Assembly (NCBI RefSeq): GCF_001194135.2
Contig: NC_068984.1
Coordinates: 76,474,758 to 76,538,434, forward strand
Direction: 5' to 3'
Length of the DNA stretch: 63,677 nt
DNA from: Octopus bimaculoides
Taxonomy: Eukaryota
Part shown: piece after piece, positions 1 to 63,677 of the stretch
How positions within the stretch are numbered: position 1 is the first letter of the stretch
Layout of the letters: every line of letters begins with the position of its first letter
Notes under the pieces: model-generated
Databases searched by the model: none
Told to the model about the DNA's origin: nothing
The model's input: the letters and a program-made list of their open reading frames with translations, nothing else
Program-made: the position numbers and the translations under genes

Positions 1-305
1 AGGTCTTCCTGGGCCTACCTCTTCCACGGGTTCCCTCAACTGTTAGGGTGTGGCACTTTTTCACGCAGCTATCCTCCTCCATTCTCACCACATGTCCATA
101 CCAGCGCAATCGTCTCTCTTTCACGCCACAACTGATGCTTCTAATGTTCAGCTTTTCTCTCAAGATACTTACACTCTGACGGGTATTCACATTGACATTA
201 CACATCCAACGGAGCATACTGGCTTCATTCCTTGCGAGCTTACGTATGTCCTCAGCAGTTACAGCCCATGTTTCACTGCCATGTAGCATGGTTGTTCGTA
301 CGCAT
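1..305 (-). mobile_element. RTE-clade LINE 3' ORF fragment (decayed)
   Basis: Reverse complement matches the C-terminal part of the RTE copy at ~35150-35460 (RLRWYGHV...[20 protein letters not shown]-like). Confidence 0.8.
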
Positions 306-604
306 GCGTCGCATATATATATATATCATCCTTATTTAACCTCCGTTTTCCAAGCTGGCATAGGTTGGACGGGAGCTGCACTTGGCTCCATTGTCTGTTT
401 TGGTATAGTTTCTAGAGCTGGATGTCCTTCCTAATGCCAACCACATTGCATCTAATTCCTGTTATGCCCAACTTTTCTCTCAATATCCTAGCACTCTGTC
501 ATGCATGTACACTGACATTGCACATCCAGCAAAGCATACTAGCTTCATTCCTTTCTAGTCCTTGCAACTCTGCATTCAAAGCCCATGCTCCACTACCATG
601 TAGT

Positions 605-1136
605 ATTGTTGTTTATACAATTGAAATCGAAAATTGAACCAAATTCATTGACTGGCACCCATGCCAACCTTCCTTCATTGGACACTAAACTCAGCTTGCG
701 AAGACTTGTTGGGGCAAGTGAGATCGAAACTGAACCAAATTCGATGACTTGGCACTCGTGCCACTGGAGCTTTCATGCCGTTGGCACGTGAAAAGCACCA
801 TTTGAGCGCGATCGTGTCCAGCTTTGCCTTACTGGCACTCGTGCTGGTGGCATGTGAACAAAATATTGGACTGACTCCTGTGCAGGTGGCACGTAAAAAA
901 CACCATTTGAGCGTGGTCGTTGCCAGTACCGCCAGACTGACCCTCATGCTGGTGGCACGTAAAAAGCACCCACTACACTCTCAGAGTGGTTGGCGTTAGG
1001 AAGGGCATACAGCTGTAGAAACTCTGCCAGATGAGATTGGAGTCTGGTGTAGCCATCTGGTTCACCAGTCCCCAGTCAAATCGTCCAACCCATGCTAGCA
1101 TGGAAAGCGGACGTTAAATGATGATGATGATGATGG
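605..1136 (+). mobile_element. RTE 3' UTR/tail copy (GGCACGT..AAAGCACC modules, TTAGGAAGGGCAT...GGACGTTAAA, (GAT)n tail)
   Basis: Same organisation as 35640-36177. Confidence 0.75.
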
Positions 1137-2051
1137 CAGTGCGTCATATATCCTTTCTTTCACTCAGAGAGAAAGAGACCTTTGGTTGCCAACAGTTAAA
1201 AGCTTTTAGAACTTTCTGCATCCTATTCCTATTCTAGCAATTACACTTTTGGTACATCCTCCTCCACTGCTTATTAGGTCACATAGGTAGCAGAAATTAT
1301 CTACTACTTCTAAAGAGCCTCCAGGGCATACGAGAAACTTCCTGTGTATCTGTAGGGTTTATGACTCCTGTGCATCTTCCTCATACAAACACTATTTTCT
1401 GTTAAATTTCCTTTTATTCCACTGCACCTCTTGTGTCTCCATAGCTTGCACTGGGTACACCATGTGGAATACCTGCCTACACCTTTCCTACATATTCAGT
1501 AGGGCCATTTACCTGAATGGGGTAGGGTCCTGTTTTTATATATATATATATTTATTTACACACACACATACAATGGCTTCTACACAGATTTTGTGTACCA
1601 AATTAAGTCACCAAGTGATTGGTTGACCTGGGGCTGTACTAAAAGACGCTTGCCCAAGGTGCCATGCAGCGTGACTGAACCTGAAACCACATGGTTGTAA
1701 AGTAAGCTTTCTAACTGCACAGTCTGCACCTATATCTTGTTGAAGATATGATAAATTCTCTAATGTTGGTGCTCCAATAAAATGCAGCCAGTACTTTCTG
1801 TAAGGTGATTGGTGATAGGAAACGAAGTCTAGCTGTAGAAATCAAGGCAAAAATACTATTTTATGAATGAGCAAGACATGGTTCTCCAACTTGTCTAGGA
1901 GATAAGTAACTTCAAATAAGAATTGACTTGATCTGTGACAACCAGTCTGACTCATGCCAACAAAAAAAAATGAATGTAAAATGGCTGTATTGATGATAGT
2001 GCCTATTATTAGTATACATGAGCTGCCTGGTGACATTCAACTATTTAGTTC

Positions 2052-2229
2052 ATTATTTCTTTACTGCCCACAAGGGACTACACACAGAGGGGACAGACAA
2101 ACGGATTAAGTCGATGCTGGTACTTATTTACTCGACCTCGGCAGAATTTGAACTCAGAACATAGCGGCAGATGAGATACCGCTAAGCATTTCGCCCGGCG
2201 TGCTAATGTTTCTGCCAGCTCGCCGCCTT
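2052..2229 (-). mobile_element. SINE family B (head AAGGCGGCGAGCTGGCAGAA...GAGTTCAAATTC), internally deleted
   Basis: Matches copies at 19991-20220 and 46517-46735. Confidence 0.75.
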
Positions 2230-2501
2230 TTATCAACTATTTAGTTTCTCTGCTTCTGGTCTTTTTCTTGAGAGAATTTGGTTTAATATTTGCAAATACT
2301 TTATATATTTCGTATGCATACATTTGCAGTAGAGAAAGCATTTTATTGGAAGATAACCAACCTTGAAATATTATCATTGCATAAGATTGTGAGCTTGTCT
2401 GAAATATTTTATGAAAGTGTATACTAACCATATGAAAACAGAATCTTTAAGAATATGAAAATGTTGAAATTCAAATGTTCATTTCTTTTTTCTCATTTCA
2501 G

Positions 2502-2795
2502 CACATTTCAATTATAAGGTCTGGTTTCCCATTGGCAACCGCCGAAAAGGGTTAAAACATCAACGACTGAAAGCGTGAAGATTAAAAAAAAAAGAAGTGC
2601 CCAATCCTCAAAAACTAGCACACACTGCACATCTGAGGATTGTCAGGAGTCTCCAGTAGATAAAGGAAGGCTTCGACTGGGATAGAAAGACAAATAATTA
2701 CTTACTACTGTCTGCCTGTCCTCTTTGAAAGAATCAACATCACTTTTGGCAAAACAATGTCTAACTCAAGGAAAACAACTAGTCCTCAGTGGAAG
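2502..2795 (+). CDS. CSDE1: CSDE1 coding exon 1: 5' UTR 2502-2756 plus [13 protein letters not shown] (2757-2795)
   Basis: Pyrimidine tract and CAG ending 2501; AAAACAATG context; in-frame upstream TAA at 2661; donor AAG|GTTAGT; phase 0 matches the next exon. Confidence 0.8.
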
Positions 2796-5688
2796 GTTAG
2801 TCAAACTACCTCTCCAAACAGTTTTTTCACCTTTTTTATATTCCTCTCTCTCGTGCTCTCTCTCACTCACACACTGTTTTGACTATTTTTTCTTGATTTA
2901 ACCCTTTAACCATGAAATTAAATGTCATGTTAAATATCTACTGAAAAATATAATTGATACTTTCAGCAAGTCATGTTGTCTTAGTAAACTTAATGTATCT
3001 CAATAGAACATAGTTTCAAGCATGACATTCCTTAACAAAAGATAGATTGGTATATAAAATTGCTTTCTGCAGTTAAGCGTAATGAAATTTTGAGTGGACA
3101 TATCTGATATCTGCTGTAAAATATTTAATGTTAATCTTCAGTGTATGATAACAGATGGATTAGAATTTGAGATCAATTGATAACCTTTTAGAACATTTCT
3201 ACCACATTAAGGAACTTAACAGATTCATGAGCCAGTAAGCAACAGTCTCTATGAGATTGCTTGACATGCTAGAAATGGAAGCAAATTCTTATTCAAACCA
3301 CTGTATTGTCTTAAAAAAGGACACAGGATAATGCAGTTAGGAGTACATATAGAATTTATCCTGAGTACACTGTTCTTGAAAAAAAAATCCTGGATGGTCA
3401 AGGTTTGAATGTCTTTGAGCTTAGATGAGGTTGAAATGGTGCTAAACAATAATTCTTTGTATTGGAAATGTCATTAATTGGTTAAAAAATTTATACACTG
3501 TCTGGAATATCCCTATTAATGAAACCTGATATTGAAAATAGTTTTCTGGCATTGCAATTACTGTTGATGGTAGGATGGAGCATGTTTATGGTTAATAAAG
3601 GGATTCTCTAATTTTTCATAGCATGTAGAAAGGAAATATTTTGTATTGTAATAGTATCCAGTATAATTAAAAATGAAATAGTTTCTCTTAATATTATTCA
3701 TCAATGTTTGTAAAACCATTTTTGTGAGCTATTGAGGGCACTATTGAGTGGTCAATCCAAATTTCCCTCAAATTGCATGCTACTCTTTTGGAAAAGTAGG
3801 CACACATTGGATATGCAAGCTCCAGAGAAAGCTAGGATACTTATAGCAGCATTATTCCATCTTTGTTCATAAGTTGGTTCACTCTGGGCTGACTTGGGGT
3901 TAATTATCAACAACAATTTTTGTGAATGAAAATCATTTATTTCTCTATATTATCACAATTTCTTGGACATCTGCTGAAGAAAATTTCCTAAATTTAAGTT
4001 CTAAACATTCTTCTGTTATGTGTCTGAAATGGAGTGTAGCATATCTGTGAAGTATGTATATTGACAAGGTATGACCTGCCACAACCATGGGAAAAAAAAT
4101 TAACCTTATTTTTTTTCTCTTGAATGTACAATTCTATCATAGTAGTTCTTTTGGTTATGTGTTAGGGAAATGGTTCAGTAGTTGAGCTGTTCATTGACAC
4201 ACCGTCTCATTAGTTCATTTTGTGAGATCTGAGTAGAAGCTACTTATTAGAAATGATTTTGTTCAATCCTAGATAAAACTGATTAGAGATCTGAGTAGAG
4301 TCTACTTATTAGAAATGATTTTGTTCAATCCTAGATAGGACTGATTAAGTAGATCTATAATCAAAGGCATTCTAGTCATGACCATCCTGTCTTTTATTTA
4401 GAAACTGATTATCTTGGATGCATTATTCTGTGTTCTTTATTATGATAATAGGGTATGATTGGAGATTTTGCTGCTGTTTCTAGTAGTTTGTGTAGCCATA
4501 TGGAGCTTCCTTCTATAGCTCTACAGCTCTTTAGAAATTACATAATATGATACAGTAGTGTGAAAGAAAGCCTGTTAAATGAAGAAGGATAAATTTATGG
4601 ATTAAAACTTCATATAAAATGTCCTTTTCATTTTCTATTGCAGAATTTCCAGCCGCCAGCTCAGAATCCCTCCATTCTTTATAGCCAGAGAACACCAACT
4701 ACAAACAATTCAATTGCTACTTCACCTAACGGCACAAGTAATGGAGTTCGACAAACTGGCTTTGTGGAAAAATTACTGGTAAGTATTAATTTATACCTCT
4801 TTAAACTTTATTTAGGTGCAGGAATGGCTGTGTGACAAGAACCTTGCTTCCCAACCACATGGTTCCTGGTTCAATCTCACTGCTTGGCACCTTGGGCAAG
4901 TGTATTCTACTATAGTATTCAGTTGGTCAAAGTACCTTGTGAGTGGATTTGGTAGATGGAAACTGAAAGAAGCCTGTTGTATGTGTGTGATTGTTTCTGT
5001 TTGTCCCCCACCACTGCTTGACAACCAGTGTTGGTGTGTTTGCATCCCTGTAACTTAGTGGTTCACCAAAAAAAAAAAACCCCAAAAAAAACGATAAAAT
5101 AAGTACCAGGCTTAAAAAGAAAGAAGTTCTGGAGGTCGATTCGTTTGACTAAAAATTCTTCAAGGCCCCAGCATGGCTGTAGTCTAATGACTGAAACAAG
5201 TAAAAGAGCACCCTGTATTGAACATTTGATTCAATTTTTCAAGAATTACGACTGTCGGTAATATCTTCCTGAACATCAAAGTGTAAAAGTTGGATTTGAA
5301 TTAATCATTAATCTGGAAGGAATTGGATACAAAACTGTATGAAAAGTTTAACAATAATCAAACAGAAGCATGATTATTTAGGTACAAAATGTATGAAAGA
5401 GTACCTATATTTAGGTATAATATTTAAAATAACTTTCAGGAGAGAAACGATCTAAAGTGCAGTTGGGTCATATACTCAAATAGTTGAACACAACTATTTG
5501 TTTCTTGGGTGCAAGCATTTGGATCTAGTGTTTTATTTCCATGCTAGCGTGGCTTACATGAGAATTGATTTGGTGACTGGATTCTTTTAGGTAAGGGATA
5601 TTTTACATTCCACAGGTCTTAATATTAACAAGGAACATCAACATCACCACCACCACCACCACACTCAGACAGTAAGAAGTGAAATATC

Positions 5689-5735
<47 letters not shown>

Positions 5736-8347
5736 TGGGCTTAGTACAGTTTCCATCGACCAAATTTATTCACAAGGCATTAGTTAGACTATAGTAGAAG
5801 ATAACATGCCCAAGGTGCTGTGCAGTGGCACTGAACCCCAAACCATTTGTTTGCAAAGTAAACTTCTTACCTACTTTGCCATGTCTGCACTGTGACTGTA
5901 TGTTTAAAAAACAAAAATGTCTTCCATCCTCTCAGTCAATGCAGATCACTTCAAATTTCTGGTTATTTCATTAAACCAACTGTAAGTCAGAGGTGGGGGT
6001 GGGGTTCTGTTGGCAAAAGCTTACTTTTAGTAATTTATTTGGCATTGTTTTAGATCCTTATATAGACTGGAATTTCCCCATCTTAAATGTATTTTACTTG
6101 TACTAAACCACGTCCTCTATGCATTCTTATATCATATATTTGTAAACTAAGGCTATAAATACTTGTCTTTTCTGCAGTAGTTGGCAGACTATTATGCTTT
6201 TCATTATGAATTTAGATTTGATTTGTAAATATCTACATTTATAAATTTTTACTTGAATTTAGCTCCCCCCCTCTCTTTCCCTCTCTCTCTCCCTCCCTCT
6301 CTCTCTCTCTCTTTATCATTGTGGTGGTGATGGTGGTGGAACATTGGCAAAAATAGTTGATGCTAGACTTAGAGGGTCTTGCAGTGTTTATGGACAGAAA
6401 ATGATGAGGTGATTGGAGAATAAATGTATAATTATTGCTTTAAAATAAGATTAAATTATATTTCAAGAGAAGATGTAATGTTTCGGGTAGAACCCTTCTT
6501 CAAATATTATTTGCTATTTTTTTTCCCTTTTTTGCTATTATAGATGATTACTAGTTTAATTTTTTCCTTGTTGTTGTTGCTTAAGGCAGTAAGAAGGCAG
6601 AATGATTAGCATGCTGGACAAAATATTTAGCGGCATTTTGTCAGTGTTTACATTCTGAGCTCACATTCTTCCGAGGTTGACTTTGCCTTCCGTCATCACA
6701 GGGTTCATAAAATAAGAACCAGTCAAGTATGGGGTTGATGTAATTGACTTCCCCTCCATTCAAAAACTGTTGGCTCTGTGCCAAAGTTAGTAACCATTAT
6801 TGTTGTTGTTTAGCTTCAGGTTAGCTCTGATTGAATAGACCTATGAATAAAAGTGTTCTAGCTGTGAGCATCCTCTTTATTTTTCTCCTTTTTTTTCTTT
6901 TTTTGCGAGATATCATCATCGTTGTTTAACATCTGCTTTCCATGCTGGCATGGGTTGGACAGTTTGATCGAGGACTGGTGAGCCAGAAGGCTGCACCAGG
7001 CTCCAGTCTGATCTGGCAAAGTTTCTACAGCTGGATGCCCTTCCTAATGCCAGCCACTCTGAGAGTGTAGTGGGTGCTTTTACATGCCACCGGCACCGAT
7101 TTGAGGGAAATTTGGCTGCTATTTTTTAGAAGTTAACATACCGTTCAGAGACTCCTTCATCAGTTTGTTTAGTGGAAAATAATTGTTGAGGATAGCAACA
7201 TATATAACAAATTAATTAAGTTTTATAATTTTTGCATCAATGTTTAAAAAAAAAAAAATTAAATCATAGCTGCTGCCCTTTCGCCTCTAAGTCTTATTAG
7301 AAAAAGTAACAGGTATTATTTCATATTGTAGTAATGGTGGTGAGCTGACAGAATCATTAGCTTACAGGGCGAAATACTTGGTAGCATTTCATCTGTCCTT
7401 ACGTTCTGAGTTCAAATTCTGTTGAGGNNNNNNNNNNTAGATACAAAAAGATAGCTCATATCCTTAGATACAAAACTGTATGAAAAGTTTAACAATAATC
7501 AAACAAAAGTATATTTATTTAGGTACAAAATGTATGAAAGAGTACCTATATTTAGGTATAGTATTTAAAATAACTTTCAAGAGTGCAGTTGAGTCATATA
7601 CTCAAATAGTTGAACACAACTATTTGTCTCTTGGGTGCAAGCATTTGGACCTAGTGTTTGTTCTAAGGATAATTTGTTACTTTGGTGTGCTGCTGGCTGT
7701 AATCCACAAGTCATGGCTTCTTTTGCCCCCCCCCCCCCAGCCTTGGAGGCTCTGCAAAAAAAAAAATTAAATCATAGCTGCTGCCCTTTCGCCTCTAAGT
7801 CTTATTAGAAAAAGTAACAGGTATTATTTCATATTGTAGTAATGGTGGTGAGCTGACAGAATCATTAGCTTACAGGGCGAAATACTTGGTAGCATTTCAT
7901 CTGTCCTTACGTTCTGAGTTCAAATTCTGTTGAGGTTGACTTTGTCATTTATCCTTTTGGGGTTGATAAGATAAGTCCCATTTTGAGCACTAGGGTTGAT
8001 GTAATCGACTTTACCAGCTTCCCTGGAATTGCTGGTCTTGTGCCAAAATTTGAAACTAATATTTAACTCTTGCCATTTGAAAAAAAGACTGTATTTCTAT
8101 GATTCTAATTTTCTTTTGTCTCTTCAGCATTCCTATGGTTTTATTCAGTGTAACGAAAGAGAGTCAAGAGTTTTCTTTCACTTCAGTGAATACAGTGGTA
8201 ATGCGGAAAATGTCAAAGTTGGAGGTAAGCTGATGCTTTCTATTTTATTTCAATGATGTTTTATTTCAATGATGTTTTGGCTTATAAATATTAACAAACA
8301 CTATGCCTTAACTCAACTGCAATGCAGTGTACAGAACTACATCAAAT

Positions 8348-8386
<39 letters not shown>

Positions 8387-11300
8387 AAAACTATGTATTA
8401 TGAACTTTGGGAAGATGAATGGCTCTGTTTACCGTTGACAGTTCTCACTTTTAGCCTATTACCTGAAAGTTTCTACCATAGAATCAGCTGCCATCTCTAA
8501 CCATGGTTTTGGTACGTTATGATATATAAATAATTTTTTTTATAACTCCTTTTATCAGGTCATCCCATAAGAACTTATGGGATGACCTGGTAATTTAGAA
8601 TTTTGTACAATTTTCAATATTAAGTATGGAGTAATTGCTGCATGGAGTTGTTGAAACATCTTGGTTTGAAAATATAGCGTATTATTTGTTTATGTACTTG
8701 CATCATTTAAACAATGATTAGTGAAAAGACATATGCAAATGATTAAATGTTTGAGATGAAATGCTAATATGATTATAATTTTTCAGATTATTTAATCATA
8801 TCTTTGAGCATGTTTTTCCAATATTTGTATATATACTACGGTTTTATCACTGATTGTGATCAGATGCCTTATTCTTCTATGGTATTAGACTAAGTTGAGC
8901 TAGAAATTATTATTTCTAAATGAAGGTTAATAACATTCTAACCACTAGGAAGATTGTAACCCTATATAAGCCAGTGACCTACTGGATAATGATATCCTTT
9001 CTCTTAGTTTAAAGATAAACGTTAGCTACTCAAATTGTTAGGAAGAAATTGTTGGACTAACTGCAAACCATGATATTTTTTTGACGATTATCAATACATG
9101 GAGAATGAAGTGGTTGGTTGTGTAACATTATGCCATGACTCTTTAACCCCAGAGAATATGGTCCATGTGTCGAGAAGCTCATGATAAATGAAGTATAGAA
9201 AGTTTATGTAGATGGTAGTTGAGTAACACCACTTTATGAAGAGGGAAGAAGATGGTAGAAACTTGAGGATAGTTGTTGACTCGGTAAAGGTAAAGTGTGA
9301 GGGTTGTGTATCATGTTGTGTACTTACTGTCACTGTAGGTTATGAGTGCTAATAGTTTGGGTTCAGATACAGTCTGGGATTATGTATACATCCAAAAATT
9401 ATATCTGTTAACTATTTGAGATAAAATTTATCGGAATGTAATGAATGAATTTATCGAAAGATGAGGATAACTATATTCTAGGAATTATAACCTTATCAAC
9501 TCATTTTAATAATTTGGATTTAAAAATATCAAAACTGAAAAGCTTGTGGTTAATTTCTTTAATTTCTTAAAGCTATTCATTTTCCATTTCTTTATGTAGA
9601 TCCTGTTGAGTTTCAGTTGTCGTATGATCGACGAACTGGGAAGCGGATTGCATGTTCTGTGATAAAAATTGACCCTGGCGTATCCTCTCAAGAAATTTTA
9701 AGTGAGGAACGTTTTCAAGGCTCTATAGTTCAAGAAGCAAAACCAGTTAAAGCCAAAAATGTAAGTTTATTCTTTTGAGTTTTTATAGTTTATTGCATGG
9801 AAATGGTACAAGTTTTATTTGTATAATAAATGTTATTTATATAATAATTGAATGAAATTCGTTTTACAACCATGTATCTTTGAGTTCAGTCCCACTGCAT
9901 AGTACTGTTGGCAAGGGTTTTCTATTATATTCCTGTGTTGATCAGTGAATTTGGTAGATGGAAACTAAGAAGCCTGTCATATGTGATCGAAAATAGTCAC
10001 TGTTCATCAGTGTTATTTGTTTACAACTGTCCCTGTAAATATGTTCTGATCATTGATTCTTTGCTATTTGAAGGATAAGAGAAAATATCTTGCTTGGAAA
10101 CAGGTTAAGGGTTAATGACAGAAAGAGCATCAGGCTGTAAAAACCTGCTTCAAATGTTTTGTCTGACCCTGCAGATGCGGAAAAGTGGATGTTATGATGA
10201 TGATAATTCAAACCTTTTAACAAGCAATAACAAAAATTTTTGTATAACGCAACATGTCTTTGTGGATAACCATTTAATTGAACATATTTTTTGTGTGTGT
10301 TTGTTTTCTCTACCATTTCCACTTATTGCTTTACACTCAAAAGTGTAGTAAGAACAAACTTTTACCTGATAATGTAATATCATCATCATCATCATCATCA
10401 TCATCGTTTAACATCCACTTTCTTGGACAAATACTGAAAGGTAGTTTACTTAAAAAAGATCCCACTGATTTATTGTTTTATAATTAGGGACAGGATAGAC
10501 CTTCAATGACTGCTTTGGGAATCTGCTTGTGACATCTATATTTTTGGCAAGAATAGCCTGTAAAGTCTATGGTTCCAAGCTTACATTGAAATCTATAATC
10601 TATGCAGCAACCAAGCACCATATTGCATATTAAATTTAAATGTTTTATTTTATAGTTGTTTCTGGAAAGCCTTATTTAAATGCTTCACTTTTGTTATAGG
10701 GCACAGTGTCAGGAAATCAGGATGGGCTTGGTAGAGTCACGTATCTACACAATGGAGAATGTTTTTTCCTTCCTTATGGCTTAGAAGATGTAATTGATGG
10801 TTCTTCGAAATTGAAAGCTGGAGATCAAGTCAGATTTTATATTGCTTCTGATAAAAGGTGAGTTGAACAGTGACTATATTGAAGTTATGGAGAGTCTCCT
10901 GCCTTTTTGATTAAGTCATTTGAAATCATTGTCCATATAGCCATTGTGTGGTTTAGCAAGACTCTGGACTTCAATATGTTTCTTTGTTGGTTTTGGTGGA
11001 ATGTACTATTTACATTGTAATTGGTCCAGTAACCAATCTTTGTTAAGTGTGGGCTTCAGCTGCCTGAAAACCATTTTTCTATTTAGCCGTGAAATACTGT
11101 ATATGACCTTAAACTTGAGATTGTCTTTTGGGAGATTTATAGATATGTTGCCAAGCTCGAAATAAATTCTTAAAACTAGGAAATGTTCTCTTTAAATTAG
11201 GTTGATGACCTGATGCACTAGTTTACTCCCATCACAATTATGATGCATTTGATAAAGGCTTTTGCCCTCTTATCACTTGTATCATACTATTTTCTGTTAA

Positions 11301-12283
11301 CATGATGTTTCAAATGTCTTGCAAATTTATGACTGCTTTTGCCATAATTTTACATAAATATACAAAGTATGTTTATAAAAATCTACTTTTGCCTTATCGC
11401 TTTGTGCCAAGGAATTGTAAATGTTTATACAGCATGAAGTCATTTTTTAGTATTTTTATAATTTTCTATGTCACTTTTTACTACCACTGAAATCAGAAAT
11501 AGTAATGTGTGTGTTATCTTAGGTAAAATCAAAATAGTATCCCTCTGCTTTTCCACAATCTGTGTGTGTGTGAGTGAGAGAGAGAGAGAGGGCGGGGGGA
11601 CTCAATCCTTTATGAAAATTAGTGTCTGTCAATTAAATAGCAGGTATCATTTTTAAAATTAGAAGTAAGTAACATAAAATATGATGTTAGTAGATTTATC
11701 AGTCTTTACTAGTCTTGTAATCGTTTATCTGAATGTTAAATATATTCTGCAAATTTTTCTATCAAAATTATTTCAGAAATGGTAACATTAGAGCTCGAAG
11801 ACTTGAAAGTGTCATGGTGCAAAATCAAGAGAAATATCAAGGTGTCGTTTGTTCGATGAAAGAGAACTTTGGCTTCATAGAGCGTTCTGATGTTGTGAAA
11901 GAAATATTTTTCCACTACAGTGAATATAAAGGCGATATCAGTGAACTGCTTCTTGGAGATGACGTAGAATTTCAAATTCAGTCAAGAAGTGTAAGTTGGA
12001 CTTTTTTTTTTAATCTTCAATGACTAACTAAACAAATTATAAGTTGTTTTTAATGCGTTACTTGGATATTAAATACATGGCTTTAACTTCATTCAGAATG
12101 TTACCTTATATAGGTGTAGGAGTGGCTGTGTGGTAAGTAGCTTGCTTACCAACCACATGATGCTGGGTTCAGTCCCACTGCATGGCACTTTGGGCAAGTG
12201 TCTTCTACTATAACCTCGGGCTGACCAAAGCCTTGTTAGAGGATTTGGTAGATGGAAACTGAAAGAAGCCCATTGTATATATT

Positions 12284-12322
<39 letters not shown>

Positions 12323-15300
12323 ATTTGTGTGTCTGTGTTTGTCCCCCCAACATCGCTTGACAACCGATGCTGGTTTGTTTACATCCCCATAACTTAGCGG
12401 TTCGGCAAAAGAGACCGATAGAATAAGTACTAGGCTTACAAAGAATAAGTCCTGGGGTCGATTTGCTTGACTAAAGGCGGTGCTCCAGCATGGCCACAGT
12501 CAAATGACTGAAACAAGTAAAAGAGTATATTGTTATATATTATATTGTTTTAGAAGAAGAATTTTTGAGCTGGGAAGTTGGAAATTTGGGCAAAATAATA
12601 AATTTTATCTTTCCATTTTCTCCCACCCACCCTTATATAATGTGGGTAGCCATATATTTGTGCTTGTCCTTTTATAATACTTTAGCCTCTCAGCATCACC
12701 TCCCCCAATTCATTTGAGGGCCTTTTTCCTTTTCTTTGTCATGCAAGTTATTTGGCAACCTCTCATCGTCATGATCAACGCCTGCTTTCCATGCTAGCAT
12801 GGGTTGGACGATTTGACTGAGGACTGGCAAACCAGATGGCTGCACCAGGCACCAATCTGATCTGGCAGAGTTTCTACAGCTGGGTGCCCTGCTCGAATGT
12901 TTTTTTCACGTGCCACCAGCACAAGTGCCAGTAAGGCAATGCTGGTAATAATCACGTTTGAATGGTGCTTTTTACGTGCCACCGGCACAGAAGCCAGTCA
13001 GCTGCTCTGGCGACGGTCATGCTCGGATGGTGCTCTTAGTGCTCCACTAGCACGGATACCAGTGATTGAATTTGATTTCAATTTCACTTTCCTCAACAGA
13101 TCTTCGCAAGCAGAGTTGAGTATCCAAGGAAGGAAAGGTACGCATAAGTGGGCTGGTTACACCCCTGGCATAGGCCATGGGTTATGGCCTCACTTGGCTT
13201 GCTGGGTCTTCTCAAGCACAGCATATTTCCAAGGGTCTCTGTCACTAGTCATTGCCTTGGTGAGGCCTAATGTTCGAAGGTCGTGCTTCACCACCTTATC
13301 CCAGGTCTTCCTGGGTCTACCTCTTCCACAGGTTCCCCTCAACCGCTAGGGTGTGGCACTTTTTCACACAGCTATCCTCATCCATTCTCGCCACATGACC
13401 ATACCAGCGCAGTTGTCACTCTTGCCCACCACATCTGATGATTCTTAGGTCCAACTTTCCTCTCAAGGTACTTACACTCTGTCGAGTATGCACATTGTTA
13501 ATTGTATAAAAAGGTACCTGTAAAACAGTTGACATTAGGAAGGGCATTCAACTGTAGAAACTGTGCCAAAGCTGACATTGGAGCTCAACACAGAGCTCAG
13601 GCTTTTTGGATCCTGTCAAACTGTCCAGTCTATGCCAACATCGAAAATGGACATTAGTTACTGATGATACTGCCTGTAATTTCAGGTCAAGAGTTTGATA
13701 AGTAACCTTGTGTTTGATGTTGTAGTCTGACATTTTGATATCAGTTTCACATTAGTCAAATTTGACATTTATTATTTTTATTTTTTATTAGTTTGCTGAT
13801 AGTTGTTTATTATTATAAACACCTGCTCAGCCTTGATTAAGATGACCTATGATGAACGGTGGTCATACCATATTCATTATTTTTTTTGTTATTGTGTACT
13901 ATTCTGTTTTTTTTTTCTCTTTCTCTAGAATGGTAGTCTGTGATTCATGAGGAATTTTATTGTTATTTCTAGTAGATTGAGTGATTGTAAAATTTCTTGT
14001 TGGCTAATGGGATTGTTTGGTTCCTAGGCTACCAAATGAGGGATTGATGGTTGATATTTTGTTACTGTAGCTATATCCCTGTCAAAAGTCTTTTAACTCT
14101 CATTATTTCTGTCAGTTCACTGTGTTTTAAAGAGCATACTTCTTCACTTTGGACAGCAGCAACACTGTTGTATTGAATAAGGATTAAGTGTTGCATGCTT
14201 TGTAAAACCCTGCTGGTGGTATATGTTGCTTAATGTGTGTTACATGTTGTCCTGATATAATAAATATGTCACTTAATAATGTTAAAATTTTCCTTTTGTA
14301 GAGACAATGGGATTATTCATTAAATAGCCACAAAAACAGTAACCAACCAGAAAATGATGTAAGTGTATAAATTTTATTTCGATGACCTTTGTTTTTCAAA
14401 TGAATATGTTTTATTTTACTATAGTATTTGTCATTCAAACTAAGCAAGTTTTACATTGAAATGATACCTCGCCACTAATGATTTCGGAATGAAACTATCA
14501 CTTCAGCATGAGAATAATGATTTCAAAGTGTGATTATCTCATAAAGATTTATTTAATAGAAAATATAACATTAAAACAACATTAGTATTGTTAACGATGT
14601 AAACTCACCTAGTTAATTATAAGTTTATGTCAGTCAAGCAGCAAGACATAAACCTCATCTTATAGCTATAATACTTACCAGTTTGTTTGAAGAAAAGTAC
14701 AGCATTAACACTCAGTGCTAATTTTCTGAGAATATATGTTATCTTGGTGTGTGACTTCCTTCATTCCTACAACATTGTTTGTAATTTCTACATGAATGTG
14801 TGTTTGGGGAAGGTTTCACTTCCAATATAAATTTTATTTATGAGAAAGCCTTCCTTTTTGGGATTAAACCTAGGTGATTTCTCTGGCAGACGTCTCAAAC
14901 AACAGTTATGTATAGCGTGTATGGTAACTTCAATTCCACAGTGAGCAAGTACAGTACTGAATATTTAAATATTTCTGGCTTTGAAACTGTTCAGTAAAAT
15001 GAAGAAAATTTCTAGGCTGCATCTTTTGTTTGTATGCTGTCTGTGTAATCTTTATTATTTGTACTTTAAAAGGCCTCAACCTAACAGAAACATTACCCCA
15101 CTGGGCAAAATACACAGGGGAAAAAATGCCAACTTCGTATTCTGAGTTCAAATTCTGCCAAGGTTGAGCTTTCCTTTCATCCTTTTGAACTCGATAAAAG
15201 AAGTACTAGTTGAGCTCTGGCAAAATTTCAAGTCTTGTGCCTATAGTAGAAAGAAAAAAAAAATGCTTGCTTGCTGAGTTTGTAAAGGGCAGTAACTCAT

Positions 15301-16918
15301 AGGTTTTAGGGATTAATTCTGTTATACATGCTTTATCAAAATTTAAAAAAAAAATCAAATTGAAAATAACGAAGTTTAGTGTAATAATATCCAGAGAGCA
15401 AAACAATATCTCATCTTCAAGGTTGGTGGTAGTCATTGAGGTAAGATATGACTATAATATAGACATGACTATAGGCTTGTGTTTGTATGTTTTGGTTATA
15501 TATATGTAAAACTTATTTGTTTTGGGGATTGAAGTAATACTACTCTTTCATTATGATGAACTTCTACCTGAACTTGATTAACGTAGATCTGATTTTCAAT
15601 AGATGGCATGGTTTTTCTGATAGCTGAACTTTATTTTCAGTTGCTATGAAATGGAATCTTGTAAAAGAAGAGTTAATATACCTGGTATGCTGTCACTGAT
15701 CTGGTATAGCTAATGAAGTAGCATCTAAGTGAGGGCATGTGGCTTAGTGGTTAGGGCATTTGGCTCACGATAGTAAGGTCGTGAGTTCGATTCCCGGCAA
15801 TGTGTTGTGTCCTTGAGCAAGATGCTTTATTTCATGTTGCTCCAGTCCACTCAGCTGGCAAAAATGAGTAGTACCTGTATTTCAAAGGGCCTGCTTTGTC
15901 ATGCTATGTGTCATGCTGAGTCTCCCTGAGAAGTACATTAGGGGTACACGTGTCTGTGGATTGCTCAGACACTTGCACGTTAATTTCATGAGCAGGCTGT
16001 TCCGTTGATCGTATCACCTGGGACCCTTGCCGTTGTAACCGACAGAGTACTCCTTCCTTTATAGCTAAGTAATTGAAAATATTGTGATTTGTACATGGTG
16101 CAGATTATTTTGGGGGTGGAATCTGTTTTATATTGTTAGTTAAACAGACATTGGGTAAAAAGCTTTGAGAAAATATAATAATCTCTGTTACAAGCAGTTA
16201 TTAGTGGAGAAAGTCCCTTAAGTGGTAAACTATGCAACTAAATCTTAATGAAGTAGCATCTAGAATTTTGAGGCAAAAAAAGAAACTGCATTCCAGATCT
16301 TTGCAGGCTCAGACATGGCTGTATAACTTAGAATTTTGTTTTACAATCATGGTTCTGGGTAATTGAGTATCTTGTAACTGAATAGAACCAATTTGCATAA
16401 GTCCCTCAAGTGAACTTGACCTGGGTTGGAGACCTTTCCTCCTCTGACCAAATTATAAAACCAGCCCAGTAAAACAGATCTAAAATATAAGTCATGTTTT
16501 TTCTTACTACTACTATTTATGAATGATCTTATCATTTTCAGGGTAGGGAAGTTGCTGTAAATATTTCACGATTACCTGAAGGAACTGTGATATTCGAAGA
16601 TGTTGCTATTGAAAGCATAAACGGGAGAATTCTGAAAACCTTAAAAAATTCCAATAAAGGTCGTCAAGGAGATCCCCTTTGTGGAAGAATTGTTTATGAA
16701 GTAGATAACCGGTATGTTTTTTATGTATATATGTGTGTGTGTGTGTATCATCATCATTATCATCATCATCATCGTTTAACGTCCGCTTTCCATGCGAGCA
16801 TGGGTTGGACAATTTGACTGAGGACTGGTGAAACCGGATGGCAACACCAGGCTCCAATCTGATTTGGCAGAGTTTCTACAGCTGGATGCCCTTCCTAACG
16901 CCAACCACTCAGAGAGTG

Positions 16919-16963
<45 letters not shown>

Positions 16964-19900
16964 TATATATATATATATGAATGATCATTATTGTTTTAAC
17001 ATGCATTTTTCTATGCTTGCATGGATCAGACAGAATTCATTGAAGCAGACTTTCTACAGATTGATACCTTTCTGTTGCTAATCTTCACTTGTTTCCAAGC
17101 AAGATAATATTTCCCCATGACCAGGCATGTTTACAGGGAAGATTATGATAGTGATGCTTGTTTATAACAATCCTATGATATCAAGACATAAAGACACGCA
17201 TTCATCCCATTGCTGGAAACTCCAAAGGCAGATGTGAAAATGCTGACAGTGATGTCTATATACGAGTGTACATATATGTTCATAATTGTATATTAGTGTA
17301 CACATTCTCTCTCTGTCTCACTCTCTCCCTCTTTCTTGCTTCTCTCTTTCTCCCATTGTTTTTTTTTAATTGATACAGTGACAAATAGTTATACTTTGTC
17401 ATCAGTTTTGTGAGGTATACCTTTTGATGAGTGGAATTTTAATCTGTGTTGCTATTATTGGTTTGTTACATCTCAGAATCAAATAATCAACCCAAAGAAT
17501 TGTTTCAGCAGTTTCTTTTTATTTATTATTTTTAACATAGGCAAGTTGAAATTCCATTTGGAGACAAGGACCAAAAGGGAGACTTCACATTACAGGTTGA
17601 CGATCTTGTTGCATTTAATATTGCTACAGACCGCAGAGATGGATTACAACGAGCTACACAAATTGAACTTCTTGACTGTACCTTTGAGAAAAGCAAAGAA
17701 ACCAGAGAGGTGGTTAGTGTCATATCTTTACACTTCTCCATTTATTTGTATTGTTGTACAATGAATCATTCCATTCCCCAGTATCTCTCTTTCAGTCCTA
17801 CCCTTATTTACTTACCACACCCACTGTCTCTTTCCTCTATTTCTCTCTATGACAAAAGGAATTCCTGAAGCATCTTTCTTTCTCCTCCTCTCTCTCTGAT
17901 GAAGGGAATTCCTGAAACTCCTCACAGATAGTCCTGTTATCAAAAACAGTAAGAGTCTACAATGTTTTTGATCTCAGAACTATCTTTTGTGTCTTTGAAT
18001 TATAGTTTTCATTCTAGAGCAGTGGCTCTCAATCAGGGTCCACATGATCCTTGGGAGTCTATGTGAGATTTTGTAGTTACAATTTATGTGCTATAAATTG
18101 ACTGTATTTCTACAATACACAAAATATTTTAACAATTTTTTAAATACAATTCTTAATAATATTTAATTAAAAAAATATAATTGAATTTTCTTTTTTAAAC
18201 ACTGAATGAGTATGAGGTCCCAGTAGAGTAAAATAAGGATCAGAAGGGTCTTTAAGCAAATAATGGTTGTGAACCACTGTTCTAGAGCATAAAAGAACAT
18301 GTCTTTATCACTTAATTACAATCATGTTTTTATTTTACTCTTTGTGTGTGTGTGAAAATGAATGAATTTATTATGGAAACAAATGAGTGAATGTATTAGG
18401 AAAATACATAATCTTACCTTCAGAATATTATGGACCCAACAAAAGTGCTCTGTTTTGTTGTTTGACTTGCTAGAAATCACATTTATTATACCCATCTGTT
18501 TTATTAAAAAGAGAACAACACCCTGGTTCTAGTAGTCTTCACAATTGTCTTCAAGTACGATACTTCTAAACTAGGCTAGGCTAGGGATTATTTTGCCAAA
18601 TCAGTTGTGCAACTGAACGTGTGATTAAAAATAATCAGATTCCTTTCTTATTCCATAGGTATGCCGTTGTCTACATTTATAGGTGTATTTTCTTGTTAAA
18701 TATATGTCAACTAGACTCTGAAAATTATGTGAAATTGTCAATAACTAACTAAAATGCTTCATGTGGTTTATTCAACAGGGCATTGTTGCTACTCTGAAGG
18801 AAGGATATGGTTTCATACAATGTGCTGATCGCGACCTCAGAGTTTTCTTCCATTTTAGTGAAATGCTTGATCAAACTAAGGAGTTGAAGCTGCAGGATGA
18901 AGTTGAATTCACAGTAGTACAAGTTGGTATAACTCTCTCTCTCTCTCTGTCCCACACATACACACACTGTGTTTTATTGAAGCTGAGGAAAAACCTCACA
19001 AGCTGTTACTCAGTGTTTATTTAACCTATCATCAGACAAAAGTGAAATTTTGGAACACTACAATGATTTATAAATGTTTAGAAATGATGTGTGGAGGCGC
19101 AATGGCCCAGTGGTTAGGGCAGCGGACTCGTAGTCATAGGATCGCGGTTTCGATTCCTAGACTGGGCGTTGTGAGTGTTTATTGAGCGAAAACACCTAAA
19201 GTTCCACGAGGCTCTGGCAGGGGATGGTAGCGAACCCTTCTGTACTCTTTCACCACAACTTTCTCTCATTCTTACTTCCTGTTTCTGTTGTGCCTGTAAT
19301 TCAAAGGGTCAGCCTTGTCACACTGTATCACGCTGAATATCCCCGAGAACTACGTTAAGGGTACACGTGTCTGTGGAGTGCTCAGCCACTTGCACATTAA
19401 TTTCACGAGCAGGCTGTTCCGTTGATCGGATCAACTGGAACCCTCGACGTCGTAAGCGATGGAGTGCCAACAACAACATAAATGATGCAGAGATAATGAT
19501 TTATTTAGTCATTAAATAAACACAAAATCTAATTGGACAAGAAATCAAAACTTTCCAGATTTAATGGAATCTGTTAGATATGATTGACCGTTGATTAAAA
19601 AATAATATAAACCTGAAAAATAAATAAAATATGAGAACATAACTTGCATATGTACATAATATAATTGAGGAAAGGGAAAAAATTATAACTGTTATAAAGT
19701 GCTTTTGGCCTTTCCAACAGTATATATCTTTTACTTGTGCCACCTTGAAGAATTTTTAATTGAATGTGTCAACTCCAGTACTTTTTGTTTTTATAAGCCT
19801 GGTACTTATTCTGTTAGTCACTTTTGCCAAACCACTAAGTTACGGGGATGTAAAAACACCAACACTAGTTGTCAAGTGGTAGTAGGTGGGGGGACAAACA

Positions 19901-22900
19901 CAGACACAAAGACACACAAGCATAGCTATATATACATTTATATGTATGTGTACACACACACACACACACAATGAGCTTCTTTCAGTTTCTTATTTCTTTA
20001 TTGCCCACAAGGGGCTAAACATAGAGGGGACAAACAGGACAGACAAAGGGATTAGGGCTATTACATCGACCCCAGTGCGTAACTGGTACTTAATTTATCG
20101 ACCCCGAAGGGATGAAAAGCAAAATCGACCTCAGCGGAATTTGAACTCAGAATGTAACAGCAGACAAAATACCGCTAAGCATTTCGCCTGGTGTGCTAAC
20201 GTTTCTGCCAGCTCGCCGCCTTTCAGTTTCTGTCTACCAAATCCACTCATGAGGCTTTGGTTGGTCTGAGGCTATAGTAGGAAATACTTGCCCAAGGTGC
20301 CACACGGTGGGACTGAGCCCCGAACCATGTGGTTGAGAAACAAGCTTCTTACCACAGCCATGCCTGTTCCTGTATATGGTATTAAATCAAGTAGAAGTTT
20401 TGAGCCACTGAAATGTGATCTCTTATTTCATTTGATTGCAATTAATAAAATAATTTAACTTCATAAATTGGTTTCACTATTTGTCGCTGTAAAATTATAA
20501 AAGTGTAAAAATTACATGACAAGAAATCAAAATACGAGTGGAATTGAGAAAATTTGGGATCATAAAGAAAGGAATGTGACCTGGGACTCACTTGCCTGTT
20601 TATTAATTTATCAGCTTGGTTTTGTTAAATACTTTGCTAAAACCATGCTGTGTCTTTTTTCTCCACTTCAGGATCCTTCATCACCAAATAAGCAAATAGC
20701 TATTCGCATTAAAATGCTTCCCAAACGAACACTTTCTCTTACAATTTCTACTGAAAAATATATTGGAACAATTGACCGTGAGCCTGCAACACACAAAAGC
20801 CCAGGTAAATTGAAGTTCATAAAATATGCCTATCTTTTTTTTCTCTTTTTTTTATTCATTTGATGTTTAACCCCAGGTCAACCCTGATCATGCATATGTG
20901 TGAATCAAATATATTCCCCAACCAAGATCTCCTTGTTTTTTTAAGATTATGTAGAAATTTGTTATCCAATACCTCCTCATTTTCAAGTCATTAAAGTTAG
21001 AAAACTTTGGTTCCTATTTCTAGCATACTGAATGATCACGCAGAGATTTCTTTGTTGATTCATTCTTTTCTTTTCTCTATTTAAGGGTTTGTTGTAATGT
21101 TGAAGTTAATGTCTGTGAAATAGATGCAAGAAGAGATAACTATAAGTCCTTGCAATGTAGCCTTGTTTGTTGTGAAAGTCTACTGGTTGAGTTGTTAGTA
21201 TTGGATTACTGGTTTCATAATTTCAATGTCCGCTTTACAATGTTACTTGGGTTGAGTGGATCTGCCAAATGGCATATAACCACTCATCTTAGTTCTGTGT
21301 TATCTTGTTCATTAGATCCAACAGCATCTTCAACTTTCCCTAACCTCATGCATCTTCTGCTGCTAGTGCACAAGGCATTTCTTTCATTCAACAGTCATTG
21401 GATTATTCTTTACATTTTACTAATGCAGCTGCCTCTCTTGTTGATATTGGCTGATGATCAGTGGCACTTCAGCCTCTGCAGACTTTCCATGTCCAATACA
21501 GCATCATACTTTTTAACCTATGTTTCATACAGTCTATATTTTGTGTGGAAAAAGTGAGGGAATACTGTTGCTACAAAGTGAGATAGTAGTTCCTTGAACT
21601 TCTACTGTTTTCTTACTCTGATTTTATGATCTTAACTACAATCACCACTTATTGATTAGGTCACTTTGATAATGAAGATTATCTATGTATTTAACATGGT
21701 ATTAATAGTTTCTTAACCTAATTAACAAATAGGAAATTATCTGTTAATTCTGTTTCATGGTTGACTAGCTAATGTCGTAAAGAATTGTAAAACAATGTTC
21801 ATTGTCATAGAATTTTTGGACTACAGTGTTGATGTAAATATCATAAAACATTTGCTTTTAAAAATGGAGCTGATAGTCTGAAAAAGTTTTATCTAATTAA
21901 GCAATATATCTGAAATTGAAGAGCAAACAAATCTGTGTAGCATGAATATGTAACACCATTGTTATCATTTACATCTGCCTCTTATCCATTGTTCTTGCCT
22001 ATGCAGAAGTCCTAGTCTTCTTGTCTCACTACTGTCCTCTCACTTGATAACATTTGTTGCTTCTTTAGGTCTTGTCAGGAGTAGTTGTGCTTGCATTTGT
22101 TGTTTGTCTTTGTTATATGTGATAAGGCAACAGTTCCTCTTGCATAGTAGCTGTATGATCATCTGTTGGTCTGCCCTACAAGTATTTGTGTTTTAATTTT
22201 TTTGTGATATTAATTTAATGTAATATTTACCAATTCCATTTATATACTTAGTCTCAAATCCTTTTCTTATATATATGTGTGTGTGTGTGTGTGCGTGTGT
22301 GTGACTAACTTATATACAATCTATGCTACTTATTGTTCTAGCCTGACCGGACAATGCCTGTTCTTATACACAAAGAGCATGCCTCTGATACATAGCTGTT
22401 GCTTGTGTTACTTGCCAGGCTGATGGGAAGATTTCAACTCATCATCTGAAAATAGTTAAAACATGGTATACCTATTGCTTATTGTAGAAAACTATATTTT
22501 GTGGGTTGAGTTAGAATGTGTGCTTTAAACAATGATGAAAGTAGAAAGACACTTCAGTTAGTAAATCAGTATTTTTTGCTATAACAAGGGTTAGTTGTAT
22601 TTCATTCGTTGTAGTTGATTCTGGTCAGGTTCGAAAAACCACTAAAATATACCTCATCCTACTCATTCATTTGGGTAGTGAGCCAGTGAAAGAACTATGT
22701 GATTGCACAACCTTGTAAAAATAGCAGCCTAATGTTCTTCTAATTATACACTAGCATCTTGAAATGTCAGGGATATATTTTGTATTTTTCCTGCAAACTA
22801 TTCTTGCCCATTTGCTACATATGTTGTCAAACAATATGAAATTCTATGCAATACCTGAAAGAAGTACAGGTCCACAATGACTGGAACGCCTTTGATGGTA

Positions 22901-25900
22901 GATCTACTTCATCAGGGATGACCTGCAGATAACATAACTGATGTAATAAATAATCAGTTGACTGATCTTTAATAATCAGAGAAATCATTTAAGATACTAT
23001 TGAGTTGAGGGCATGAGAATTGCGATGTTTGTGATGTTCCTGAGAGCTTTAGCAGAATAGTACAACTCTAACTGGGATGTAAAACTGAACCGTAGTCTCA
23101 GTTTGTTGGAAGCTTACCAACCATCTTTTAAAAGTGTATCATTTTTATATCAGCTGGCCAGTATAGCTCAGATTGTTGGATTATGTTCTTTACATATGTA
23201 TTTAGAGGTCAATAAACATTATGTTCCTAACAAATGTAATGCTGGTGGCAGGACTTGAATATTTTAGTCGTTTAGCTCTCAAAAATTCAGTTCTTGTGTA
23301 TATATTATATTGTTATTTTTGGGAGATTTTTTAGCATTCAGTTCTCACTCTCATTTGTTTGCCATTTATTGGCAGATATATTTGGTATTTGTAATAATGT
23401 AACGAAAGATTTTTATGTGAAATTATGTTTGAAGGTTTTTTTTTTTTTAAAGCAAGTGGTTTTGTATCAGAGAACTGGCTTGTCTATTGAAAGAATTAAA
23501 GTAAAGCTTCTCTTTCATTGGTAAGGATGTGAATCTGCTTTGAAACTGATAGATGTCTGTAATGATTTTTCAGCTATGTACGAGTTTTTAGAATATTAAA
23601 TTAGCTTCTTTATTTTTTTGTTATGTTTTATCTAAATTCTTCCTCTGTTTTGCAGGCAAAAACAAAGAAGGGGAATCTGGAAATATAATATATGACTATG
23701 AAGGTGCTATTCAACAAATTCCATATTACTTAAAAGATTTAGTGGACCAGAAGGGTCCTCCAAGATATGGTGATAAGGTAAATTTTAAAATGCTCTTAAG
23801 TACCTTTTTCTTTATTATTTTAATTGGTTTTAGAGGGTGGCAAAAAATATTGAAAAAGGAGTCTGTAAGTCTCTGATAGGTTAGTGAAAGAAAGTCTTAC
23901 TTAGAACTTGTAAGTAATGCTTGAGAATTTTTACATCAAACAATACATTTAAATATGTGCATATTACAAGACCGTGTAATTTTGACTTGTAAAATAGTAC
24001 CTTCGACTTCTTTAAACTGTCATTATTTCTTATTCCTTTATTTTTCATTAGATTGAATTTAGCATTGGTGAATCGTCTAGAAATGGCCAGAAGAGAGCTG
24101 TCAATATAAGAGTAGTTCTTCGCAATGTTGCTGGCAAATGCCAAGGCTTCATTGCTACATTGAAAGACAACTATGGATTCATTGAAAATGCTGACCATGA
24201 GAAGGAAGTTTTCTTTCATTTCAGGTAAGTTTATTATCCGTTTGAATTGCTCCATGGTGGCTGGGTGATAATGCAGTACAAGCAAACACTTGTATTACAT
24301 TGTTTATTTTATATGATGTGATTAAGTTCTTCATGTGAATGAAGAACTGAAAGTATTTAATTTGGTCTGGTTTAAATTGTCTGTGTATTAACTTTGTCAG
24401 TAAAATCACTACCCTTGAAGTATTAAGATTTGAACATCTTGCTTATTGCTCTTGATGCATGACATCTAACTTAATGTTTTATTTATTTTTTTTTGCTCTG
24501 TATCTTTTTAAAACAGCTCTATTGAGAATGATCAGTTGGAATTTAATCTTGGCGATGAAGTAGAATATACATTGGCTAAAAAAGGGGCCAAGTTAAGTGC
24601 TGAAAACATCAAAAAACTTCCGAAAGGCACTGTTTCACCTGAGGTAAGTATAATTTCATGAAATAATCCCAATTTTGAGCTTAGTTCAGATAAGTGATTC
24701 TTAATTTTAAGTTTCTTAAAATTTGTTTCCCAACCATTTGTTTCAAGTTCAGTTCCACTTCCTGGCAGTTTGGGTAAGTGTCTTCTATACCCTTGGGCCA
24801 GCCAAAGCCTTGTGACAAGATTTGGTAGATAGAAACTGATGTGTGTAAAAAGTATATATGTGTGTAAAAGTATATGTGTGTGTGTGAGTTGGTATTTCTC
24901 TTCTCTTCATATGTGATTTCAATCTAATTTTCATTACTGTTGAGGAATCAGAAATACCAACATCTGTATTGCCTCCAGTAAAACCGAATTTTTTTTCTCT
25001 CAGTATTTTCAGTATCTTGAGGGAGAAAACTTTTAGATTCATATTTGGAACTAGTTGTTTCCAATTATAGTATACTCACCTTATCTGGTAGCCAACTGGA
25101 ATTCTCAAGAAACACTGCCCAGAAAAAAAAAAAAAAAAGTGTTATTAATTAGAGTCAAGAATATTTGTGTTAATTGTTATTAAAAGAAAGTTATTACTGT
25201 ATCTTAAACAAATAGTTTAGCATTCTCTTGGTACAGTGCAGTATTTTATTTTATTGTATTTACAATTCCTGTATTTTATTAGGTTAATATAGGTTCTTTA
25301 TTTAAATTATATTTTCCCATTTTACTCTCATTTCTACTAAATTAAGAATATTAATGATAATATTGGTGTATATAGATGGAGTTTTAATGAGTTCTGTAAG
25401 GTACTAAGGTAATTTAAAAAGTGATGATCAGGTAACCTGAAGACGTCAGTTATCTGTGGTGCTGGATAGGGGGTAGTTTACTGTATATATCACCTACATC
25501 ATTTTGGAAAGAAAATTTGAGTTTATAACTAAAATTGCATACTAAAAGTTATTGGTAAAAATTTTAAAATTTTATATTTGATTGCAAACACAGATAAGAA
25601 ATAGAAATTTGTACAGTAACTAAATTTATAAAGCAATAAAATTAAGTTTTATATGGTAGGAGATATGTCACATTTTTCTTGTTATGAATTTATCTCTCTT
25701 CTTTTTATTAGTTTCATCTGAAGGAAGGGACTGTACTCATAGACCTTGCAGGCCCTCCAGCATTGGCAAGATTGATGTCTTTACTATTTGCTTCAGCTGT
25801 TGCAAGTTGAAGATTGCAGGTTAGGCATGTATAGGTAGAGAATGCAAGAAGGCCAGTATTCTGGGAAGTAATGACTGGTTGTAGTAATTAGTATAGGACT

Positions 25901-28900
25901 TGGGAGTTGGGGGTGGACACTAAACGATGAAAGGAGAAATAAGGAGCGAATTGAGAGTACTTGGGTGGAGATGGCACTATACTTGCTGGAACTAAGGCAT
26001 AAAGGCCATTATAGTTTCAGTAGAAAAGGCAGAAAGGAAATGATACTTATGTTGGCCAGAGTTTGGAGTGTATTTATGAGTGTCTTCATAGCAATCATTG
26101 TGTTTGGATGCAGTCTAAGATGCATGTGTGTGGCAACAGCAGCAGCACTGTCCTAGATGTGGGGACAGTACCCTATTGTTAGTCTCTCCTGAGCCTTGTA
26201 CAGGACTGATAGTTGATGATAACGTTTTAGAGCAAGCACAGTTGTCATTAGATATCTTGTGATCAAAGCTTAAGGAATTATGTTTTCTTAGTAAAATAAT
26301 TTTATCACTGCTTATGTTAAATTGCCTCTTTTTAAGTGTTTTGAAATTTGACGTTTCATTTTCAGGAAATTATTTGGGAAAAAGGGACCCTACAAGGAAA
26401 GATTATTCGACCCTTACGCATTGTCAATCCTGAACAGGATGAATATAGTGGTCTAGTACAAGTTGGTTTGGATGGTAAGTGCCTCAGTTCATTCTACTCT
26501 GTACCCTTCATTATTTTCTTAAACTCCTCAATATGTAAGAGATTATTTATAAATTTATTTTATTAGATCTTTTTAATTGACATTATTCTATTGTCTTTCT
26601 TGTACTTACTTATGCTTTAGTTTTACATATGATCTGATTCGTTAATTTTGTGACTTATATCTGGGTAGGCTGTACACTTTTTTATGGAGAGTGATTACAT
26701 TTTTGCTGAGCTATTAAAATACTGGTCTAGCACTCTAAACATTTTGTAGGGAGGCAAGTTACTAGTATCAGAGTTGATTGCTTGGTAACTGCCATGTGGT
26801 ATTTAGTTGCTTCCCTTTGTATCCTCTTTCACTTTGTGAGGTTTTTTTTTTTGTGTCCCCCACTGTCTTTTTGCCCTTCCAAGATTGATAAAATAGATAC
26901 AGTCAAGTTTCAGGGTAAATAAAATAGATTGGTCTACTCCTCAAAATTTGGGTCCTTTTGCTTATGTTAAAAATCCTTGCAGTTATAAATATTGAAGAGT
27001 AAGGAAGGTGGATTACAGAAATATGTCAGATAAGCCTAGTTATAATCTCTGGAAGCTCTGAGTTCAGATACTGCCTGGGTTGGCTATAAACTTTCTTAAA
27101 TATGTATGACCTTGTGTCAGTGTTTGAAATCATTGTTAATATTAATACTGCAAAAGGCAGTGAGCAGGTAGAATCCTTAGCACACCAAGCAAAATGCTTA
27201 GTGGCATTTTGTCTGTCTTCTATGTTCTGAGTTCAAATTTCGCTGAGGTCGACTTTGTCTTTGATCCTTTTGAGGTTGCTAAAATAAGTTGATCACTGAG
27301 GTCAATGTAATCAACTTACCCCTTCCCCAGAAATTACTGGCCTTGGCCAGAATTCGAAACCAATACTAATACTGCATGTCTGTGTGGTTAAAAGGTTTGC
27401 TTCACAATCACATGATTCTGGGTTCAATCCTGCTATGTAACGCCATAGCATCTTTTTGATCAAAGCATTTAAAAGAAATTTGGTAGATGGAAACCTGTTA
27501 TACCCTCACACCTGTCTACCATCTCTCTCCATCATTTCTTTTAGTCATCATATCAAGCCACTTGAGACAAAAGCATTTGATCTGTGCATAGTGAATTCCC
27601 TACTTTTTGGGATCTATCATACCTTTCCATTCCCACATTATCTCTTTTCCTTTTACTTTTCCTTTCTCTCTGTTTCCAAATGATTATGATAGAGTGGGCA
27701 GGGGTGGGATTTCGCTCTTGCATCTCTCAAATGCTCTCCCTAGGTCTTCTGACTCTATGTCCTCCTGTTTACCTCGTTCATGTTACCTTGAGAATATACT
27801 TCATTCCTCCTCCTCTCTTCTGTTCCTTCTCTGCTGCCACCCTCTCGACAACAAATCCAATCCTCTCATCATACTGTAACTTCCCACAATACCTCATCTG
27901 AAGTCATCTCATTCTCTTTCTTGTTCTCTCTTTTATACAACCTCATTAGTGCTGATGGCACATTAAACACCCATTTTATTACTCTGCAAAGTGGTTTGCA
28001 AATTGAGCAGAGACAATATTGACTTGAGGGGATTCTTTAGTCATGCTGCAGGCAAGACAATTTCTGTTGTGCTGGTGCCATAAAAAATACATCTATTACA
28101 CTCTATAAAGTGGTTGGTGCTTGAAAGGGCAGCCAGCCAATAGAGAATAGGCCAAAACTGAAACACAGAAGCAAGTTGTCTGACCCATCAGAACCTGTCA
28201 AAGCATCCCACCCGTGCCAACATGGGAAGTGGATGTAAAAAATGATGATGGTTAGATATTAGGAGAGGTTGACACAATCAGTATTGTGCTGAACAAAAAT
28301 ACCTTGTAGTATTTGGTTCTTTTCATTACACCTAAGATTATGCCTCATAGTGATAAAAAATGCAGGGCAAAATATTGGTGCTGTTGTAAGGCAAAAAACA
28401 GCTGCCTTTCAATGCCTGAACCCTGTAAAATAATAAAAGAATATCATATTAAAGTTGTAAGTTATTACACACCTTAAAATGTGAAAGATCGTATTTATGA
28501 AATAATTTCCTATTTTCATTTCTTTTTGTGTTACAGAAGATGAAGAGGAAGTGTACCAATATGGTATTACTAGCCTGGCTGATAAACGAGATTTCCTCCA
28601 GAAGGGTGATGTTGTAAAGTTCCAGATTGCATCAGTGAAAGCCACTGGGAAAAAACGAGCTGTTTGTGTGGCTGCTATGCGTAGCTATGTGCGTGCTAAA
28701 GTTGATTCTGTGAAGGGATTGGTAAGTTAAATTTTATATGGTTTCTGCATTTGAAGTAGACAAATCACAAATCCCTCCAGGCATATGACTCTGCTCGATC
28801 AGTAGGAAAGGCATGGGCAGAAAGATGCACCCAGTGCAAGCTATGGACACATAAGAGGTGCAGCAATATCAGAGGAAGGTTGACTGAAGGGTTTTACTTA

Positions 28901-30101
28901 CTTTCTGAAGTTTGGTACTTGTTTTATTGGTCTCTTTTGCCAAACTGCTAAGTTATGTGAATGTAAACAAACTAACACCAGTTGTCAAGCAGTTGTAGGA
29001 AACAAACAAAAAGGTAACATCATTATATGCCTGTTTTCCATGTTAGCATGGGTTGGACATCTTCACAGGAACTAGCAAGGCCAGAGGCTGCACTAGGTTC
29101 CATAGTCTGTTTTGGCTTGAGTTTTATGACTGGATGCCCTTCCTAATGCCAACCAATTTACAGAGTGTACTGGGTGCTTTTTACTTGGCACCCACCTCCA
29201 CACCAATGCTTTTTTACATGGCACCTTGGTTTTAGGATCTCGCTTCTGTTGTGGTGGATGGGTCTTCTTGAGTACAGCAGTGCACCATGTTTCTTGGTCC
29301 TCTGTCATCTTATACATACATTCCAAATGCATTCACAAGGCTTTATGCCATGCAGTGGGACTGAACCTGGAACCATGTGGTTGTGAAGCAAACTTCTCGT
29401 CACACAGCCATACCTGTGCTAGTGTTTATAATTAGGGTTGTTTCTGTTGGCTGTTCCCACATTCCCATTATTGTCAATTTTTGTCTTTCTGTCATCTGGA
29501 GTTTTGATAAAATAAATACCAGTCACACAGCAATTTCAGGCCTTGTGCATTTGCAAAGAAAAAGAAATTAAGGGTGGTAGTTTGTCAGATGCTTTACTGT
29601 ATTTGTTCCTGCTCTTAATAGTTCCAAGTTCAGATCTTGCTAAAGTCAAATTAGGCATTCATCTATCCAGAGTTGGAAAAAAAGAAAATTATTCAAGTAC
29701 TAGAATTGATTTGATGTACCCATGCCCAAAATATCTGGCCTTCGTATATTATGTTTGAAATTATTTTAATTTATGTGAAGGTTGATAAAAAGTACTAGAT
29801 AAACACCGAGATTGATGTAATCATCTTTTCCATCCACCCAAATGAATGGCATTATGCCAATGTCATAAATTATTGAGAGAAGTAGATTAACAGAAGCATC
29901 TAAGTATCAAATAAAATACAGCATTTAGTTAAAACTCTTTTTTGCATTCCTTAGTTCAAATCTCATTGAGGCCAAATTCCATCTTTGCCTTTTATCCTTT
30001 CAATATTGATAAAAATACATTTGCAGTCAAATATTGGGAGTTGATGTAATCAGCTAATCCTCTCACTGCAAAATTACTAGCCTTGTGATTAAACCAAAAA
30101 C

Positions 30102-30134
<33 letters not shown>

Positions 30135-33100
30135 CAATGATTCTTTCTACTATAGCACAAGGCCTGAAATTTTGGGGGAGAGGTTAGTCGGTTACACTGA
30201 CCCTAGTGCTCAACTGGTGCTTATTTTATTGACCCCGAAGGGATGAAAGGCAAAGTAATCTCAGCGGAATTTGAACTCAGAATGTTAAGACAGATGAAAT
30301 ATTGCTAAGCATTTTGCCTGACAGGCTAATGATTTTGCCATTTCATTGCCTTAATTATTATTAATAATCATAATAATGGTTTCAAATTTTGGCACAAAGC
30401 CAGCAATTTTGGGGGAGGGAGTAAGTCGAATGCATTGGCCCATGTACTCAGCTATCCCCCCTCCCCTAAATTTCAGGCCTTGTGCCTATAGTAGAAAGGA
30501 TTATTATTATTATTGGTTTCAAAAAAGATGGACATGTCTTTGGAAGCTGTGAATTTTTTGCCCAATTTTCATTGAAAGTTTTGTAATATATATTGATATT
30601 TTTGCATATTTCTGTAGCCAAGCCAACTGTGCTCTTGCTGAGCTAATCGGTTAGGCAGAATTTTCCCCTTTTAGGGGCGAATTTCTCATTTCAAATTTTG
30701 AAATTTCAATTTCCAACTTCAAAATTTTACAAAAAATGTCTATGAAGAGAACTGTAAGCTGTTCCCTTCTTTGCACACCACACCCTCTGCAGTCGAACGA
30801 CAACATATCTCAAACACCAAACGTAAACTCTCTATGCCCAATCCACACCTTAAAAGGCAAAGAAGAGAAAGAGAAAAAGTGTTCCAGCATGTGCAGCACT
30901 AGAGAGGGGAATGAAGGCTGTTCTATGGACTGCCTTTCTAGCAAACATTTCCTTGCTCTCACCACCACTATTGCTCCTACACTGGAGAGGGAGGAAGAGA
31001 GAAGTGGGAACATGTACCAGTGAGATTACCACCAGCAACACCACCAAGACCAACACAAGCAACAACAACAAGGCCAAGTGCAATGGCTTCGCATATGCAG
31101 TGAAACAAACCTTAGATGAAATAAATGCTACAATTTATCATAGTCCTCCAGACAATAACAGAGGAATTCAAGACAGGATGCTCCTGGGAGCTCTATGCTA
31201 ACTTCCAAAAGTCCCTTGCCTGGCAGTGCTACCGAGGGGCGCTGCCTGTTCAGGATAAACTTTACAGGCATGGAAGTGCCGTGAGCTGGGCCTGCCCAAG
31301 TTGTGCTCAGCGATGTAACTGTTCTGTATGCACTCGTCCAGTGCTCGAGTATTGCTGGCCTGTGGGTTTATGTCGAACAGCTGCTGTCGTGTGTAGGATG
31401 GATCTGGCTATCAGCTGAATCCATAGTGAGAATTGCCCTGCCGACCTCCTTTAACTGGGAGGGGAAGGTAATTTTCATTTGTCTGGTTTGTTTGAAAGGG
31501 CTAAAGTCAGATACTTTCCTCTTTGACCAAGGCCTCATCAACTTTTTCAAGTTCCACTTGAAAAGAAAGGTGAGAGTAGAGAGGGAAGTGTTGTCTTCTA
31601 GCTAATTTGTTAAAAGGTGGGTGAATGTCAGAAGAATGACCAATCTGGATGAACCAATTCTTAGATTACACCTGTAAAAAAAAAATAGGTATAAAAGGGA
31701 GAAAGGGTTCTTGCCTTGTTGACCAGGCACCCGTGGCTTTCATCCTTTCAGGGTTGATAAAATAAGTACATGTCGAGTACTGGGGTCAATGTAATTGACT
31801 TATCCTTTCCCTTGAAATTATTGGCCTTGTCCCAAAATTTGAAACCTATACATATATTTCAGTTCTTAATGTTTTGAGTTTGTATCTCAGCAGGATAAAT
31901 TTTGCCTTTCATCCTTACAATGCTGATAAAATACCAATGAAGTACTGGGGTCAATTTAATCTACTAATCTTTCCTCTTAGATTTTTGGCCTTGTGTCTAT
32001 GCTAGAAACAATGATTATATATTTTTTTAAAGATTTTATACGTTTTTAGTAGAAAGTGGGTTATACATCTTTAGATTGTATACCTGACTTTCTACTATAA
32101 AATTAAAGAAATTGACAGAATGCTGAACTCCAGACTAAACAACTCAAACAACATTTATTTACTTGGTAAACATACATATCTTTTAGTGAGAATAACGAGC
32201 TGTCGAGTATAAGACCGAAAGATGTAGGGACAGCTTTAAACACACGTCCATGCTCAATCGCTGGCCAGCGAGAAAGAGAATGAATTGAGCGGGAAACGCT
32301 TGCTTGTTTTATTCTACGCATGCGCAGGCGTTACTACACATTCATATTTGCATAAATTTTTCTTTCAGTTTGGCTTCCTGAATTATGAAGTTGAAGATGG
32401 CAAAAAGCTATTCTTTCATATGACTGAAGTCCATGACAGTATTGAGCTGCAACCTGGTGATGAAGTTGAATTTGTAGTTGTGCAGAATCAAAGAAATGCC
32501 AAATTTTCAGCTTGTAGTTTGCGTAAAATTACGTAAGTTACATTTTTCTCATTTCTTCTTGTTACTTTTACAGTTTTTACATTCTTGTTTTTTTTTTCTG
32601 TTGCTTATACCAGGCCAGTCTTCATAGAGCAAACTTATGATCAAAGGTGTTCCCACTATGAAAATCCTGTCTTGTTGAATATTAGAGGCTACATGTAAAA
32701 AACATGTCTCCTTCTTAAAGACATTAGAGTGTCGTTTCAGGTAGATTTGGTCTGTATTTTCAAGCAGGTTGAGCTAACTTTTGCTGGCAATGTTTCTGCT
32801 TTTATATAATGGGGTATGGTTTGGCAGAATTGGAGTCGCAGATGAAATTTCTTAATTCAAATACTATCATTTTTCTGACTTTACATCAGCCTATGCCCCT
32901 CAGCCGGGGTTACCTGATGAACAGAAGAACTGATTTTATGACACCCTTTTGCAGACTACCTTGTTGAAGAATGACAGGGACCTTCTCTTTGTGGTTGGTG
33001 ACTTCAATGGGCATGTTGGATGACATGCAGGGGGCTTCCATGGCATATATGGAGGCTATGGTTTTGGTTCTCGCAATGAGGAGGGAACCAGGCTGCTGGA

Positions 33101-36100
33101 ATTCTGCAATACAAATGATCTTATGGTTTGTAATACTAACTTCAGGAAACCTGCCAGCCACCTATTCACCTACCGATCTGGTGGACACATTAATTAAATT
33201 GATTATATCCTCGCCAGGAAACAGGAAAGATGGCTATTTATAAATGCCAAAACTTTCCTCACAACATAGATTAGAATGCACCCCACAACATAGATTAGTA
33301 GTTAGTGACTTCAGGATCGGCGCTAAATGGATGCCCAAAAGATGGCCAGCATGGAAAAGAAGGGTCTAGAAGCTTAAAGATCCTGCAAATGGACAGAGAT
33401 TTAGAGACGTATTACTTGAAGCTTTTGAAAAAATAGAGGGGGATATAACATCACATGATGTGGAAAACAACTGGAGGTTTGTACGTGACAACCTGTTGAG
33501 GTTACTGACCAGATCTGTGGATAGTGCAAAGTCCCCTCTCGACCTAAGGTAATGTGGTGGTGGAACAGTGTAGTTGACAGGGCCATTAGGGAAAAGAAAC
33601 AGGCATGGAAGGACTGGAAGAATGGTGGTAGCAGGGAATTGTATCAGACTGCCAGACGGGAAGCGAGGAGACAAGTTTACTTAGCCAGAGGGAAAGCAGA
33701 TAAGAAAATACTTGCCAGTGTTCTGCGTTGTGAGGACCAAAGACTTGAAGTGTTTCATGTTGCAAAACAGTGTGTGAGAGAGAGTCGTGATGTCATAGGA
33801 GAGAAATGTGTCTGCATGGATAATGGCTCACTTGCATTTAATGAGGCTGAAAGGAAAGAGACTTGGAGATGCCAATATGAAATTAAGAGAATGAATGGGA
33901 GAAAGAGAGTCTGCCGAATGTTGACCCAACAGAGGGACCAGCTATCCGAATTGACAGTACCTTGGTAGATAAAGCAACTAAGGGTATGAAGACAGGGAAA
34001 GGTCCCAGCCTATCAGGAATCACTACAGAGATGCTTAAAATATCTGGCGATGTCAGCTGTAGTCTAGTCACCCGTATAGTCAATCAGGTGATACATGACG
34101 GAGTCTTACCCAATGACTGGTGTAGCAGCACCACAGTCAACTGCTACAAAGGTAAAGGTGATGCATTAGATTTGAATAATTACAAAAGTATCAAGTTGTT
34201 GGATCAGGTAATGAAAGCCAGTGAGAGGGTCATAGCCCACTAATTAGAGAGAGAGTCACTCTAGATGAGATGCTGTTTGGGTTTGTGCCAGGGAGAAGCA
34301 CCACTGATGTTATATTTCTGGTAAGACAGCTGCAGGAGAAATATCTAGCCAAAGATAAACCTCTGTACCTGGCTTTCGTTAACATGGAGAAAACCTCTGA
34401 CAAGGTTCCCCGATCCTATATCTGGTGGTCAATGTGGAAACTAGGGATTAGATGAGTGGTTAGTGAGAGCTGTACAAGCCGTGTACAGAGAAGCTGCTAG
34501 TAAGGTGAGGGTTGGCAGTGAGTACAGTGAAGAATTCCGGGTTGGGTAGGGGCCCACCATGGATCAGTCCTCAGCCCCCTCTTATTCATCATAGTCTTCC
34601 AGGCAATAACAGAGGAATTCATGACAAGATGCCTCTGGGAGCTCCTCTATTCTGATGACCTTGCTCTAATAGCTAAATCAATATCAGAACTAGAGGAGAA
34701 GTTTCAGGTATAGAAGCAAGGTCTAGAATCGAAGGGCCGTAGACTCAATCTAACAAAAACCAAAGTCATAATAAGTAGGAAGGCAGACAAATCACAAATC
34801 CCTTAAGGTAGATGGCCTTGCTTGATCTGTAGAAAAGGCATAGGTAGAAGCTCCATAAGATGTACCCGGTGTAAGTGATGGACACACAAGAGGTGCAGCG
34901 ATATCAAAGGAAGGCTAACTGGGAAGATAGTTTTTGTGCAGAAAACAGCTTCTGTTACATTCCAGGGAAAAAAAACTACAAGTAGTTGATAGCTTCCATT
35001 ACCTAGGTGACCAAGTCAGTAGCAGGGGTGGATGCTCTGAGAGTGTAGCTGCTAGAATAAGAATAGCCTGGGCAAAGTTCAGAGAGCTTCTACCTCTGCT
35101 GGTGACAAAGGGCCTCTCGCTCAGAGTAAAAGGTGGACTGTATGACCCATATGTGCGAACAGCCATGCTACATGGCAGTGAAACATGGGCCGTAACTGCT
35201 GAGTACATGCGTAAGCTTGCAAGGAATGAAGCTAGTATGCTCTGCTAGATCTGTAATGTCAGTGTGCACACACGACTGAGTGTAAACGCCCCGAGAGAAA
35301 AGTTGGGCATAAGAAGCATCAGATGTGGTGTGCATGAGAGACAACTGCGCTGGTATGGTCATGTGTTGCATATGGATGAGGACAGCAGTGTGAAAAAGTG
35401 TCACACCCTAGCAGTAGAAGGAACCTGTGGAAGAGGTAAACCCAGGAAGATCTGGGATGAGGTGGTTAAGCATGACCTTCAAACACTGGGCCTCACCGAG
35501 CCGATGACAAGCAACCGAGACCTTTGGAGATATGCTGTGCTTGAGAAGACCCGGCAAGCCAAGTGAGACTAACCGTGGCCTATGCCAGTGCAGAATAACC
35601 AGCCCATTTAAGAGTACTGTTCAGTCATGTGGCAATAAGCTGTGCTTGCAAAGACCTGTTGATGTAAGTGAAGTCATTGTCATGGCCAATGACAGTACCG
35701 TCTGTTTGGCACCCGTACCAGCGGCACATAAAAAACTCTGTTCGAGTCTGGTTGGTGCCAGTGCCGCCTGGCTGGTCCCGTATTAGTGGCACATAAAATG
35801 CACCATTCGAGTGTGATTGTTGCCAGTGCCACCTGACTGGCTTCCATGCTGGTACCACGTAAAAAGCACCATTTGAGCATGGTCATTGCCAGTGCTGCTT
35901 GACTGGCTCCCATGCTGGTGGCACGTAAAAAGCGTCATTCAAGCGTGGCCAGTGCCAGTACCGCCTGACTGGCCCTCGTGCCAGTGACACATTAAAGACA
36001 CCCACTACACTCTTGGAGTGGTTGGCGTTAGGAAGGAAGGGCATCCAGTTGTAGAAACACTACTAGATCAGATTGGAGCCTGGTGCGGCCTTCTGGCTTG

Positions 36101-38493
36101 CCAGCTCTCAGTCAAACTGTCCAACCCATGCCAGCATGGAAAGCGGACGTTAAACGACGACAGTGATGATGATGACATCCTGCTTGGGTCACATTTAGGT
36201 TTTCAACCTTTTAGAGTTTCATAAAATAAGTACAATTAATGCACTGGTTCATGTTCATTTGACTGCACCGCTTTTTAACTGTTTCAGCTGAAATTGTTAA
36301 TAAATTTTCATTTACTTATATTAATGTCTATGTAGAAAAATAAAGTTAAAACTTAAAATTTAAATTATGTGTAGATAATATGTTCTCCAACATTATGGAT
36401 ATAATGTGTAATATGATGCCAAAATTTGTTTTAAACACCTTTTGGGTTACTTCACATATTGAATTGATCACAAGTCTTTGTGTTAATGAAGGCTTTATTT
36501 TTTACATTGAGATAGTCTAATAAGAAATACAAGTAGAACCCACAATCTGATTTGCACCCCACTATTCTTAGAGTGTATGTAAAATGTGTAAAAAAGGTTT
36601 TAATTATTGTTCTTCCTCCTGGCAAAAACATGAAAAATCCAAAAGAAAAGAAAAAAAAACTGGGTGTTTACACAGCTTTGTGAATTTATCTTCTGTAGAA
36701 AAAAACGTTGTTCACTTCTCAATGATATAGGCTCTGGGTTCAGTCTCTGTGTGTGACATCTGAGATACATATGTTCTCCTATATCCTTGGGTCCAGTAAT
36801 GTCTTGTGTGAGAATTTGGAAGACAGAAACTCAAAAAATCTGTTGTGTGTGTCTGTACAAACACAGATGTATGTGTGTGTTTCTTTGTCTTTATATCATA
36901 TGCAAATTGTAAGCAGAAAGCATGGCTATCATACAGATGTTGTTTGGTTGTAATCTTCCATGAAAACATGCCCAGAGCAGAGTATAATATTACTTTGCAT
37001 AGCAACAGTAAGAACGTTTGGCCATAGGAAATATCTCTCTACAAATCCTGTCTGACCTATGCAAGCATTGAAAATTAGATATTGAACTGATGATGATGAT
37101 GATGTGTGTATATATGTTTGTGTGGATGTTTATAATCTACTCTAGGATACAGTTACAAAATGGTATTATTTCTTCATTTCTAACTGGACTTCATACAGTG
37201 ACATCATTGTTTGTAGTTGGGCTGCAACTGGTGACTTTTGTAGCCCTTTTGCTATCAACAAATCACCTGGTAGCTTTTCACTTCTGAATTCCACTGGAAT
37301 AAAATATCCTGTACATGTAATAATTTTCCATGCTAGCATGGAAAAATGAATGCCAAGTTATACAGTCGTGGCCAAAAATTTGGAATATAGGTTTGAAAAT
37401 TAGAATTTTTATATTAAATTCCCAAAATGTTCCAAACTTTTGGCCATGACTGTAGCTATGGTAAAAGATATCCATGACAACATGCAGTGGGATTGAGTTA
37501 AGAAATATGTGATTATGAAGGAAAGGAGAAGGACATCTGGCTGTAGAAAATTGGTCTCAAATAAACTCTGTCAAACCCATGCAAGTATGGAAAAGTGTTA
37601 AATTGATGATATTGCTGTAACTCATCTCAGAATATGTTATACATCACGTTATTTAACCCTTTAGCATTTAAACAGGCCATGTCTGGCCCAAATAAGCTAC
37701 CTGTTTTATGTTCTAACCTAGGGGTTGTCAGCCATTTTTACCTATGGACCTCTTTGATTCCTATTTTACTTGGGTGGACCCCCATAGCCATTCAGTGTTT
37801 AAAAAATCCTGTTGTTTTTTATAATTGAATATTATTAGTACTTGTATTAAAATTGTTAAATATTTTGTGTATTGGGGATGTATAACCAATTTATTGCACA
37901 TAAACTTTACTGGTCTAGAGCACAATTTTTTCATGGCCCCTGAAAATTTATTGTGGACCCCCAATTTACTATATTGCAATTGTAAACCTCCAAAAATCTT
38001 ATATGGACCCTGGTTGAGAACACCTGTTCTAACCAGCTAAATCCAGTCTATAACACCAATGCCACTATAAAATATACAATCTCATCAAAATTTTGAAGCA
38101 ACATAATAATGCATGATTGATTAAAAGCACTGAATGAAAAAGCATTACATTTGACAGAATAATCTGGATGCTAAAGGGTTAAAGATTGTACTAGAGTAGG
38201 TATTCTTCATATTTATTGCATACATTCATGTTTTTTGTTTTTTTGTTGCTTTCTTCTGTTCAGAATTTCTGGAATATTAAATGAAATTTTGTTTGCCGTT
38301 TGGTATATGCTAGTAATTTAGAAATTATTTTCTTTTATTTAGTGATACACGACGCCCAGATCGCCTCTTAAATCGACTAAAGAGTTTTACAGAAGAGACC
38401 GGCCCTCGTATTATTCTAATTCGAGCACCAAAAGGTCCAGATGGCACGAAAGGTTTTGCCCATGCCCGGACAGCTGTAAAAATACTAGAATAA
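2757..38493 (+). CDS. CSDE1: Cold shock domain-containing protein E1 (UNR), 17 coding exons, 817 aa: join(2757-2795,4644-4778,8128-8224,9600-9760,10700-10857,11777-11990,16542-16711,17541-17712,18779-18922,20672-20804,23656-23777,24052-24224,24517-24643,26366-26474,28537-28721,32369-32532,38343-38493)
   Basis: All introns are GT-AG, phases chain without stops, and the total is 2454 nt. Five RNP1/RNP2 pairs: YGFI/VFFHFS, FGFI/IFFHYS, YGFI/VFFHFS, YGFI/VFFHFS, FGFL/LFFHMT. Ends in SUZ-C-like [18 protein letters not shown]. Confidence 0.96.
4224..4347 (+). repeat. Two-copy tandem duplication, period 62 nt
   Basis: GAGATCTGAGTAGA..CTACTTATTAGAAATGATTTT..GTTCAATCCTAGATA at 4224 and 4286. Confidence 0.9.
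4644..4778 (+). CDS. CSDE1: CSDE1 exon 2 (NFQPP...[10 protein letters not shown])
   Basis: TTGCAG| acceptor, CTG|GTAAGT donor, start of CSD1. Confidence 0.92.
4815..5208 (+). mobile_element. SINE family A (tRNA-like head, CCTTGGGCAAG core, central (TG)n, tail GACTGAAACAAGTAAAAGAG)
   Basis: Near-identical organisation to 12113-12525. Confidence 0.8.
8128..8224 (+). CDS. CSDE1: CSDE1 exon 3 (HSYGFIQC...VFFHFSEY...KVG)
   Basis: TTCAG| acceptor, G|GTAAGC donor; RNP1 and RNP2 of CSD1. Confidence 0.95.
9600..9760 (+). CDS. CSDE1: CSDE1 exon 4 ([15 protein letters not shown]...VKAKN)
   Basis: TGTAG| acceptor, AAT|GTAAGT donor; phase 1 to 0. Confidence 0.95.
10700..10857 (+). CDS. CSDE1: CSDE1 exon 5 ([15 protein letters not shown]...ASDK)
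   Basis: TATAG| acceptor, AG|GTGAGT donor; non-canonical CSD. Confidence 0.93.
11777..11990 (+). CDS. CSDE1: CSDE1 exon 6 (NGNIRARR...ENFGFIER...IFFHYSE...IQSRS)
   Basis: TTCAG| acceptor, AGT|GTAAGT donor; second canonical CSD. Confidence 0.96.
12113..12525 (+). mobile_element. SINE family A, full length
   Basis: A/B-box-like head, core, (TA)n(TG)n middle, conserved tail. Confidence 0.85.
12768..13495 (-). mobile_element. 5'-truncated RTE LINE (ORF C-terminus plus 3' UTR/tail)
   Basis: Reverse complement matches ~35270-36170. Confidence 0.85.
14302..14358 (+). CDS. CSDE1: Candidate in-frame cassette exon of CSDE1 ([19 protein letters not shown])
   Basis: TTTTCCTTTTGTAG| acceptor, GAT|GTAAGT donor; 57 nt, phase 0-0 matching intron 6, no stop. 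Confidence 0.6.
15731..16053 (+). mobile_element. tRNA-derived SINE family C
   Basis: A box TGGCTTAGTGG, B box GAGTTCGATTC; 3' body shared with 19091-19478. Confidence 0.8.
16542..16711 (+). CDS. CSDE1: CSDE1 exon 7 ([20 protein letters not shown]...EVDN)
   Basis: TTTCAG| acceptor, CG|GTATGT donor. Confidence 0.95.
17541..17712 (+). CDS. CSDE1: CSDE1 exon 8 ([17 protein letters not shown]...ETREV)
   Basis: CATAG| acceptor, GTG|GTTAGT donor; an alternative in-frame GT lies 3 nt upstream. Confidence 0.92.
18779..18922 (+). CDS. CSDE1: CSDE1 exon 9 ([13 protein letters not shown]...VFFHFSE...EFTVVQ)
   Basis: AACAG| acceptor, CAA|GTTGGT donor; third canonical CSD. Confidence 0.95.
19091..19478 (+). 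mobile_element. tRNA-derived SINE sharing the family C 3' body
   Basis: TGGCCCAGTGG and GGTTTCGATTCC boxes; GAGCAGGCTGTTCCGTTGATCG body; (CAA)n tail. Confidence 0.8.
19790..20375 (-). mobile_element. SINE family A interrupted by a nested family B SINE (19991-20220)
   Basis: 11-bp direct repeat TTTCAGTTTCT at 19980-19990 and 20221-20231. Confidence 0.85.
20672..20804 (+). CDS. CSDE1: CSDE1 exon 10 ([18 protein letters not shown]...HKSP)
   Basis: TTCAG| acceptor, G|GTAAAT donor. Confidence 0.94.
21280..21560 (-). mobile_element. Highly decayed RTE RT-domain fragment
   Basis: Patchy antisense similarity to ~34000-34460. Confidence 0.4.
23656..23777 (+). CDS. CSDE1: CSDE1 exon 11 ([14 protein letters not shown]...PRYGDK)
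   Basis: TTGCAG| acceptor, AAG|GTAAAT donor. Confidence 0.93.
24052..24224 (+). CDS. CSDE1: CSDE1 exon 12 (IEFSIGE...LKDNYGFIE...VFFHF)
   Basis: CATTAG| acceptor, AG|GTAAGT donor; fourth canonical CSD. Confidence 0.96.
24517..24643 (+). CDS. CSDE1: CSDE1 exon 13 ([17 protein letters not shown]...LPKGTVSPE)
   Basis: AACAG| acceptor, GAG|GTAAGT donor. Confidence 0.95.
25700..26240 (-). mobile_element. Decayed CR1-like LINE 3' end
   Basis: Minus-strand remnants GYCPHI, THM...LDCIQ-like, FY.NYNGL and NLQ..K..V resemble the CR1 ORF2 C-terminus, ending in an A-rich tail near 25700. Confidence 0.55.
26366..26474 (+). CDS. CSDE1: CSDE1 exon 14 ([18 protein letters not shown]...QVGLD)
   Basis: TTTCAG| acceptor, G|GTAAGT donor. 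Confidence 0.94.
28537..28721 (+). CDS. CSDE1: CSDE1 exon 15 ([14 protein letters not shown]...KVDSVKGL)
   Basis: TTACAG| acceptor, TTG|GTAAGT donor. Confidence 0.95.
31208..31685 (+). mobile_element. 5'-truncated Tx1/L1-clade LINE 3' end with poly(A)
   Basis: [11 protein letters not shown]...[15 protein letters not shown] zinc-knuckle-like motif and [14 protein letters not shown]; A10 at 31676-31685. Confidence 0.7.
32369..32532 (+). CDS. CSDE1: CSDE1 exon 16 ([18 protein letters not shown]...SLRKI)
   Basis: TTTCAG| acceptor, AC|GTAAGT donor; fifth canonical CSD. Confidence 0.96.
32881..36177 (+). mobile_element. Near full-length decayed RTE-clade LINE (APE endonuclease, RT, PHD-like insert, long 3' UTR) in CSDE1 intron 16
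   Basis: SAYAPQ and [10 protein letters not shown] (APE); KAPGPS-like, [11 protein letters not shown] and ELLYSDDL (RT); FHYLGD; LRWYGHV; many stops and frameshifts; (GAT)n tail. Confidence 0.92.
38343..38493 (+). CDS. CSDE1: CSDE1 exon 17, coding part ([13 protein letters not shown]...[10 protein letters not shown]...ILE*), SUZ-C motif
   Basis: TTTTATTTAG| acceptor, phase 2 entry, TAA followed by TAG. Confidence 0.95.
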
Positions 38494-41400
38494 TAGTCTT
38501 ATGACCACAGCTTGCTGTTCTTTAGATTTCTCTCAATGTTTGTTTTTCTTCTCTCTCACTCACACTCTACAACTGCTCATTCTAATGTAGAAGCTTCCAT
38601 TCTGAAGTTCCAGCTATATATCTACCTTTCTTCATATATATAAATACATACATATATACATATATCTATAAATACACACACACACACATGCATACACACA
38701 TCTATATATATGAAGCAATGGAGATTCATCTGAAGATATAATTGGTTATTTACTAACCACTCTCCTAATACATACAGATTTGCCTGTTTTTTTTTTAAAA
38801 ACATTCCCATATTTAGAACTACCTATAAAACATTTATTTATTTGGTTGAACTGTACAGTGTTCCAAGATACGTTTATTTGCTTTACTGAATATTGAACTT
38901 TGGAAGTTTACGGTTCATATCCTTTTTTTTCTTCTTTATTTCTCTACAGAAAAAGTAAAAAATAAAAAAAAAAATTCATTTGAATATTTATTTATCTATT
39001 TCCTTCTTAAGAAGAAAAAAAAAAAACAAACATAATAAAACAAATTTCAACTCTTATCAATTAAGAAAATAAGAAAAATAAATAAAAATTGTAACAACTA
39101 TTTGTAAAGATCTTTTTGATTCACTTGAACATGCTGGAATTTCAGAAGTTATCTATTCCATCTTTACATACATGTATCAATACATATATACATAGATATG
39201 TATATGTGTGAGTGCACACACACAAACATACACACATACTTGTGCATGTGTACACACATACATATTTTCCTCAAACATACGTAATATTAACACATACTCA
39301 CTCACACAAACACTCGTTTTTCTCTCTCTCCCCTCTTACACATACAGAAACACATATTTACTTACACAAATTCTCCTTTTTTCCTTCCTTCCTTCCTTCT
39401 CTCTCATAAGCTACTTCCTCTCTTTCTCACACTATTCACACTTGTGCATGAGTAAAGTCTCACGCTTTCTCTCTTTCCCTTCCTCAATTTAGTTTTTAAG
39501 TTATGTTTAAATATATATTGTTTTCTTTTTTTTCTGCCAAATCTCTGTCTGTCTGTCTCTCTTTCTCTCTACTATTCTTTTCAGTCTCCTCTCTCTTTCT
39601 GTTTTTGATTTTCGTCTGTCTAACTATGTATTTTTCTGCCTTGGTGTGACATTCCCCTTGCTAGAGACAGTTAACTGTTTGTGCGTCATGATTATTCTTC
39701 AACTATGGTCTTCCATAACATAACATGGAAGTTGTAGCTTTAAGCATTACTATTCTCTCCATCCTGCTCTTCCGCACCATCCTAATTTAATTTTTTTTTT
39801 AACTCCCCACTACATTCCCCTAAAAAAGAAAGAAAATTTTAAAAAGCCAAAAAAAATTGAAAAAAACTTTTAAAAATTGAAAAAAAGATGAAAAATCCCA
39901 TAAAAATTTTCTTAAAAAAAAGCTAAAAGGAATAAATAAAAAAAAAAAAATTCCCTTTCATTTTCACCCCTCCTCATGAATGCTTTCAAAATGATTTAAA
40001 AAAATATATTTTTTTTTAAATTAGTCAATGCCTTGATATTATGGATTGTTAAGCGTCAATAGTTCTGTAAGATTAGAGCTAAATTAATTAATCTAACAAA
40101 ATTTGTATCCTACTTTGCTGTCAGTCGAGGCTGAGCAATGTCCTTGTATATCCTCAAGTGTTAGCTTCTGTGTCAGCTTTTTTCTTTTCAGACAAAGCAT
40201 CCTTTGCCTGAACAAAGTGTTTTGTGACACTAGTTTTAACTTCATACAGATTGAGACAACCTTATTCTTTCATCTTATAAAGTCTTGATTACTGGCTTAA
40301 TTATTTAATTAAACTGCAGAGTTTCATATATCAGCGATGACCACCTCTGACTGATTATCAGGTGAAAATCATTGGCCTAGTTGCATGCTGTTTAATGATC
40401 TTATTAACCAGTTTTGGCTGACTATTTTCTAATTGACCTTATAGCAAATTTATTGGTTTATACCTAAGTAAAATATTTGTCTCTGGCTGACCAGTTTCAA
40501 TTGATATATAATGAAAAATTGATTGGCCTAGTTGACTGGTATTTGATATGATCAACCAACCGGTTCTGGCTATTTAGTTCTTTCTAACTGATCACAATTA
40601 GCAAAACTGTCGTTAGCCTGTTCCAGTGACATTTGACTTCATCATAACATTTGTCAACGTCCATTTTTGAAATGTTTTTCATTGAGGGTTAGCTATAAGA
40701 AGTGAGCCATGTTGTAAACTTCACTTCCATATTATATAGAATAATGTAAAAGCTCTCTCTTATGTTTTCTTAGTGATTCGGCTGGCATTATGAATTTCTA
40801 GAGCCTTCTTAGCATCACCATTAGATTAACTTCTTCCCACAAAAATATGAATTAATGATTTTTAAAGTTTCAGATTTTAATCTGGTGTTTTCTCTGATTA
40901 ATGAATTTATTATTAGTCCAAATGAAAACCTGATTGAACAACACTTTCCTCTCTGTTTCTCTTTCTCTCTGTCTATTTTTTTTCTTTATAGATATTTCTT
41001 TTGCTTGATATATTGATTTTTGCAAAAGAAATATTTTTTTATCTGTGCTATTGACAATTGATTCTTTCTGTTTTTCGTTCAAAACAAACTTTGAAAAAAT
41101 GAAATTAAAAATGAAAAAAAAATTTTAAAAGTCAAAACTAATTGCAAAAAAAAAAGAGAATTCCATAAAAAAAACCCCTTCAAAAAGAGAACTGAAAAAA
41201 AAAAAAAGGAACCCCCCCCCAAGAACCCCCCTTTCTCATACAAACAAAAAAACAAGAAAAATAGCCCCTACAAACCCCACCTACCTTTAAAAAAACAACA
41301 AAAAAACCAAAGCATAACTCTTGTAATTCTTACTAAAACTTTTGTGCTACTCAAAAAAAAAGTAAAAAATAAACAATAAAAAAATTTTTTAAATACTCTA

Positions 41401-41913
41401 CTGCTGACAAATATCATCTCTTCCCTGTTTTCTTGACAATTTCTTTTTTTGAAAAAAAAAACCCAACAAAAACATTTTTTTTAATCATTTATTAAGTTCT
41501 TGTTTTTCTGCAATATTCTTCAGCAAAAAAAATAAAATAAAAAAAAAAAATAAAGAAATGGGAAACAAATGCTGCAGTCAATTGAGTTGCTGAGGAATGG
41601 AAATACTAACTAACTGGTTAATAGTTCTTCATTCTATCTCCTTATCATGGTGGTTGTGGAGTGCCCTATCCACAACTAGAGACCATGGTACATGTAGCTT
41701 TTTGTTGACGACTGCGATGTGTGTACATTGTAAACTTTCAGCAGCTCATTATATCTATCTACATGTAAAAGAAGTACCACTACAGTATGGTGCTGGTGTA
41801 TGTGTGAGCCATACTTTTCTCATTTCCATAAAAATTTTGAGAAACACTGAAATTGCAGAGACTTTTGTTAGCTTACTGTGCTCAGTTCTCAAAACCTGTG
41901 AATATATACACAC

Positions 41914-41951
<38 letters not shown>

Positions 41952-43061
41952 GTATTTATTATTCTTTAATGAGAATAGTACTGATAGTAACTTTGAAGTT
42001 TCAGCCAGTTAAGCTATCATCTGATGATGGTTTAGCAGGATGAAACTTCAAAGTCATTGTCAGTACTATTCTTGTTAAGGAATAATATATATATATATAT
42101 ATATATGGGAGAGAGATGGGCTTGCTAAGGTGACTTGCCTGCTCTAACGATATACAGCATGAAGATAAAGTCTTCAAGTAATTCATCCATAATTCAAGTG
42201 GATTATGGATCACATTTTCTGTAATGAAAAACTTGAGTAAAAAACAAAAACAAAAAAAACCAAGATACACGACAACTAAAAGTAAAAATTGAACAAAACA
42301 AAGAAAAGATATGATGAAGTATGAAAATTGACCCTTGTAAATTTAGAAAGCTCTTTTGTATGTGATGTCCAGCTTTTGTTTTTGGTGGGTATGGTGTGAA
42401 TGAGTTGGACAGTTTCTTCATTTTAGGTGTGTTGTTGGCACCATGCTTCTTTTGGTGTTCTCTCTAAATGTCTTCAGGTAGTATTCCTGAGCTGGTCTAT
42501 AGATGGAAGCTTGAATAGCTTATTTCTACTGACTTGTTCTGGTTGTTTCCAACAATTACTGACCTAAGAAGAAGAAAGGATCCTTGTTTCGTTCCTTAGT
42601 CTACATAGTCTGGGAATACCACTTTGAAGATAGACTGGAGAGAATACTGAATGAAATGTTTGAGCAACATATCAAAAAATGGAGCAGAGTAGTTCCAAAA
42701 AATATTAAAAAAAGAAACAATGACAGACATCACATAAAAAAAACAAACAAACAAAAACACCAAAAACCTATCAAAAAACAAAAAAACTCATTTCATAATA
42801 AAAAATATGTTGACTTTCTTTTGTATGTTATTTTGAAGTGTTTGCTGATTTGATTAGATTAACATGAAAACATTTTACAAACTTTCCTCAATTTTCTTGT
42901 CTCAGATGCTTCGCTTCACTAACTGATATACCCACCCTAAGACCTTCCTTCCATGAATGTCCCCAACAATTGCTCATTTTTTTTGGGCCTCATTGCTGAA
43001 TTTCTTTTTCTTTTCTGAAGTTTGGTATTTATCTTTTATTTATTTTTTAGATTTATTGTTG

Positions 43062-43105
<44 letters not shown>

Positions 43106-43248
43106 TTCTTTTTTTTCTTCTTACTCTTGATGTTTCTTTTAAGTTGAGCATATTCTATAAAATGATTTACAAATTTTTTTCTTCACAAAAAGTATTTCCA
43201 GTTTTGTACAAGAGTAAATATTTACACGAAAGTGTGTGTCTGTGTATG

Positions 43249-43298
<50 letters not shown>

Positions 43299-43748
43299 GT
43301 GTTGTTTGGTTGTAAGAATGGTATGAAATAAAATGAACTTAATACAAGAATGTGGAGAAGTGTGTATGATGGCTGCTTTGCAGTTCTGTAGCTCCAGGTT
43401 TGCTCCAGCTGTGCAGAACCTAGGGCAAGTCTTAACCTTTACCATGGTTTCTAGTAAAGGGTGGGACAGTCACATGTGATTGAAATTTGGATGACAGGAG
43501 TGTGTGGAAGCTTGTTAGACGTGTGTGTGTGTATGTGCGTTTGTAATAAATGGAATGATGCAATCTGTGTAGAAACAAAAATATCTTGTGTTATTTAGTT
43601 CCACCCTGATCACATCACTTTAAATTCAGGTTGGTTTTGTTGTATGCCCATACAAGGTCGATAAAATAAATAGCTAATAAAGTATTGGGGTTGATATAAT
43701 TGCCTGAAACCCTACAGGCAGTACCCCAACATGGTCACAGTCCAATAA

Positions 43749-43826
<78 letters not shown>

Positions 43827-45475
43827 GTCCCTATTCAATTTTAAATTTGTATAACTTTAGTTATAAATCTGATGTTTGACATTCACGACTCTGAAGATGA
43901 CCATATTAAGCAGCTCTATTTTTCATAGCTGCTGAGATGGCTTATTTGGCCAATATTAACATAAAATCCTCAGTTTAAAGGGACATGTAATAGCAGAATC
44001 AGGACCCAGTGGGGCTCTTGCTTTCTGTGCAGCCATCTTCTCTACTATCTGTGTGTGTATATACACACACACATATGCATATATATCAGTGGAAGAAGTT
44101 ATTACAGTTTTAGATAAATTTTTCAAGATTTTAAAATTTTAGTGTACACTCTCAGGTATACAGACTGATTTGATTCTGATGTTCTAGAAATTAGTTTGTG
44201 GCTGATTTTTCAATTATATTCTGAATTACACTAGTTATTATTTTAGCCTGCAAGTTAGCTTCAGAATTTGGGTTGTGAAAACAGTAATCTTTACATGTCC
44301 CTATAAAATAATGTAAAAAAAAAAAAAATGTTTTTAAATTTCTTATTTGATGGCAATAAGATACATCAAACTTCTTTATGTTCTTTACAATTTAATTCTA
44401 TCATATATAGAATTCATGTTATTAAAAAATTTATAATTGCATGAGGACTTCATAGTGATCCTGGATGTGCCGTTTTCATTTTATTTTGAGGTAAAAAGAA
44501 AAAGGCAAATGTTCGATACATTCTTTGTAATATAAGTGTGATGATTCTGATATATGTTTGTCATACGAAAGGTAAATAGGATTTTATACTTGGTTCTTTG
44601 AAGAACATTTTTGTTTTTTCTCTTTCAACTCAAGTTGCTGACGTGTATAGTGGGTCAATTAAATGACTAATTGAACGAAACCTTATGTCCAGATAACATA
44701 TAATTCCTGTTTACTTTAAACATGACTAACATATATACATATGTAAATAGTAACATACATAGAATATATATATGTATGTATATGTAATGTGTATGTGTAT
44801 ATATATGTATACACATGCACACGTAAATATCCAATCTGTGTCTATATCCGATATGTGTCTATATCCAGTTATGGGCAACTTGTGGCCTGTGGGATTTTCT
44901 GAATGGCATGCTGAATGAAAAAATTATCAATTTTTGAGTAGTGCGACCTGCCTGATGATGAACAATGTCTCATGTGGCCTACTTTTTTTTGGAAAAGGAT
45001 TGCCCATGCCTTGTATATGCACATGCAAGAATGTGAAAGTGAGTGTGTGTATGCATTAGTGTTTCTGTCTCTTTCTGTATAAAATTAACCCAAATCACCT
45101 CTGGAAGGGAGGGAGTAAACAACTTTATGATTTCATGATTATATAAAACAAAATTGAAAATTTATACTGCTGTGAATTTTTATTTTTTATTTTATTTTGA
45201 TACATTATTGTCCTTTTTTTCTTTTATTTTATATTTAAAATGACATACTAATGATATACAACCAAAAAAAAATCTTGTGGCTTCTTTAAAAGAATTATTA
45301 GGCTGACATCTGATTTCTTCCTCTTCGTAAATAGCTGCTTGAATTTTTAGGTACTTGATAAAGGAAGCCAAAATGAAAGGTAGTCTTTGATTTTTTGTTA
45401 TTTCTCTCTCTCTCGCTCAAAATTTTTCTGACACACAACTCATACTGTAATAAAAATACAACTTTGTCTCTTGGA
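38494..45475 (+). other. Probable long AT-rich 3' UTR / downstream region of CSDE1; the end is uncertain (one candidate signal is TGTAATAAA, AATAAA at 45449-45454)
   Basis: Largely free of the interspersed SINEs seen in introns up to ~45.6 kb; many A- and U-rich tracts; no transcript evidence available. Confidence 0.35.
41957..42087 (+). repeat. Near-perfect inverted repeat (62-bp arms 41960-42021 and 42023-42084)
   Basis: Hand alignment: 51 Watson-Crick pairs, 8 G:U, 1 A.C, 2 other mismatches. Confidence 0.92.
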
Positions 45476-45639
45476 TTAAAATAGGATAAGACTTAAGTTA
45501 GATGAAAACTCCCATCTGGTTTGCATTTCAGTTTCTGTCAGTGCTATTATTTCATTGTTCTCTGCTTCTATTTTAAATTCATAGGCTTGTGCCTGTGAAA
45601 GAAATTTATTAATATCTTTATTCATTAATTGATTAAAAA

Positions 45640-45841
45640 GTTTTAAGGTGGTTGATTTGCTGAACAGAGTGTGCTGGAAAAAAATGATGCCTTTTATTTT
45701 TTAGTTATTAACTTATCCTGGTCAACATGGACTTTCATCTTCCTAGCATCGATAAAATAAGTACCATTGGGGTCTATTTTTCTCTGATAAAATAAATTTC
45801 AATCTTAGTGCCAATGTTAGGAACAACAACAGCAACTACTA

Positions 45842-45877
<36 letters not shown>

Positions 45878-46462
45878 TGGAATGGCAGGATTATTCAAGT
45901 CAGTCAATATTGCCTTGTGGTATTTGCTCCAGCTATTCATATTCTGACTTCAAATTCTGCTGAGTTCAACTTCTTTTGAGTTGATGAAACAGAGTATTAT
46001 TTAACTACTGGGATTGAGTTAATTCACTGTCTCATCTTGCCCACTAAAAATTTCTAGCCTTGTACCTATGTTCAGAAAATTATTTTCTTTTTATTTTCTT
46101 TTTCATTTCATTGGTTGAGGGTATTAAAGTAGCAGAAATCATACAGAAATCAGACTTAAAGGATTTGCACTATTTAGTTTAGCTCGTACTGTTTTGAGTT
46201 CAATTTCAGTTTCTACCATTATTAACTTTGTCTTTTATATCTCTCTAGTGGATTAGAGTTGATCCAGTAGACTACTGCTTTTAATTTGGATCAACTAAGC
46301 TTGGGTCTAGTTGAAAGACAGAAAGATTTCTATCTAGTGTATTGTTTATGTTTATTGGTATTTGATGTTTTTAGCATTGAACTCCTTAAATTCAACATCT
46401 AAGTTTACTATCATGCTTTGTATTTTTTGACTGAAATTACCTTAATGTTCTGATCATTATTC

Positions 46463-46516
<54 letters not shown>

Positions 46517-48200
46517 GAAGGCAGCGAGCTAGCAGAATAGTTAACACATTAGACAAAATGTCTAGCAGCATTTCGTCTGTCTTTATGTTCTGAATTCAAA
46601 TTCCTCCAAGGTCGACTTCACCTTTTGTTCTTTTGGAGTCGATTAAGTAAGTACTTGTTAAGCACAGGGGTCGATGTAATCAACTTACTCTCTCTCACTG
46701 AAATTGCTGGCTTTTTGCCAAAATTTGAAATCATTAATATTAATGAGGTTGATGTAATTGACTAACCCCCTTTTCCTAAAATTTCAGGCCTTTTGCCTAT
46801 GTTATTATTAGAATCGTTAGCGTGCTGGATGAAATGCTTAGCGGTATTTCGCCCGTTGCTACATTCTGAGTTCAAATTCCACTGAAGTCATCTTTGCTTT
46901 TCATCCTTTCGGGGTTGATAGATTAAGTGCCAGTGAAACACTGGGATCAATTTAATCAACCAGTCCCCTCCTCCCTAATTTGAGGCCTTGTGCCTCTAGT
47001 AGAAAGGATTATTATTATTATTATTATTATTATTGCTGCTGCTGCAGTGGTAGAATTGATAGAGTATCTCACAAAACATTTTCTGATAAATTGTTCCAGC
47101 ATTTTATATTCTGAGTCTAAATGTTGCCAAGATAAGCTTTGCCTTCCTCGCACCGGAGCCAATAAAATAAAGTACCAGTGAACTCTTGGGCTGTTTGATT
47201 GAATCGACCAACCCCTCCCACCTTCAAATTTCTGGCCCTGGGCCTTTGTTAGAAATAATTATGGTAGTTGAATATCAGAATTTTTAGAATTATGAAGAAA
47301 ATGTCTTGCTGTATTTGCTTACTTCTCTCAATGTTCTGAGTTCAAATCCTACTAAGATTAACTTCGCATTTTTTTAAATATTTACAGGGGTCAATAAATA
47401 AAGTAATAGTCAAGTACTGGTTGATTTAATCAACTGCTCTCATCCCCTTAAAAATTGAGGCCTTGTGTCAATATTAGAAATTATTGAGAAGAGAACCTGA
47501 ATTGGTTGATATCTATAGTGTGGCATTTTGAGTTTCATTACACTCTGGTTTCAGATCCTGCCAGAGTTGATGAAATATATACCAGTCTAGTCTAGTGCTG
47601 GAGATCAGTTGACCCAAAATGTGTGTCCTTGTGCCTAGTGTGTCGGACAAAATGTGTAGCAATATTTATTCTGGCGCTTTACACCCTTGAGTTCAGATCA
47701 CACATTGGTCAACTGAGACTTTCATCCTTTTTAGGATCGATAAAATGAAGTACCAGTCAAGTACTGGAATCAATGTAGTCGATTAATCCCACTGTTTTAA
47801 AATTGCTGGCCTTGTGCCAAAATTTTAAACATGATGGTGGTAGATTAACAGAATCATTGAGCATCAAAGAGAATGCTTTGTGGCATTCCTTCTGGCTCTT
47901 ACTCTCTTGTTTCAAATTCTACCGTAGTCAGCTTTACATTTCATCCATCCAGGGTCGATAAAGTAAAGTACCAGTCAAGTACTGGGGTCATGGCATCAAC
48001 TAACTCTTCCCCTTAAAATTGTTGGCCTTGCGCCTAAATCAGAACCCATAACTTTATATTTCTTTATCTTTACGTGGTGTTCAAATCCCTCCTAGGTCAA
48101 CTTTACCTTTCATATTTTCAGGGTCAATAAAGTACCAGTCAAGTACTGAGGTCTTTATAATAGACTGTTCACCTCCTCACCCAATTTTTGGCCTTGTGCT
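45640..48200 (+). repeat. Head-to-tail cluster of about ten SINE family B copies and fragments
   Basis: Repeated ..TTCTGAGTTCAAAT..TTTCATCC..GATAAA..AAGTACCAGT..GGCCTTGTGCC units, all on the + strand, several separated by (ATT)n. Confidence 0.75.
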
Positions 48201-48354
48201 CTCTATTAGTAGTTTATTTTTCATTGACTCTTGACTTATGATGTGGTACATGATATGATATATTGTAATTTGAAACATTTTGATATCAAAGTGCAATATC
48301 TTGAACCTGAAGAGAAATATTACTAGAAGAAAAGAAAAGTAATATTTCTTTGAT

Positions 48355-48390
<36 letters not shown>

Positions 48391-48391
48391 C

Positions 48392-48946
48392 NNNNNNNNN
48401 NNNNNNNNNNNNNNNNNNNNNNNNNNNNNNNNNNNNNNNNNNNNNNNNNNNNNNNNNNNNNNNNNNNNNNNNNNNNNNNNNNNNNNNNNNNNNNNNNNNN
48501 NNNNNNNNNNNNNNNNNNNNNNNNNNNNNNNNNNNNNNNNNNNNNNNNNNNNNNNNNNNNNNNNNNNNNNNNNNNNNNNNNNNNNNNNNNNNNNNNNNNN
48601 NNNNNNNNNNNNNNNNNNNNNNNNNNNNNNNNNNNNNNNNNNNNNNNNNNNNNNNNNNNNNNNNNNNNNNNNNNNNNNNNNNNNNNNNNNNNNNNNNNNN
48701 NNNNNNNNNNNNNNNNNNNNNNNNNNNNNNNNNNNNNNNNNNNNNNNNNNNNNNNNNNNNNNNNNNNNNNNNNNNNNNNNNNNNNNNNNNNNNNNNNNNN
48801 NNNNNNNNNNNNNNNNNNNNNNNNNNNNNNNNNNNNNNNNNNNNNNNNNNNNNNNNNNNNNNNNNNNNNNNNNNNNNNNNNNNNNNNNNNNNNNNNNNNN
48901 NNNNNNNNNNNNNNNNNNNNNNNNNNNNNNNNNNNNNNNNNNNNNN
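48392..48946. other. Assembly gap (others: 7428-7437, 53590-53821, 54380-54490, 62383-62925)
   Basis: N runs. Confidence 1.
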
Positions 48947-49686
48947 GCAATCCAATTATGATAATTTAAAAAAAAATGCTAAAAAAAAAAACTACAGGAT
49001 GAATTAAAAAAAAATGACTGTACTATATGTGTTGTTTGTTTTTATTTTGTCTGTTCCACCTTTATTTTTTGTATTTTATTTATTTTTTTCTGTCCAATTG
49101 GAAACTACTTTTACTGTCTGGATTACCTAATCTCAACTGAAGGGCAATGCCCAAAATATTAGGCATCTGTTTCTTTTACAACTATTGAACTTTTCCTATC
49201 GTGAACCAGGTTTCATTATATCTGTTTCTCATTTTTGATTAAGCACATTTAAGATGTAGAATTAATGTCAATCAAACATGGCAATTATGTCTTTCAGCAC
49301 TCTTAAATGTCTTTTTTTAATCTTTTTGCTTGTTTCAGGTATTGGGCTGCGGCCATGCTGGAGCATCGCCTTGAAGGGTATAATTGAACAAATCAACCCA
49401 AGACCTTTTTTTTTTTAAGTGTGATACTTAATCTGTTCTCTTTTGCTGAATCTCTAAGTTACGGGTGTGTTGGTAAACTAACTAACAAAGGTTGTCAAGC
49501 AGCAAGGAAGTAGACACAAGACACATGTATACGCAATGGGCTTCTGCATAGTTTCTGTTTGCCAAATTCACTCAAAAGGCATTGGTTGGCATGGGGCTAT
49601 AGTAGAAGACACTTCCCCAAGGTGCCGCGCAGTGGAACTGAACCCAAAACCATGTGGGTGCAAAGCGAGTTTCTCAACCATACAAC

Positions 49687-49740
<54 letters not shown>

Positions 49741-49935
49741 CAATGATGCTGAATCATCATCGACCAAAACTGCTTAACCTCCCAAGTTAACCAGTTATAT
49801 TTATTGACTTATTATTATTATTATTATTATTGTTGTTGTTATTACCAAGGTGGCGAGCGGGCAGAGTCGTTAGCACGCTGGATGAAATGCTTAGCGGGAT
49901 TTCGCCCGTCGCTACGTTCTGAGTTAAAATTCCGC

Positions 49936-51078
49936 AGGACATCGTGCCCTGGTTGTTGCGAAAGCTTACAATGTCCATGTCAGCACCATCTATCGCCTGT
50001 AACAGCAATACAACACCAACAGCACTGCAGATCGTGCCCACAGAGGGCGCCTCCGGGTGACCACGCCCAAGCAAGTCCGCTTCATCCACCTGCAACACCT
50101 TCGTGATCGCTTCAGCCTGACCAGCGTGACAGTTCGCGAGACCATTGGTACTGGACAGTGACTCATCAGCGACGACACGATACAACATCGAGTGGCCGCC
50201 AACAACCTGCATTGCTGTCGTTCTGCTCGAGGGCCTGCCCTCACCACTCGCCATCGTCAGTGGGCTACACAACACCGACATTGGCGGTATCAACAATGGA
50301 GGTCGATAGTCTTCTCTGACGAGAGCCGGTACTGCGTTTCTATCTCGGACGACAGAGTGAAGGTGTGTCGTAGGAGGGCTGAACGCTACAGAGACGTATG
50401 TGTCATGGAGAGAGACGCATGGGGTGGCCGAAGCATCATGATTTGGGGGTGCTATAGGTCTGAATCAGAAAATTGGGCCTCATGTGTTCCAAAATGTTAG
50501 TGCAGGCAAAAGGAATAGCATCACAGTACAGCGCTACGTTGGTCAGATCCTGAGACCTCACATCGTGCCCTTCTTCGCGCGTCACCATAGCTACGTGCTC
50601 CCTCCCACACGGCCAGGGTCACCATGGACTTCCTTCGTCAGCACAGCATCAGAACCATGCTGTGGCCGGCTCTCAACTCGAACCCAATTGAATACCTGTG
50701 GGATGAAATCCATAGACGGCTGAATCAGGTGGCCCCCGAGGCCAACAACTCGTGCGGAACTGGAGGTAGCTTTCCTCAAGGTGTGGGCACTGGTGCCAAT
50801 GTTTTTTGTGAACCGCCTCATGCACTCCATGTACCGACGGTGTATGGCCGTTTTGAACACTCAGGGAGGACATGCACGGTATTGAACATGTTACGCCCTA
50901 CAATATCAATATGCTGGATCCGCCCACTACCAGAATACATAACAACGACCCATAGACTGTAGTGAAAGAACATAAAAAACATTGACTTTATCAGATTTAT
51001 CAAAAATTTTTCTCTGACATAATGAAATCAAAACATATTTCACAGCCACACGTCTCGCGTTTCTTTTGCGGTTCAGTG
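49936..51078 (+). mobile_element. Tc1-family DNA transposon relic, left end truncated
   Basis: HTH remnant VAKAYNVHVSTIYRL, IVFSDESR, IMIWG, NPIEYLWDEI; right end ...GCGGTTCAGTG followed by TA; the second catalytic Asp region appears deleted. Confidence 0.85.
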
Positions 51079-51103
51079 TATGTATATGTCAATGGGCGGG
51101 GGG

Positions 51104-51205
<102 letters not shown>

Positions 51206-51242
51206 CAATATCAGTGTCGATTGGGGACTTTTGAGGTTAGTA

Positions 51243-52150
51243 CTAGGGTCGATTGAAAAGTTAATAGGCTGACCAAAATTCTCTCATGGAATGTGATCAA
51301 ATGAGGTTTATTTTTCAACATAGACTCCACTTGCAGTCCACACACTTCTTCCAATGGTGTTGCAGTGCTTGGATCCCTTTGGTGAAGAAATTTTAATCCT
51401 GCTGGTCAAAAAAGTTATCAGCAGCACATATGTCGTCATCACCACTGCGATACTGGTTCCCAGCCATGTATTTTTCATGGCGAACAAATGATAGTCAGCT
51501 GGGACCAAATCAGAACTGGGACGGTGATCAACTAGTTCAAAGCCACAGTCACGTGTAGCAGCTATCGAAACCAAGAACATGTGTGCTGGAGCGTTGTCTT
51601 AACGAAAGAAGACCCCTTTCGTCAGTTTTCCTGGGCGTTTCCTTTTGAAGATAGTCGATAAATACAACGCCTTTTGCACACCAAATAACTGAGGCCAACA
51701 CTTTCCCTGCAGATGAAACGACCTTGGTCTTCTTTTGGGAAGGTGAGGAGAGGCATTTCCACTGTATGGATTACCTCTGGCTTAAAGCGATGAACCTAAC
51801 ACTCACCACAGGTTAGGATGCGTTCAAAAAGACCAGCTGCTTCAATGTCAGATTTTTTCCATCATGTGATCAGTTCGGTGTGGTTTTGATCAGGTGTCAG
51901 AAGATGTGACACCCATTGAGCATGAACCTTCGTCGAGCCAAGTTCATTGTGCAGAATGTTCTCAAGTTTCTCACAGGATATGCTCATAACATTGGCTACT
52001 TGAGTTATAGTCAATCATCTGTTATCCATCAACATGTGAATACGATCAATATTTTGCTCGGTGGTGGCAGTTGTGGGACGTCCAGACATTGGGTCATATT
52101 CAAGACTCTCCCCTCCCCTCTCCTCCTAAATTCAGCCTTCTTGGCATCTT
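51243..52150 (-). mobile_element. Mariner-family transposon relic, internally deleted
   Basis: TA then CTAGGGTCGATTGAAAAGTT TIR-like end; minus-strand DNAPAH, GFELVDH.P.SDLVP.DYHLF and SGRPTTATT HTH remnant. Confidence 0.85.
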
Positions 52151-52430
52151 AGAAATGTGGCTTGTCCAGCACAGATTGCTGTTTACAATAATACCCAGGC
52201 CGCGTTCACTATGAAGCCGTGGCCAGCAAGAAGGGACACGGCAAATGTTTTGATTGCGTTTGTACGCCGGATTTCATCCTCACATTTTTGAACCGTGTCT
52301 TAGGCTATGTGAAACTGTTGGAGACTTTGGTCAATGCCTGACTGGAGAAAGTTGCTGCTGGAAGGCCATATATGTGACAGAAAGATTCGGCTCCTTGCCA
52401 TACCCCTGGAAAGAGTAAGAAAAAGTCCAG
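52150..52430 (+). mobile_element. Fragment of a third Tc1/mariner transposase (maT/DD37D-like)
   Basis: YVKLLETLVNA*LEKVAAGRPYM*QKDSAPCHT resembles the QQDSAPCH catalytic segment. Confidence 0.55.
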
Positions 52431-53020
52431 AGAGATGGAAAAGAATAGTTGGAGCAAAGCACTCATACGTTAATACGCATATGCACATGTACAGTCTATA
52501 GATGCACGCACATGCATATTAATTAAGCTCTGAATATAGATAATGAAAAGTCTATGATCAACAGTCATTAGGTTTTGTGTATCTCAGACTATACATTTTC
52601 TAATGTGTCTTTTTCTCTTCTTTATTACCTAGGTCTAGAAGACGCAGTACCCATAACGTTTATAGTCCCTATAAGACCAGTGATTTCTCTGTCGTGAACC
52701 TTCCGCTGAAAATATTAGGAGATGAAATATTTTATAGCTCTGAAAGAAAAGTCATTGTAATGCAGTCATAGCTACATTTAGGATGTTCATTTACATGAAA
52801 AATCCTCGGTGATTGCGACGCCTAACATTTGGAGTAACCGCAAGGACTGTAGTTACATGCTGCTTATGTTTAAGTGAACGTGAGATGCGATGTTTGTTTG
52901 ATACAAGCGGTATTTGTTTTTCGTTGTTGGAGAAAACAATATTGGTATGTGTCTATTGAAGTATACTTTCAAGTGTGTGTCGTATGGAGTTGGATACAAA
53001 GCAGGCAGTGAAAGTGGAGG

Positions 53021-53455
53021 TTATAAGTAGAGCAAAGGAGTATTCTGCAAAATTTGGCTAGGGGCTAGAAAGATCGGCTGCATTTTTGGATGCGGGTGAG
53101 ATTGAAGGCTGTATGATGCATAGAGACAATGGTCTTGCAAGAGTCGAGACGCCGGGTGAACGCTATGCAGTTTTTTTGGGTGGTGGTAGTGGTGGAGGTG
53201 GATGATTTTATTCAGATGTTTTAGATGTAGAAGTAAGAGTTCATTGAACATTGAGGCAAGTTGGTCATTGATGTATAAAAATAAGGGTGTTGGGAAGAGA
53301 ATCCTGGGGTATACCAGAGTTGATAGGATTTGTATAAATCGTGATAGTGCACTTTGATAAGAAGCTATTGATAGAAATGATGAGAGACGAATTGACCCCA
53401 GGGGGGTAGAGGAGTTTTGCACTTCAGATACGGTTGAAAAATTTTCTGATGTCAA
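53021..53455 (-). mobile_element. Decayed CR1/Jockey-like RT fragment
   Basis: VYPRILFPTPLFLYINDQL resembles GVPQGSxLxPxLFxxxINDL. Confidence 0.45.
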
Positions 53456-53939
53456 GGGTAACTGGAGCGAGAGCCAATTGATATGACATAAAAAATAGGC
53501 CTCTAGAAGATCTATCTCTGTTTTCCTTAACAGAAGATGGTAGTGCTGGTCATAAGATAGCTCTCTCTCTCCCTCTCTCTCTCTCTCTCNNNNNNNNNNN
53601 NNNNNNNNNNNNNNNNNNNNNNNNNNNNNNNNNNNNNNNNNNNNNNNNNNNNNNNNNNNNNNNNNNNNNNNNNNNNNNNNNNNNNNNNNNNNNNNNNNNN
53701 NNNNNNNNNNNNNNNNNNNNNNNNNNNNNNNNNNNNNNNNNNNNNNNNNNNNNNNNNNNNNNNNNNNNNNNNNNNNNNNNNNNNNNNNNNNNNNNNNNNN
53801 NNNNNNNNNNNNNNNNNNNNNATATATTAGTTTATGTATATATTAATATTATCTCAGTTATTAAAACTTTCGATAATTTAAATACGTTAAAAGTTACCAG
53901 AGGTAGCAAAATTACACTAAAAAACAAGATATCACAGCC

Positions 53940-54170
53940 GTTTTACACTATATATATATAGTGAGAATTTACAAAAAAAAAAAAACAAAAGACGAAGATG
54001 GGTGTGTAAGCAACAAACAGATGTATTAGTTTAACGCTCAGGAAGTGAGAAAGTCTTTTACGTTTCGAGCCTACGCTCATCGACGGAAAGGAACACAGAA
54101 ATAAACAGGAAGAGAAAATAGAAAAAGGTTTTGTGGCTAGAGATCTATCATGGCGAATACCGGACAGAGG
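53940..54170 (+). mobile_element. Possible Penelope-like terminal-repeat fragment
   Basis: ACGTTTCGAGCCTACGCTCATCGAC motif; no ORF support. Confidence 0.3.
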
Positions 54171-54490
54171 AGTTACACAGGAGAGCTAGGAAGAAGGGGA
54201 GATAATAAAATAATAGTGATCCCAAAACGAAGGTGCGCGTGCATGTGTATGTGAGAGCGTGTATGTGCGTGGGGAAGGGGGCTGGTGACATTAACGTGTG
54301 CGTGTGTGCATGCGTAGGTGTGTGAATGATGGTGTAGATGCTGGGAAGTGGTCAGTGCTAGTGTGTGCGTCATATATATNNNNNNNNNNNNNNNNNNNNN
54401 NNNNNNNNNNNNNNNNNNNNNNNNNNNNNNNNNNNNNNNNNNNNNNNNNNNNNNNNNNNNNNNNNNNNNNNNNNNNNNNNNNNNNNNNNN

Positions 54491-54529
<39 letters not shown>

Positions 54530-54695
54530 GAAAGGTGGGGAAACAAGGTGTTGGAAATATTATCTTTTATATGCTTCACACATGTTAGGAGTAACTTAAT
54601 GTTTTTCATAGATAATGTGTCCTTGAAATATTTAATATCTGAAAAATTCTTTTTTTCTACGTTAATAAATGTATATTTTTGTATCGCTGATGAAG

Positions 54696-54767
54696 TCAGA
54701 ATAAAACCGATGCATATCCGGAGTTGTCTCCTCTTTCCGCTTTTATATGGTCCATCTTGAAGTTTGC
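54696..54767 (-). CDS. GPCR terminal coding exon ([23 protein letters not shown])
   Basis: TGTTTGTTTGTTATCCAAAGTAG| acceptor; phase 0; TGA at 54698-54696. Confidence 0.5.
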   Translation of the reverse strand, partial: ANFKMDHIKAERGDNSGYASVLF

Positions 54768-56093
54768 CTACTTTGGATAACAAACAAACATCATTCTTAT
54801 TTCTATGATAGAATTATTTGTACTATGAACATCTCAAGAACCAATTACACCAACATTATACGAATGTTAATATAATATTATGCGAACAGGACAACATGTA
54901 CGTACAAAAATACACTAATTCAATAAATATGTAACAGCACGAATAACGTGTAGATGAAGAGTACATGTGAAATGCAATAATATGCAGATACAGCAGGAAA
55001 TTGAAAATGCACCGGCATGATAGCATAAGAAAATGCAATAGTATTAATTTTCAACTCTAAACATATTAGTAACACAGAAATCAGCAGTAAAACAAAAAGA
55101 AACTCATATAACAAAACATCTTTTTATTAAAAATATTTATTTTCCCTCAAAGAAATAAAATATTAGCGAATATGTTTGCGCATGTGTAAAAGTATTATGA
55201 GTATAGTCAAAATGATTAGGCTTAGTATATCACTGGTATTTTATTTTATTTTTTTCTGAACACATGAGAAGTTAAGGACGATCTTGGTGGGATGTGAACT
55301 TTGCTTACAAGATGATTTAAACCCGATATTGTAAAGAATCGGATATGGTTATCTCCCATTTCTGCTAACTCAACGATTATGGAAATGTTTCTGAACATAA
55401 TTTGTACTAAACACAACGTACACACGCAAATACACGCATCAAATAAAGACACGCGCATATCTTACAGCCTTATATATACCCCTACCACTCGAATGGTTTG
55501 TAGTATTATAAGACAAAGAATGAAACCGGTAACTTTCAATGATTCTTCTTCGAATGTTTTGTATTTCACACTCTTTAGTTGTTAAAATTGAAAAAAAAAA
55601 AAAAGTATTGTCATAGCAGCAGTCTAATTTCATACACACACTATAGTTATTAAAAAGTCAAATACTTTTTAATAACGATTACATATTATCTTTAAGGCGG
55701 TGAGCTGTCAGAATCGTTAGTACGCTGGGCAAAATGCTTAGTGGCATTTCACCTGTCTTTATGTTCAAGGTTCAAATGCCGCCGGACTGGTTCGATGTAA
55801 TCGATTACCCTCAAAATCGCTGGTCTTGTGCCAACATTTGAAACCAATAATGATTATACATTTTTATACGCACATATGCACAAATGTGTGTGTGCGTGCG
55901 TACATATACGCTTACATACATATATGTATGTGTTATGTACATACATACAAATATACCTACATATACATATATGTATATATGCAAATGCATATATTCACAC
56001 ACACACACTTATACATAAACACATTCATATACGTATATATACATGCATGCATACATATGTGTGTGCGTGTGTGTATGTATATATGTATGTATG

Positions 56094-56141
<48 letters not shown>

Positions 56142-56799
56142 CACTCGTGACGTAAAATCCTGCCATACTAATACATATACGCACACACGTTATTATATGC
56201 ATATGTATGTGTGTGTCTGTCTGTGTATGTTTGTGCGTGCATCTGCGTGTGTACACATACATATACATAAATACACACACACATACGCACATTTCATTGC
56301 CTGTATCCTCATTGCAGGAACACGAACTGTGGCTGCGACGTTCCTCATCTTGTAAATCTTTTCTAACATTATCTAATATATGCTTCCGTTTTTAAGGCGT
56401 AAGGAGTGATTTGAAGGATATTTGTCGGCTAATTCTAGCAGTGTGACTGACCACGTAGTGATTTACTCATTGGCTCAACCAAAATTTTGTTTCGTGTAGC
56501 ATACTGGTTTCAAATTTTGGCACAAGCCCAGCAGCTATGAGGAAGGGCTAAGTCGATTAAATCAACCCCAGTGTTCAACTGTCACTATTTTATCGACTCG
56601 GAAAGGATGAAAGGCAAAGTGGAATTTGAACTCAGAACATAAAGGCAGACGAAATACCATTAAACATTTTGCCCGGTCTGCTAAAGCTCGCCGCCCAAGG
56701 ACAGTGAAATACATTGTGTTGTAAGCGCATGCACGCATGTATACATTCATGTACACATGCATACAACTATATATGTTCAGATATGTAAGTGCGTATTTA

Positions 56800-56855
<56 letters not shown>

Positions 56856-57299
56856 GATGTAAGTTTGAGTAGGTAAACATTCAAACACATCTTATTTAGA
56901 CAATATACATTAAGAACAAACATATTTTTACAAGTATACAGCTACACATTGGATTGTTAATAAAACGTCATTATCAAATTTAAGTTTAAAAAATTTATAA
57001 AAGTAATTAAAAATAATTTGTAATACAGGAACGAGATCACACATTTTAGGAGAAGCGACTCTTATTTTAATCGACCTGCTATTTGACTGGTACTTTATTT
57101 ATCGGCCCCGGGAACAAGTAAAAGTATATTCGATCTCAGTAGCATTGAAACTTCTAACGTTAAAGCATTTGTCATCTAGAATGCATTATAAGTAGGGTTT
57201 GAAGCTAAAACAAAAAGGAGGTGGGGAGATAATTACGTACCACAAACATTTTATCTGTCGCTCTACAGTTTCTGCCTTGTGTATTCTTGTTAACATAAT

Positions 57300-57339
<40 letters not shown>

Positions 57340-60141
57340 AGCGTTCTATATATCTTACTTAACCAGCCTGTCGGCTCATAATGAATCAATAATAATTGTA
57401 TAAATGATCTCGAGTTTAATGATAATTTGTATAAATGATCTCGAGTTTAATAATAATTTTTAAATTTTAAAATTAGTTTGAGTCTTTTGAGCACCAATAT
57501 TTATATTTTCTGTTCATCTTTATTCTTGTCATTCTTTCTTTAAATTAAAATCTGAATTTCTTTTAATCATAAAATCCGCATTTCTTTTAATGTTTTTCTC
57601 CTTATTACTTTCGTAGGGTTGAGAATTACTTGCGTAACTGGATTTTATTTCTGTGAAAGAGAAATGAGAAAAATTGAAAAACAAAACAAACAAAAAAAAA
57701 CAACAGATCAAAACAAAGTAAAAACAACGAGAATCATTATCACAAACTTCGTCTGTAACATAACTTACTGCTTGGCTCGCAATTTCCGCTCCCCCTTTTC
57801 TTCCCTATTTGTGTGTATATGTATGCATGTACATATATATATTTCTCAAGATTATCAGCAAAGATAGAACAGAATTTTGAATCTTTATTCTGTCTACGTC
57901 TCTCTCCTTGTGTCTTTCTCTGTATCTCTCCCTCCGTCATTCCGTCCATCCGTCCGTACGTCCGTCCGTCTGTCTGTATGCATGTACAAAATATATGTAT
58001 AGCATGTACACATTCTCAACAGGATCGTTAATGACATCTAGTGTTATACAATATTAATTAATGTAAAAACCATTAAATGTAGTATGGTATTACGTTAAAC
58101 ACCTAATAATATTGATTCAAAGTTTGACATCAGGCGAGCAATTTCGGGAGAGGGTTGAAGTCGATTACTCAACTGGCTTTGGGTAACAGAAAATGCAGGA
58201 GGATCAGTTAATTATGATTTTGTTCAACGTATTTTCCTCTCAGATTCACACACTTATTGCAGCGGTCGTACAATTTTTCTAAGTCCTATAAAAGAACTAG
58301 GAAGAGAGGGCCTCCAACCAGGCCTTTCCTCAATTCTCTTAAAGCCAGGAAATTTTCCGCTCTTTTTCATATATCCACCCAAACTATGTCCAACATAGAC
58401 AGGCACAGTTATTATGGATATAGTTATGCATCATAACCATGTCTATCGTAACTATGGCCATCTTAAATGTGGCCATTCCAACTGTATCTATCCTAAGTGT
58501 ATTCATTCTATGCTCGTCATAACGATGTCTCTCATAACTATGTCTATCCTATGTCCATCTTAAATATGTCTATTCTGTACCCATCTTATATCCATCCTAA
58601 CAAAATTACCCCAACTATACCTATCCTAAATGTGTCCTAAATATGTCCATCTTAACCTTACTTTTCCATTTTCCACCAATCATACAAGATAGAATTACTT
58701 CAATTTGAGATTAGTATTTCCGTTTGTATTTTATTTACTTATTTTGTTTTTATCTATTCTTAATATTAAAAGAATGAATGAAACTCTTTTCAAGACTTAC
58801 CGTTTTTGTTAGTGTCATCAAAGGATCCTTTTATCTGTGAATGAAATATAAAAGAAAACATTAAAAAAAAAAATGGATCATCTCAAAATACTGTAGCGAA
58901 CCGAGGAAGAAATATCTTTACGTGTAGTAATAGTAGTAAGAGGAGGAGGTGTTGTAAATTTTGATTTTAGCTTTAGGTCAGGCACGTTGTAAAATGCTTA
59001 TGATCATAGGTGTTCCAGCCGTGGTGACAATTTTTTCAGCTATTTACGCAAAAAGGTTTCTCAAACACATCACCCAATGTGTCTACTGAAAATGAAAACA
59101 CTTCAGACCTCATTTAGTTGTTTAGGACTAACAGCAAATATTTCATTCAAATTCACTGAGATTGAAAAATACTTATAGTCTGCAACTTTGAAATCCATTT
59201 CGTCACCTGGTGTGAAACCATTACCTGGCCCTCATAAACCTTGATCTAATAAACCTCTGATTAAAGGCATTCCAGGCATGACCATCCTGAATTTTCTTGT
59301 ATATCTAGGACTACACATTTTAACATGTGTTTCCTTTCGTTGTGAGACTACCAAATGTGATTTTAGGGGGTGGGGGTGGAATTCGTTATTTGTTGCAGGT
59401 CAAGCTATGACAAAGAGATTCTTTCGCTGACGCAATGATGATTCTAGTGATGATGATAGTGATTATGATGATGACAGGAAACATATACTTACAGTTTTAC
59501 TCTGAGATAAGGTACTTTGCTTTGTTGATAGATACTGGGTACGGAACTTGGATTCTACGAATGCCTTTCGTAACTGGAAGTTAAATTACAAAGTAAAGAT
59601 TAAACTTATCTTTCACACTACCTTACCGGTTCATATGACTTTATTTAATTATTTTGCATCCTATGGTGGGCAGTAGGTTAAAAAAATGAATTAAAAATAT
59701 TTATAAGTTCGTGAAAGGAGAAACGGGCAAAGAGGGACAGTATCCGAGAAATTTGAATGCTCTTTAGCAAAGATAATGAGCAAAACACGTTCAGAGAGCT
59801 GAAGAGATTGTATAAGACTAAGAATTTTTCCTGTGATAAATTGGGGCACTTGGTACAACATGCAAACTGCTACTTAAAAGACTTAAAGGTATAGTAATTG
59901 AAACTCGCATTGTTGACCTGCAGAAAAGTACCATCGTGTATTCTACAAAAATTATATGAAAGGTTCTTGAGATTTGAGGAGACATGTCACCAAACCTCAA
60001 GATAACATTCTTACTAATTAAAGCAACGTGTAATACCTTTGGAATAACAATAAAAACAAAAAACAACAAAAATAATAATTTCGATTGATAAATTCGTACC
60101 TGGTCGTTGAAAAGACAGTAGGCAAGGAAGACGAAAAATCC
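54696..60141 (-). CDS. 3' part of a family B (secretin/adhesion-like) GPCR: complement join(60100-60141,59493-59573,58801-58834,57769-57804,56287-56372,54696-54767), 116 aa plus stop
   Basis: Translation [14 protein letters not shown]|[27 protein letters not shown]|[12 protein letters not shown]|[12 protein letters not shown]|[28 protein letters not shown]|[23 protein letters not shown]. All junctions are GT-AG with compatible phases (0,0,1,1,0). The TM7 Q|GFFxF..YC..N motif is typical of family B. Confidence 0.7.
56287..56372 (-). CDS. GPCR C-tail exon ([12 protein letters not shown]...GNEMC)
   Basis: GC-richer open island among simple repeats; ATTAG| acceptor (weak tract), TGC|GTATGT donor; phase 1 to 0 fits the chain. 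Confidence 0.5.
57769..57804 (-). CDS. GPCR C-tail exon ([11 protein letters not shown]), symmetric phase 1
   Basis: Strong donor GCA|GTAAGT; weak pyrimidine tract at the acceptor. Confidence 0.45.
58370..58660 (+). repeat. Degenerate minisatellite, unit ~15 nt (CTATGTCCATCyTAA-like)
   Basis: Recurrent TATGTC.ATC.TAA words. Confidence 0.6.
58801..58834 (-). CDS. GPCR C-tail exon ([11 protein letters not shown])
   Basis: TTTCATTCACAG| acceptor, ACG|GTAAGT donor. Confidence 0.62.
59493..59573 (-). CDS. GPCR helix-8 exon ([10 protein letters not shown]...SQSKT)
   Basis: TTTAACTTCCAG| acceptor, ACT|GTAAGT donor; 81 nt, open. Confidence 0.78.
60100..60141 (-). CDS. GPCR TM7 exon ([14 protein letters not shown]), 42 nt
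   Basis: Minus strand TTATCATTCCAG| acceptor and CAG|GTACGA donor; 42-nt phase-0 TM7 exon as in family B GPCRs. Confidence 0.82.
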
Positions 60142-63100
60142 CTGGAATGATAATAACAACAATAATACGCATGAATTATTAAATTGGATGCGAAAATAAT
60201 TTCAGTCTACAAAAACGTAATGATATTTTATAAAACAAACTGTAGAAAATGTGATCTATGAAGACTAGATGTGTGCGGTGTTTGAGGATTTTATGAAAGC
60301 CATTAATAATATAAAGGAATAGGTATTGAAAGTTTGATACAATTTAGGCTCAACGGAACATCGTTGCTACTTTGCAGTGCTTTTCTATTCTACAAAATAA
60401 TAGTGACACAAAGAGATAATGGCAGCGCGTTGTTGCTGCGTTATCCTTGGCCATTTCTATCACATCGTTTGGGTGTGAGTCTAATTCTATCCTTTTGTTT
60501 AACATTACCCTCTGGCTCTTGGAAGCGCCCAGTCTGTTGCAAATATTCGGGCAAGGTCTCCGGTAAGAAGAAGTATTAACGAAGAAACCTCAATGAGGAA
60601 TATTTAAAATGTTTCAGAGAATCAAAGAATACCACAATTGTTACATTGTAGATATAGCTGACATGTCCTAATATACTCCGAATGAATTAAAAATTTATAT
60701 TATCTTTTAGATTCCGAATATATTTAAATAATACTGTATCGAATAATCCTTCAGGATTTCCAAAAGAATACTCACGCTGATTATATTTTAATTAGAAAGG
60801 ATTTTCAATCAAACTAATATAATCTTTAGAAACTGAAGCATCCATTGAATGCTTTCGCGCAAGGTATTGGAAAGATAATTTTTTAAGGGGCATTTTTCCA
60901 ATTGCACAAATATGAAAGATTAACTGCAGAAAACGGTCTAAGGGTTTTAGGATTAAAATTTACAATTTTGTACTAAAATTGTGTGTACAACTTAAACTTA
61001 GTTTGATATTATTATTTTTAAGAATCTTACGATATCTGTCAGTTTAAAGAAAATGATATTATATTACATAAAAGAAATTTCAGGCGATATTTGTATATTG
61101 GTACATTGAAAGTGCGCGGGATCCATTCTAATGTATGTGATAATATTTCTTATGGTTTTGATATGAAACTCTACTGTACCATCCGGTACATGAATCTCTA
61201 CTGTACCTCCATGTTCTTGAAGTGCTACACCATCGTCTTTTGAAATTAGAGAATTGTATTTGTATGCTACATCATTTTTTCTTTGCTGTAGGACTTGTGT
61301 TATTTCTGGTGACATTTTAGTATTTCTTCTGTTGTGTAGATTATGTGGTATCTTTGCTCCTGTACAGACTGTGTGCAATGTATTATGTGTCTTAGTGTTG
61401 GGTAGTGATAGTGTAGAGTATATTGCGTGTTATATTATTGGGAGTCAACTGCGTAGCGTGTGTATTGTGCATTAATTATATAAAACCAGTATTGTGCTGG
61501 ATCACTGGGTGGTAATTATAGACTAGGTGTTGTGAGTAGATAGTGCACTGTTTGAGTTGTGCTATTGAAGTGAAAGTGTCTTGTGTAGGGTTTGTGTTGT
61601 GTCGAGCAGCGATATTTTCTGGGCTGTGTGAAAATTACCCTTGTATTGATTTTATGTTTTAGTTCATGATGTTTTCTTATACCCAGCTCTCCAATTATTG
61701 CAGTTACTGTTTTCTATTTTATGCTCCGCATCCTGTTTACTTTGATTTCAAGAGCCCTGTGCTTTAATACCTTCTCCATTCGCACCCGTGTGATATGTTG
61801 GTTAAAAAGGTGAAGATGTCTATCAGTATACATACATTTTCGTACTGTACTTGATAATGATATGGGTACGGTTTTCTTTGATCTCTGTATAAGCTTTATT
61901 AGCTATGACTCTGTTGACTATGGATAGGTCTTTACCTTGTACTGTGTTAATATCTTTTCTGATATATATATATACACATATAGTTTGAATGAGTGCTCAA
62001 AACCACATTGGTGGATAAAAATTTTTTATTTGTGAGTTAACAAGGCAACCAATAGTTTTATGTGAAGAGATTTTCACAATTTTTCAAGCGTGCCACATGG
62101 ACGTGTTGGTACTCATCTCCATTTCGGATGACAATACATATATTGTAATTATTTGTGCCTAGGTATTGGTCCTGTTTAGGTAAAATACATCCTTCTGCTT
62201 TTGCTTTTAACTCAAAATAACCTTTTGACCTATAGTTGGCTTTTACTCAAGCTTACTTCTCTGTCGCGTATTGCAGAAGTGTTGACCAGCCACGGAGTTG
62301 TTTCTCATTCCCCACTTTCTTTTGAATATCTTCGAATCCCAATTTGTCTTTTTCTTTAGCAATCCTCCTCCTCCTCCTCCCCNNNNNNNNNNNNNNNNNN
62401 NNNNNNNNNNNNNNNNNNNNNNNNNNNNNNNNNNNNNNNNNNNNNNNNNNNNNNNNNNNNNNNNNNNNNNNNNNNNNNNNNNNNNNNNNNNNNNNNNNNN
62501 NNNNNNNNNNNNNNNNNNNNNNNNNNNNNNNNNNNNNNNNNNNNNNNNNNNNNNNNNNNNNNNNNNNNNNNNNNNNNNNNNNNNNNNNNNNNNNNNNNNN
62601 NNNNNNNNNNNNNNNNNNNNNNNNNNNNNNNNNNNNNNNNNNNNNNNNNNNNNNNNNNNNNNNNNNNNNNNNNNNNNNNNNNNNNNNNNNNNNNNNNNNN
62701 NNNNNNNNNNNNNNNNNNNNNNNNNNNNNNNNNNNNNNNNNNNNNNNNNNNNNNNNNNNNNNNNNNNNNNNNNNNNNNNNNNNNNNNNNNNNNNNNNNNN
62801 NNNNNNNNNNNNNNNNNNNNNNNNNNNNNNNNNNNNNNNNNNNNNNNNNNNNNNNNNNNNNNNNNNNNNNNNNNNNNNNNNNNNNNNNNNNNNNNNNNNN
62901 NNNNNNNNNNNNNNNNNNNNNNNNNCCTCCCCCTCCCCTCCTCCTCTGCCTCCGCCTCCTCCTTAATAGCAGCTGCAGCATTAATGTTAACACTTCAATT
63001 AAACAATATCGTGCAAGTTTAATCATGCAATTTTTATTATGATGTTTGTAATTCCAAGTGAAGTAGACTTCTTGAAGAACATTTATGGCCCATCATTAGA

Positions 63101-63677
63101 AATACTTCCTTCTAAATACCGTGAGAATTTCATAGCTCAAGCAAATTACGTATGCTGTGGATCGAGTGTCAGACCGCTGGGTGAACGAATGGTCACTGTT
63201 TGGCATATCATTTCTGGCACTGAACTGTGACCATGGAACAAAGCATGTATATAATTCTTGCCACCTCAGTACATGTGGATCTAGACATTGGATAGGAACC
63301 ACAATCAAAAGGAATTCCAATCAAAAGTAAAAAAAACCAACAAAAAAAAACAAAAACAAAAACAATTTATGGTCATGGCTGCAATGTCTTTGATCAAAAA
63401 TTTATGTTGGGCTAAACAACAACAATAACAACAACAACAATGACGACGATGACGACGGTCCAGTTGTAAATTAAATCTACCTAGCCTCTTACAACTAGGT
63501 TGTTGTTGATGTTGTTTAGCCCAAGGTTATGAGAATGAACACTCTTATGCTTAAAAGCACTACATCTGTAACTAATCCAATTTATGTCAGGGCCATAAGA
63601 AATGACCTTACACGCAAAAGCTCACTACTGACTGTATGTCTCGCATATATATGCATATATATATATATATATATATA

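Follow-up and report, generated by a model that had tools for sequence, protein, structure and literature searches.

As a translational regulator, CSDE1 (UNR) is highly conserved, and it is unusual for one of its cold-shock domains to carry an insertion specific to one clade. In bacterial cold-shock protein-oligonucleotide complexes, the residues at the boundary between the β4-β5 loop and β5 border the nucleic-acid platform. Variation within the family has been described in mammals, where alternative processing of CSDE1/UNR alters the N-terminal region with CSD1 and CSD2 and gives isoforms whose roles are, according to a review, unknown (PMC11005786). The octopus gene analysed here resembles these isoforms in the region affected but differs in the kind of change: 19 residues stand in the β4-β5 loop, whereas no insert in that loop was seen among the mammalian isoforms, and human CSD2 (PDB 2YTX) shows a 19-residue gap at this place. 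A literature search combining CSDE1 with octopus or cephalopod found one relevant cephalopod paper, which treats Ov-CSDE1 as a candidate reference or target gene, and no description of the octopod/decapod exon contrast reported below. The nearest known sequence is the CSDE1 protein of Octopus bimaculoides itself (XP_014783652.1; UniProt A0A0L8G6C8), from which our finding does not differ. Exon 7 of octopus CSDE1 is a coding exon that is spliced into mRNA, extends the β4-β5 loop, occurs only in coleoids among the homologues compared and is under purifying selection in octopods; on balance, we think it probable that octopods include it constitutively or predominantly.

Exon 7 within the CSDE1 gene

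The window, that is, the whole stretch of 63,677 nucleotides analysed here, holds the complete CSDE1 coding region on its forward strand (2757-38493; 18 coding exons, 2511 nucleotides, 836 amino acids). Positions 1757-39493 are 100% identical to O. bimaculoides GCA_001194135.2 CM046604.1:76476514-76514250, and translation of the 18 exons, joined at GT/AG boundaries, matches RefSeq XP_014783652.1 (P0121) exactly. The protein is a CSDE1/UNR orthologue, in which canonical cold-shock domains alternate with non-canonical ones of the CSDE1 type and are joined by the C-terminal region: its AlphaFold2 (AF2) model is made of repeated five-strand units, and its PDB matches are domains of human CSDE1 and Drosophila UNR. 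Precomputed Pfam matches of P0121 are PF00313, PF23456, PF14444 and PF12901. Further Octopus CSDE1 entries are XP_029634673.1 and XP_036358152.1 from O. sinensis and CAI9721198.1 from O. vulgaris.

Coding exon 7 occupies 14302-14358 on the forward strand (AGACAATGGGATTATTCATTAAATAGCCACAAAAACAGTAACCAACCAGAAAATGAT). It has 57 nucleotides in phase 0-0 and encodes residues 269-287 of XP_014783652.1 / A0A0L8G6C8, the sole CSDE1 protein listed for O. bimaculoides. On its 5′ side lies coding exon 6 (11777-11990, forward strand), the source of strands β1-β4 in the second canonical cold-shock domain. Exon 6 closes in phase 0 with ...EFQIQSRS, followed by gtaagt and by intron 6 (11991-14301; 2311 nucleotides). 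On its 3′ side, intron 7 (14359-16541; 2183 nucleotides) ends in ttttcag, after which coding exon 8 (16542-16711, forward strand) begins in phase 0 with GREVAVNI, the β5 strand of that domain. The acceptor of exon 7, summarized as ttttccttttgtAG, comprises the polypyrimidine tract and acceptor AATTTTCCTTTTGTAG at 14286-14301, directly 5′ of the exon; 11 of the 15 tract positions are pyrimidines, compared with a range of 9-14 among the other exons of the gene. The donor, GTAAGT at 14359-14364, agrees with the consensus at 6 of 6 positions. Both splice sites match the strength of those of the gene's constitutive exons.

Exon 7 is open in frame 0 only, with stops in both other frames, and the open stretch around it runs to only 22 codons. 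Since it is too short for an ORF listing, it was taken as unannotated in the earlier note, which described a hidden cassette exon at these positions. Every statement made there about the sequence itself, from the exon boundaries, the acceptor and the GTAAGT donor to phase 0-0 and the 19-residue peptide, agreed with our analysis. The exon is real, in frame and 57 nucleotides long but not hidden, as its peptide is already within XP_014783652.1. Likewise, the comparison with the phase of 'intron 6' was right about phase 0 but wrong about the intron, which is really introns 6 and 7. Exon 7 is already known, being present in RefSeq and UniProt, and therefore nothing changes for genome annotation.

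Elsewhere in the gene, the first 9 nucleotides of exon 2 (4644-4652; AATTTTCAG, before CCA) encode NFQ and end in TTTCAG, a possible tandem acceptor. NFQ is missing from the Sepia pharaonis models P0122 and P0244 (…PQWKPPAQ…) and is present in transcript-derived decapod and octopod proteins.

Transcript evidence and conservation among octopods

Exon 7 is a genuine expressed coding exon, with both of its junctions found in RNA and a coding type of conservation. The Logan contig L004 (run SRR3401912, 2928 nucleotides) is intron-free and RNA-derived, and aligns to the window in 18 blocks that include 11775-11990, 14302-14359 (100% identity) and 16542-16711. The junctions 11990>14302 and 14358>16542, which had been proposed as the check on the exon, are both joined in this assembled spliced contig. 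Its identity is approximately 98% to O. bimaculoides and likewise to O. vulgaris and O. sinensis, and it therefore comes from a third Octopus lineage.

The insert is carried by O. vulgaris and O. sinensis (P0241), by this third Octopus lineage (P0243) and by Argonauta hians (P0242), and in the genomes of O. vulgaris, O. sinensis and Argonauta the exon lies within the corresponding intron each time. Its nucleotide sequence is shared without change by O. vulgaris and O. sinensis, the GTAAGT donor is identical in these two species and Argonauta, and Argonauta keeps an AG acceptor with a pyrimidine tract (TTTGTTTCCTTTGCAG). Of the 57 nucleotides of exon 7, 8 differ between Octopus and Argonauta; they comprise one replaced codon (CAA>ACT, Q>T) and five third-position transitions that are synonymous. 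For exons 6 and 8 the counts are 21/150 and 24/150, with no residue change in exon 6 and 3 in exon 8, and the flanking intron is unalignable past the splice signals (42-46% ungapped identity). The synonymous bias of the changes in exon 7, set against introns that have decayed, argues for purifying selection on the translated peptide. Octopus and Argonauta agree in 18 of the 19 residues, from which we infer that the sequence of the insert matters, and not its length alone.

The A. hians gene model (L007/P0242, 845 amino acids) also contains, where the second canonical cold-shock domain begins, a 9-residue duplication that is probably an artefact of the model.

Sequence features alone are insufficient to single out exon 7. 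The introns of the gene, 33 kb in all, contain 4 decoys that equal or surpass exon 7 in both acceptor tract and donor, 2 of them symmetric and open. At looser thresholds, which are those met by most real exons of CSDE1, the number of decoys rises to 161, and 11 of these are both symmetric and free of stops in the host frame. With 2 to 11 comparable candidates in the same gene, depending on the threshold, exon 7 might itself be a chance pseudo-exon, or an annotation artefact spread between gene models, but we regard this as very improbable. Exon 7 is set apart from the decoys by the transcript contig, the matching annotated protein and the comparative data. The spliced contig L004, which was assembled from reads, includes it, and its substitutions relative to Argonauta are biased towards synonymous changes while the introns have decayed. 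Against an artefact stands the presence of the peptide in gene-model records of four octopod species, deposited under differing accession types (RefSeq, UniProt and others). A reading of the sequence only can recover a real 57-nucleotide exon that ORF lists miss; splice motifs alone would flag, within CSDE1, 2 to 11 false candidates of equal plausibility.

Two decoys within introns, at 12097-12132 and 28337-28456, are symmetric and open and equal exon 7 in the strength of their splice sites. An origin of exon 7 from a repeat or transposon was also considered and rejected, the region being single-copy in the window.

Position of the insert in the cold-shock domain

The AF2 model of the 836-residue protein was obtained with an alignment of 82 sequences and has a mean pLDDT of 76.9. 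In this model, the strands of the second canonical cold-shock domain, which is domain three in the nine-domain scheme of CSDE1, span residues 217-224, 228-233, 239-243, 259-267 (β4) and 289-297 (β5). Residues 269-287, which make up the insert, are coil with pLDDT below 50 and lie between β4 and β5. Human CSD2 (PDB 2YTX) aligns on both sides of the insert with a clean gap of 19 residues. The model and the alignment agree in placing the peptide where the earlier note had put it, in the loop before the last β-strand of this domain.

Exon 7 lengthens the β4-β5 loop by a hydrophilic stretch of 19 residues with predicted disorder. Such an extension may alter how the second canonical cold-shock domain behaves as part of the multi-domain RNA-binding array. 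Alternatively, the loop could serve as a short interaction or docking motif or as a site of modification. By analogy with cold-shock protein structures, the longer loop might affect nucleic-acid binding along the margin of the platform.

Distribution across animals and the decapod counterpart

We surveyed the insert in an alignment of 128 full-length CSDE1 homologues. There is no insert at the exon 6/8 junction in 117 of these, which come from molluscs, annelids, brachiopods, hemichordates, amphioxus, arthropods and echinoderms, while an insert of exactly 19 residues is found in 9 homologues, all of them from coleoid cephalopods. This fits the remark made earlier that the peptide was unfamiliar from other UNR proteins. 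The remaining 2 are amphioxus isoforms (Branchiostoma floridae P0219 and P0222) with VRN inserted at exactly the same exon junction (...TRN / GKEVA). The amphioxus insert differs from that of coleoids in having three residues only, and it looks like the product of an alternative donor 9 nucleotides into the intron and not of a separate exon. Splice variation at the β4-β5 loop junction is therefore not confined to cephalopods.

In the decapod Sepia pharaonis, a 57-nucleotide exon lies in the corresponding intron (L008, 7517-7573), with acceptor ttttttgcAG and donor GTCAGC. It encodes TVAHDQKSQCQGSVVTKSE, of which two other decapods have close variants. The decapod exon is like octopod exon 7 in its intron, its length, its phase 0-0, its insertion point between β4 and β5 and the hydrophilic nature of its peptide. 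It differs in sequence, however, with no significant similarity in global alignments tested against shuffles (p = 0.28 for nucleotides and 0.68 for protein), and its donor GTCAGC is weaker than the octopus GTAAGT. When the exon peptide of each clade was searched for in the intron of the other, no remnant was found in either. Given these alignments and the empty reciprocal search, homology of the two exons finds no support. Each version is conserved within its own clade. A comparison of the window's introns with the decapod genomic contigs L001-L003 matched exon 6 only.

A further difference from the octopod exon is that the decapod exon is demonstrably alternative, with skipping the more frequent of the assembled forms. 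The annotation of S. pharaonis includes CSDE1 proteins of both 851 and 870 amino acids. In the protein collection, the decapod form that skips the exon (P0245, 819 amino acids) is found in 92 blocks and the form with the insert (P0123) in 2 runs.

A further exon varies in decapods. Coding exon 10 of the window (18779-18922; 144 nucleotides, phase 0-0) encodes most of the third canonical cold-shock domain (...EFTVVQ). Three decapod species have full-length transcript contigs (P0123, P0124 and P0125) from which its orthologue is missing through skipping, and all three contigs carry the 19-residue insert. P0247 and P0244 combine the insert with a retained exon 10 orthologue. The co-occurrence of insert and skipping in three decapods hints at coordinated splicing.

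A broader scenario can be put forward, tentatively, for these observations. Coleoids might have gained a 57-nucleotide exon in the β4-β5 intron, either once with complete sequence turnover or twice independently, and might regulate it in such a way that octopods mostly include it and decapods do so as a minor form, paired in three decapods with skipping of the 144-nucleotide exon. Lineage-specific isoforms with a remodelled RNA-binding array would result. The comparative pattern of a coleoid-only insert, two unrelated sequences of equal size and differing splicing appears undescribed and is of moderate interest. Equal site and length, unrelated sequence and different splicing make the octopod/decapod contrast a tractable example of how exons arise or turn over within a conserved RNA-binding domain.

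Constitutive or cassette use in octopods

Since exon 7 has 57 nucleotides and phase 0-0, skipping it would preserve the reading frame. This and its small size, together with long flanking introns (2.3 and 2.2 kb), speak for the earlier proposal that it is a regulated cassette in octopus too, tissue-dependent and possibly neural, under RBFOX/QKI-type control. The alternative decapod exon of 57 nucleotides at the same junction (P0245 in 92 blocks, P0123 in 2 runs, and the 851- and 870-residue proteins of S. pharaonis) also speaks for a cassette, as do the mammalian CSDE1 isoforms that likewise vary in the CSD1-2 region (PMC11005786). We nevertheless find cassette use in octopus doubtful. No isoform that skips exon 7 is present in the three Octopus annotations or in Argonauta, and the octopus splice sites are of consensus, constitutive strength, unlike the Sepia donor GTCAGC. 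The protein names of O. bimaculoides and O. sinensis carry no 'isoform X' label. From the absence of skipping isoforms in the available annotations and transcript assemblies, inclusion in octopods is probably constitutive or predominant.

The protein collection was also queried directly. Two annotated Octopus proteins and P0243, the protein of the Logan contig, served to derive seven hypothetical isoforms that lack exon 7, exon 10 or both. These were looked up exactly among its 15 billion proteins, and none was present, including the 817-residue sequences that skip exon 7; octopus transcript-derived sequences are very few in the collection, with one full-length contig. A search with a 134-residue junction peptide that includes the insert gave only short ORF fragments, and the word index missed octopus P0121. 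Several apparent inserts among the matches of this query were rejected as exons, being read-through of short introns. A 238-residue query across the skip junction matched only proteins of 145-411 amino acids, none of them from a cephalopod, and is therefore uninformative on skipping in octopus.

The intronic flanks likewise give little sign of special constraint. Among Octopus introns, conservation of the exon 7 flanks does not rise above the 93-96% background, and in Argonauta the flanking introns are unalignable, which again argues against a regulated cassette. Stretches of intron 6 (approximately 12.1-12.5 kb and 12.77-13.47 kb) and of intron 7 (approximately 15680-16000) are missing in O. 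vulgaris and O. sinensis and are, on this comparison, lineage-specific insertions. They account for the distance from exon 6 to exon 7, which is 2311 nucleotides here and approximately 1150 nucleotides in O. vulgaris and O. sinensis.

Splicing motifs near exon 7

The case for RBFOX/QKI-type control came from three motifs, all within 150 nucleotides of exon 7 and all present on the forward strand as claimed: TGCATG at 14192-14197, 110 nucleotides upstream of the acceptor, ACTAAT at 14474-14479, 116 nucleotides downstream of the donor, and GCATG at 14506-14510, 148 nucleotides downstream of the donor. Counts over the forward strand of the whole window are 73 for GCATG (0.35 per 300 nucleotides), 23 for TGCATG (0.11) and 32 for ACTAAY (0.15). 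The flanks of exon 7 are not enriched in (U)GCAUG or ACUAAY relative to this background, and TGCATG and GCATG are at chance level there. The three motifs are kept in O. vulgaris and O. sinensis, where the background identity of introns is 93-96%, and neither TGCATG nor ACTAAT is conserved outside the genus.

In more distant relatives the motifs are not conserved. Neither GCATG nor ACTAAY lies within 300 nucleotides of the Sepia exon on either side, and TGCATG is absent from the upstream flanks of both Argonauta and Sepia. The only GCATG near the Argonauta exon lies in GCATGCATG at +168-176, which is directly followed by GGTTGGA. This copy is borne by a repeat, as GCATGGGTTGGA is the core of a dispersed element found 8 times in the window, where 0.21 copies would be expected. 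Given the background frequency, the lack of conservation beyond Octopus and the position of the Argonauta copy in a repeat, the motif argument carries little weight. Regulation of the RBFOX/QKI type, as proposed from the flanks, is thus weakly founded, with motifs at chance frequency that are missing at the truly alternative exon of Sepia.

The copies of the GCATGGGTTGGA repeat in the window are at 358, 1084, 6948, 12797, 16798, 29046, 36120 and 37571. They are often preceded by a CATCAT... run, and the same element is found downstream of Argonauta exon 7.

Other features of the window

Runs of N, which mark assembly gaps, make up 2.3% of the window; those downstream of CSDE1 are at approximately 48400-48950, 53590-53850, 54410-54490 and 62380-62950. 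By eye, open frames could be recognized in two further regions. Those at approximately 33000-35600, within intron 17, look like the remnant of a retroelement reverse transcriptase, while those at approximately 50000-50960, downstream of CSDE1, look like a transposase of the Tc1/mariner type.
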